From Heterodontus francisci (lineage: Eukaryota), in NCBI RefSeq assembly GCF_036365525.1, contig NC_090382.1:27314219-27378218 (forward strand): DNA of 64,000 nucleotides, read 5' to 3'. Both the position numbers and the translations under genes were made by a program. The notes under the pieces were generated by a model. That model was not told the origin of the DNA and made no database searches. It saw nothing but the letters and a program-made list of their open reading frames with translations. This document shows, piece after piece, positions 1-64,000 of the stretch (within the stretch, counting starts at the first letter, position 1; each line of letters starts with the position of its first letter).

Positions 1-3000
1 AGAGGTCATCACATCTCATTGGACAGCTACCACCCGCCTCAAACCAGGCAGGCCCCAGTCAGTAAGGTTCTGTCCCGCCACAGTCCACCTGCTTCAATGG
101 GTGCTTGGAGCTCAGGGTCATTGCCCGACAAGTGGACTGTAAGACCGCACCAAACAGCATGACCAAAAAAGGAAAGAAGGTACCAGCCCTTTGTTTTGCA
201 AGCTGGAACATCAGAACTATGTGTCCTGGCCTGTCGGAAGACCTTACACAAATCAACGATTCTCAGAAGACTGCCATCATTAACAACGAGCTCAGTAGAC
301 TCAATGTGGACATTGCAGCACATCAGGAGACACGCCTCCCTACGAGCGGATCTCTAAGAGAGCAAGACTATACCTTCTTCTGGCAGGGTAGGGATCCTGA
401 AGAACCAAGACAGCATGGAGTGGGCTTCGCCATCAGAAACTCCTTGCTCATCATGATAGAGCCACCCTCAAATGGCTCGGAATGCATACTGTCCATCCAA
501 CTGTTCACCGCCTCTGGTCCAGTACACCTACTCAGCATCTATGCTCCAACACTCTGCTCCCCACCTGAAGTTAAAGACCAGTTCAACGAGGAACTCCATA
601 ACATCATTAGTAGCATCCCCAACACCGAACACCTGTTCCTGCTGGGGGACTTTAACGCCAGGGTTGGGGCCGACCATGACTCATGGCCCTCCTGCCTTGG
701 GCGCTATGGCATTGGTAGGATGAATGAGAATGGACAGAGACTGCTTGAGTTGTGTACCTATCATAACCTCTGCATCACCAACTCATTGTTTCACACTAAA
801 CCCTGTCACCAGATTTCTTGGAGGCACCCAAGATCACGTTGCTGGCACCAGTTGGACCTCATCGTCACAAGGCGAGCCTCTTTAAACAATGTTCAAATCA
901 CACGCAGCTTCCACAGTGCGGACTGCGACACCGACCACTCCCTGGTGTGCAGCAAGGTTAGCCTCAAATCAAAGAAGCTGCATCACTCCAAGCAGAAGGG
1001 CTGCACGCGCATCAACACTAGCAGAATTTCTCATCCACAGCTGTTACATAGGTTTCTAAATCCACTTGAAAAAACCCTTCAAAACACTCCCACAGGGGAT
1101 GCAGAGACCAATTGGGCCCACATCAGAGACACCATCTATGACTCAGCAATGACCAGCTATGGCAAACGTGTGAAGCGGAATGCAGACTGGTTTCAATCTC
1201 ACATTGAAGAGCTGGACCCTGTCATAGCCGCTAAGCGCATTACACTGCTGAACTACAAGAAAGCCCCCAGCGTGTTAACATCCGTAGCACTTAAAGCAGC
1301 CAGAAGCGCTGCACAAAGAACAGCCAGGCACTGCGCAAATGACTACTGGCAACACCTATGCAGTCATATTCAGCTGGCCTCCGACACCAGAAATATCACA
1401 GGAATGTATGATGGCATTCAGAGAGCTTTTGGACCAACCATCAAGAAGATCGCCGCCCCCCCACCGTCAAATCAAAATCAGGGGACACAATCACTGACCA
1501 ACGCAAGCAAATGGACCGCTGGGTGGAACACTACCTCGAACTGTACTCCAGGGAAAATGTTGTCACTGAGACCGCCCTCAATACAGCCCAGTTTTTGCCA
1601 GTCATGGATGAGCTGGACATACAGCCAACAAAATCGGAACTCAGTGATGCTATTCATTCTCTAGCCAGCGGAAAAGTCCCTGGGAAGGACGGCATTACTC
1701 CTGAAATCATCAAGAGTGCCAAGCCTGCTATACTTTCAGCACTGCACGAACTACTTTGCCTGTGCTGGGACGAGGGAGCAGTACCATAGGACATGCGCAA
1801 TGCCAATATCATCACCCTCTATAAGAACGAGGGTGACCGCAGTGAGTGCAACAACTACCGTGGAATCTCCCTGCTCAGCATAGTGGGGGAAGTCTCCGCT
1901 TGAGTCGCTTTAAACAGGCTCCAGAAGCTGGCTGAGCGTGTCTACCCTGAGGCACAGAGTGGCTTTCGAGCAGAGAGATCCACCATTGACATGCTGTTCT
2001 CCCTTCGCCAGCTACCGGAGAAATGCCATGAACAACAGATGCCCCTCTACGTTGCTTTCATTGATCTCACCAAAGCTTCTGGCCTCGTCAGCAGACGTGG
2101 TCTCTTCAGACTAATAGAAAAGATTGGATGCCCACCAAAGCTACAAAGTATCATCACCTCATTCCATGACAATATGAAAGGCACAATTCAGCATAGCGGG
2201 GCCTCATCAGACCACTTTCCTATCCTAGTGGCGTGAAACAGGGCTGTGTTCTCGCACCTACACTGTTTGGGATCTTCTTCTCTCTGCTGCTCTCACATGC
2301 GTTCAAGTCTTCAGAAGAAGGAATTTTCCTCCACACAAGATCAGGTGGCAGGTTGTTCAACCTTGCTCGTCTAAGAGTTAAGACCAAAGTACAGAACCTT
2401 AGTTAGGCCACACTTAGAATATTGCGTGCAATTCTGGTCGCCACACTACCAGAAGGACATGGAGGCTTTGGAGAGGGTACAGAGGAGGTTTACCAGGATG
2501 TTGCCTGGTCTGGAGGGCATTAGCTATGAGGAGAGGTTGGAAAAACTCGGATTGTTTTCACTGGAACGACGAAGGTGGAGGGGCGACATGATAGAGGTTT
2601 ATAAAGTTATGAGTGGCATGGACAGAGTGGATAGCCAGAAGCTTTTTCCCAGGGTGGAAGAGTCAGTTACTAGGGGACATAGGTTTAAGGTGCGAGGGGC
2701 AAAGTTTAGAGGGGATGTGCGAGGCAAGTTTTTACACAGAGGGTGGTGAGTGCCTGGAACTTGCTGCCAGGGGAGGTGGTGGAAACAGATACGATAGCGA
2801 CGTTTAAGAGACATCTTGACAAATATATGAATAGGAAGGGAATAGAGGGATATGGGCCCCGGAAGTGCAGAAGGTGTTAGTTTTGGCAGGCATCAAGATC
2901 GGCGCAGACTTGGAGGGCCAAATGGCCTGTTCCTGTGCTGTACTGTTCTTTGTTCTTTGTACCTAAAGTCCTCATCAGGGAACTCCTCTTTGCTGACGAT

Positions 3001-3972
3001 GCTGCATTAACATCTCACACTGAAGAGTGTCTGCAGAGACTCAGCGATAGGATTGCGGCTGCCCGCACCGAATTTGGCCTAAACATCAGCCTCAAGAAAA
3101 CGAGCATCATGTCACAGGATGTCAGAAATGCCCCATCCATAAATATCAGCGACCACACTCTGGAAGTGGTTCAAGAGTTCACCTACCTAGGCTCAACTAT
3201 CACCAGTAACCTGTCTCTCGATGCAGAATTCAACAAGCGCATGGGAAAGGCTTCCTCTGCTATGTCCAGACTGGCCAAGAGGGTGTGGGAAAATGGCACA
3301 CTGACACAAAACACAAAAGTCCAAGTGTATCAAGCCTGTGTCCTCAGTACCTTGCTCTACGGCAACGAGGCCTGGACAACGTACGTCAGCGACGTCTCAA
3401 TTCATTTCATCTTCGCTGCCTCCAGAGAATCCTTGGCATCAGGTGGCAGGACCGTATCTCCAACACAGAATTCCTCGAGGCGGCCAACATCCCCAACATA
3501 TGCACCCTACTAAGCCAGCGGCGCCTCAGATGGCTTGGCCATGTGAGCCGCATGGAAGATGGCAGGATCCCCAAGGACGCATTGTACAGCGAGTTCGTCA
3601 CTGGTATCAGACCCACCGGCCATCCTTGTCTCTGCTTTAAAGCCGTCTGCAAACGCGACATGAAGTCCTGTGACATTGACCACAAGTCGTGGGAGTCAGT
3701 TGCTAGCGATCGCCAGAGCTGGCGGGCAACCATGAAGGCAGGGCTAAAGCGTGGCGAGTCGAAGAGGCTTAGCAGTTGACAGGAAAAAAGACAGAAGCGC
3801 AAGGAGAGAGCCAACTGTGTAACAGCCCCGACAACCAATTTTATCTGCAGCACCTGTGGAAGAGTCTGTCACTCTATAATTGGCCTTAATAGCCACTCCA
3901 GGCGCTGCTTCACAAACCACTGACCACCTCCAGGCGCTTACCCATTGTCTCTCGAGACAAGGAGGCCAAAGA
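1..3972 (+). mobile_element. RTE-clade (BovB-like) LINE, near full length, frameshifted, in slc34a1 intron 5 in antisense orientation
   Basis: ORF 105-1664 has APE endonuclease motifs (SWNIRT, QETRL, IYAPT, LLGDFNARVG, DTDH). RT pieces follow (AFIDLTKA, LFADDAAL, FTYLGS), then a C-terminal RLRWLGHV and CxxC-H knuckle. It is closely similar to the copy at 45206-46815. Confidence 0.93.
2393..2958 (+). mobile_element. CR1 LINE 3' fragment nested in the RTE element
   Basis: CR1 ORF2 C-terminus (QFWSPHYQKDMEALERVQRRFTRMLPGL...) with a (TGTTCTT)n tail. It interrupts RTE sequence that is contiguous at 45781-45800, and GTAC flanks both sides (2389-2392, 2959-2962). Confidence 0.9.
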
Positions 3973-5785
3973 TAAGGTGAATCCCTATTCACCACTTTCC
4001 GATTATAAGGCAAAGAAACCAGAACAAACAGGTTTTCTGAGGTTTAAAGAAGAAAAGTTGAAATTTATTAAACTTGATCTTAAACTCTATTTCGGTTGAA
4101 GCCAACGGATACACAACGTGCCCACTCTCGCATGCATACACAATACACACATGCAAATAGAGACAGAAAAGAGCAGAAGGAAAATAAAGTGGAAATGTTT
4201 GAGGCACTATCTGAAGAGTTTTTGTTACGATTCTTCATGCTCACTGTGGAGTCCTTGATTATAGGTAGACCTTGCTTTTCGTTGGGGCCCAGCATTCTTC
4301 TCAAACCTTGTTCACTGTGGGAAACTTTTCTTTCTTGGGTTCATGTGTCTTCAGTGGATTCAGAGGCTTGTGAGAAAGAAATGGGAGAAGACAGGAGAGA
4401 CCTTCTCAGTCTAGGAGCAAACAGTCTTGCATACGAACATAAAAACGAATTAGCAGCAGGAGTAGGCCACTCGGCCCTTCGAGCCTGCTCCGCCATTCAG
4501 TAAGTTCATGGCTGAACTGATTACTCCACATTTCCACCTACCTCCGATAACCTTCCACCCCCTTGCTTATCAAGAATCTATCTACCTCTACCTTAAAAAT
4601 ATTCTGCTACCACCCTCCTTTGAGAAAGAAAATTCCAAAACTCACGACCCTATGAGAGAAAAAAATTCTCCTCATCTCTATCTTAAATGGACGCCCCCTT
4701 ATTTTTAAACAGTGACTCCTAGTTCTAGATTCTTCCACAAGGGGAAACATCCTTTCCACATTCACCCTGTCAAGACCCCTCAGGATCTTATATGTTTCAC
4801 TCAAGTTGCCTCTACTCTTTCTAAATTCCAGCGGATACAATCCTAGCCTGTCTAATCAACCCTCCCATTCCAGGTATTTGTCTAGTAAACCTTCTCTGTA
4901 CTACCTCCAATGCATTTACATCCTTCCTAAATAAGGAGACCAGTACTGTACACAGTACTCCAGATGTGGTCTCACCAATGCCCTGTATAGCTGAAGCATA
5001 ACCTCCCTACTTTGTATTCAATTCCCCTTGCGATAAATGATAACATTCTATTAGCTTTCCTAATTACCCACTGTATCTGCATACTAACATTTTGCGATTA
5101 ATGCACTAGGACACCCAGATCCCTCTGAATCTCAGAGCTCTGCAATCTCTCACCATTTAGATAATATGCTTCTTTTTCACACTTTCCCACATTATACTCT
5201 ATTTGCCAGGTCTTTGCCCACTCACTTAATCTATCTAGATCTATTTGTGTCTCTTATGTCCTCTTCACAAGTTACTTTCCTACTCATCTTTGTGTCATCA
5301 GCAAATGTAGCAACCATACCTTCGGTCCCTTCATCCAAGTCATTTATCTAAATTGTAAAAGGTTGAGGCGCCAGCACAGATCCCTGTGGCACACTATTGG
5401 TTACATCTTGCCAACTAGAAAATGCCCCATTTATGCCTGCTCTCTGTTTCCTGTTAGCTCGCCAAGCTTCTATCCAAAAAACCTGGAACTGCCAGTTAAT
5501 CATGTGACCAGCTGGTCTAACCAGTCCTGGATTGTATCACCTTTGCAGTCTCTGGAATGCTCCTCTTACACAAAATACCTCATGATCAAGGTCCATTTTG
5601 GATTGGATGTGTCAGGGAATGGTCCTTTGTCCTTCCAAGCACTGTCTGTTAATATGCAAGTGTCTTTTCCAGCCACGGCTGATCTGTTTAACAAGTCCTT
5701 TACTCACTCCAGCAACAGTTTAAAATCAATGTTCATGACAAAATTAATGTGCCTTATTCTTGGCAGGTGGGGGCCGAGCATGACA
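3973..5785 (-). mobile_element. Solo LTR (Gypsy/ERV-type), interrupted by a CR1 and bounded by the RTE
   Basis: Minus-strand 5' terminus TGTCATG at 5785 and AATAAA on the minus strand near 4064. The termini resemble the other solo LTRs in the window. Confidence 0.55.
4430..5475 (-). mobile_element. CR1 LINE 3' fragment
   Basis: ORF 4607-4840 is a CR1 C-terminus (ETYKILRGLDRV...ESRTRSH), followed by a CR1 3' UTR hairpin and short-repeat tail at 4430-4500. Confidence 0.88.
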
Positions 5786-6729
5786 ATTATCACAGTACAA
5801 TTCTTTTAGCATTGTTTATTTTATTCTTCTTGGGAAACCTAAAGGAAGAGCCAAGACCCACATCACAAGAAACCACCAAGGGCTGGCAAGAGAAAAGCGT
5901 AGATTCAACAATCCCACTCTGCAGCGCTGGTTGTCTGACCTGATCTCGCTCTCTCTCTTTCTTTCTCTCTCTCTTCAAACACAGCCCCCTCACTGGGAAC
6001 TTGGGTTCGGTGAGGATGAAGTAATCCTGGAAGTCCTGGTGAGGTGACAGCAGGTTTGGGTTTTAACAGCCTGTAGATTGTAGGAGGAAGGGAAGAATGA
6101 GTGAGGTAAGGAGCTCCGCAGTACTGAGGTCCAAGGAAAGAAAGGGGTAGAAATTCGTCTTGGGTGCCAGCTAGTTTTATACTTTGTCCGAGTTTCTTAT
6201 CCGTTGAAGTCCAAGACGAATTTATAGCCCAATACATCGGAGCTGATGAGTCACAATTTCAGCAAGATTTCATTGGCATGCTAAGACTAAAGATTCGATA
6301 TTCCTCTACAATATGGGAAGTTTCAAGGACTCATCCAAACTTTTTACTAGAACCCTTGGTTAAAGCTAGGCAAGCAACAGACCTGTGCCTTAGAAATCTT
6401 AGATAGACAAACATGCACAAATTCATATGATAGAAACATTTATATTTTTACAAAGCACCAAGTCAAAACCTGATCATCACGGGGTAATCTGACCAAAGCT
6501 AAGACATGGCAAGATAATTCAAGAAGAACTTAAACATATTTGAGGTCAGCCAGTTGAAAGCAAATCCAACAATAGCCACCAACTTTCATTTATATAGTGC
6601 CTTCAACGTGAAAAATTTGCTTCACAGAGGCAATATACACTCCACCGGAAAACCACACGATCTCCTGGGAGAGACGAGAAAGTAGATAAAAACCCAGGCC
6701 AATACAGGGGGGAGAAAATTGGAAAAATT

Positions 6730-7430
6730 GACAGCAAGACAAAGAAGTAGATAGTAGGAAGATTGACCAAAAGCTTGATTGAAGAGATAGGTTTTAAAAA
6801 CGGTCTTAAAGGAGGGGGAGAGAAGTGGAGCGGTGGAAATGTTTAGAAAGGAATTTCTAGAACAGGCGGCCTAGACAGCTGAAGACACAGTCACCAATGA
6901 AGGGAAGGAGGATGTCCAAAACTCAGTCAGAGGAACAGAGAAGTCATGAAGGATGGGATATTGGGGAGAGGGGTAGGGCAGTCGGAGGCTACAGACATGG
7001 AAAGGCAAAAAAAATACCTAAAAGGATTTAAACATAAAGATGAGAGTTTTAAATTGGAAGTGTTAGGTGACCAAACATGGTCTGGAATATGATATGGGCT
7101 GAAGTCTTTTGGATGAGCTGAAATTTACGGAGGGTGGAGAATAGGAGACCAGCGAGGAGACCATTAGAATAGTCAAGTTTGGAGGTAGCAAAAGGAGTTG
7201 ATGGGCTTAAACAGGGGCAGATGTGTATGATGTTATCAAGGTGGAAGTGGACGACCTTTGTGCTTGAGAGGATATGGGGTCCATAGCTCAGCTCAGGATC
7301 GAATAGTTCACCGAGATTGCAAATATTCTGGTTCAGTTGTGGACAATAGTTTAGGGCGGGTGCAGGTGAAATCAGTAACAATGGTATGGAATTTGTAGTG
7401 GAGGCTGAAGACGATGGCTTTAGTCTTCCC
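6730..7430 (-). mobile_element. L2-like LINE 3' fragment, decayed
   Basis: ORF 7049-7381 contains the L2 C-terminal motifs NLG..FDPELS and LDYSNGLLAGL..STLRKFQLIQ. Confidence 0.65.
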
Positions 7431-8065
7431 TAAATATTCCTTGCCTCATTATTTTAATGTAGGCATGAACCGTTTGTTTTAATCAGTTATAGCCTCTGCT
7501 AAAATAGCACACTGAGCAATATCGTCCATGCACTAATATCACCAGCCATCAATTCTAGGCCTGTTTAATCTTCCGGTCCCAATTTCCCACTACCCTTGAT
7601 GTCTTTAAGTTACTGGTTGGAGAAAACATAAGAGCTGACATTTTGTTGTGAATCTCCTCTTCAATAACACCATGAAATTCTGCTCCAGTAGCACCGTGAA
7701 TGGGCAATCAGCAGCTGTGGGCAGCATCCCCAAATCTTGGAATCACCAGATGGGAACTGGGAATGATGAGGGGCAAGCTAAACAAAACTTCTGTTCTCAG
7801 GCCATCATTGGCAAGTAGATTATGGCATAGAAGCAACAAAAGTAAGTTTTAAAATATTTGTATGTGTGCAGATGTCTCTTTTTCTGATGTTCTCCCAATG
7901 GTCATGTCATCAAAATCACCATTTGAAGGCCTAGATACATTATGATTTTCAGTAATGGTTTTCATGGCTGATAATGATTGAATTTGAGCCAAGAGATCAC
8001 TATCTTCCTCGTTCTGCCTTTATTTCTTGTGCTTTCTTGATCTTCCTGTAGACTGGACTGGTTTA

Positions 8066-8230
<165 letters not shown>

Positions 8231-9531
8231 TCATTGGCACAAGCCCAGCAAGATATTAACACACATGTCTGTCGTGTAATGCTGGTTAATTTAAGTTATC
8301 TCTAATGCTTTGTGTGTTACAATGGCCTTATCCACTTTTTGAAAAGAGACGGCTTCAAGATGACCTATCTCAGAGATGTTGGAGTAGAAATTGGGATACA
8401 TTGTGCCCATTTCTGCAGTGTAAGTTGCGACAATGTTGAAAATACTGGCCCCTTTAATTAGCCAGGGCATACTTCAGAGTTAATAGAGAGCAGGTTGCTT
8501 CTGGAGAGGGAGGGGGAGAGGGAGAGGGAGAGGGTATTTGTACTGAACTGTGGATAGAGAATACAATAGTTGTGGATCATAAACTGTCTGCTGCTTCCTG
8601 ATTTTGGTGAATGGATGTTTACCAATTAATCAAGTTGGGCCCAATACTGACAAATTTAGCAGTGGGAGGACCTCTGTTCAATCTCTGTGTGCCTTTGGGC
8701 TGCTGCCAAGATTCATAGGCCCATAATTTAGGCATCTTGGGCAGCTGCCTGAAACAGGAAGGTATTCAATCCCAGAGGGGATTGTTTCTCTGAGGTGGGG
8801 ACAAATGGGGGGAAAGCAGTCATTTTTAAAATCTTTCATTTTCAGCCTGTTAAGGATGCCTGGCTCTTCCAATCAGGGTGACATGGATTTACTCTGATTC
8901 CTCATCAACTCTTTCAGGAGGGGATTCTCTGTGGAGCCTCTATAGATGTCTTTGCCTGTTCCTGGGATTTGATACAGGGCCCATGTCCTCTCCTGGAGAT
9001 AGCCAGGAATCCCATTTGATCACACTTCTGGCATTGGACTAGGGCATGGTCTTTTATCCTTCCAAGCACTGTCTGTTAGTATGCAAGTATCTTTTCCAGT
9101 CACGACTGATCTGTTTAAAAGTTCTTTCCTCGCTCCAGCAGTGTGGCTTCCAGGCCTGGCGGAGGCAGGCTCGCCCCTGACTTTTCAGCCAGTGAGCAGG
9201 GCCACCACCTCAATGTAAAATTCCGGTTAGAATTCCGGATCACCTTTATCCTTTGTATGAAAGAATGCTTGCTAATTTTCCTCCCAAAACGGCCCGCTCT
9301 AATTTTATGATTATGTTCTTCTTTCCTGAATCCCCCATGGAAGAAATAGTTTCTCTGTATCTAAGCTATCAAATCCTTTTAACATTTTATACACATTGCA
9401 TTATTTCCAGCTTCTTTCAGGTACTTTGAAAATGATTGTCAACAATGACCATCTTCACTTTGTCCCCCATAAATTTTAACTGCAGCTGCAAAGAAATTGA
9501 AATGAAGATTTTTGAATGAAACATCTAGTAC

Positions 9532-9660
9532 CTCCAGCAAGTTGAAAGGCTGCACTGAGAACATCGAGAGAGCACACAAACATGTAGAGAAAGCTAAAGA
9601 GGAGCAGCATCTTCATCATCGAGCTCAGAATAGATTTCACTTTCCCTTTTGCATCCAGTT
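9532..9660 (-). CDS. slc34a1: NaPi-IIa exon 4 (129 bp), first transmembrane segment
   Basis: gtttttcag acceptor and gtacta donor, phase 1-1. Translates (E)LDAKGKVKSILSSMMKMLLLFSFLYMFVCSLDVLSAAFQLAG(G), the SLC34 FLYxFVCSLDxLSxAFQL motif, and joins exon 5 in frame. Confidence 0.95.
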
Positions 9661-10491
9661 CTGAAAAACAAACAGACTTCTCAGTTTTTTGTCAGTTGTG
9701 TCAAAAATTTACTTTATTGTTGACTTGACTCAGCAATTCTAAATGTTTGATGTCAGCTCCATGTGTTCATTTGTGCTTATTCAGAATATAATAAAGGACA
9801 CAGCAGCAACTTCATCACCATCAGATAGCTTCATCATTCCGGGTCTGACGCTTCCAGCTGGCGAGTCTATTTACCCACAATGTAGCCATTACCATTTTCA
9901 TTCTGCTATTTCCATACTGGAGCCATGTCTGATTCAATGCTTTGTTTGCTAGAACCTTTGATTTTTAAGTTCTTGCCTAGCTAACCTGTGTTACTGGACT
10001 AGTAATCCAGAGGTTGAGGCTAATAATCTAGAGGACAGGAGCTCAAATACTACCCTGGAAGTTTTGAGACTTTTGAATTCAGTTTATAAAAAAAAAAGAA
10101 TAAAAAGTTAGGATCAGTTGTTGTGGTGAATGTTGTGCCTCTTCATTTTTTGGGTTCAGTGCTAAGGGCTTTCTTATCCATCACTTTTCAAGTGTGCACT
10201 TTAATCTGTCCTTTAGGTTTACAGAATCTGACTGACCCACTGTGTATATCCAGCGTATTCTATGTGCTCTTATTAAGTGACCATTAATTTTGCATCAGAA
10301 CTAATTTTGTGCTGTATGTGCTCACGCACTGGAGCCTCTCCCTTTGGGAGTGCATGATTGCACAAGTGGTCCTATTAGCCAGCACTGATCGACAATTCGT
10401 GGTTGCACGTCCATCAGCAAAATAACTACAAAAAAGAAACAAACTCCAAGTTCAGGAATTATGTTCCCTTGAGTTGAAAGCACTCACTTAC

Positions 10492-10689
10492 CTCTCCATT
10501 GAGGCACATTGGAATTGTCCAGCTTGGAGAATGTCCAGGCCATAGCTGAATGTGTGTCAATCTCAAACTTGTCCATGTTGTCCACCAGGTTGACTGTTGA
10601 GCCTGGGCAGAGGTACCCATGATCCGAGTGTGGAACTCCTCCGACCACAGGGAGAGGGTATGGTTTAGTCCCAGCGACCCCGTTCATAC
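10492..10689 (-). CDS. slc34a1: NaPi-IIa exon 3 (198 bp), cytoplasmic N-terminus
   Basis: ggcag acceptor and strong gtaagt donor, phase 1-1. Open frame (G)MNGVAGTKPYPLPVVGGVPHSDHGYLCPGSTVNLVDNMDKFEIDTHSAMAWTFSKLDNSNVPQWR(E) resembles the tetrapod NaPi-IIa N-terminus (GTxxYxxP, HGxxCPGS) and joins exon 4 in frame. Confidence 0.85.
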
Positions 10690-11019
10690 CTGCCATATTT
10701 GAACGACACAGTGATAATTGTTTCACTTTGTATTAAACCAGTTGCTTCTCCTTCCGGTGTAGTGTAGCACTCGGAGGGCTGCTAGCTCCCAGCCCCTAGA
10801 ATTTCTATTCTTTCATTTAAATAGATTGGAAAATTAGGGACTGCAGACTGACAATTTCCTGAACAGCACCCCCTGAAAGTAACTAGCAGCTTCCAGTTCG
10901 GGAGGTGAAGAGGCGGATATGAGCCCTTATACAAGTAAAGAATGCATAAGAACAAGTTAAAGACTCCTACTAGTGATTCAACAAGCTTTTCAGTGCTTAG
11001 TTGAGCCATAGAGTTAGAT

Positions 11020-11290
11020 CTGCCCTCTCAGGTGGACTTAATAGATCCCCTGGCACTACTTCAAAGAAGGGCAGCGGGTTCTCCCTGATGTCCTGTTAAT
11101 ATTTGTCCCTCAATCAATACCACCAAACAGATTTTCTGTTCTTTATCTTATTGCTGTTTGTGAGAGATTAGCGTGTAGAAATTGGTTGCCTTGTTTCCTA
11201 GATTACTTCACACTTCAAAAGTGCTTCATTGGCTGTAAATTATGTCAGGAAGTCCTGAGGACATGAAAGACGCTATATAAATGTACGTCA
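11020..11290 (+). mobile_element. Deu-SINE (SacSINE1/AmnSINE1-like) partial copy
   Basis: Deu-domain-like core (ctgccctctcaggtgga...gatcccctggcact...ttgctgtttgtg...aaattgg) plus an L2-like tail (gctatataaatg). It is repeated many times in the window. Confidence 0.7.
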
Positions 11291-11554
11291 TTATCTTTTT
11301 CATTTTAGGGAGGGGAAAATTTGCCAGGTTTCCTACTCCTGACCACTATTCCACCTCAACTCAATTCCCATTGACAGTCCTGCCCTGACCTACCTCTTGA
11401 CGGGGACTCAGGCATGAATGAATGAATGTACAGCTGATGAGTGGAGCTGCCACTTCAAAATGACAGCAATTTTTAGATATAAATGAAATTCCCATGCTCG
11501 CCCAATGAACTTAAGTTCTGAGGGACCTCCGTGATCCAATAGTTCATTGTATGG

Positions 11555-12430
11555 TTGATAGTGAGGAAGATAGCTGTAGACTGCAGAAAGATGTCAATGG
11601 ACTGGTCAGATGGGCAGAAAAGTGGCAAATGGAACTCAGTCCAGAGAAGAGTGGGACTAGGTATTTGGAGAGGCCAAACAAGGCAGGGAATACACAATAA
11701 TGGTTAGAATTCTGAGCAGTGTGGAGTAACAGAGGGACTTTGGAGTGCATGTGCTCCGATCCCTGAAGGTAGCAGGACATTTAGTTAAGGCAGTTCGAAA
11801 GCATATGGGATACTTTCCTTTATTAGCTGAGCCATGGAATATAAGAGCTGTGAGGTTATGCTGGAACTGTATAAAACACTAGGTAGGCCACAGCTGAAGA
11901 ATTGTACTGTTCTGGTCACCATATTGCAGGAAGAATGAGATTGCACTAGAAGAACTTCAAAAGAGATTTATCAGGATGTTGCCAGGAATGGAGAACTTTA
12001 GTTATGAGGAAAGATTGGATAGGCTGGGGTTGTTTTCTTTGGAACACAGGAGGTTGAGGAGAGATTTAATTGCAGTGTATAAAATTATGGGGGGCCTAGA
12101 TAGAGTGGTTAGGAAGGACCTATTTCTCTGAGGAAAGAGCTCAATAACCAGGAGGTATAGATTTCAAGTAATTGGTAGAAAGATTAGAGGGGAGCTGAGG
12201 AGAAACTTTTTCACCCAGAGGGTGGTGGGGGCTTGGAACTCACTGCCTAAAAGGGTAGTGGAAACTTTCATCACATTTAAAAAGTATTCGGGTAATCTCT
12301 TGAAGTACCGTAACCTACAGGGCTATGACCCAAGTGCTGGAAAGTTGGATTAGGCTGGATAATTTGTTTTTCATCCAGCAGAGACACAATGGGCTGAATG
12401 GCTTCCTTGGGTGCTATAAATTTCTATGAG
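11555..12430 (+). mobile_element. CR1 LINE 3' fragment, decayed
   Basis: CR1 RT C-terminal region and 3' UTR (tttcacccagagggtggtg...gggctgaatggc). Confidence 0.8.
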
Positions 12431-12885
12431 TTTGCAGGTTAGCAGCTACATGTAAATCCCTGAACCACTGGCCTTGGGACAAGGCTATGTGGCCCAGATC
12501 AGCAAAACAGCAGGTAATAACTGGCTTTCTTTCTCTTTTTCTATCCACTTTGAAGTGGGAGCATGAAGTGTGAAGGACATACACTAAATACAAGACTTTT
12601 ATCATTATATGTAGAGTTGCATAGAATCTACAAGACAGAAACAGGCTATTTGTCCAACCAAAACAATGCCAATGTTTCTACACACAATCTAGTTACCTCT
12701 TCCCACACTGGTCCTGTATCCCTCTATTCCATTCTTATAGAAGCTTAAATTGCTTTGCACCATTGCATAATCTGACACGTCTTATATATACTCATACTTA
12801 GAGTTTCATGTCTTAGATATTGTTTATGAATGTTATAGCAGAAAAGGGTCCTCAATAACTATGAGCACCCACTAGAGGTGAGTAC

Positions 12886-13003
12886 CATTGATAATTGCAC
12901 ACGACAGTCGGGGGGAGTCAGGTGCACCCCCACTTGGAAGGGGGAGAGGACCATGGTGCACCCTCCTGGGACTGGCTGGACTGGCTCCGGGATGTGACGC
13001 CAT
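12886..13003 (-). CDS. slc34a1: NaPi-IIa exon 2, coding part (start codon; exon probably begins at 13015)
   Basis: Acceptor cccttctttactgtgcag at 13016-13017 and an ATG in strong Kozak context (GTGATGG) at 13003. Encodes MASHPGASPASPRRVHHGPLPLPSGGAPDSPRLSCAIIN plus a phase-1 G that matches exon 3. The donor (gtactc) is weak, and the GC-rich block sits in AT-rich surroundings. Confidence 0.65.
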
Positions 13004-13214
13004 CACGCTCCAAGGCTGCACAGTAAAGAAGGGCATGTCATTGTCTGAGAAACATTACTCTCAAGACCTGCCCAATAAAGAAGCAACTGCAATTATACCA
13101 GAAACGTCTCTCCCAGTCCACATTCTGCAAGGAATCAAGTTGCTGGCAGGGTATCCCATAATAATTCTAAAAAAAAGGAAATTTGCAGGAATTCCTCAGC
13201 TGTCGAAGCAAAGT

Positions 13215-13515
13215 AAATGTATATCATATTGTATGGGATATTTACTATGTATATTGTATGGGATATATATCATATTGTATGGGATATTTATGACGTATAA
13301 TGTATGGGATGTATATCATATTGTCTGGTATATTTATTATGTATATTGTATGGGATGTATATCATTAATATGGTATGGAATGTACATCCTGCATATTGTA
13401 TGTAATACATATTATGTAAATGCAATGGGTGTATATAATGCATATGGTGTGGAATGTGTATCCTGCATTTTGTATGTAATGTATATTATGGATATTGTAT
13501 GGGATGCCTATTATG
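13215..13515. repeat. Degenerate AT-rich minisatellite (~23-bp unit, tatatcatattgtatgggat-like)
   Basis: Repeated tattgtatggga blocks are visible directly. Confidence 0.8.
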
Positions 13516-13519
13516 ACTG

Positions 13520-13966
13520 TAGCAGCTATGTTTCAGTTGGTAGCTCTCTTGCCTCTGAGTTAGAGGGTGAGGCGAGGAGAGTGATCAGCTCCCACTTCAG
13601 AGACTTGAGCACAAAACCTAGTCAGGCACTCCAATGCAGTACTGAGGGAGTGCTGCATTGTCTTTCAGATGAGATGTTAAACTGAGGCCCTGTCTGACCT
13701 TTCGGGTGGACATAAAATATCCCATGGTACTGTTTCAAACAAGAGCAGGGAAGTTTTCCTTGGTGATCGAGGAAATATTTATTCCTCAACTGAAATTACA
13801 AAAACAGATGATCTGGGCATTATTACATTGCTGTATGTGAGATCTTGCTGTGCACAGATTGATGGCTGCATCTCCCTACATTACAACAGTGAGTACACTT
13901 TGAAAGTTGCCTGTAAAATGCTTTAGGGCATCTGAGTTTGTGAAAAGTGCTATATAAACATTCTTT
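13520..13966 (+). mobile_element. Deu-SINE (SacSINE1-like), near full length
   Basis: tRNA-like head, tgcagtactgagggagtgctgca, Deu core and gctatataaa tail. Confidence 0.75.
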
Positions 13967-14271
13967 CGTTTACTCACTTTGATTTTGTGGAACCTTGCTG
14001 TGCAAACAAGTCAATCTTCAAAATAGTAGAAGTCCCTGGAAGTCTTCTCTGGTGTAAATGCCTGCCCTCACACAAGGCCAGAGCCACTGACCCAAATTCC
14101 AGGTCGGAGGACTCTTACATAGCAGGAGACGGCTGCTGCAGTCTGCACTGATCTTCCCTTCTAATGCAAAACAGAATCTTTATGGAGCAAAATGCGCCAA
14201 AGGAAAATACCTTTTTTACAACTTTTTAACTCCCACTGGAACTACAGAAAAGATCATTGATCCCCTCTCTT

Positions 14272-14645
14272 ACGAACAAATGAATTAGGAGTGGGAGTAG
14301 GCCACTCGGTCCCTCGAGCCTGCTCCACCATTCAATATGATCATGGCTGATCTGATTGTAACCTGAACACATTCCCACCAACCCCCGATAACTTTTCACC
14401 CCTTTGCTTATCAAGAATCTATCTACATCTGCCTTAAAAATATTCAAAGACTCTGCTTCCACCGCCTTTTGTGGACAAGAGTTCCAAAGACTCACCACCC
14501 TCTGAGAGAAAACATTTCTCGTCTCTGTCCTAAATGGGTGACTCCTTATTTTTAAACAGTGACCCCTAGTTCTAGATTCTCCACAAGGGAAACATTCTTT
14601 CCACATCCACTCTGTCAAGACCCCCTCAGAATCTAACATATTTCT
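14272..14645 (-). mobile_element. CR1 LINE 3' fragment
   Basis: ORF 14226-14639 (ESRTRGHCLKIR...FSQRVVSLWNS) plus the 3' UTR. Confidence 0.88.
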
Positions 14646-14829
14646 TCAGGATCAATTACCTTACTCTAGCGAAGATCTGGGACCTATTAAAGGGACTCAC
14701 ACCAAGTCGTAATTGGCATAACTTCCTCTCAGACCTTTCAAGGGCATTGAAGGAGAAATGTCCTTTGGAAACCCAGGAACTCTTTACAAAATTGCCCCTT
14801 GATGGGGTGGGAGGGAAGGCTGACATGAA

Positions 14830-15570
14830 TGCCAGTTTTCACACAGCAAGCTCCCACAAACAGCAATGTATTAATGATGAGAATCTGTTTTATTGAGGTT
14901 GGTTGAGAGATAAACATTGACCAGGACACCAGGTGGCACTCCCCTGCTCTTTTTCAAATAGTGGCAGAGGATCTTTTACATCCACCTGAGTTGTCTGATG
15001 GTTGGCATTTAACATTTTCTTTTTATCCTTTCATGGGATGTGGGTGTCACTGGCAAGGCCAGCATTTGTTGCCCATCCCTAATTGCCCTTGAACAACTGA
15101 GTTGTTTGTTAGGCCACTTCAGAGGGCAGTCAAGAGTCAACCACATTGCTGTGGGTCTGGAGTTACATGTAGGCCAGGCTGGGTAAGGACAGCAAATTTC
15201 CTTCCCAAAAGGGCATTAGTGAATCAGATGGGTTTTTGCAACAATGGTTTCATGGTGCCAGTACTGAGACTAGCATTCAATTCCAGATCTTCTTTAATAA
15301 TTATTTGAATTTAAATTCCTCCATCTGCTGTCGTGAGATTTGAGCCTATGTCCCCAGGACATTAGCCTGGGCCTCTGGATTATTAGTCCAATGACATTAC
15401 CACTACACCAGCATCTATTTCATCCAAAAGACAACACCTCAGACTGTGCAACACTCTCCCAGTAGTGCACTGGAGTGCCAGTCTAGATGATATGCTCAAG
15501 TCCCTAGAGTGGGATATGAAACCACAGACTTCCATCTCAGAAGTGAGAGTGCGACCACTGAGCCCAGCAG
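14830..15570 (-). mobile_element. Deu-SINE split by a tRNA-headed SINE insertion
   Basis: Deu core at 14830-15015 and head half at 15415-15570 flank the SINE at 15022-15412. Confidence 0.65.
15022..15412 (-). mobile_element. tRNA-headed SINE, short internal-deletion derivative of the LINE at 54268-58893
   Basis: Shares the head and body with 58580-58893 and the terminal ~65 nt tail with 54270-54340. Confidence 0.8.
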
Positions 15571-17200
15571 TGATGATGAAAGCCATTAACAAATCTCCAG
15601 GGAACCCTGTAGTAGAACTTAGATGCTGCCTCCTGCTTTGAGACTGCCACAGAATGGCTAAACATTCATTAGGATCAACTCTCTAAATGGATGAACCAAA
15701 GAAAAAGAGACAGATTTCCTTAACCCACTGTGTGCTGATAGTTACTCTCTCCAAGGCAACACTAGCCCTGCCTGGACGCATTTTGCATGACTTCCAAAAT
15801 AATGTTGAGCATGAATAAGAAGGAACAAGTTGTCCGTTGAACAGTATAAGATGCTGCTCTCTGGAAAGAACAGGCCATCCTGCCTCAACGTAATCCAAAT
15901 GTATCCAAAATTTAGATTGTTCAGAATACCTGAATTTTCAACCCAATCAGACGTATTCAGCTTTTTATATTTTGGTGCTCTGTCTCTGCTTGGATACTTA
16001 GTTGGGTTGTGACTGAGTGGCTAAGGGCTTGTGATGGTCACAATGGCTAGAATAAATGATGATGCTGCTTTATTCTGCTTTCTTCAGAGCAGAAAATGAT
16101 CATGCAGTTACAATTCCAGAATTAAAGAATAAAGAATTAATTTCAACAATACCTCTAGCAAATGCATGAGATATGTTAAAATTTAAAGCCAGTGTCTGGT
16201 TCTACTCTACCTCTGTAACCCATCCAGTGTTATGTTCTCTTTCATGCCCTCTGGTCTTCTTGCTTCATGTGCATCTCTGTTCCACCACTGAGGGTACAGC
16301 CTTCAGCTGCCTTATGCCCATTCTCTGAAATGTCTTCCCTAAATGCGCTCAGCTTTCTTCCTTTCGACCCACCCTAAAACGTCTTCTCAAAATACACCTT
16401 TAACCAAAAATCCAGTCTTCTCTTGACTCCCACATGGGCTTTACATCTGCTTCTTTCCTGCCCCTCCACAAAGCACCTTGGGATTATTTTTCTATGTTAG
16501 TCACAGGCTTTTTATGATATTTCACTTCAGAAATAGTCACACAACTTAAAGAGATATTTAAAATATCTGTCTAAATAAATAAGTATATCAGAACATAAAT
16601 CATTAATGTCCAATGATGTTAATATGATTTTACTCAGTATAATGTAACCTTTTTTAAAAGGCACCTGTACAGGGAGGCTGCTAATAAGAACTGATCAGGC
16701 AAAAGGAACCTCAAAATTACATTCAGGATACAGATATACTGGAAGATTAATTGTCCAGGTTGTTTTCCACACAGTCTGAATTTTGAATGATGTTTAATTG
16801 ATTATTCTCCAGTCAACACACAGCTGTTTAAGCACAGTTAATTTCTTCAGCATATGTTAGCTTATCTTCTTTGAATGAATTGAACTCAATTATTTATCTA
16901 TTAAATCATTATGTTAAAATAGCACAGATGGGGTCTTGAAAATGTGTTAAAAGGCGTTCAGTAAAAATATTGCCCATGATTAAAGAAAATTTAATCCAAT
17001 ACTACAATGACATCTTGAATTTTAATAATGTGAGTGATTTATTTATTTTCTTTCATTTGACTTTATTCAAATAAAAAGGGGGAAATAAATACACATTTAT
17101 GACAATATTTGAACTACTTCAATTCAAATACAAACAACATTAGCAATCAAATTTGCAAATTATAGATTCATTGTCACTCTAATATATGCTTGTGCCTTAC

Positions 17201-17262
17201 CTGATATTGGAACAGATTTCCACGCACAAATTCTCACATTCAAACAGTTGACCCAATTTAAG
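17201..17262 (-). other. slc34a1: Putative non-coding exon 1 of slc34a1
   Basis: Strong donor CAG|GTAAGG at 17201/17200, about 90 nt downstream of a TATA box. SLC34A1 has a short non-coding first exon. The TSS is inferred. Confidence 0.55.
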
Positions 17263-17285
17263 AAGAAAGAATTTCAACACTTGTT

Positions 17286-17396
17286 TTTTATACTCAGAAC
17301 AAGAGAGCAAAGTCTGCTCCGCCAAACTCACAGAGCGTGCACCTGCAATAACTAATCACTGCTTAAGAAGCTGGACATTCTTAATTAATGATCAAC
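17286..17396 (-). promoter_or_regulatory. Putative slc34a1 core promoter: TATA box and HNF1-like site
   Basis: TATAAAA at 17292-17286 (minus strand). GTTGATCATTAAT at 17396-17384 differs at two positions from the HNF1 consensus GTTAATNATTAAC. Confidence 0.5.
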
Positions 17397-18159
17397 TTTT
17401 GATAGAGAAAGTGCTGACACTGAAGGACCTGGAATTTTGTATTCAACTAAATCACAGTTCAGACATGAATAATGCAACTTGTCTAATTCGGTAACGTCGC
17501 CTAGATGGGCAGAAGCAACATGACGTATTTGGTTGTTACTGAGGAAAAGTTTGTTAGCTGACAATTGGAACACACACAGGGGATATTTAACTCTCCGTAG
17601 TTTGTGGGAAAGGAAGAGAGGCAGTTAAAATGGAGTGGTTCCACTTCCTGATTCATTCCCAGTTTAGCACTGTTGGTTTTGACAGTGAATAAGCACAAAT
17701 TAGGGTCCCATAACTTACAGGGGAGTCAGTTGACATTTTAACCCGCTCATAAATTGGCCTTACAGCATTAAGTCAACATCAAGCTCTCTCAGGTATAGCA
17801 CAGCAAACGTTCCTTCCACTCTGTCCCAACAATGTGCCTCAGCCCAAGAATAACACCCCTTCTTGCACTGGAGGGACCTTTCCCAACAACAGTCATTGTG
17901 TGGCCTTCCTGAGTGAGTCCAAATCCATTATCTTGGTCATATTAGCAGGTAGACAGGCAGAGGAGGTTTTTGACCCTATCAGTCTTAAACTCCAATCAAT
18001 CTTGTGTTTTACATCGGTTTATATATTGGTAATTACATCAATTGTCTGTTGTAAATTTGGCAGAAGAACTGTACACACTCTGAAAGTCCTTTGCCATGGT
18101 ATTTGGAGGAGCGTGTAGAGTCCTTACCCCATGCACACATAGACGTAGATGTCATTATA

Positions 18160-20765
18160 GACAGCAATTTTACAAATTTTCAGTGGAAAGGATTGTTGGC
18201 TAGGACACCATGGGCTAACAATTGTTTTGTGCTGTTATTTGGGCATGGGGTAGTGATTCGCAATCTGCCCGCATCCCTTGAGATGGAAATGGGCAGCACG
18301 CAAATTTGGTGCTGCCATCCCATTTACCTCATTGTAGCGTAGGACCAAGTGACTGCCTCTGCAGTCAGCAGAGCTGAACAGTGTTTGCTGACAGCATGTG
18401 GTGCAACCAGCCTTCTGTTCTTCAAGACAATCTGTCCCTGCTATAAGAAAGCTGCACTGCAGGACAGGAGGCTGCTGCTGAATACTATTGCTGCACAGGG
18501 TGGAGAGAGGACTCCAGGGTCATGGATGCAGCACTGGAAGCATTAATGGTGGAGGAGGAAAGGAGGAGGGATACCATGGTTTCACAGGGTGCCAGGAAGT
18601 CCTCCTGGACAAACCTCAGAAGGGACTGGGAGCAGGTGGCCATAGTGGCCAGTTCCAGTCATCTAGACTCGAGGACCTGGCAGCAGTGCAAAGTGAAGTC
18701 CAATGATCTCACGTAGATGGTCACTGTCTGTGAATACATCTTCACATGACATCTCCTACCCACCACAGCACCAACCCCTCACACTGCTCAACGCAGCACA
18801 CCTCCATTACTCAGCCATCAGCTGGCAGTCAAGACTCAGGCCCTAACATCCAGATATGCCACCTCATCCTCACACATTTACCAATGCTGCCAACCTCACA
18901 TTGATCTCAAACAACCTAAACATACCTCCAGAAATTCAGCTACACCAGGTACATCACCCAAACACAGTGCAACACAATCATTGACATTCTGCCCTCCCTC
19001 ATGCAGGGCAAGGTGATACACAATAGAAGGCAGCAAAGCAGAGCTTGTGGGATCAAGGGCACCTGCATCTCCTGAGCCCTGTGGAGAGATGTGACAAGGC
19101 CTGTGGTATCTGGTGTGGCTGAGAAAATTCAGCATGATGATTTGTTTCTGCCTTCTGCCCTTTCTCAACTCCCAGTTGGCCCTCATCCTGCTATCTGTCA
19201 TGATAAGCAAGCCGCTGATGGTGTGACTCTGAACCTGTATGGCACTGCACTTCCCTCAATCTAACCTTTCCCTCCAGATTTTCTGTTTTCAGACACCCAA
19301 GAACTGATACCTGACCTAGGAGGAGGAGAGAAAGCAAAAACACATCACTGATAAAAAGAGATTTCACACTTGCAGCCATATCAGATTCTGGCACTGCATG
19401 TACCTTAAAGGCTAGTATAGACTTGTGATCAGTATGTGGTGAGTCACCAGGCATGAGTGGGCGGCAGCAAGACTGGGATAATGGATGGCTAATGTGCCAG
19501 CTCACAAGAGGGTGAAGTTGCAGATAAGTTCTGCTAGAGGGAACTCAGATGAGGACCTCGATGGGGCGGCATAAAACAGAATGCTGAGAAAAATACACAC
19601 AGAGGTTCTGGGTGTGTTGGCTGGCCTGTCAGACAGACTCCTGCCACTGTCAAGGAGCATGGAAGAGCCAGGCACCAACTTGGCAGAGAGTATTATGCAG
19701 AACTTGCCCTCTCTGCAGCCTCTGCTTCAACTCTCTGTTGTGCTGTACCCAAAGGCACTGCCACTGCAGCCCCCATACCTGCTGCAGCCTTTGTGTGGAT
19801 AGGTCAACTAATCCTATACCCTCCCTGTGAGGATGCAGCAATACTCCATGGGGAGGCAGTAGCATAGTGGTATTGTCACTGGACTAGTAACCCAGAGACC
19901 CAGGGTATTGCTCTGGGGACATGGATTCAAATCCCACCACAGCAGAAGGTGGAATTTGAATTCAATTAATAAATCTGGAATTAAAAAAAAAGCTAGTCTA
20001 ATGATGGCCATGAAACCATTGTCGATTGTTGTAAAAACCCATCTGGTTCACTAATGTCCATTAGGGAAGGAAATTTGCTGTCCTTACCTGGTCTGGCCTA
20101 CACGTGACTCCAGACCCACAGCAATGTGGTTGACTCTTACATGCTCTCCGAAATGGCCTAGCAAGCCACTCAGTTGTATCTAACCATTACAAAGTCAATA
20201 GCACTGTGGGTGTACCTACCGCACATGGACTGCAGCAGTTCAAGAAGGCAGCTCACCACCACCTTCTCAAGGGCAATAAGGGATGGGCAATAAATGCTGG
20301 CCTGGCCAGCAATGCCCACATCCCATGAATGAATTTTAAAAAAACACTCCCTGTTAAATCGAGGAACACCTCCAAAAAACTCCAGAGAACCTTCAGACAC
20401 TTTGCAATAGCAAGACTTCTTCAAAATCGCCTTAACTGCAAGTTGGCTGCCTGGCCCTTTAAGTAATGTTCGTGCAAGGTCCAACTTGAAGCTGAACACT
20501 TTTTCTTTTGTGAGAGACGTGTGAATTTGTTGCATAGATCTGCGGAGTGTAAATTTGGTAAATGGGCATCAAACAGTTAGGCTGTGTGATGTCTTGAAAA
20601 GATGCATTCGATTGCTTTCTGCACTCATAGGGGACCCTATGTGAGTGCCATCCTTTAGATGATGCTCAATGTGGCAGAAATGGCTGGTGGCGTAGTGCAC
20701 ACCCCAACAGTGGGTTCAGCTTTAATAGTGCCACTCCCAGCGGTGCTACTAATCCAAATTTCCCA
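18160..20765 (+). mobile_element. PIF/Harbinger-derived element with a decayed Myb/SANT ORF
   Basis: ORF 18522-18716 (DAALEALM.E.ERRRD...WEQVA......RTWQQCK.K.NDLT) is a Myb/SANT-like domain typical of the Harbinger accessory gene. 19540-19640 resembles 52910-53000. Ends are approximate. Confidence 0.7.
19850..20342 (+). mobile_element. tRNA-headed SINE, longer internal-deletion derivative of the LINE at 54268-58893
   Basis: A box (TAGCATAGTGG) and B box (GATTCAAATCC), a shared body and a ~140 nt LINE 3' tail. TSD AA(T/C)ACTCC at 19840-19847 and 20343-20350. Confidence 0.85.
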
Positions 20766-21994
20766 TGATCCTTTACCCTCAACTTGAATAAGACCTTGAT
20801 TTAATGTTTCATCCCAAAGGTGGTAAACTTTGAAATGTTGCATTCCTTCAGTGCTGCATTCAAGAGGGCTTGATAGGCTGAATGGTCTCCTTTGGTGCTG
20901 AATGATTCGATGATGAAACCAAGTCTTGAAAAAATTAAAGAAAATTTCAGCATCAGACAGAATGAAGCAGAGGCAAATGGTGTCGATGGTCAGAAAGTGG
21001 CCTTAACAATAGACTAGATATTAGCTTTGAAGCTCAGCTGAGAGTCAAACAGGATGTTGAGGTTGACAGCTTGCAGATTCGATCTGAGTTAACAGCTGGG
21101 TGCAGACTGAATCTAATCCCCAGATGTCACATTACTTGTAGGATTTAATAAAGATCTTCCTGTCCCTTTTATACATTGAGTTAGTCGAGGACATGATGTC
21201 GGATGGGATGCTAGCTGTGATGAAATCATGAAAGGAAGGAGTTGAGTGTCATCAGTTTATATATGGAGGCTGACTCCATGTTTGTGAATAAAGTTTTGAG
21301 GGACAGTGAACAGATGACTAAATGAACCAAAGATGCAGCCTGGAGATGACCGAATACAGGCATGGGAAAAGATGAACAGGCTGTGATAGGACAGGTATAG
21401 GATGGAACCAGGAGAGGGTAGAGTCAAAGGTGGTTAACGGAAAAATATGGTAGAGGAGGAAGGAATGTATCAGTAGCTGAAAGGAAGCCAGAAAGGGCTA
21501 TGCCATGGTTGCAACCACACCAAATATTATTTGTGAATTTGATCAGATAATCTCTGTGTGCTGAAAAAAGAGGAGACAAGACTTGAAAGACTCAAACAGA
21601 GTGAGCATGGACCAAGATGATGACTTGGGTTGAGTTTGGTGGAAAAGAACTAGTGAAAGGTCAATTGAGGGCTGATGGAGAGCAACCAACATTTGAATTG
21701 GTCTTCCAGGTAACACTATGAAGAAATAACCTTACATTCCTGAAAGGTACTGTTGGATGATATAATGGAGGAAATGTAGGTTTTTCTTTTCCCTAGATGG
21801 CTGAGGCAAGATTGGCTGTCTAGCATTCTTCATTTGCATTTCTTTCAAGATCACGTGATATGATTCATTGGGCTAAAGATTTGTCACCTGGGCATTAAAC
21901 TTGGTTTGTGCATTGGCCACCCATTATAGAAATTGCCTCATTTTAATTCCTATTACCTCTGTCATAAAAATTTTGGGTTAAAGTCCCATTGCAG

Positions 21995-22645
21995 AAGAGC
22001 ACCTAATCCAAGTTGACACTTCAGTGTAGTATTGAGGGAGCACTGCATTGTCAGAGGTGTTGTTCTTCAGATGAGATGCTAAACTGAGGCTGTGTCCACC
22101 CTTTCATGTGGATGTATAAGATCCCAAACAGGATGTTCAGTGAAGAGAATGGTAGATCTTCCCAGTATCTAGGTCATTATTTATCCCTCAACCAACATAA
22201 CTGAAACAGAGGACTGAATTTTAACTTAAAAAACAGGAACATTTGGGACAGATGGGGAAGTTTAAGTATCAAAAATCTGTTTCCACACCCAAAACCCGCC
22301 TCCAACCTGCTCATTTCTGGCTTTAACTGAGGTTAGAAGGTGGGCAGACAACCAACCCGATCCAAGCAATTAAAACTCCATATCGTATGGGAGATTTCCT
22401 GAATATTGGGTTCTCTCCCAGTCTTCTGACTGATCCGGTCGCTATTGGCCAGGTCACTGAAAATTCTGGCCAGACAATCTGGTCATTATCACATTGCTGT
22501 TTGTGGGACATTGCTGTACACAAATTCACTTCTATATTTCCTGCATTACAATAGTGACTGTACTTCAAAATTACTTCATTGGCTATAAAGCACTTTGGGA
22601 CTTCCTCAGGTACTAAAAAGCTTTACATAAATTCAAGCTTTTCTT
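21995..22645 (+). mobile_element. Deu-SINE with an internal MITE-like insertion (~22210-22471)
   Basis: The Deu core is interrupted between aaacaga and caatctggtcattatc by a segment with ggactgaatttt...aaaattctggcc termini. Confidence 0.6.
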
Positions 22646-23399
22646 TTTAATGATCTACGGTCTGTATAGAATCCACAAACAATGCATGAGTATAAACTCT
22701 CCTAATTAAACCATTAAAAATGCAAACTCTTCTCATTGCATCACCTCTGAGGTAGGCTGTGACATCAATTAGCATTAATTATGCCAATTACACATTAGAG
22801 GATGGGTAGTGTGCTGGGTTGTAGCACAGCATGAAGCTAAAAGCCATTCAAATTAGAGAGTTTGGAAGGTTATAAATGATCTTAGTTGGTCAGCTGTCCT
22901 TTTCCCCCTAATTTAGCAGTTTATTCATATGAAAGTGCTCATTGAAAGCATCCTGACTTTATCCGTCCACCATTGGTGCGTTCAGCTGCCAAGGTCCTAA
23001 GCTCTGGAATTTCCTGCCTAAACCATTCTATCTCTCTCTCCTTCTTTAAGATGCTCCTTGGAACCTATCTCTTTGTCTACATTTTTGATTACCTGTCCAA
23101 ATATCTACTTATTTGTCTGGGCTGGATTTTATGCAGTTGAAGTGGGTGCTGACTCTGGGCCAGAAAGGTGAGGGGAACACTGCCTCGAGTGTTTTGGGGA
23201 CCCCTGGCTGCATTTTACATTGCACAGATAATTAACTGTCCAGTGCTGGGGTCCCCATCCCTTTAAGGACGGGGATCCAGACTCCAAGAGCTGCTAGCCA
23301 GCCAGAGGTCTGGCAGCTCAGTAGCCCCAGCAGTGCCACTGGGAGCAATGGCCAATGCTGGTACTGCAATAGGCCTGGGACCAGGAGCAGTGCTGGAGA

Positions 23400-24905
23400 C
23401 CTTCATGTATAATATGGCAATATGTAGATCCCATTTTGTTTCATGACACTTTACAATCAATGATTTGATGGTGCGTACCATTTTCTCTGCTAGGCCATTC
23501 AAGCTAGGGTAATGCAGTGAAGAAGTGATATGGTTTACACCTCATCTCCTGCATATGTCTTAGAATGGCTTGGCAATTTATTGCGAACCATTGTTCGATA
23601 ATATCTCCTCTGGGAGACTAAACAAGCTGAAAATTGCACTAATGGTATTGGCAACTGATGCGCTCGAAGTGTCCCTTAATTGGCTTATTACCGGAAATTT
23701 AGAGTAGTAATCGGTGATCAACAAGTAATCATCACCTTTGATTGAGAAGAGATTGGTGACTGTTCTTGACCAAGGAGTGGCTCTTTGTGCTGGTATGGTT
23801 GGTGCTGCTGGCATCACATAACTTTATCACTCACTCAATGCCACTGTTGATACCCAGCTCGTTGACAGTCTCACACGCAAGTATTCTAGACTTCTCAACA
23901 CCCATATGGCCATTATGTACCTGTGAGACAATGTCAGGGTGAAGCGTCTGCTGAATTATCACTTGCCTGCCTTTGAAGATAACACCGCTAGAAATGCCCA
24001 ACTCATCCCCATATGACCAGAAAATTCTGAGCTCCGCAGGAACCACTTGTCTGTTGTCAAGCTATCCTCTAACAATGATTTGCCATAGAGTATTCAAGAC
24101 TGGGTATTTTGAGGTTTCTTTCCATAATTCTTCATGCTTCTTCTGCCCGAAATGCATCAAATCTGTCGGATATGCATCCTCTATCTTGCTGTCAACCTCT
24201 TCAACCTGGATGTCTAGTGGAACATCTTCTCACTTTCTGGGATTAGGTAGTCTGATTAAAGTGTCAGAGGTCACCATGAGAATCCCTGGCTTGTATTTGA
24301 CTTCATAGCCATATCCTTGCACTTTTATCAACAACCTTTGCAGCCAAGGAGATGCATTTGTGAGCAGCTTTTGCCAGATCATTGCTAATGGCTATGATCT
24401 GTTTCAACTACAAAGTGTTTCCGGAAGAGATAACTGTGAAACCTTGTGATTATGAACACCAGTGCTAGTGTTTGTCCTTTCTATATTAGAATAATTGGCC
24501 TGTGTGTGGGATAAGCTTTTTGAACTGAAAGTGATTGGACATCTGTCCTGCAACAAGCATGCTCCCAGGTCATTTTGTGAGGCATCTACTTCAAGAATGG
24601 TATCCTTGTTGGAATCATAGTGTTGCAAACATACATCCATTGAAAATGACTGCTTCAACAAATCGAGTGCATGCTGGTGTCCCTCGTGTCATAGAAATGG
24701 TGTTTCCTTTCTGAGGAGTTCCCGCAGAATTAAAGATTTGTTGGAGAAATTTGAAATGTAAGGAGCGAAGAAATTGAAGAGCCTGAGACACCTTTGCAAG
24801 TCTTCTTTGTCTTGTGGGATTGGCATGGGCTGAATATCCTCTACCTTTCTGGTATCCAGTCTAATGTCTGTGTCTGAATAAATAGAGCCAAAGAAGTTAA
24901 TGTGT
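23400..24905 (-). mobile_element. Ty3/Gypsy pol remnant (RT connection, RNase H, integrase), no LTRs seen
   Basis: LEVDASQNDLGACLLQ...YSNIER (RNase H), HNGHMGVEKS (integrase Zn finger), YLLITDYYSKF, LSNNGSQ and NGLAEKMVRTIK (integrase core). Confidence 0.88.
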
Positions 24906-25953
24906 CTGTGGAGAGAGAAGCAGAGTTAATGTTTCAGGTCTTTGACCTTTTATCAGAACTGCCAGATAACACAAAAGATGAAATGAGACTGCGGAGAAGA
25001 ACAGCTTTAAGATAAGGTGAGGTGGTGCTTCTGTTTGCTGTGGCTTGTTCAGTTCTCTGGGTAACTGACAATTGAATTAAAAATAATTATCTGCCACGTA
25101 TTTAAATTCAAGCTAAGAAATTTCATTTCTTTGTGGGAAGAATATGATCAGCTTGATCAGAAGTTGGGGCAGAATTCGTAACTGTCAGGTACCTGGTCCA
25201 TTTGTTCAGCAGTGGTAAATTCTGATGGAGGGGTGGTCAGACACCCTCCTAAGCCATGATCTCAGTTTGGGATGGGGTGGGGTGTGTCTGGATGGCATTT
25301 GAAGGCCCTCAGAATCCTGCTCAGATATGCCAGATAAGGCCCAGTAGTACTGTCACTTCCAGGAAGCATATCTTTTACATTTGTTGGAGGTTAGTTTGTT
25401 TCGTGCCCTCAAAATGATAATTCGAAAAGCAATTTGTATCAACCATGCGATATTTGCATCAAATTAAACTTGGTACAGGGATCTGAACTGCAGCTGTGTA
25501 TTTAGAACTTCTTATATACAGTGTACTGGCTTTAAAGTGGTAGCCACTGACTAAAAATAGACAAAACATCTTGTGGGCCTGTTGAGTTGGGGATAGAACT
25601 TCCACCTGCTACTTTGGCCCTGCCATAAAGCCATCCTAAATCCTAGGAATGGGATCATTATCATAATGGGGGTGTCCGTCCATGCACAACAAGGACTCCC
25701 ATCCAGTGGAGAAGTCAGAATCCTGGAGTGGCACCCTGCCTCTCAAACAGAAGGAGCCATTGGCCGGTCACAACAAGTAAATAAAGAACGGGGTTGCCTA
25801 CGTTCACTCTCTATGGGTGGCAGTACTGTTAGGTCTTACAGTGGTGCGGCTGTTAGGATTGGTAAGGGGCAGTCCAGGAATACAGACATGACATGCTCTA
25901 ATCCCAAAATGTGGTCATGGCACAGGAGGGTGGACAGAAATGAGTGTTCTTTC

Positions 25954-27060
25954 TGTTATGATCCTGTTAGGGACTGATAACTTTTCAAAAGAGAAAGTCG
26001 AATTCCCATTAATTACACCACAAGACTTCATGTTTTAAACAAAAATTTTACTGTACAAGAGTTAAACAAAGCAAAACACAACTAACTTAACACTGCAATT
26101 TGGAAGCACTTATATTTTAAACTTAAAATCTCAACAGAACATAAAGATGTATACTTCAATCTCTAAATCTCAGCAGAACACTCCTATTCGACTGTTACTT
26201 CCACCCCAAGAATTTCCTATAAGTTTTCCTGGGACCAATACTAAGTAACACAGCTCTTAGGAATTCACTTTGACTTCCTTAATTTCTCAGCAGCCTTCTG
26301 AGGTATGACATCACCTCCCGAATCTGGATTTCCCAGCTTGAGCACTTGCCTACCTCAAAACAGAAACACCCCTGGTTCCTGATAGCATCTTTGCTCCTAA
26401 GTCCAGCTGACCCCCAAAACGAACAGCTTTCCAAAAGCCAACCTGAAGCTAACTTACTGACTGTGTCAGCAAGCACACTGATCAAAAACCCAACAAGCAT
26501 CCCCTGTATCATCTATCACCATAAAATAGTGGTACATATGGGATGTCCCAGATAGCAATTTAAACTAATTATTTCCAACTCCAAATCTTCTCTTTGATTC
26601 CTGATATTCACATGAATAATTGATATTGCTAACAATGACAGAACAAATTCTCCTAGACTTTCTGGTTCCAACTAAACAAGACCACTTGTGCTTTTATGGC
26701 TCTCGCCTCTCTAACTCTGGCTCTGTAAGCACACATGGCAAGATTTTTTAAAAATTTTAAATATTCTGCTTGTTGTGGGAAATCATATGAATTATTTAAA
26801 CACCTGACTGAGGTAGCTGCAGACAAACCATCTCCATCAACAAGTTTAAGAGGCGTTCCTATTGTGTAGGGTCTTTACACTTTCCATTATGACCTTACTA
26901 AATAAACATGGACTACCCTTTGATTTATAACTACCCTAGGCTTGTTTGCCAGCTTCTCAAACCAGGTGTTTTCATTTGTCTTGCATTAGAAAAAATCAAT
27001 TCCCAAATTAAAAGTTACCTCTAGAAATTAACACAAACCATAAGCCAGGTGATTGTAACA
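25954..27060 (-). mobile_element. Solo LTR
   Basis: TGTTA...TAACA termini, about 1.1 kb, non-coding. The 4-bp flanks (tttc/tccc) match imperfectly. Confidence 0.6.
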
Positions 27061-27499
27061 TCCCGGCATCAGAATTTGCCGCTGTTGAATGAATGAGGCA
27101 GCAAAATGGAATATCCCAATTCTACCCAAACTTCTGGTCCTTCTGCTGACTCTTTGCTAAGAAGGAGCAGAATTTCAGAACTATCATTTTTTCCACAATA
27201 GGAATGATTATGGGAGGGTATTTTTATTTTAATGTTTTCTGAACTGTATTTCTTATAACTGACATCAGGAGGACAGATGTTAGAGCTGCTGCAATGGTTT
27301 CAGAAAACCTTGACAAAGAGAGGGAAAATGCAGGCAGCGGTCCCACTCTTAAGTGATATATACCCATCACCATTGGAACGTACATGCGCCTGGATGTCAA
27401 GTGAGGGAAGAACTGCCCTTGGTTGGGATCTCCCCAGTTGTCGAAAGGCCTACAATGGTGGCATTGATCACTATACAGATTTTTAGACCCTTTTGTGCC

Positions 27500-29125
27500 T
27501 CTATTTGAAGGAAAGATCTGTGCCTCAAGACATGCGTGACGCACATACAAAAACAAGGGGAATTGCAGTGACTGCAACAATTACTGAGGCACCTCTTTGC
27601 TAAGTATTATGGGGAAGGCTTTTACTCACATTGCTCTGACAAGATTGCAGACCCTAGCATCATGCATCTATCCTGACTCTCAGTGCAGCCTCAGAGCCAG
27701 CAGATCAACAGTCAACATGATTTTCTCACTTCGGCAGTTACAGGAGAAGTGCCGTGAACAGCGCATACCACTCTAGAAAACCTTCATAGACCTCAGCAAG
27801 GCCTTCGATCTTGTCAACAGAGACAGACTCTTCAAACTGCTGTGGAAAATAGGCTGCCATCCTGGTCTCCTGGGTATCATTGCTTCTTTCCACAAGAACA
27901 TGCATAGTTTTGTCAGTTACAATGGAGCAGCATCAGATGCTGTCAAGGTCAGCAGCGGGGTAAAGCAGGGCTGGGTCCTGGCACCAACTCTCTTTGGCGT
28001 ATTCTTCTCTATGCTGCTATTGTGCACTTCTTTAACTCAAATGTGGGTGTCCACCTGTATACCAGAGCTGACAGCAAGCTGTTCCACTTGGCACGACTGC
28101 GCGCCAAGACCAAAGTGTGTAAAGTCCTAGTTGCTGTTTACTGATGATGCTGCACTGACATCCCATAATGAAATTCACTTGCAGCAACTTGTAGATTGGT
28201 TTCCTCAGGACTGCAAGGAGTTTGGACTGTAATCAGCATCAGGTAGACCAAAGTCATGGGACAGGACGTAGAGACTACACATTCCATCAACATCAACAAC
28301 CTCACAATGGAGTTCGTTTACATCTTCACTACCTCGGATCAATAATCATCAGCAATCTGTCCCTTGATGCCGAAATCAGCACCAGGATTGCCAAAGCTGC
28401 AGCTGTCATGTCAAAGTTGAGAAGGTGAGTGTAGACCCACAGCAAACTAGCCAAAAACACAAAGCTTTGTGTGTACTAGGCTTGTCTTCTCAGCACACCC
28501 ACGTTTACTGTAGCGAAGCATGGACAACTTATGCAAGCTCAGAAAAATGGCTGAACAGCTTCCATCTTCGCTGCCTCAGATGAATATTGGGCATCTCCTG
28601 GCAGGACAGAGTGCCGAATACAGAAGTACACCAGCGTGCAGGGATCCTCAGCATGTTTGCCCTCGTGAGTCAGAGGCAATTCCATTGGCTGGGTCATGTG
28701 AGCCGAATGGATGACAGCCACATCCCCAAAGACATGCCCTATGGTGAGCTTGCCATCGGCACAAGACTAACAGGTCGCCCATGTCTGTGATACAAAGTTG
28801 CCTGCAAACGAGACCTTACGTTGACTGGCATCAGTGTCAATGCACGGGAAGTCCTTGCTGCTGACTGCAGTGCCTGGACCCAAGCAGTCAGGAAAGGCAT
28901 GGAAAAAGCAGAGGACAAAAGAAATGACCAGATGTTAGAAAAGAGAGCCCGACAGAAGGAAAAAGCATCAGTCAACCTTGGGCCAATATTATTCATCCGT
29001 GCCAGGTGTGGAAGGGATTGCCACTCACGAATCAGCCTCCTGAGCCTCAACAGATGTTGTTCAATCCAGAAGTGATGTACACCCCGGGCACAGTTCATCG
29101 TCTCCCGAGATAGATGAATGCCATC
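27500..29125 (+). mobile_element. RTE LINE, older and diverged subfamily, 5' truncated or deleted
   Basis: SGVKQGWVLAPTLFG, ISWQDRVPN, WLGHVSRMDD and a CGRDCHSRI knuckle, with many stops. Confidence 0.88.
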
Positions 29126-29284
29126 AATATTGACCTGATTGGCTTTTACTGCACTGCATTGAATGTGGTGTACAAGGCCCAAAAATTCACTGACCACAAG
29201 ATGATCTGCAAGATTCAGAAGTTATATGTAATAGTTCAACCCGAGAAAGTGCATACTAATGTGGGCCTTCTTAGAATGAATTAC

Positions 29285-29750
29285 AACAACTTCCATTTAG
29301 ATATTGCCTTTAACATAATGAATCATCCCAAGGTGCTTCTTAGAAGCATTATCAATAAAATTTGAAACTAAGCTGCCACATATTATGGCACATGACAAAA
29401 ATTTGGTCAAAGAGGTAGGTTTTAAGGAACATCTTAAAGGAGGAGGGAGAAGTAGAGAAGCAAATTGATGTAGGAATTCCAGAGCTTATGACCTAGGCAA
29501 CACAAGGCACAACTGCCAATGGTGAAGTGATGAAAATTAGGGGTGCTTAGGAGCCCAAATTGGAGAAGCACGAGATTTCAGGTGGTTGTAGGGCTGGAGG
29601 AGATTACAGAGATAGAGAAGAGTGAGGCCATGGAGCAATTTGAAATCCAAGGTTAGAATTTTAAAATCAAGGTGTTGCCAGACTGTGAGCCAATGTAGGT
29701 CAGCAAGCACAGGAGTAATGGGTGAATGGTACTTGTTGTGATATGAGTTG
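29285..29750 (-). mobile_element. L2-like LINE 3' fragment
   Basis: HSPITPVLADLHWL...DFKIL motif in ORF 29537-29899, followed by an L2 tail. Confidence 0.7.
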
Positions 29751-30937
29751 ATTTGGAAAGATACATTGAATGCAATATTGGAGGACTTCCAGTCACTGCG
29801 GGACCACACCCCAGTGTGAATCAGCACCTTTGAGGGAGGGAGCTTGGAATAAAAGGAAAAAGCAAAGCGAAACATGAAAGTTATTATTACCTGAGGCACT
29901 CCTAGGACTGAGTGAAATTAACAACTTGTCCCAGGTCTGCACACCTGAATATTTTAACAACGAAGAACTATTGAATCATAAAATAAATCAACTTTCTGTT
30001 CTCTTCCATAAGTGGTATAAACGTGATCATGAGTTAGTCTGCTAGGCACAAGATCTCCCCTTCTTGCTGTATAAGCAGTACTTTGGCATGGATCCTTGGC
30101 ATTTTTCCAGTAGGGCTGGTTTCTCCTGCTCATTCCAACATCTCATGATAAGACTTTTGTATAATTAGCTGGTGTCGGTTGAATGTTCAAAGCACATTGC
30201 CTGAAAGGTGCCTGCTCGAATTTTGAGACAGACAAAAGAAAGAAAGCTTTGCATTTATATAGCACCTTTCATGACCTCACAACATCCCATTGCTTTACAA
30301 CCAATGAAGCACTATTTGAAGTGTAGTCACTGTTGTAAGTTCAGAAACACAGCATGTTTTGCTCTATTTCTTGATTATAATGACCCTAAATCAAATGACT
30401 TTGGACAGTCTCATTACACAGACTTGAGCTCACAGCTGAAATCCAGGAATTAATAGCAAATTTATCACTTCATTTTATTCCCTTCCTTGCTGATGAACAT
30501 TTTCAGAGTTTATGGGAGGAGTTTTAACTACGAGGTGGGAAAGAAGCCAGTGAACACTTGGATTATCAGGGAGTTGCAGTGGGAGGCCAAGCTGAATTTA
30601 GCAGCCGGGCCATATTAACATGTCACTGGCTGACTTGCTAACCAAGACTACTGGAGAGTCATTGGGAAGTGGCAGCCTGGCCAATAAAATCAGGCAGCTT
30701 AGAGTCAAGATAAAAGGAAGAACTGCCTTTCATGAGCAAAAGTACTTTTGAAGTATTGTTGTAATATGTTGTAATGTAGGAAACAGAGCAGCCAATTTAT
30801 GCACAGTAAGATGGCACAAACTGCACCAGCTAAAGACCAGATAATCTGTTGTTTAGTGATGCTGGCTGAGAGATAAATATTGGCCATGTCAGCAAGAATA
30901 ACTCCAATTTTCTTCTTCACAATAGTGCTGTGAGACC

Positions 30938-31194
30938 TGATACATTACTGGGTTTGTATTAATAGCATTGTAGGGTGTTCTAGAGAAAGTCTTAGACTCC
31001 GATAAAGGTTAACTAACAACTCTTTATTACTTACAGTTAATATATACACTCTCCACAAGCCACCTAAGCTAGCATCCTTTGTGCTGCTATATCTTCTCCA
31101 TCCTATCTTATGTGAGTGCTACATCATTGCTTGTACAGTGAGAGGGGTGTATCTCACTGTCTTCGGTATTAACCCTTTACATCCTTATACTACA
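30938..31194 (-). mobile_element. Short (257 bp) solo Gypsy-type LTR inserted in a Deu-SINE
   Basis: TG...CA termini and a 5-bp TSD agacc/ggacc. The Deu-SINE resumes on both sides (30730-30937 and 31195-31390). Confidence 0.75.
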
Positions 31195-33337
31195 GGACCT
31201 TTTACATCCACCTGAGAGGGTAGACAGGGCCTTGGTTTAACAGATCATCTAAAGAAAGCACTTTCAACAGTACAGCACTCCCTGAATAATGCACCGAAGT
31301 GTCAAGCTGGATTATGTGCCCAAGCCTCTGGAGTGGGGCTTGAACCTACAAACCTCTAACTCAGAAACAAGAGTGCTGCCCACTGAGTCTGAGCAAGGAT
31401 AGGGATGTGGGGATTAGGTGTTCAGGAACAGTCAGTGGTTTAGAAGGAGTCAGAATCCAAGGGAGGCCTACACTTTCCTAGTGGGACCAAAGGAGCACAC
31501 CTGTTCCTCCAGGGGCCCTCAAACGAAATAAAGACACTTACCTTAAGTGGCCTCTTCTGGTGATCAGAAAATCTACAGTGACTTTCCTGCTTGGGCCAAG
31601 GTTAAAATGGCAACTGGTTTCCAGTAATGTTACCGGGACCCAATCTGCATATTTAATGATGGACCCCACCAGCTTTAAGTGGGTGCCCTTGCCACCTGCA
31701 ATTTAAAATTGCAGTCGGGGGATTGGGGCAGGAGGGGGAAGTGAATATTTTACCCATTAGTGTCAAAATATTTTCTCCCCAAGTTTAGTAACCATATTGA
31801 AAGGAATGTTTCCATTATTCCTTCCCTGTCTTGTTTGCCAATCTTCCCTCAGTGTCTTGACTGCATGCCACCTCTTCAATTGCCAAAGTGTTGTCAATGG
31901 GCTGTCTCCAAAATAAGCCAGGTGGTAATGCCATCCTGGTGATGGGAATTTTTAAATGGCTTATTCAGGGTAGCAGAAAGGATCATTAGTGACACAAGAG
32001 TTCAGGATTTTAACTGTTGGGCTAGGGAGGTACTGAAAGAGGTCAGGAGTTTCTGGGAAACTTGATGGCAAATATCTTGAGGCACATTAATGTATCTCCA
32101 CACAGCTGAACTGAGTGGCATTAACAGAAACATGAGACCAAGATGCCTGCCCACACTTTTGGATGAGGAATAGACCAAGTTAAAAACAATGGAACCTGAT
32201 CCTTAGGATTGAAATCAGGAGAAACTAAGTCTAAGAAGTTTTGCAACTCGTGATGCCACAAAGCTAGCAGGTCAGCCATGTGATCTTCCTTCTTTTGCGC
32301 TGTATACCAGGAGATGGCAGCTCAAAAATTCTGTCCTGTCCTCTCAACAGTTTTTCTCAACATAGGGGTGTTTAACTTTGATGTTGGTGTAAAATGGGTG
32401 ATATTGAATTGGCCGCACATTATACATCCAAACGATTTTCCCTTCCATTGATTTCAATGGCAAAATTAGACCCACATAGTCAGACATGCTCCCTTCCTCA
32501 ATGCTACCACCAACTGCAACCAAAATGTCTCCACAAACAACTGAGAAAGAGGCAGAGTGTCTTTCCTTACTTTAATTTACATTTTTTTAAAAAGTTGAAT
32601 TTGAAAGCAAACAGTATTTGAGGGAAAAGATTAGGAGGGGAGGAGGAGAGTAGTTTAGGGGTGTATTTATGGCCTAGTGCATGCAAGTAAAGACTTGTGT
32701 TCTCAGGAGAGCTGCCATGATGTCTTCACTTTAAAGTATTTCACCATGACTTTTCTCTTTCATCCAGAAAGGCAAGTCCCTGAGTAGCTCCTGAGATGAC
32801 AAGGCTTTCTTCTGCAGTCAGAGCTATGGCATGTAGCTGGTTTCCCAGGAGCGGAGCACTGGTATAGAGAGGCCCAGTCAACATCCAAAGTAATAATTGA
32901 ACACACCACTGCCAAATGCACTTCAGGTACCTAGATTGACCTGGAGATGCCCTACAATATAGTCCAGCTGCTGCACAACTTTATTTTACAATTAGCCCTT
33001 ATAGAACCAGAGCAAGATAAGAATTCTTATTAAGTAATGTTGCTGTGATCTGGAATGCACTGTCTGAAAGGGTGGTGGAAACAGATTCAATATAACTTTC
33101 CAAAGGAAATTTGTTCCTAGTAGAGAGAGTTCCAGATTTCCACCATCCTTTGTGTGAACAAATGCTTCCTGATTTCACTCCTAAATGGCTTAGCTGTAAT
33201 TTTAAGATCATGTCCTCTTGTTCTTGATACCTGCAACAGAGAAAATAGCTTATCTGTATCTACCCCTATTGAATCCTTTTATCATTTCACACACCTCAAT
33301 TAGATCAATGCTTAACCATCTAAACTCAAGGAAAAAA

Positions 33338-33660
33338 GCCAAAAGCAAAATACTGTGGATGCTGGAAATATGAAATAAAAACAGAATGCTGGAAATACAC
33401 TGTAGGTCTGGACAGAGAAACAGAGTTAAAATTTTAGGTGAGTGACCCTTCATTGGAACTGGTAAAAGTTAGAAATATAATAGGCTTTAAGCAGGTTAAA
33501 CAGGGGAGGGTGCAAAAAGGCCAAAAGGGAAGGTCTGTGATAGGGTGGAAGTCAGGAGAAATTAAATGAGAAAAGAGTTAGTGGGGCAGAGCCAAAGGGA
33601 ATAATAATGGTACAAGTAAAGGGACAAAAGATGCATCCAGAGGAGGTGTGAATGGCAGAA
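33338..33660 (-). mobile_element. Penelope-like terminal repeat fragment inside a CR1 remnant
   Basis: aaaagcaaaatactgtggatgctggaaat...acagagttaa...ccttcatt; the reverse complement recurs at 59438-59565 and a same-strand partial copy at 24905-24960. The family assignment is from memory. Confidence 0.45.
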
Positions 33661-34644
33661 TAAAAGCAAAGTTTATTCAACCCAACCTGTCATTATTTAA
33701 CCCTTTCAGCCCAATCTGGCGAATTTGTACTGTACCCTTCCTGAAGTTTGGTGCCTAAAACTGAATTTGGTCTCTAATAGGGGCCTGACCAATGTCTGCA
33801 CAATTGAAGCATCACTTCCTCACTTATTATGTTCCAGTTTAATTCAGATAAATTCTGACCTTCTTTCAAAGTGCCAGCACAGCCATGATGAACCGAATGG
33901 CCTCTTTCTGTGCCGTATGATTCGGTTACACTCTTTGATTTCGCTTTATACTTTTGCACTTGTTTTTAGTGATTTGTGTACTTGGACACCTAAAATCCCT
34001 TTGGTTCTCCACAGCTCCTACTCTCTCTGCATTAAGAAAATATTTGTCTCTCAGATCCAAAGTGCGTTCAGTCATATCTTCCCACAGTGATCTCCACTTG
34101 CCATAGTTTTTCCCCACTCAGTCAATAAATGCAGTTTTGCCCACATCGTGAGATTAAATAATAAAACTTTATTTCTTGTGAGGTTGTCAATGTTCTGAGA
34201 TGAAAGACACAACTAAACTCATCTTTCTCTTCTGCAATTGTTACTGAATATTTAAAACTCTAACTATCTAATAACAGATAATCAAACAGACCTCAGAATA
34301 ATAAAGGTTTGGATAGTACAGTTTTAATAACATGGCATCAACTTAATGTTCTTGTCAAACTGCGTGGACACAGATTGCAAAAGCACTTTATGTTTCCACC
34401 CTTTTATTGCTTCAAGGTTAAGCTAAGGTCTCTGTAATTGGTGAACACTGGCTTAAGTTGCAGAACAAATTGCAGCTTAAGTGATACCTATTTAAAAGCT
34501 TTGGATGTTTGAAAGTTCTTTCCAAATTGACATTTAATCTCTCTATTGCAGACACAACCAGTTTCTCTATCCTGCAGAAATGTCCAGGGGAATAGAATGT
34601 CACCTTGTCATTTGTGATTGTATTTTGTTGGAATGCTAGGTATG

Positions 34645-35056
34645 GGCTCAGTATTGCACACTCAACTCTGAGTTAGAAGGTTGTGTATTCCAGTCCCACA
34701 TCAAAGAATTGAGCACAAAATCTAGGCTGACATCCCAGTGCAGTAATAAGGGAATGCTGTACTGTCAAAGGTGTCATCTTTTGGTTGAGAGGTTAAATCG
34801 AGGCCTGGCCTATTCTATCAGATAGATGTAGAAAGTCCCAGGCTATTATTTTGAAGGGAGGGCAAGTTTTTCCGAGTATCAGCGTCAATCAACATTACTG
34901 AAACAAGCTATCTGGTCATTCACTCATTGCTGTGTGTAGGGCCTACTTGTTCACAAATTGTCTGCTGCATTTCCTATATTACAACAATGACTATACTTCA
35001 GTGGTTGTAAAACACTAAAGTGATGAAAGGTGCTATAGAAATGCAAGTCTCCTTTT
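34645..35056 (+). mobile_element. Deu-SINE (SacSINE1-like)
   Basis: Head, Deu core and gctatagaaatgcaagtc tail. Confidence 0.7.
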
Positions 35057-36894
35057 TTAACCACCACAACTTTCATAGTGGCAAATAAGAAATGGATGGT
35101 AGTTGTCTTTATATTTAAGATCAAAAGGGAATAGAAAGCAAATAAAGGCCCATTCAGCCTCTTCCTTTCTCACACACAACAAGCAGTCTCCCCTGTTACA
35201 GTTTTCACCTATGTACATTTCTCTGATCTCCACATCCAAAACATGCATCTAAGTCATACAAGGGATGATTCCTTCACACTCCTTGACATTACAGTGGCTC
35301 ATCAAATCAATTATGAGCCTGCCTACTTCTGGCATATGAACAGAGGATAGAATGGGACCAGCTAGTCCATCAACCTTGTCCTATCCCACATGGTGCAAAC
35401 TACTCACACTATTAAGCCAGTTCGACTCCACCCCAATTTTCTCCACATAAACTCCTGGGAGAAACAAATAAAGAACAGCAAGGAAAAGTCTTGGGCCAAT
35501 TTAGAAAAAAGAAGATTCTGGGAATTTCCTCTCCGACACCTGTAGGTGATTAAGCAAGTTCAAGGAGACTGGTACAACTACCTCCATGAACTAATCTACA
35601 TTCTGTAACATGAGATGTTGTCAACTAGCAGGAACCTGTCCAGTTCTCTTTAAGATACTGGGAGTGAATCCACACCCAAGCTTTTTTCACTGAGCAGTCA
35701 ACTCTTTGTACTTGACTCCTGGGGCAGGATTTTCCCTGCGGGCTGTAGGACCCCACCGTCAGGCTCAAACAGGGGTCAGAAGCCCGCACTGGGTGGGAAT
35801 CAGTCACTTATCTATGAATTTCCCCAAATTGGCCAATTAATGGCCAGAGGGAAGCTTGCCTTCCAATTAAGGATCGAGGGCAGGCTCTGAAAGCTGGAGA
35901 GCCAATTGGAGGCCTTCCAGCTTGGAAGAATCAGCAGAATGCCTTTGCAGATAAGTGATGGAGAGGGCGTCCCAAAAGGGTAGCCTGCAACTGTAACTGA
36001 GCCCAGGCAGGTGGAGGTGGAGGGGTGCCTCTAAGCCTGCCTGAAGTGCTGGCCCCCTGGTCTGCTGCTGGGAGACCAGCTCAATGCAGTTGCATTGTCC
36101 TCCGCCACCTATGGGGACACTGCCACTTCCAAGCAGTTTTGCATTGACCCAAAAGTCACAGGGACCAATCTCAGTGGGAAAGTTGCATGTGAAGGCAACA
36201 CTGGGATTGCAAACCAGCACCACAGGGTTGTAGCCAACTCCAAGGTAGCAATGTGGCTTCCCATGCGAAGTCGGAGTCAGATGCAACATGTTTTTCTGGT
36301 ACAAAAGACATTCAGTAATCATGCTCAGCAATTGCGTGTATTTGAAGATAGAAGCCAAATAAACAATGGGGTATTCGCCTCATGGGACAGGCATACCCAG
36401 AGTGCAGCCCATGATGTTAGAACTTATTTAGACAACAGCTTTCTCCAAAGCTGAACCTTTTCAGATTGGGAAAATAAAATCTTTGATAGACTTTGTAAAG
36501 GGACAAAATCACATTGCATAATACTCATAATAAAAATTGTAGTCATTTCTCCACTGGTTATCTGAAATCATCAACCTCTTTTTGCATCTTCTGATAATGT
36601 GGTGAAAAGACCAACTGCCCAGATTTACTGGTCGAAATTTTTCTACTTTGTCAATCATGCCTTCTAAAATATGTTCCCACTTTTTAAAAAAAAACTTCAA
36701 CTAATTTTGGTTGAGATTCAGGATTTTTCTGTAGTGGAGGATCAGTCAGCATCATTTTACAGAGTTGGAATGAGCTTTCACACTCTTGAATCGACTTTCT
36801 TATGATTTCCCTTTTCTAGGTGTTGGAGGGTGAGAACAAAGGGGGTCGTAGACTGAAACTTAAACCTTGGTCTGACTGTAAAAGGGGAAGTAAA

Positions 36895-38250
36895 AGATTG
36901 ATAAGGATATACTTATCAGGAAAGATTGAAGAGGCTGGAGCTCTTTTCTAGAAAAGAGAAGGCTGAGTAGTGCACCGATAGAGACCTTTAGATTTATGAA
37001 TGTATTTGATAGGGTAGTGTTACGGCCGACCGCTCCTGTCAAAGTCTCCAATCAAAATATATGATTCTGACTGTGGTGGGAGAGATGCACTGATAATTCA
37101 ATCTTGTCGCTCCACAGATCGCCTAACATATCATTTAAAAACTTTCCAAATTAAAGAAATACCCAACCAAATTGTACCATCTATTAACCCCCGAATGAGG
37201 CTAACCAAACCAGGTGTCTTTCAATAAACAAATTAACTCTTTAATTAGAAGAACTAAGTTCTTAAACACTATGAAGATATAAACAACATTTAAATAGAAA
37301 AAAATTAGAGTCCTTGCGAACTTACAGTCCAATGTTGCTTGAAGTCCTCACAGGATGTTCCTCAAAGTCCTCACAGAATGTTGCTTTCCTTCTCCAGCGA
37401 ATTTCAACAATTAATGACTTGCAAACACTTTCAACAGAATCAATCTGACTTTAGAGTTTTTGAGGGAAAAAAGATTGTCACAGTCTAACTTCTCTTTCTT
37501 AAATTTAAATTAACAGAGATCTCTGTTTTGGCTTGATGTTTTAGAATTTTGAGAGATAATAATTAAACAGACTAAAATCCTATTCCTTCTGTTTAAATGG
37601 CTGAGAGCTCATTCTCAGGTGTGCTCATCACAGCTGTCTGTGTCTTCCGTCTGTGTGTTGGTTAGAACAAACTGTCTTCCTAACAGCCAGTTCAAAACTG
37701 AATTGTGACAATTGTATCACATCAGGCTCACTCCCAGTGGCTATTTCTATAGTAACAAGAATGCACCCTTTGAATCACAGTTTCCAAATGGCTGTTTCTA
37801 AGGCAACAAAAATGCATCTTCCTATAACTCCTAAGGCTTGTCGGCTCTTAAAGCAATTCTGATCCCTTGCAAGACTTAAAGGCAAAGCGCATATTCCGAA
37901 AAAAAAAACTACAGGACCATGACAGTAGACATAGAGGAAGATGTTTCCACTTGTGGGGAATCTAAAACCAGGGGCCATAAGTAAGAGATAGTCACCAATT
38001 AAACCAATAGGGAATACAGGAGAAATTATTTTACCCAGAGAATGTAGAACTCGCTACCACAAGGAGAAGTTGAGGCAAATAGCATAGATGCATTTAATGG
38101 AAGCTCAGTAAGCACATGAGGGAGAAAGAAATGGAAGGATATGCTGATAGAGTTAGGTGAAGATAAGTGCGAGAAGGCTAGTATGGAGCACAACATTGGC
38201 ATAGACCTGTAGACTGAATGGTCTGTCTCTGGCCTGTACATTCTATGTAA
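36895..38250 (+). mobile_element. CR1 3' fragment interrupted by a solo LTR
   Basis: CR1 sequence reads contiguously across the LTR (gatagggtag|gtagacatagaggaagatgtttccact). Confidence 0.75.
37018..37924 (-). mobile_element. Solo LTR (907 bp) with a perfect 4-bp TSD
   Basis: TGTTAC...ATGACA termini and GTAG duplicated at 37014-37017 and 37925-37928. Confidence 0.85.
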
Positions 38251-39220
38251 TTGAGAAGTTCTTCAAACTCACTGCTCAAGAGTTATCAAAGTACAGAAAA
38301 AAATTGGACAAATCTATGATATGCTCCCTGCCAACATGTGAAACTTGAGCCTTGTGGATATATTTGAAGCTAAGAACTTATATTTCAGTTCAGGAAGAAT
38401 TCTGTATCTGGGTGTCATCCATTTTGGACCAAAAATGATTAGATCCTAGTCGTATTTACATGGTGAAAAGCTTGGAACAGTGGAAAGAGATTCAGTGGTC
38501 CATCTGCACAGATCATTAAAATTAAGTAGTCAGGTAAAAAAAAATGATCAAGAAAGATCATGGAATGTTAGCTATTTTAACTTGAGGGCTAGAATATACT
38601 ACAGCTGTAGATAGCCCTGATTAGACCACATCTGAAGTACATTACTGGGCACTGCGCCTTAGAAAGGATATATCGGCCTTGGAAAGAAATTCTCATTCAC
38701 GCAATAAGTGGTAGAAGTGTGCAACTCTCTGCCACAAATAGCAGTAGATGTTAGCTCAATGAAAATTTTAAAATAGCTTTTTTCTAGTCTAGAATATTTA
38801 GGGGAGATGGAGTCAAGGCAGGAGAATGGAGTTAGGATTGTACGAATCTGTAACTTTGAGTGAAATTTGTAGTTGAGATTTCTGAGGCTATCCAACCCAG
38901 GAGCATCAATAGTTTAAATGAAATATGGAAAGCTATGTTGCACACAGGTATACAGAAAACTGACCAAATCTGACCAGCATGCATTGTGAAAACCAAAAAG
39001 GCATTTCGAACTAAAGTAACCTGTTAACAGCTACAAGCTGTTTTCATTACAGTCACTGGTGAAAAATTACTTTAAGGCCATGGAATGTTTAGCAACAAGC
39101 AGAAAAGTTGTAAAAATCAAATCGAAACCAATAAACAGACATACTTCCAATCTATGTTTTGCTTTGATGTCAGTTTAGAACTTTGGAGAAGCTTCACATT
39201 CACAAAAACATGGAGTTAAG

Positions 39221-41358
39221 GGGCCAGGTTTTTAAAGTCAATTGGTGCAAGAGACATTGCATGTGCAATTTAAAGATAGCGTTCTCGGAGGTCGGCACCA
39301 GGTCCCTCCACCTCCGGAAAACAATGCCATCTTTAAAGGGATACCAGAAGGGCGGGAGCAGCAACACTGCATGTCTCTGATTAAGTGCCTGTTGAGCTCA
39401 TTAAGGAGCTCATTAACAGGGTGGTCGGCAGCAATTTTGAATTTTTAAAGGAAGGGAACTGGGAGAATGCCATGTCTGGACTTCGGCAAAGTTTAGGAGA
39501 CATGAACAATGTGGCGGGCCATGAGGCCGATGGAAGGTCTGATTGAAATAATGCAGAGGCACAAAATAAAGCTCAGCTGTTTAAAAAGTGCCACAGAGTA
39601 GCTATTGCTGGAACTGGAAGATTTGTTTTTCTCAGTGGTGAGTGGTAGGAATCTTGAGCTTATTGGCATCACTTGGGCAGGTGGGGTTGGCAGGTGAATG
39701 CAGTGCTGAGAAGGTTTAGATGGGAGCAGGCTTCTCTGACATTGGACAGAGCAGCCAGGATGAGCTGTAGCAGATGCAACAGACAGCAGGAGGCTAGATG
39801 AGCACAGCGGGGGGGCTGAAAGGGGAAGAAGGCACTACCCAAGACATTGGGTCTATTCCCCAAGAGTCAGCTACCAGCAAATGACAGAGCGCCAGTGCCG
39901 TAAGAGGCTGCGCCTATCCAAGTAGATGGTCTCGGACCTTTGTGTTATGATTCACAATGACCGGAGGCCTCACAGCCCCCATAGCAGCCTGCTGTCAAGG
40001 TCACTGTTGCTCTGCATTTCTATGCAACCAGGTAATTCCAGGGATCAGCTGCAGACCTAGGTAGCATCTTGCAGTTGGCATCTCATCATGCTATTAGGCA
40101 GGTCACGGATGCTGTATTCAGGAGGACGAGAGACTACATCCACTTTGACATAGATAGGCCTGCACAGGCACTGAGGGTATTGGGTTTGACCATCGCTGGA
40201 TTCCCTAGGTGAAGGGAATTATTGATTGTGCCCATGTGGCCAACAAGGCACCCAGTCACTGGCCAGTGAGATCCATCAACAGGAAGGGCTTCCACTCCCT
40301 CAACGTCCAACTGGTCCGTGACCACAACAAGAGCTTCCTCCATATTTGTGCTCGTTTTCCGGGCAGCTGCCATGACAGATTTCTAAATACCAACGACATA
40401 AAGGGATATGGGGGAAATGTGGGAAAAAGGTGTTGAAGTGGATGATCAGCCATGATCATAGTGAATGGCGGAGCAGGCTCGATGGGCTGTATGGCCTACA
40501 CCTGCTCCTATGTTCCTATCCTCCACCAGTCCAGGCTGCCTTGAATCTTCACTCCATCCCAAAAGTGCATGGATGGATCCAAGGGGACAGGGACATCCCT
40601 TGAAGATCTGGCTACTGACCCATCTACAGAAACCCCAGACAGAGACACAGAGGCAATACAACCAATGCCAACTGCTCAGCAGGCCAACCACTGAACAGGC
40701 ATTCGAGCTTCTGAAGATGCAATTATGGTGACTGGACCAGTTGGGTGGTGTCTGCAAGGTTGTCTGTCATTGTAGTGGTCTGCTGTGCTCTCCATAATAT
40801 GGCCCTTCAGAGATATGTGGACCTTGAGAACAGTGAGGCCCTGGAAAGAGACAGCTCATCGGGGAAGGAGCAGGAGGTTAGAGAGGAGGAAGAATTCAGG
40901 GTGGAGGTGATAACACTGAACAGTGAGGTGCCCTTGCTGCATGATCAGGTGACCTGGTCCTGCCACCTTCTGGGAAGAGGGACTCTATCCTCTCCATCAT
41001 TGCCTGCAGCATTAGCTTCAGGTTGCCATTGATGAAGCAACTGTTTGCCCTGTTCCTGGTACCAGGCCTTCAGCTCCCCTGTGACATCTCACTTCCCTCT
41101 GGGTCACTGGAAGGCAGATCTTTTCCTCAGGACAACCAATGACCTCAGTGATGGCTGCCATTGGAGTCTATATGAGTCCTACAATTGATCTGACCCACCT
41201 CCATTCTTAGCCCCACTGACTCTAATTGGCCAGGAAACCCATCTCCAAACCAATTAAGGGCTAACCCATTTGAAAATCTGAAGCTGAATTAGTTTCAGGT
41301 TTCTGACACAAAACCAGACCCGGTTCCTGTTTCCCACCTCCTAGCATAAATCCAGCCC
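39221..41358 (+). mobile_element. PIF/Harbinger DNA transposon with a decayed HARBI1-like DDE transposase
   Basis: GIIDCAHV...[14 protein letters not shown].....[11 protein letters not shown] (40209-40376), EQAFELLKM and CCALHNMA. Imperfect TIRs gggccaggtttt / taaatccagccc with TAA/ATA flanks. Confidence 0.88.
40377..40518 (+). mobile_element. Short CR1 3' tail inserted in the Harbinger transposase just after the HD motif
   Basis: gatcagccatgatc...gctcctatgttcct matches the CR1 3' UTR at 44565-44706. Confidence 0.8.
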
Positions 41359-41495
41359 ATACCTTCTGGAAACACAAAGCTAAGAGATTGAAATGACTGA
41401 ACATGTTTTTAAAAAATGTGAATTTAGCTGGCCTAAGTGGTCCAAAGTGTTTTGAAAAGCTGCAAGAGAGTGACACAAACTGACATTGATGATGT

Positions 41496-41827
41496 TGTTA
41501 TGTCTGTTTTTGTTATGTTTACGCCAGCTTTCTGGATATTTTTATATATATATCTGATTTATCTCAGAGCAATGCAGATATCTCACTTGTATTAAATCAC
41601 CAACTGGTTTATTTACAGTACTTTAAATATCTCAGCACTACAAGATCTCAGTACAATGTCTTCTTCAGAAGAGTCGCTGTTTTTCTGTAGAACATTCCAG
41701 GTCTATCTCTTTTTAGTTTCAGTTTCAAACTCTTAAGCTCCACCCTTAGGCTTAAGCAATTAATTACAGTGAACATAGATAAGTGGACAGATTAATACAA
41801 TCAAACCCGAATCAATCAAACACTACA
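41496..41827 (-). repeat. 3' LTR of the Gypsy element
   Basis: Aligns by eye along its length with 48480-48792; TG...CA ends. Confidence 0.9.
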
Positions 41828-42117
41828 TTTTCCCCACCTTTAACTAAAGACATTATTTTTGAATTAAAATATTCGAAACATGAAACATATATGCATGAAT
41901 TTATTTCTTAGCATTCAATTTGTCTGTTTTCTCTAAGTACAGAAATAGTATTTGAGATAGGAAGAGGTCTTAGATCTGCAAGTAGATTTACGAATTTAAG
42001 GTTGTGGATCTGTTTGATCAGCTTGTTGAGGCGGATGATTGATATCACTCATAGGAAAAGGAAATGTATCCTCTTAAACACTGTCCTCAAAATATCCTGG
42101 TCTGCTCCCTCTCAAAC

Positions 42118-42360
42118 TTAGAAACATAGAAAATAGGAGCAGGAGTAGGCCATTCGGCCCTTCGAGCCTGCTCCGCCATTCATTATAATCATGGCAGATC
42201 ATCCAACTCAGTAGCCTGTTCCCGCTTTCACCCCATACCCTTTGCTCCCTTTAGACCCAAAAGCTATATCTAACTCCTTCTTGAAAACATACAATGTTTT
42301 GGCCTTAACTGCTTTCTGTGGGGATGAATTTCACAGGCTCACCACTCTCTGGGTGAAGAT
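42118..42360 (-). mobile_element. CR1 3' fragment inside the Gypsy element
   Basis: tagaaacatagaaaataggagcaggagtaggccattcggccc tail and CR1 3' UTR. Confidence 0.8.
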
Positions 42361-42369
42361 CTGAAAGGT

Positions 42370-42535
42370 ACCCAGTCCCACATCTCACTCACCCAGCCCC
42401 ACATTCCACTCACCCAGCCCCACATCCCACTCAGCCAGTCCGATATCCCACTCACCCAGTCCCACCTCTCACTCACCCAGTCCCACATCCCACCCATCCA
42501 GCTCCACATCCCACATCCCACTCACTCAGTCCCCT
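42370..42535. repeat. Minisatellite, ~21-bp unit cactcacccagtcccacatcc
   Basis: About 8 tandem degenerate copies are visible. Confidence 0.85.
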
Positions 42536-43910
42536 CAAGCATATCGCATTCCCCTTGGTGTCATCCAACAGATAAGCATTGGTACCTAGCAAACACTTAG
42601 CCTGCTTTGGACCTGATACTAATGAAGCAAGCTTGTGGTCGCAATTCGGCTGTTTGATTCAAACCCAATCTCCAACTTTAAATTGTGGTTCCCTTACACC
42701 TTTAAGTCAAAGTATCCTTTTGCTTTACCTTGTTGCTTTGTGATTTCTTCTGCTTCCGCTCTGACATTCTCATTAACTAGCGATGATGGCTTAAGAATGG
42801 TCAATGGCATGTGAAAGTTACGGCCTATCATAAGTTTGGCTGGTGTCCTTGGAGAGTGTGCAGGCTTTACTCCAGCTGCTTTCATTCTGTAACTTAGAAA
42901 GTCAATCTCGGGTGTCTAAATATGCATTTGTCCTTGTTGAGCATCAAACGTGTTTTGCTAGTCTAGAGAGCAAAATAATAATAAGTGATAAGTGTTGATC
43001 ATCTTCAGCTTTGTCTCTTCCATGGACAATGATGTCATCAAGTAGGTTGAGGGTCCCCTCAACATCTGACAAGACTGAAGAAACAATGTTCTGGAATGTA
43101 CTTGGTGCTGAAATTAGTCCATATGGCATTCCGTGGTACTGAAACACACCTTCATGGGTAACAAAAGCTATAAGATATTGGCATTGTTCTGCTAGAGGTA
43201 TCTGAAGATAATTCTATTGCATATCAAGCTTTGTAAAGACCATTGTCATAAGAGTTTTGTTTTCTCTAAAAAAAAAACTCAGAGGTCTGTGTGCCTTTAA
43301 GACCTTTTGCTATTTTCTGTGAACAGTGACTGCAAGAAATTGTGGTATTTGAAGTGCAGGCTGCAGGGCAACTTGTATCCAATCAACCTGAAGGATTTAT
43401 GGCAGTCTTATGTTTTGGATTGTTGGAGGCTTTCAGTTTCATTTTTTGGCAGTGTAAAAGAGACCAGGGTTGCTGTGAGCAGCAAAAGGGGTTACTGCTG
43501 GAGACTGGCCAGGAATACAGCCCAGAGAAAAGTCTTTCTCTTGAAGAATAATTCCCGCATCAAGTAAATTCTAATTGCTTCATAAAGTCAAAAGAACTTT
43601 GAGGGAGTTGCAAATCTACTATATAGGAGCTAAAACTCTTGTTGCTGTTTATGCCTGAAGAGAGGAAAAGACCCAGAGAAAAGAGGAATTGCTACATTCT
43701 GTAGAGAAACACTGCTTTTGGAGAAAGGAAACCTGTGTTTCTGGTGTGGCAGGTTGTTGTTGCCTCCAATCAAGAATCCCTGCCTCGAGAGTGAGTTCTA
43801 TAGTTGCTGTGCTCTGTGGAGAAGGCTCCTTTGCTGAGAGTATGTCCTGTTGACTTTTGTGTTTTTGGAAGTTCCTGAACTCTCAAGAAACTTTCTACTG
43901 TTATACTGCA

Positions 43911-44706
43911 ATAATGTGAGGTTATCCACTTTGGCAGGAGGAATAGATGTGCAGAATATTTCTTAAATGGTAAGAGGTAAGAAAGTGTAGATGTACAAAG
44001 GGACCTGGGTGTCCTTGTCAATAAGCCACTGAAAGCTAACATGCCTGTGTAGCAAGCAATTAGGAAGGCTAATGGTATGTTAGCCTTGATTGCAAGAAGA
44101 TTTGAGTACAGAAGCAGTGAAGTCTTGCTTCAATTGTATAGAATCTTGGTTAGATCACACCTGGAGTACTGTGAGCACTCTTGGTCCCCTTACCTTAGGA
44201 AGGATATTATTTCCATAGAGGGAGTGCAATGAAGGTTCACCAGACTTGTTCCCGGGATGGCAGGACTGTCCTATGAAGAAAGATTGGGGAAACTGGGCCT
44301 GTATTCTCGAGAGTTTCAAAGAATGAAAGGTGATCTCATTGAAACCTATAAAATACTTAAAGGGATAGACAGGGTAGATGCAGCGAAGATGTTTCCTCTG
44401 GGGAGTTTAGAACCAGGGGACACAATTTCAAAATAAAAGAGAAGCCACTTAGGACAGAGATGAGGAGAAATTTCTTTACTCAGAGGGTTGTGAATCTTTG
44501 GAATTCTCTACCCCAGAGGGCTGTGGAAGCTCAGTCATTGAGTATGTTTAAAGCAGATATTAAAAGATTTCAAAATACAAATGACATAAGGGATATGAGG
44601 ATAGTGTGGGAAAAAGGCATTGAAGTGGATGATCAGCCATGATCTTATCGAATGGCGGGGCACGCTCGATGGGCTGAATGGCCTATTCCTGCTCCTATGT
44701 TCCTAC
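43911..44706 (+). mobile_element. CR1 3' fragment inside the solo LTR
   Basis: CR1 ORF2 C-terminus (RRNFFTQRVVNLWNSLP) and 3' UTR, with ctactg(t/c)tat on both flanks. Confidence 0.88.
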
Positions 44707-45205
44707 TGCTATTTTAAAATGTAAATAGGCCTGATGTTACAACCTGTTGCCGAAAGAGCTGTGAGAGGCCTGTGGTAGACAAACTACCTTGAATGCCTAC
44801 CCACCACAGACTGTATATTAATTTCACCTAGAGACTTTGAGTGGCATCTGACTATTCAACTCTGGGACACTTCACCAATTCAGAAACAGCCCACCAGGAC
44901 TTACAGCCCAGTTATTTTATTATCCCTAAGAAACTGTTATAAAATCAATATAACCATTTCCCCGGTAAAATGTTGGTAATTGAATGTATGTGTGTGCATG
45001 AGGGTTAGGAAGATTAAGGAGTTATAAAATATTTTCATACATACAGATTCATTGTTATCATTTAAAACTTGGTTTATTAATGAATAGTTAGTTTTGTTGT
45101 TGTTTAAAGAAACTAGTTTGGCGTGCTTTATTCTGGGGATAAATAAAGTGGTTAATTTGGCTATTTTTCCAATAGATGGGAAACTTTACTAATATGCTTT
45201 ACTAA

Positions 45206-46815
45206 CATCATCACCCTCTATAAAAACAAAGGTGACCGCGGTGACTGCAACAACTACCGTGGAATCTCCCTGCTCAGCATAGTGGGGAAAGTCTTTGCTC
45301 GAGTCGCTCTGAACAGGCTCCAGAAGCTGGCCGAGCGCGTCTACCCTGAGGCACAGTGTGGCTTTCGTGCAGAGAGATCGACTATTGACATGCTGTTCTC
45401 CCTTCGTCAGATACAGGAGAAATGCCGTGAACAACAGATGCCCCTCTACATTGCTTTCATTGATCTCACCAAAGCCTTTGACCTCGTCAGCAGACGTGGT
45501 CTCTTCAGACTACTAGAAAAGATCGGATGTCCACCAAAGCTACTAAGTATCATCACCTCATTCCATGACAATATGAAAGGCACAATTCAACATGGTGGCT
45601 CCTCATCAGAGCCCTTTCCTATCCTGAGTGGTGTGAAACAGGGCTGTGTTCTCGCACCCACACTTTTTGGGATTTTCTTCTCCCTGCTGCTTTCACATGC
45701 GTTCAAATCCTCTGAAGAAGGAATTTTCCTCCACACAAGATCAGGGGGCAGGTTGTTCAACCTTGCCCGTCTAAGAGCGAAGTCCAAAGTACGGAAAGTC
45801 CTCATCAGAGAACTCCTCTTTGCTGATGATGCTGCTTTAACATCTCACACTGAAGAATGCCTGCAGAGTCTCATCGACAGGTTTGCGTCTGCCTGCAATG
45901 AATTTGGCCTAACCATCAGCCTCAAGAAAACGAACATCATGGGGCAGGATATCAGAAATGCTCCATCCATCAATATTGGCGACCACGCTCTGGAAGTGGT
46001 TCAAGAGTTCACCTACCTAGGCTCAACTATCACCAGTAACCTGTCTCTAGATGCAGAAATCAACAAGCGCATGGGTAAGGCTTCCACTGCTATGTCCAGA
46101 CTGGCCAAGAGAGTGTGGGAAAATGGCGCACTGACACGGAACACAAAAGTCCGAGTGTATCAGGCCTGTGTCCTCAGTACCTTGCTCTACGGCAGCGAGG
46201 CCTGGACAACGTATGCCAGCCAAGAGCGACGTCTCAATTCATTCCATCTTCGCTGCCTTCGGAGAATACTTGGCATCAGGTGGCAGGACTATATCTCCAA
46301 CACAGAAGTCCTTGAAGCGGCCAACACCCCCAGCTTATACACACTACTGAGTCAGCGGCGCTTGAGATGGCTTGGCCATGTGAGCCGCATGGAAGATGGC
46401 AGGATCCCCAAAGACACATTGTACAGCGAGCTCGCCACTGGTATCAGACCCACCGGCCGTCCATGTCTCCGTTATAAAGACGTCTGCAAACGCGACATGA
46501 AATCGTGTGACATTGATCACAAGTCGTGGGAGTCAGTTGCCAGCATTCGCCAGAGCTGGCGGGCAGCCATAAAGACAGGGCTAAATTGTGGCGAGTCGAA
46601 GAGACTTAGTAGTTGGCAGGAAAAAAGACAGAGGCGCAAGGGGAGAGCCAACTGTGCAACAGCCCCAACAAACAAATTTCTCTGCAGCACCTGTGGAAGA
46701 GCCTGTCACTCCAGAATTGGCCTTTATAGCCACTCCAGGCGCTGCTTCACAAACCACTGACCACCTCCAGGCGCGTATCCATTGTCTCTCGAGATAAGGA
46801 GGCCCAAAAGAAAAG
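45206..46815 (+). mobile_element. Young 5'-truncated RTE LINE with a perfect 12-bp TSD
   Basis: ATGCTTTACTAA at 45194-45205 and 46816-46827, an (AAAAG)2 tail and an uninterrupted reading frame. Confidence 0.95.
45282..46760 (+). CDS. RTE reverse transcriptase plus C-terminal Zn knuckle (open frame, 5'-truncated, no endonuclease)
   Basis: QCGFR, AFIDLTKAFD, GVKQGCVLAPTLF, LFADD, FTYLGS and CSTCGRACHSRIGLYSH. No stops from the insertion boundary to 46760. Confidence 0.9.
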   Translation: MGKVFARVALNRLQKLAERVYPEAQCGFRAERSTIDMLFSLRQIQEKCREQQMPLYIAFIDLTKAFDLVSRRGLFRLLEKIGCPPKLLSIITSFHDNMKGTIQHGGSSSEPFPILSGVKQGCVLAPTLFGIFFSLLLSHAFKSSEEGIFLHTRSGGRLFNLARLRAKSKVRKVLIRELLFADDAALTSHTEECLQSLIDRFASACNEFGLTISLKKTNIMGQDIRNAPSINIGDHALEVVQEFTYLGSTITSNLSLDAEINKRMGKASTAMSRLAKRVWENGALTRNTKVRVYQACVLSTLLYGSEAWTTYASQERRLNSFHLRCLRRILGIRWQDYISNTEVLEAANTPSLYTLLSQRRLRWLGHVSRMEDGRIPKDTLYSELATGIRPTGRPCLRYKDVCKRDMKSCDIDHKSWESVASIRQSWRAAIKTGLNCGESKRLSSWQEKRQRRKGRANCATAPTNKFLCSTCGRACHSRIGLYSHSRRCFTNH

Positions 46816-48479
46816 ATGCTTTACTAATAGTACCTGTGGAGTTGTGGGACTGAATTAACAGTGCATTACTCCCACCTTGGTTGTAACACTGTGGAATCAT
46901 GAAATGATGTTGACCCTTGTTGGATTATAGAAAGTGGATACATGGCTGGTGAGATATTTTTATTGACTGCCTTAAGGTCAATGCATAGTCTAAGTTTGCC
47001 ATTTTTGGTCGTGCAATGACTAGATTTGATATCCACAGCGTTGAATCAATTTGCTCAATGATACTGTCTGCTTCTAGTTGTTTCAGCTCCTGCAACACTT
47101 CGGCACAGATTGCAAATGGCAACCGTCTCAAATTTTGTGAAACTGGTCGAATTGATGTGTCAATGCGAGGAGCATGATCGTACACCTTGATCTCCCTAAA
47201 TCCACTAAATAAGCAAGGATACTGGCGTGTATAGTCTACATTATCTATCCCATTATCCCAGGTGGTCTCATGGGGTCTTCAAGTTTGAATCCAAACCTAT
47301 CGAAAAGGTTTACCCCATAAGGTTTAGGCCTTTAGTTACATAGAAAGTGAACCTGTCTAGGGTGACGTTTTTGTCGTATACTGGAACTGTGATCATCCCC
47401 GAAACTGGAATGATAGTGACGTCATAAGCTTGATGATTGTCTGTTGCAGGAGTGAGAGAGAATTGTGAAAAATACCGATGGTGGAGTTTGTCACTCAAAA
47501 TAAATACTTTCGCGCCAACATCAATAAGAAGTGACACTGAGATGCCTGCGATCTCGAGTGAGCACTCCTTAAAATGACCTGGTGCTTTACATTTTGTGAT
47601 GGTAAATATATGTTGTACCTCACTCTCAGGAAGAGATGTTTCCCCCTTGTTGAATTGATGAAGTCTTTTTCTTTGATGACCTGCATATCTTTGCAAAATG
47701 GTTCCACTTCAAATATGAGTTACACTTTTTTCCTCTTTTGGACACGGCATTGTGACTCAATGAGTATTTCCACAATGTGGGCACAGCTTATAAGGTAACT
47801 GGCAGTGATGAGGCATATTTTGATGAGGTTGCTGAGGTCTTCTTGTTCATAACCCTTGCACTGAAGCTGGTTCGGTAAGCTGTGTCTGCAGCCCTGAGTC
47901 TAAGGGTGCATGTGTGTGTAACCTCTTTGAATCTAACATAGCTGATTCAATCGAACTGTAAGGTTATGGGTTTTTCCAAGATTAGATCATCATCCTCCAT
48001 GAGGAGATGTTCCTTAATTTGTGAAATTGAAGTCTTTTTAATTAAATAGTCACAAATTAGTTTGTTGGTTAGTGTGCCAAATTTACATGCAGGCACCAAT
48101 TGCTGCAATGCTGTCACATATTGTTTAATGGGCTCACCATGTCTCTGGGATCTCTGTCAGAATGCGCATCACTTCATCATCACACTTTTATTTGGCCTGA
48201 TGTATTTTTTGAGGGCACTTACCGCCGTATCAAGTGTCGATGTATCTTCTGTGAGCTGCTCGAATATGCGCTGGCCTTCTGCTCCGAGACAATGTACAAG
48301 TATCACTTTCTTGCGATTTGCTGCTACATCGGGCCTGTTCATCTCCCTAGTGAGCAAGTAGATCTTGAACTCCAAAATCCATCTTTTCCAGCACAAGGGA
48401 GGATTTCCCACCATTGAAAAAAATGGTTCTGGAGCAGATAACATTAAATTTTGAGGAATCATCCTCATAGCCATGCTTT

Positions 48480-48792
48480 TGTTATGTTTACACTGGGTTG
48501 CTGGATATTATATATATCAGGTTAATTTCAGAGCAACGCAGATATTACACTCGTATTAAATCACCAATTGATTTATTTAAAGTACTTTAAAATATCTCAG
48601 CCCTGCAAGATCTCAGTACAATGTCTTCTTCAGAACAGTCTTTGTTTTCCTGTAGAACATTCTAGGTCTGTCTCTTTTTAGTTTCCGTTTCAAATTCTTA
48701 AGCTCCACCCATAGGTTCAAGCAATCAAGCACCGTGAACACAGATAAGTGGACTACTAAAAAAAATCAAACCCAGATCAATCAAACACTACA
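48480..48792 (-). repeat. 5' LTR of the Gypsy element
   Basis: Aligns with 41511-41827 and lies next to the PBS. Confidence 0.9.
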
Positions 48793-49269
48793 GATGTCAG
48801 AGTTTGTCTTCTTTTGAAATTCAGAGAAATGAACAACAAGAAGCTATGGATTTTTATATGCTTTATCAGATCAACTCTATCTTTAATTAGCAACAACTTG
48901 TAAGAAGTCAGTAATTTGAGGGAGTCTGATTGTTCAATTATCTTTTGGTTGTAAAATGTGTGTGTGACCAGGAAAGAAAGCTGCTATTGTGTTCACTGAT
49001 AAAGATCTTGAAGGCATATGTAACATCCACAGGGGTGTTGAAGTTACTGAAGGAAATGTAACCATATGCTCATCGTCAAGGCTGTCTCTAATATCATAGT
49101 TTGAACAACAAATTAGATGCCTCATTGGACAATTGTAGCTTAAAGTGGATTTTGAAAGGACGGTACAATCTTGTCAATAAAACATCCTCCCCACCTTAGA
49201 TAGAAAGATATAAAAATTGTTGTAAAGAGTGATTCGGTGCTACAGCCAAGCAACTTATTCAGTTGCTGA

Positions 49270-52611
<3,342 letters not shown>

Positions 52612-55466
52612 TTCACTACCTCATTCTTTGTAATGAAAACAAACTGACAATGAATACCTTTTCATTTGCTCTGAAAAAAAATAACTTTGTCTAAATTGAC
52701 CATCAAGAAAATTCATTTTGACTAAATTGACCATCAAGACTATATCACATCTCTTTTCCAACCATCATCTCAGATGCTGAGGCTGTATGTACTTTAAAGG
52801 TAACTTAGAGGTGGGTTTAGCATGTGGTGAGACACTGGGCCTACAGCCAGGGGGAAAGGGGAACGCAGGTGCCAAGTCATTGGAGGGTGAGGTTGCACAT
52901 GAGTTCTGCTGTAGAGGACTCAACTGAGGACTTCGATGTGGAGGTTTCTTGTAAAACACTGACAGATATGCACAATGAAATGCCTGGTGCATTGGCAGGC
53001 CTGCGTGGAATATTGGATGGTTTGATTGTTAAAGTTGGTTAGGATGCTTGATTTGTGATAGTTTTATTTTAGTATTGTGGTCAAGCTGTGATGGTCAGTA
53101 ACAGAGGGAAGGAAAGATGTGAGACTGTTGACCAATGGGGAATTGGGGTTGCGTTCCCTAGCATCGCAGTCAGATGAGCCAATCACGGACAGCGTGGTGG
53201 GAAAGGGAACGTGTTGGTTGCCTCCTCCCTTCCTCCTGCTCCTCAGCTGGTCGCCATATACCTGGTGGTAAGAACTGTGCCCTCATGATAGTGAGATTGT
53301 GCAGGATACAGCAGGGCACAAAGAGTCATGACACGTGTTCTGGAGAGTACTGCATGGCTCCTCCAGAGCTGTCCAGGCAGTGGAAGCGTTGCTTAAATAT
53401 CCCAGTAGTTTGCTCAATGACATTTCATTTGGAAGCCTGGTTCTTGTTATATGCATGCTGTCCACGTGTGCATGGGTTACGCACTGGAGTCATGAGCCAA
53501 GTAATCAGCAGATTGTCTTGTCACTCAGTAGCCACCCTCTGGTTTCTCGTGGCTGCTCAAATATTGCTGCTACAGTGGCCTGGCACAGAATTAAGGCATC
53601 ATGACCACTGCCAGAATACTGGGCATTGGCCTGCAGAATATATTGAGTATGGTTGCACACCACTTAGACATGGAGGGAGTGGAAACCTTTGAAGTTACGA
53701 TACATCTCTGAATTTACATGCAGCAACAGCAAAGCGATGTGTATGCAGGCAATGGTACCCTGCACCATGGGGAAGTCTGCAATCCATGCTCACTCTGCCT
53801 GCTTTTCGCTGGAAAGAGAGAATGCAATAGATTTCTCTCTTTACATACAGAGCATCTGTGAGCTCCCTTATACAACAATGGATGGCAAACTGCAATATGG
53901 TGGAGATGCCACCCGCTCCAACCTAGAAGGAGCTCGACACAAAAAAGTTCATGGCCAGGGTCACCTTTACAACCTCTGGCAATGATTTTCGTGCCCTGCT
54001 CTGAAGCTGCAAGTGGCAGATTTTAGTAAGCACCTCCTTAGAATTGGAGACATCAAGCACACTGTTCCTCGCTGAGGTTATGTGGAGAATTCTCCCTGAA
54101 GGCCTTTGATGGATATTGCCTCCTTCTGCTTGCTCTCCTCCCCCTCCTCCGTCTTCAAGCAATTTGTCCTCCGATCTGTCACCTCTGCTCATCCTCCTGT
54201 CATGTTGCAGATCAAAGGGGATCGAAACTACAGCACACACGACTAGGAACAAGTAATCAGAACAGGATTTTTTTATTCGTTCATTGGATGTGGGCATCGC
54301 TGGCTAGGCCTGCATATTGCCCATTCCTAATTTCCCTTGAGAAAGTAGTGGTGAGCTGCCTTCTTGAACCGCTGCAGTCCATGTGGAGTAGGTACACTAA
54401 CAGTGCTGTTAGGAAGGCAGTTCCAGGACAGTGAAGGAATGGCGATATAGTTCCAAGTCAGGATGGTGTGCAGCTTGAAGGGGAACATGCATGTGGTGGT
54501 GTTCCCATGCATCTGTTGCCCTTGTCCTTCTAGGTGGTGAGATCGCAGGTTTGGAAGGTGCTGTCAAAGGAGCCTTGGTGAGCTGCTGCAGTGCATCTTG
54601 TAGACGGTATACACTGCTGCCACTGTGCGCCTGTAGTGAAGGGAGTGAATGTTGAAGGTGACGGATAGGATGCCAATCAAGCAGGCTGCTTTGTCTGGAA
54701 TGGTGTCAAGCTTCTTGAGTGTTGTTGGAGCTGCACCCATCCAGGCAAGTGGAGAATATTCCATCACACTCCTGACTTGTGCCTTGTAGATGGTGGACAG
54801 GCATTGGGGAGCCAGGAGGTGAGTTACTCACCACAGAACTCCCAGCCTCTGACCTGCTCTTGTAGTCACAGCATTTATGCGGCTGGTCCAGTTCAGTTTC
54901 TGGTCAATGCTAACCCCAGGATGTTGACAGTGGGGGATTCAGCGATGGTAATGCTATCGAACATCAATGGGAGATGGCTAGATTCTCTTTTGTTTGAGAT
55001 AGTCATTGCCTGGCACTTATGTGGCACAAATGTTACTTGTCACTTATTAGCCCAAGCTTGGATGTTATCTAGGTCTTGCTGCATCTGGGCGCAGGCTGCT
55101 TCAGTATCTGAGGAGTCGTGAATGGTGCTGAATATTGTGCAATCATCAGTGAACATCCCCACTTCTGACCTTATGGCGGAGGGAAGGTCATTGATGTAGC
55201 AGCTGAAGATGGTTGGGCCTAGGACACTACCCTGAGGAACCCCTGCAGTGATGGCCTGGGACTGAGATGATTGACCTTCAACAACCACAACCATCTTCCC
55301 TTGCGCTAGGTATGACCCAACCAGTGGAGAGTCTTCCCCCTAATTCCCATTGACTTCAGTTTTGCTAGGGCTCCTTGATACCATACTCGATCAAATGCTG
55401 CCTTGATGTCAAGGGCCATCACTCTCACCTCACCTCTGGAGTTCTCTCTTTTGTCCATGTTTGAAC

Positions 55467-57357
55467 ACAAGAGCACAAGAAATAGGAGCAGAAGTAAACC
55501 GTATAGTCCATCGAGCCTGCTCCACCATCCAATATGATCATGTGATTCTTATTCTCACAATCATGGCTGATCTTGGGCTTCAATTCCAATGCCTGCTCAC
55601 CATATCCCTTGATTCCCTGCGAGAATAAAAATCTACATATCCCAGCCTTAAATGTAATCAATGATGGAGCATCCACAACCCTCTGGGGTAGAGAATTCCA
55701 AAGATTCACAACCCTTTGAGTGAAGTAATTGCTCCTCATCTCAGAGCTGATTGATTGACCCCTAATCATGAGACTGTGTCCCCGTGTTCTAAATTCACTG
55801 ACCAGTGGGAACAATCTCTCAGCTTCTATCCTATCAAGCTGTTTCAGAATCTTGTATTTCTCAATTAGATCGCCTCTCATTCTTCTAAACTCCAAAGAAT
55901 ATAGGCCCAATGTACTCAGTCTCTCATCATAGGACAACCCCCTCATCCCAGCGACCAATTTAGTAAATCTTCACTGCACCGCCTCCAGTGCAAGTATATC
56001 CTTTCTTAAATGTGGAGACCAAAACTGCACACAGTATTCCAGCTGCGGTCTCACGAAAGCCCTACAATTTTAGTAAGACTTCTTTATTCCTGTACTCCAA
56101 TCCCTTTGCAATAAAGGCCAACATGCCATTTGCCTTCCTAATAGCCTGCTGTACCTTCATGTTAACTTTGTGTGTTCCGTGTACAAGTACCCCACAAGTC
56201 TGTCTGAACATCAACACTTACCAGTTTCACACCTTTTAAAAAATATTCTGCTTTTCTATTTTTACGACCAAAATGAACAACTTCACACTTTCCTACATTA
56301 TACTTCATTTGCCATCTTATTGCCCACTCACTTAACCAGTCTATATCTGTTTGCAGCCTCTCAACATTGTGCCTGCAGCTTACCTTTCCACTGAGCTTTG
56401 TATCATCAGCAAACCTAGATACATTAGTCTCTGTCTCTTCATCCAAGTCATTAATATAGAGTGTAAATAGTTGAGGCCCCAACACTGAACCTTGCAGCAC
56501 CCCACTATTTACTGCCTGCCAACTTGAAAATGCCCCATTTATGCTCACTCTTTGCTTCCTGTCTGTTAACCAATCCTTTATCCACGCTAATATATTACCC
56601 CCAAGAGCATGAGCCCTTATCTTGCCTATTAATCTTTTATGTGGCACCTTATCTAATGCCTTTTGAAAATCTAGGTATACGACATCTACTGGTTCCCCTT
56701 TATCTACCCCACTCGTTACATCCTCAAAAACTCTAATAAATTTATCAAACAGGATCTCCCTTTAGTAAAACCATGCTGACTTGTTCTCATCATACTATGC
56801 TTTTCCAAGTGCAATGTTAAGACTTCCTTAATAATAGTTTCCAGCATCTTCCCAACAACTGATGTTAGGCTAACTGGCCTGTAGTTCTCTGTTTTCTCTC
56901 TACCTCCTTTCTTGAAAAGTGGCATAACATTTGCCAACTTCCACTCTGACAGGACCAGTACTGAATCTAAGGAATTCTGGAAAATCATTGCCAGTGCATC
57001 CGTTATCTCTACAGCTATCTCTTTTAGAATCCTAGGATGTAGGCCATCTGGTCCCAGGGACTTGTCAGATTTTAGTCCCTCAAGTTTCTCCAATACTTTT
57101 TCTCGACTGATATCAATCTCCTTAATTTCCTCACTCTTTTTAGCCCCTAGGTTACTGCGTATTTCTGGTATGGAAATTATGTCTTCTACTGTGAAGACAG
57201 ACACAAAATATTTGTTCAATGCCTCTGCCATTTCCTCATTCCCCGTGAAGATCTCTCCTGTCTCTACCTCTAAGAGACCAACATCTACTTTAGCTGCTCT
57301 CTTCCTTTTTATGTACTTATAAAAACTCTTACAATCTGTTTTTATATTGCTGGCTAT
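55467..57357 (-). mobile_element. Canonical CR1 LINE (5' truncated) nested in the tRNA-headed LINE
   Basis: GPDGLHPRILKE, NYRPVSLTS, QHGF, QGSVLGP and FADDTK with a CR1 3' UTR. The host LINE resumes across tgtttgaac / tgttggac. Confidence 0.92.
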
Positions 57358-57647
57358 TGTTGGACCAAGGCTATAACGAGGTCAGGAGCTGAGTGGCTCT
57401 GGTGGATCCCCAACTGAGCGTCAGCGAGCAGGTTATTGCTGAGCCAGTGCCCCTTGTTAGAACTGTCAATGACCCCTTCCATCACTTTGCTGACGATCGA
57501 GAGTAGACTGAAAGGGCAGTAATTGGCTGGATAGGATTTGTCCTGCTTTTTGTGTATAGAACATAACTTGACAATATTCCATTTTGTCAGCTAGATGCCT
57601 CCTGAGGTCCCCAGCATTACAGATGCCAGTCTTCAGCCAATCTGATT

Positions 57648-57878
57648 GTATCTATTTGATATTAAGAAATGGCTGAAGGCACTGGGTACTGTAAAGGCTA
57701 TGAGCCCTGACAACATTCCGACAGCAGTATTGAAGACTTATGCTCCAGAACAGCTTGGAAAGGGGCATGGCTAGTTCTGAAGCATAAGTATTCATAACTA
57801 CAGCCAGAATGTTGTCAGGGCCCATAGCCTTTGCAGGATCCAGTGCCTTCAGCCATTTCTTGATAACAAATGGATTCA
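57648..57878. repeat. Fold-back inverted repeat, ~104-bp arms with a 22-bp spacer
   Basis: 57648-57751 is the imperfect reverse complement of 57774-57878. Confidence 0.9.
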
Positions 57879-60069
57879 AGGACTGTTCGGTGACAGATGC
57901 ATCTGCGACAGGTAGATTGGTGAGGACGAGGTCAAGTAGGTTTTTCTCTCTTGTTGGTTCTCTCACCACCTGCCATAGACCATGTCTCGCAGCTATGTCT
58001 TTTAGGACTCGGCCAGCTCGGTCAGTACTGGTGCTACCGCGCCACTCTTGGTGATGAACATTGAAATCCCCCACCCAGAGTACATTCTGTGCCCATGCTA
58101 CCCTCACTGTTTCTTCCAATTGGCAGTCAACATGGCGAAGCACTGATTCATCAGCTGAGGAGTGGGTGGGGTGGGGGCGGTAGGTGGTATTAAGCAGAAG
58201 GTTTCCATGCCCATATTTGACCATATTGAGACTTCATGGAGTCTGGAGTCAATGTTCAGGACTCCCAGGGCAACTCCCTCCTGACTGTATACACTGTGTC
58301 GCCACCTCTGCTGGGTCTGTTCTGCCGGTGGGACAGGCCATACCCAGGGATGGTGATGGTGGTGTCAGGGACATTGTCTGTAAGGTATGATTCCGTGAGT
58401 ATGACTATATCAGGCTGTTGCTTGTCTAGTTGTGGGACAGCTCTCCCAACTTTGACACAGGCCCTGCGATGTTAGTAAGGAGGACTTTGAAGGGTATGCC
58501 ATTGTCATTTCCAGTGTCTAGGTCATTGCCGGGTGGTCCATCCAGTTTTATTCCTTTTCTTGGGCTTTGTTGTGGTTTGATACAACTGAGTGGCTTGCTA
58601 GGCCAGTTCAGGAGGCATTTAAGAGTCAACCACATTGCTGTGAGTCTGGAGTCACATGTAGGTAAGGACAGCAGATTTCCTTCCCTAAAGGACGTAAGTG
58701 AACCAGATGGATTTTTACAACAATCGATAATGGTTTCATGGTCACCATTAGACTAGCTTTTAATTCCAGATTTATTAATTGAATTCAAATTTCTCTATCT
58801 GCCATGGTAGGTTTGAACCCATGTCCCCAGAGCATTAGCCTGGGGCTCTGGGTTACTAGTTCAGTGACATTACCACTAAGCCACCGCCTCCCCAATCCTT
58901 GAGTTGAAAACTAAGGCTTTGACCACATGCATTTCCACACCCTGTAAACTTCACCAACTTTAAGCGGCAGTACAAACCACCAAATGCTTCAAGTAGCTCA
59001 GCAGCAGCCAGTAGAAAGTAATCAACAAATAACCTGAATGTAGTTGATGATCCCTTTAAATAGGACTGATGTGGAGTTTTTCCTGCTGCTGAACATATGT
59101 TCAGCTCTGTGAGGTTAAGAAAGGATGTTAGCTGCAGGATTGACATCAAAATGGTACCACTAGAGCCAAATTGTTTTAGACTGACTGATCTCACAATCTG
59201 CCTATTCTGCATACTTCCAGTATACAGTCCCAGCACCAAAGCTACAACCTACCCAAAATGATGTCTGGTACAGCCCACAGCAGAAGTATGTGTGCATTGC
59301 ACAAATGCCATTTTCGACAGGAAGCAACACTCATAGTGCCACAAATACAGACACTATGCTACCATATTTTGCAGAAAATCTGTTTTCGTGTTATTGGTTG
59401 AGGGATAAATATTGGCTAGGACAGCATCACAAATTTATGATGAAAGGTCACAGACCTGAAATGTTAACTCTGCGTCTCTCTCCACAGGTGCTGCCAGACC
59501 TAATGAGTATTTCCAGCATTTCTTGTTTTTATTTCAGACTTCCAGCATCTGCAGTATTTTGCTTTCATAACACAAATTTCTTGTTTGTTTTCAAATATTG
59601 CTTTGTCCTCCATAGAATATTCCATCATTGAGTTACCTCCACATCATATATTGCAAAGAGGTTTCTGTTACATTAAAATAAATGATTCATAAAATGTAGA
59701 GAACTTTTGAGCCAGGGAGCCATGATAGAATTATATTGATATATAAAATAATAGCTAGAAGGTTAATATTCACTTTTCCTGATGAGTCCCTAAGTCATAT
59801 AGTTCAATCAATCCCCAGATAGAATCAGAGAATTTTAGAACATAGAAGGAATCATTTGGCCCCTCAAGCCTGTGTTAATTCTGAAAGAGCCATCCGCTTA
59901 GATTTATTTTTCCACCCTTTCCCACTAACCTTTCTGACTTCCCATCTGCGGTGAGTGAATTGGTTTTAATAGCTGCTGAGCCATTTACAGTAGTCCCTTC
60001 GCATCATGTGAGGGGGGAGCTTGCTGGCTCTGATCATTATCCAGCATTCTATATTGCAAAGTACACATG

Positions 60070-60445
60070 TGGATATTGGGTGAGGGTAGTATCGGGTGAG
60101 GACAACATCCAGGTAGGGCAATATCACTTAAGAAACACATCAGGTTGGACAGCAGAGCGTGAAGACACCGTCAAGTGAGGACAGCATTCGGTGAAGATAT
60201 CATTGGTGAGGAAAGCATCAGATGAGGATAGCATCAGGTGAAGACAACAACAGGTGAGGACAACATATGGTTAGGACAACATTGAGTGAGAACAGTATTG
60301 GCTAACTACAGCATCAGGTGAGAGCAATGTTAGAGCGGACAATATTAGGTGAGCGCATAGTAGGGTGAAGACAGAAGTGTGTGAGTATAGTATCAGAACA
60401 CAACAGCGTTGGATGAGGACAGCACTCTCAGATGAAGCATGAGGA
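60070..60445. repeat. Degenerate minisatellite, ~16-bp unit ggtgaggacagcatca
   Basis: About 20 diverged copies of ggtgagga(c/t)a.ca are visible. Confidence 0.8.
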
Positions 60446-61374
60446 AGTCTGACTAAAGAAAGAGTTAATATTTCACAAGAAGTTTCCAGTGACATTTTAC
60501 AGTAAACTCTCTGAGGCCTTTAATTAGTACCATCAAATCTGACTTAGTGTGGGGCTATTTATACATTGTACAGTACTTGACCAGGTAATTGTTACTCCCT
60601 GGGAGATCAACAAATTCAAACGAGAACATTCTCGGAACAGTGACTAAAGGCCTACAATCTAGAGCAGTAGAAGTAGTTTCTTCATCTGTTAACGCTGGTC
60701 AATATACAAAGATGATCTTGTTTCAGTACTATAACCCAAACATTAACCACATTCCTTTTGTTTGTAGGTCTGGAAATATAGCAGTGCTGAATTTATCCCA
60801 TACTGGCGTATCAAAGCCACGGTTATATAATCTTTCCTTCTGCTGATTTTTTTTTCATCAAGGCTGAAGGTTTTCCTGTTGTAACTTAGGATAAGGCCTG
60901 TCATTGTGAATGACAGTCACAAAAAAAGAACAAATGTCAGACAATTACATTTACAAGAACTCTTCTTGGGGGCTTGCCTGTCAGTTTAAAGCAGTTCCAG
61001 CTTTCTCCTGAGTTCTAAAAAAAAAGATTCAGGCCCTAGGTGCATCTTAATAATGGTGCCCTCAATTCAATAAGCCGTCAGAAAATTATCAAACGCTTGA
61101 AAAACCAAAACTGCTGGAAATTCAGACCACATCTGTCAGCAGCTGAATTACATAGAATATACAATACAGAGACAGGCTATTCAGCCCAGCTAGTCTCTCT
61201 GCTGGTGCTAACACTGCATTGCAGTACTGAGGGAGTGCTGCGCTGTTGGAGGTGCCGTCTTTTGGAGGAGATGTTAAACTAAGGCCCCTTCTGCCCTCTC
61301 AGGTGAACGTAAATGATCCTCTGGCACTATTTTGAAAGAGGGTAGGGGAGTTTTCACCAGCGTCTGAACCAACA

Positions 61375-62477
61375 GGCTGGATTTTGTTCTCCCCCAGGCA
61401 TCGGGATCCGTGGCGGGGGCAGGGGGGAGTTGCTGAAGATGGATCCAGATGAGGCCCGCCACGGATCTTGAGGCTGTGAGAGCCCAACCCGATCCTACCA
61501 CTGGTAGTGAGGCTCCTTGATGCTCCCTCCGCTGTTAGGCGATGGGACCTCAATTAAATTATTCAAATCAAAATGAATACATTTAAATAGACTTACCTGC
61601 GATCTTGAGGGCTCTCCGTGATCTTTAGCACGGCAGCCGGCATTCCGGGACTTTCAAATCCCTGTCCGGGGAAACGTGGCGCTCCAGTGGTGGGGAGGGG
61701 GGAAGAGGTAAGATTTCCAGTGCAGGGGCGGGAAACAGGGTCAAATGAACATAGTGGGTGTAGGGGATGGTGGGAAGGGTTGACCTTTAATCATTGTGCA
61801 GTTTGGGGGGGGATGTAAAAGGTAAGTGTTTTGGGGGTGAAGGGCAAATAGTTAGTGTAATTGTTATTGTGGCAGTAGGAAAGGGGCGTCATAAATTTAG
61901 TTTAGTTTAGTTTAGAGATACAGCACTGAAACAGGCCCTTTGGCCCACCGAGTCTGTGCCGACCATCAACCACCCATTTATACTAATCCTACACTAATTC
62001 CATATTCCTACCACATCCCCACCTGTCCCTATATTTCCCTACCACCTACCAATACTAGGGGCAATTTCTAATGGCCAATTTACCTATCAACCTGCAAGTC
62101 TTTGGCATGTGGGAGGAAACCGGAGCACCCGGAGAAAACCCACGCAGACACAGGGAGAACTTGCAAACTCCACACAGGCAGTACCCAGAATTGATATTCA
62201 TTCAATTTTGGGGGGGTTACTTCATTCAAAATTTAAATGTGCTGGTAGAGCTGGCTGCCCTTCAAAAATGGCGCCAGACAGCTGATGCCATTGCTGGTGA
62301 CAGACAGCTCGTCTCCTCCACATGATTGAGGGGGTGGGGTACTAGCCGCCCCGGCCATTTAAATGAGCCTCCGCGCGGGAGATTGCGGCGGCTCTTTAGC
62401 GTGCAGCCTGCGTGATCGGGCACCATTTTGTGAGCTCGTCATTGAGATCAGCGGCGAGCTCTTAAAATCCAGGCCCC
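61375..62477. mobile_element. Non-autonomous Harbinger-type TIR element inserted in a Deu-SINE (61210-62680)
   Basis: Termini ggctggatttt / aaaatccaggcccc with aca/ata flanks. The Deu-SINE resumes at 62478. Confidence 0.7.
61896..62194 (-). mobile_element. V-SINE (HE1-like) with a CR1-type tail, 5' truncated
   Basis: V-domain tgggttttctccgggtgctccggtttcctcccacatgccaaagac and a (CTAAA)n tail. Confidence 0.8.
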
Positions 62478-63324
62478 ATATTTATTCTTTAAACAATGTC
62501 ACTGAAAACACAGATTATTTGAACATTATCACATTGCTGGTTGTGGGAATTTTCTGTGTGCTTTTGGCTGCCACATTGCATACAGCATTAACTACACTTC
62601 AAAAGTATTTTGTTGTCTTGTAAAGCACTCTGTGACATTCTGAGGTTGCAAAAGTCACTATATAAATGCAAGTTCTCTTTTTCTTCTTGATAAGACTAAC
62701 CAAAAATAAGGGGTGTGGGGGGAGGGGGTGGAGTGAGGAAGTGGAAGAGTGAAGAAGCCAGCTCATGGATTTCATAGCAGTAAATGAATGAAGAGAGGGC
62801 CAGTTAGATTAACTTCAACTGAAGAGTCAAATTTGTAAGACCCATTAGAAACAAAGTCAGGAGCTTCCCTGCTGAGTAATTGTATCTGCATGAACCATGC
62901 AGACTATAAAGGTCTCAGGTGTGTTCTTTAATACGTGCTGTTATATAAAATCTCAGCTAGGGTACAGTACTGTATCATAATTGACCTCAGTGTTTCTGAG
63001 TGAGAAAGCAGAAACAGCAACTAGGACCCCTCTTCCTGATCACTACATGTATGTTATTTACAAAAATCTAAGTTCAACTGTGATCCCTCCTATGGCGCAT
63101 AGCCTGCTGGGGCTCACTGTTCAGGCTTACATTTGAATAATGGCAAGTTTGGTGAAGTAATATCTGGCTGCCAGTGGCCTTGGACCCATAGCTCTCAAGA
63201 GAACAGGAAGAAAACATAACGACAATATGACCCCTGTAGGAATGGCACCGGATGTAACTCATTACAAACTAATGAATGGATAAACATGTCCCAATTTATA
63301 TCTTTAGGGCAATAATTGCCTTCA

Positions 63325-63850
63325 AACTCACCCGTCTCTGCCTCTATCTCAGCCCGTCTGCTGCCTTTGGCACTTCTATACTTGACTATACAATGCTTTC
63401 CTCCCAAACCCTCTAAAATCATTAGGTGAATCAAAATGCTGTTACCTCCATTCTATCTTATACCAGATCCCACTCACCCATCAGTCTTTCCCTCACAAAC
63501 TTACATTGGGTCTTGCTCTCCAAGGACTCCAATTGAAAATTCTTATCACACCTTCCATGGCCTTTCCCACCCCTATCATTGTAACCATTTCCAGTCCTAC
63601 AAGCCATCCTCTCTAAATCTTTGTTCCTCTCACTCTGGCCTCTCATGCATCTCCCCTCATTTTGCTGCACTATTGGCAGCCATGCCTTCAGACAACTAGG
63701 CTCTTGCTTTTGTGCATCCTGCCCTTCCCTTGCCCCTTCATTGGTGGCCATGTCTTCAGCTGTCTAGCTCTTCTACTCTGAAATTCCCTTCTTAAACCCT
63801 TCTGCCTCCCACTTCCCCCTCTTCCTTTAAGCCCTTTATAAAACCCACCA
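63325..63850 (+). mobile_element. L2-like 3' fragment, decayed
   Basis: cccgtctctgcc...tcagcccgtctgctg, ccactcacccatca and cattggtggccatgtcttcagctgtctag match the other L2 remnants here. Confidence 0.55.
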
Positions 63851-64000
63851 CATCTTATGTGCATATATCATAGATTTGTAGAATCTCTTAGCACAGAAGG
63901 AGGCCATTCGGCCCATCATGCCTGCAATAGTTCTGTAAAAGAGCAGTCGTGCTTATTCCCAAATTCCTGCCTTTTGTGTGTAACTCTGTAAGTTCCTCAT

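Follow-up and report, generated by a model that had tools for sequence, protein, structure and literature searches.

The window analysed here, a 64,000-nt stretch of the Heterodontus francisci genome, carries on its minus strand an element in which APE and RT domains were found, and which sequence comparison identifies as a degraded member of the elasmobranch Zenon family of LINEs (CR1 group), single-ORF APE-RT retrotransposons (Table 1). The element's own sequence in this copy amounts to 2,728 nt. An inverted duplication (57646-57879; arms of 106 nt, 85%) and the loss of about 690 nt downstream of APE had both been overlooked in the first-pass annotation. The nested CR1 is flanked on both sides by an overlap of about 10 nt of the host element, possibly a worn TSD, and the element's final 75 nt are the tail of a 395-bp SINE.

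Table 1. Features of the Zenon copy, given from its 5' to its 3' end in window positions.
Feature	Position	Strand	Remarks
tRNA-Thr-like head	58795..58893	-	5' end 10 nt upstream of A box; 20-nt insert in variable-loop region
A box TGGCTTAGTGG	58873..58883	-	variants known across the family
B box GGTTCAAACC	58810..58819	-	single base lost relative to other copies
Body common to 395-bp SINE	58584..58794	-	several short upstream ORFs, including ATG 58635
TAG in APE frame	58598..58600	-	family frame open from TAG to ORF end
Arg-rich lead-in and APE endonuclease	57892..58597	-	KVLLTNI from 58488; frameshifted in window copy
Rearranged middle	57598..57879	-	about 690 nt lost; one segment inverted, partly duplicated
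RT, N-terminal part, ending at nested insertion	57358..57599	-	
Nested canonical CR1, 5'-truncated	55467..57357	-	same orientation as host element
Remaining RT and C-terminus	54327..55466	-	stop 54329-54327
Short 3' UTR and A-tail	54268..54326	-	

The Zenon-type family is a 3.29-kb LINE with a tRNA-Thr-like head containing A and B boxes, a single APE-RT frame and a short A-tail. Its 937-aa open frame encodes APE and RT, without a majority stop in any of 929 codon columns, and APE begins some 430 nt into the family element. The absence of ORF1 claimed earlier was borne out, since the window copy has a single APE-RT ORF with no space for ORF1 and full-length copies have no other 5' UTR. Family copies carry a poly-A tail, and an AATAAA 40 nt upstream of it is conserved in 77 of 81 copies, which is compatible with Pol II as well. 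The check proposed earlier, for single TSDs around full-length copies, was negative: a match of at least 6 nt was seen in 0 of 14, equal to mismatched pairs. The nearest proteins found share 36–40% identity and bear no clade names; one 36% homologue from a different search has normal T-runs (T4 20 against 19.1) and, by eye, no head was seen on it. Zenon is very abundant in sharks and rays; in 400 kb of sequence taken without selection, the family occupied 36.7 kb.

The tRNA-like head reported in the first-pass annotation was confirmed, with its 5' end at 58893 on the minus strand and both boxes in place. ARAGORN and Rfam, run on the window, did not call it a tRNA. Aligned to host tRNA-Thr it scored z 6.4–7.3 with a 20-nt insert, and to tRNA-Lys z 2.1–3.6; the assignment to Thr is provisional because the host set comprised only Thr and Lys among the 30 loci taken of 63 matches. 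All 40 scored matches covered the head plus the APE start (one further match was partial), and 18 of 20 sequences retrieved extended from head to tail. Exact body-to-ORF junctions numbered 3,974, and APE was reached in 28 of the first 30. Among 40 copies selected by RT protein, 19 began no more than 7 nt from the head's first base, 2 began at 25–37, and the remaining 19 were 5'-truncated at scattered points; neither an alternative 5' end or common alternative flank nor host exons at the 5' end occurred in these 40. Heads occur on copies diverged by 2–19%. In the first 400 nt of the Zenon rows accessible from PMC13343379, the head was present on 7 of 7 elasmobranch rows and absent from the 3 hagfish and coelacanth rows. 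Eighteen lineage differences fell within the head, none at the 11 core box positions, and box conservation between lineages was not significant (p 0.11). Old and young lineages alike thus have the head, A and B boxes included, as their fixed 5' end, so that what had been read from a single copy is a family trait.

The 395-bp SINE has the same head, body and tail as the LINE, without an ORF, and would ride on the LINE's enzymes. It was counted at 3,602 exact junctions, a number similar to that of the LINE. SINE and LINE heads were interleaved in the tree, and a single SINE clade was rejected (p-AU 0.0009).

The ORF behind the head, including APE, evolved under purifying selection. Shared variants in 89 headed copies comprised 82 synonymous, 34 nonsynonymous and 1 stop (pN/pS 0.13), against a pN/pS of 1.08 for private variants; the value for APE alone was 0.23, and dN/dS between young and old headed lineages was about 0.10. 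Selection thus maintains the ORF in the lineage that propagates, as expected of an autonomous LINE.

The sense strand of the family lacks T-runs specifically. In the 2,728 nt of the window copy, the earlier tally by eye was reproduced, with 0 sense T4 and 11 A4 runs, as was that of 12 T4 runs in the 1,891 nt of the nested CR1. Codon shuffling, proposed then as a control, gave a divided answer: the TTT deficit was clear (4–8 per copy against 11–14 expected; p <0.002 in all but one of 10 copies, which had 0.012), whereas the absence of T4 taken alone was borderline per copy (0 against 2.1–2.5; p 0.05–0.09), and all per-copy results count as one observation because the copies belong to one family. 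Across 91 Zenon ORF pieces the ratios to codon-shuffle expectation were 0.43 for T3, 0.15 for T4 and 1.15 for A4. The comparison with other LINEs upheld the claim: T-run ratios in other LINEs of this genome lay at 0.88–1.22 (0.88 and 1.22 in CR1 of the nested type, 0.98 and 0.88 in other RT ORFs). An RTE-like ORF with matching base composition had 10 T3 against 10.4, and the Zenon T3 ratio of 0.36–0.43 compares with 0.73–1.23 in 59 non-LTR ORFs of at least 400 aa from 80 metagenome loci. Per alignment column T4 occurred in at most 6 of 107 copies, and windows with four T in five were depleted (1 against 13.3; 4 against 12.0). No depletion was found of pyrimidine tracts, splice-like sites or AATAAA. 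Internal oligo-T is thus missing from the sense strand, as in a Pol III unit. Counting against a Pol III reading, T is scarce on the sense strand as a whole (0.20), and purging of lineage variants that create T-runs was not measurable: among 67 shared variants none created T4 and 5 created T3, compared with 11 and 55 among 690 private ones. T-runs just before the A-tail were rejected as a Pol III terminator of the LINE, being at background level (7/45 against 62/545, p 0.47); in the SINE they were present in 5 of 15 (p 0.024).

ATG 58635, first proposed as the start, did not hold up: of 66 copies, 6 carry it in the APE frame and 55 in another frame, with 5 unscored, and it is in frame in the window copy because of a 14-nt deletion that is absent from the other rows of a 33-row alignment. 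A shared in-frame AUG upstream of APE was likewise not found in the family; about ten upstream AUGs begin short frames. The lead-in TAG was present in 73 of 100 copies, with a different first base in 21 of 100. Loss of this stop as a sign of selection for an open frame was rejected, as the site varies in SINE copies too. Protein-level constraint on the lead-in was seen in no frame, and by our own reading its frame is shifted by 4 nt in the RhiTyp row and by 1 nt in the SquAca-1 row. Body positions 171–320, the final 150 nt of the body, are constrained between lineages (8 differences in 150, against 70 in 554 ORF third positions). Rfam searches with a young head and the closest outside homologue returned no ribozyme and no IRES, and folding of the body gave no signal for the single sequence or the alignment (z 0.2 and 0.1).

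On this sequence evidence we consider it fairly probable that Zenon is an autonomous LINE transcribed from its head by Pol III, with one 3.3-kb RNA serving as mRNA and template. An ancestral Zenon would have acquired a SINE-type head via a template switch before the shark-ray split. Pol III would initiate 10 nt upstream of the A box, read through an ORF whose internal oligo-T terminators had been purged, go past the A-tail and end, Alu-like, where the flanking DNA offers its first T-run, and reverse transcription would be primed on the A-tail. The weakest step is translation: translation of the uncapped RNA might bypass scanning, either starting at a non-AUG codon or reading through the TAG, which lies about 40 codons upstream of APE. 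Such a route is proposed because of the numerous upstream AUGs and the lack of a shared in-frame AUG before APE. The coverage profile of RNA-labelled contigs over the element resembles copy number, and therefore these contigs show neither start nor polymerase. Counting against this reading, alongside the lack of a recognisable start codon or IRES-like fold, Pol III processivity has been held to limit SINEs to 100–700 bp (PMC10886601, accessible part), and the efficiency of Pol III RNAs as mRNAs has been doubted (PMC6023835).

It is unlikely, yet deserves weight, that Pol II makes the LINE RNA, its promoter lying in the head or the body. In that case the head would be a fixed 5' UTR whose boxes are kept via head swaps with the Pol III SINE, and T-runs would have been lost for another cause, such as RNA export, stability or elongation. 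LINEs are normally Pol II units (PMC10886601, accessible part), the exchange implied by the interleaved heads could carry the boxes, and the conserved AATAAA near the tail and the constrained body positions fit as well. What speaks against Pol II is that the deficit is specific to sense-strand T-runs and spans a 2.8-kb ORF, which the SINE lacks, that splice-like and poly(A) motifs are undepleted, and that no other LINE tested shows it; moreover, the upstream AUGs and the missing in-frame start are also ill-suited to cap-dependent scanning. The missing start, together with the T-run deficit, would be accounted for without uncapped translation if labour were split, Pol III making the template RNA from the head and protein being supplied in trans from capped Pol II read-through or spliced host-gene transcripts, in many of which so abundant a family could be present. 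This we regard as improbable: a dN/dS near 0.1 in headed lineages is what a protein favouring its own RNA would produce, an effect that help in trans would dilute, and host exons were found at the 5' end of none of the 40 RT-selected copies.

The precision of the 5' ends would also follow if a ribozyme or RNase P cleaved a co-transcript at the head, R2/RTE-like, and self-cleaving 5' ribozymes are known in several LINE clades (PMC5786205, accessible part). This has very little likelihood, as Rfam gave no ribozyme match (diverged ribozymes may escape it), the element starts 3 nt ahead of tRNA position 1 with no acceptor stem predicted, and the loss of T-runs is left unexplained. Least credible of all is a chance SINE-LINE junction, or a LINE inserting into SINE copies. 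The SINE with the same head is similarly numerous, but identical junctions occur in thousands and their counts refute a chance origin; in addition, flanks are unrelated, the remainder of the SINE beyond the tail is absent, and the same structure is found in five other species. A one-off small-RNA/LINE chimera of a single or few loci is ruled out by the 3,974 junctions.

The family has been recorded before. It is matched by the elasmobranch Zenon-1 rows in PMC13343379, which are likewise described as single-ORF elements without ORF1 and with a poly-A tail; rows from CarCar, RhiTyp, ScyCan, HypSab and SquAca have 3,244–3,314 characters, in agreement with the window family, and their first 400 nt match its head, body and lead-in by eye and by motif matches. 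In the parts accessible, that account held no mention of the head, the T-run deficit, the missing AUG or the partner SINE; 'tRNA' and 'promoter' are absent from its main text and 'tRNA' from its supplement. Lepidopteran Zenon and Persaeus (PMC6740152) are likewise a Zenon LINE and a short derivative of its 5' and 3' ends, but Persaeus is given there, in the text available, as without tRNA homology or a Pol III promoter, whereas the shark LINE and its derivative have both. SINE2, including bipartite SINEs of the Bov-tA type, share with the shark elements a tRNA-derived head with A and B boxes, a body and a LINE tail, and have few T-runs like the shark LINE; SINE2 encode no protein, while the shark head sits on an intact ORF, and the short, non-coding form is found only in the 395-bp partner, not in the 3.29-kb LINE. 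Kojima's model places the gain of the head after the loss of the ORF. RTE-1_DAn and relatives, of the RTE clade, are LINEs reported with tRNA-like sequence, and RTE-1_DAn may be a precedent by a brief description that gives no position, orientation or function of the tRNA-like part (all PMC5786205, accessible part). Chimeras of tRNA or other small RNAs with L1 (PMC13174262) likewise have a tRNA fused 5' of a LINE, but comprise, in the part available, 21 loci, mainly half tRNAs and antisense, and no propagating family. Cassandra, Helenus and Ajax (TRIMp3; PMC10886601, accessible part) have, as here, a Pol III promoter within a non-SINE retrotransposon; unlike the shark LINE, they are non-autonomous LTR elements of 311–1,263 bp without an ORF. 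No tRNA-headed shark LINE is described in the accessible parts of PMC1513397, PMC2746220, PMC11481361 and PMC5499810, and no description of one, or of a Pol III LINE, was found in the open literature, a scope that excludes Repbase and Dfam. MetaSINE has a 66-bp Meta domain directly after a tRNA-Thr-like head, and its bivalve rows gave no by-eye match to the shark element. By description, SacSINE1, a Deu SINE, has a Deu domain, an L2-type tail and 463 bp, against about 395 bp and a Zenon tail in the shark partner.

The textbook division assigns Pol II to LINEs and Pol III to short non-coding SINEs. If true, an autonomous LINE driven by a tRNA promoter would break this division; it would show that a vertebrate Pol III can produce a translated RNA of 3.3 kb, and would provide a natural element for translation that needs neither cap nor AUG. 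In human cells, as far as the accessible part of PMC2666806 describes, Pol III-driven RNAs retrotransposed without ORF1p and Pol II Alu required it. Pol III transcription could thus connect with ORF1 loss. To our knowledge Zenon is without ORF1 in all phyla, a caveat on any link from Pol III to ORF1 loss. The shark pair offers a living case in which a SINE and a LINE share and exchange a single head. The head is 100 nt long, and natural full-length copies are plentiful.

The LINE copy in the window (see table) is ~84–87% identical to other copies of its family and, compared with these, lacks ~690 nt after the APE region and contains an inverted duplication. Sense-strand run counts made by eye in the first-pass annotation proved exact, with no T4 and 11 A4 (runs of four) in the element's 2,728 nt, and 12 T4 in the nested CR1.

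Coordinates of the LINE copy and of the element that interrupts it
Feature	Position	Strand
LINE copy: tRNA-like head, body, APE and RT remnants, short A-tail	58893-54268	minus
Canonical CR1 interrupting the LINE copy	57357-55467	minus	

Searching with the head plus the beginning of APE yielded 12,142 candidates; the 40 loci that were scored all spanned the query, and 18 of 20 fetched loci ran from head to tail over ~3.27 kb. Independently of the head, 40 of 85 matches from an RT protein search were fetched, 20 of them picked for long open frames. Of these RT-selected copies, 19 start no more than 7 nt from the first base of the head, 2 at 25–37 nt, 10 at 41–430 nt and 9 further in; no alternative 5' sequence was common to their upstream flanks at the junction. 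The head-bearing LINE is a family, and the earlier proposal that most full-length copies carry the head was upheld; the target-site duplications proposed to enclose both were not found. Counted by exact pattern, body-to-ORF junctions number 3,974 and body-to-tail junctions 3,602. The family makes up 36,702 of the 400,000 bases in 40 unselected stretches of 10 kb, its coverage being biased towards the 3' end, as is usual. At locus L161 (G000:C25:30000001-30010000), a tandem repeat takes up 10 kb, and each of its strands carries very long open frames. Fragments of the LINE's ORF, 55–83% identical, occur inside annotated shark and ray proteins; those in P0005, P0043, P0049, P0058 and P0062 (71–83%) are likely annotation errors or exonised copies.

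The LINE family itself is already known. Zenon elements, which lack ORF1 and carry a poly-A tail, were reported from elasmobranchs, coelacanth and hagfish (PMC13343379). Within the first 400 characters of its supplement rows, the elasmobranch Zenon rows (seven, five species) begin with the same head, whereas the three hagfish and coelacanth rows lack it. The word tRNA is absent from that paper, and no description of a tRNA-headed LINE architecture was found in the literature searched (Repbase and Dfam lay outside that search). Four features of the family thus seem not to have been described before: its tRNA head, its deficit of T-runs, the lack of a start codon and the SINE that shares the head. 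By eye, the 11-mer TCCTTTAGGGA is common to the body (element nt 200–212 in L107) and the 5' region of hagfish Zenon-2 (row EptBur_Zenon-2); the body could be an old Zenon 5' UTR, or the match could be chance. The latter region and the outside homologue L171 (389–482) both show, by eye, a GGCGGATGAG...GGCCATC motif.

Alignment of the head with host tRNA-Thr, which takes a 20-nt insert, scored z 6.4–7.3, against 2.1–3.6 for tRNA-Lys, these being the only types retrieved. Among the host loci L251–L280, many identical and high-scoring tRNA-Thr(TGT) genes are distributed over several contigs, 15 of the 30 loci being identical. In most young copies the boxes are TGGCRTAGTGG and GGTTCRAATCC; in old copies the variable positions are ones where the Pol III consensus allows variation. 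Young and old copies differ at 18 positions in nt 9–100 and at none of the 11 core box positions (p 0.11), which is no more than suggestive of sparing of the core. The LINE begins 10 nt upstream of the A box and 3 nt upstream of tRNA position 1, where a transcription start would be expected and an RNase P cut would not. Most copies have an AATAAA immediately after the head (element nt 115–125; window 58770–58776 region, minus strand), as do, by eye, six of seven published elasmobranch rows, which is odd for a Pol II mRNA.

Ten near-intact copies each carried 0–1 T4, against 2.1–2.7 expected from codon shuffling (p 0.05–0.25) and 3.9–5.1 under a strand-symmetric null (p 0.002–0.03), and 4–8 T3 (runs of three) against 11–14 expected; A4, C4 and G4 were normal. 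Pooled over ORF pieces of at least 250 aa from the host genome, the ratios to codon-shuffle expectation were 0.43 (T3) and 0.15 (T4) for the family, against 0.88 and 1.22 for nested-type CR1 and 0.98 and 0.88 for other RT ORFs, bearing out the deficit that had been proposed. The lowest T3 ratio among 59 outside non-LTR ORFs (at least 400 aa, from 80 loci) was 0.73. Across the ten near-intact ORFs (L094 and others), the Leu codon TTA occurs in none of nine and once in the tenth.

Reduction extended to TT, TTT and four-T-in-five windows. Pyrimidine tracts, acceptor-like and donor-like sites and AATAAA were not depleted, which argues against splice avoidance as the cause. One point against selection on T-runs is that shared variants creating them were not detectably rarer than private ones, though for T4 the power of this comparison was close to nil. 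Given the head and the strand-specific T-run loss, transcription by Pol III would be the simplest reading, and we consider it moderately probable.

Selection on the ORF was assessed in 119 copies (1.7–19% from the column majority; CpG sites excluded for variant counts). Variants common to many copies were mostly synonymous and private ones neutral, with pN/pS of 0.13 (shared) versus 1.08 (private) in 89 headed copies and 0.23 for APE alone; dN/dS between young and old headed lineages was ~0.10. In the best natural copies, open frames that include APE and RT run to 907–945 codons. Because none of the copies examined was confirmed fully intact from head to stop and the youngest are ~2% diverged, the family may now be inactive.

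An ATG at 58635 had been read as entering the APE frame; this holds in the window copy and in only 6 of 66 family copies, and in most young copies it opens a 19-codon frame. About 40 codons upstream of APE, in its frame, most copies read ATG GCC TAG (TAG in 73 of 100 copies, CAG in 11), and the first in-frame ATG common to most is at column 1157, ~240 codons past the APE start. With APE under selection, its translation would have to begin at a non-AUG codon or by readthrough, whichever polymerase makes the RNA. Old and young lineages of the genome have retained the TAG-to-APE spacing despite a diverged A-rich stretch, which hints that this lead-in is read; amino-acid constraint was seen there in no frame. 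By our reading, two published rows (PMC13343379, first 400 nt) differ in lead-in phase. Rfam and folding found no IRES or ribozyme at the 5' region.

Among 30 loci from a head-only search, 12 run on into the LINE, 15 join its last 75 nt directly, giving a SINE of ~395 bp in all, and three do neither. Persaeus, a Zenon deletion derivative, is described as having no Pol III promoter (PMC6740152). In a quick tree of 84 heads, with only two starred branches, heads of the SINE and of the LINE intermingle at all ages, and a single SINE clade was rejected (p-AU 0.0009), implying either exchange of heads or more than one origin of the SINE. The end of the body (element nt 300–320, GGCCTAGCAAGCCAC) resembles the tail in the last 35 nt of the element (GGCCTAGCCAGCGAC) and may be what is left of an older tail. 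A 395-bp SINE copy lies at window 15020–15410 (minus strand; ~80% to the LINE head). At window 19850–20334 (plus strand), an internally deleted derivative has another junction, element nt 1–346 joined to 3147–end, and similar derivatives occur at L396, L405, L017 and L021.
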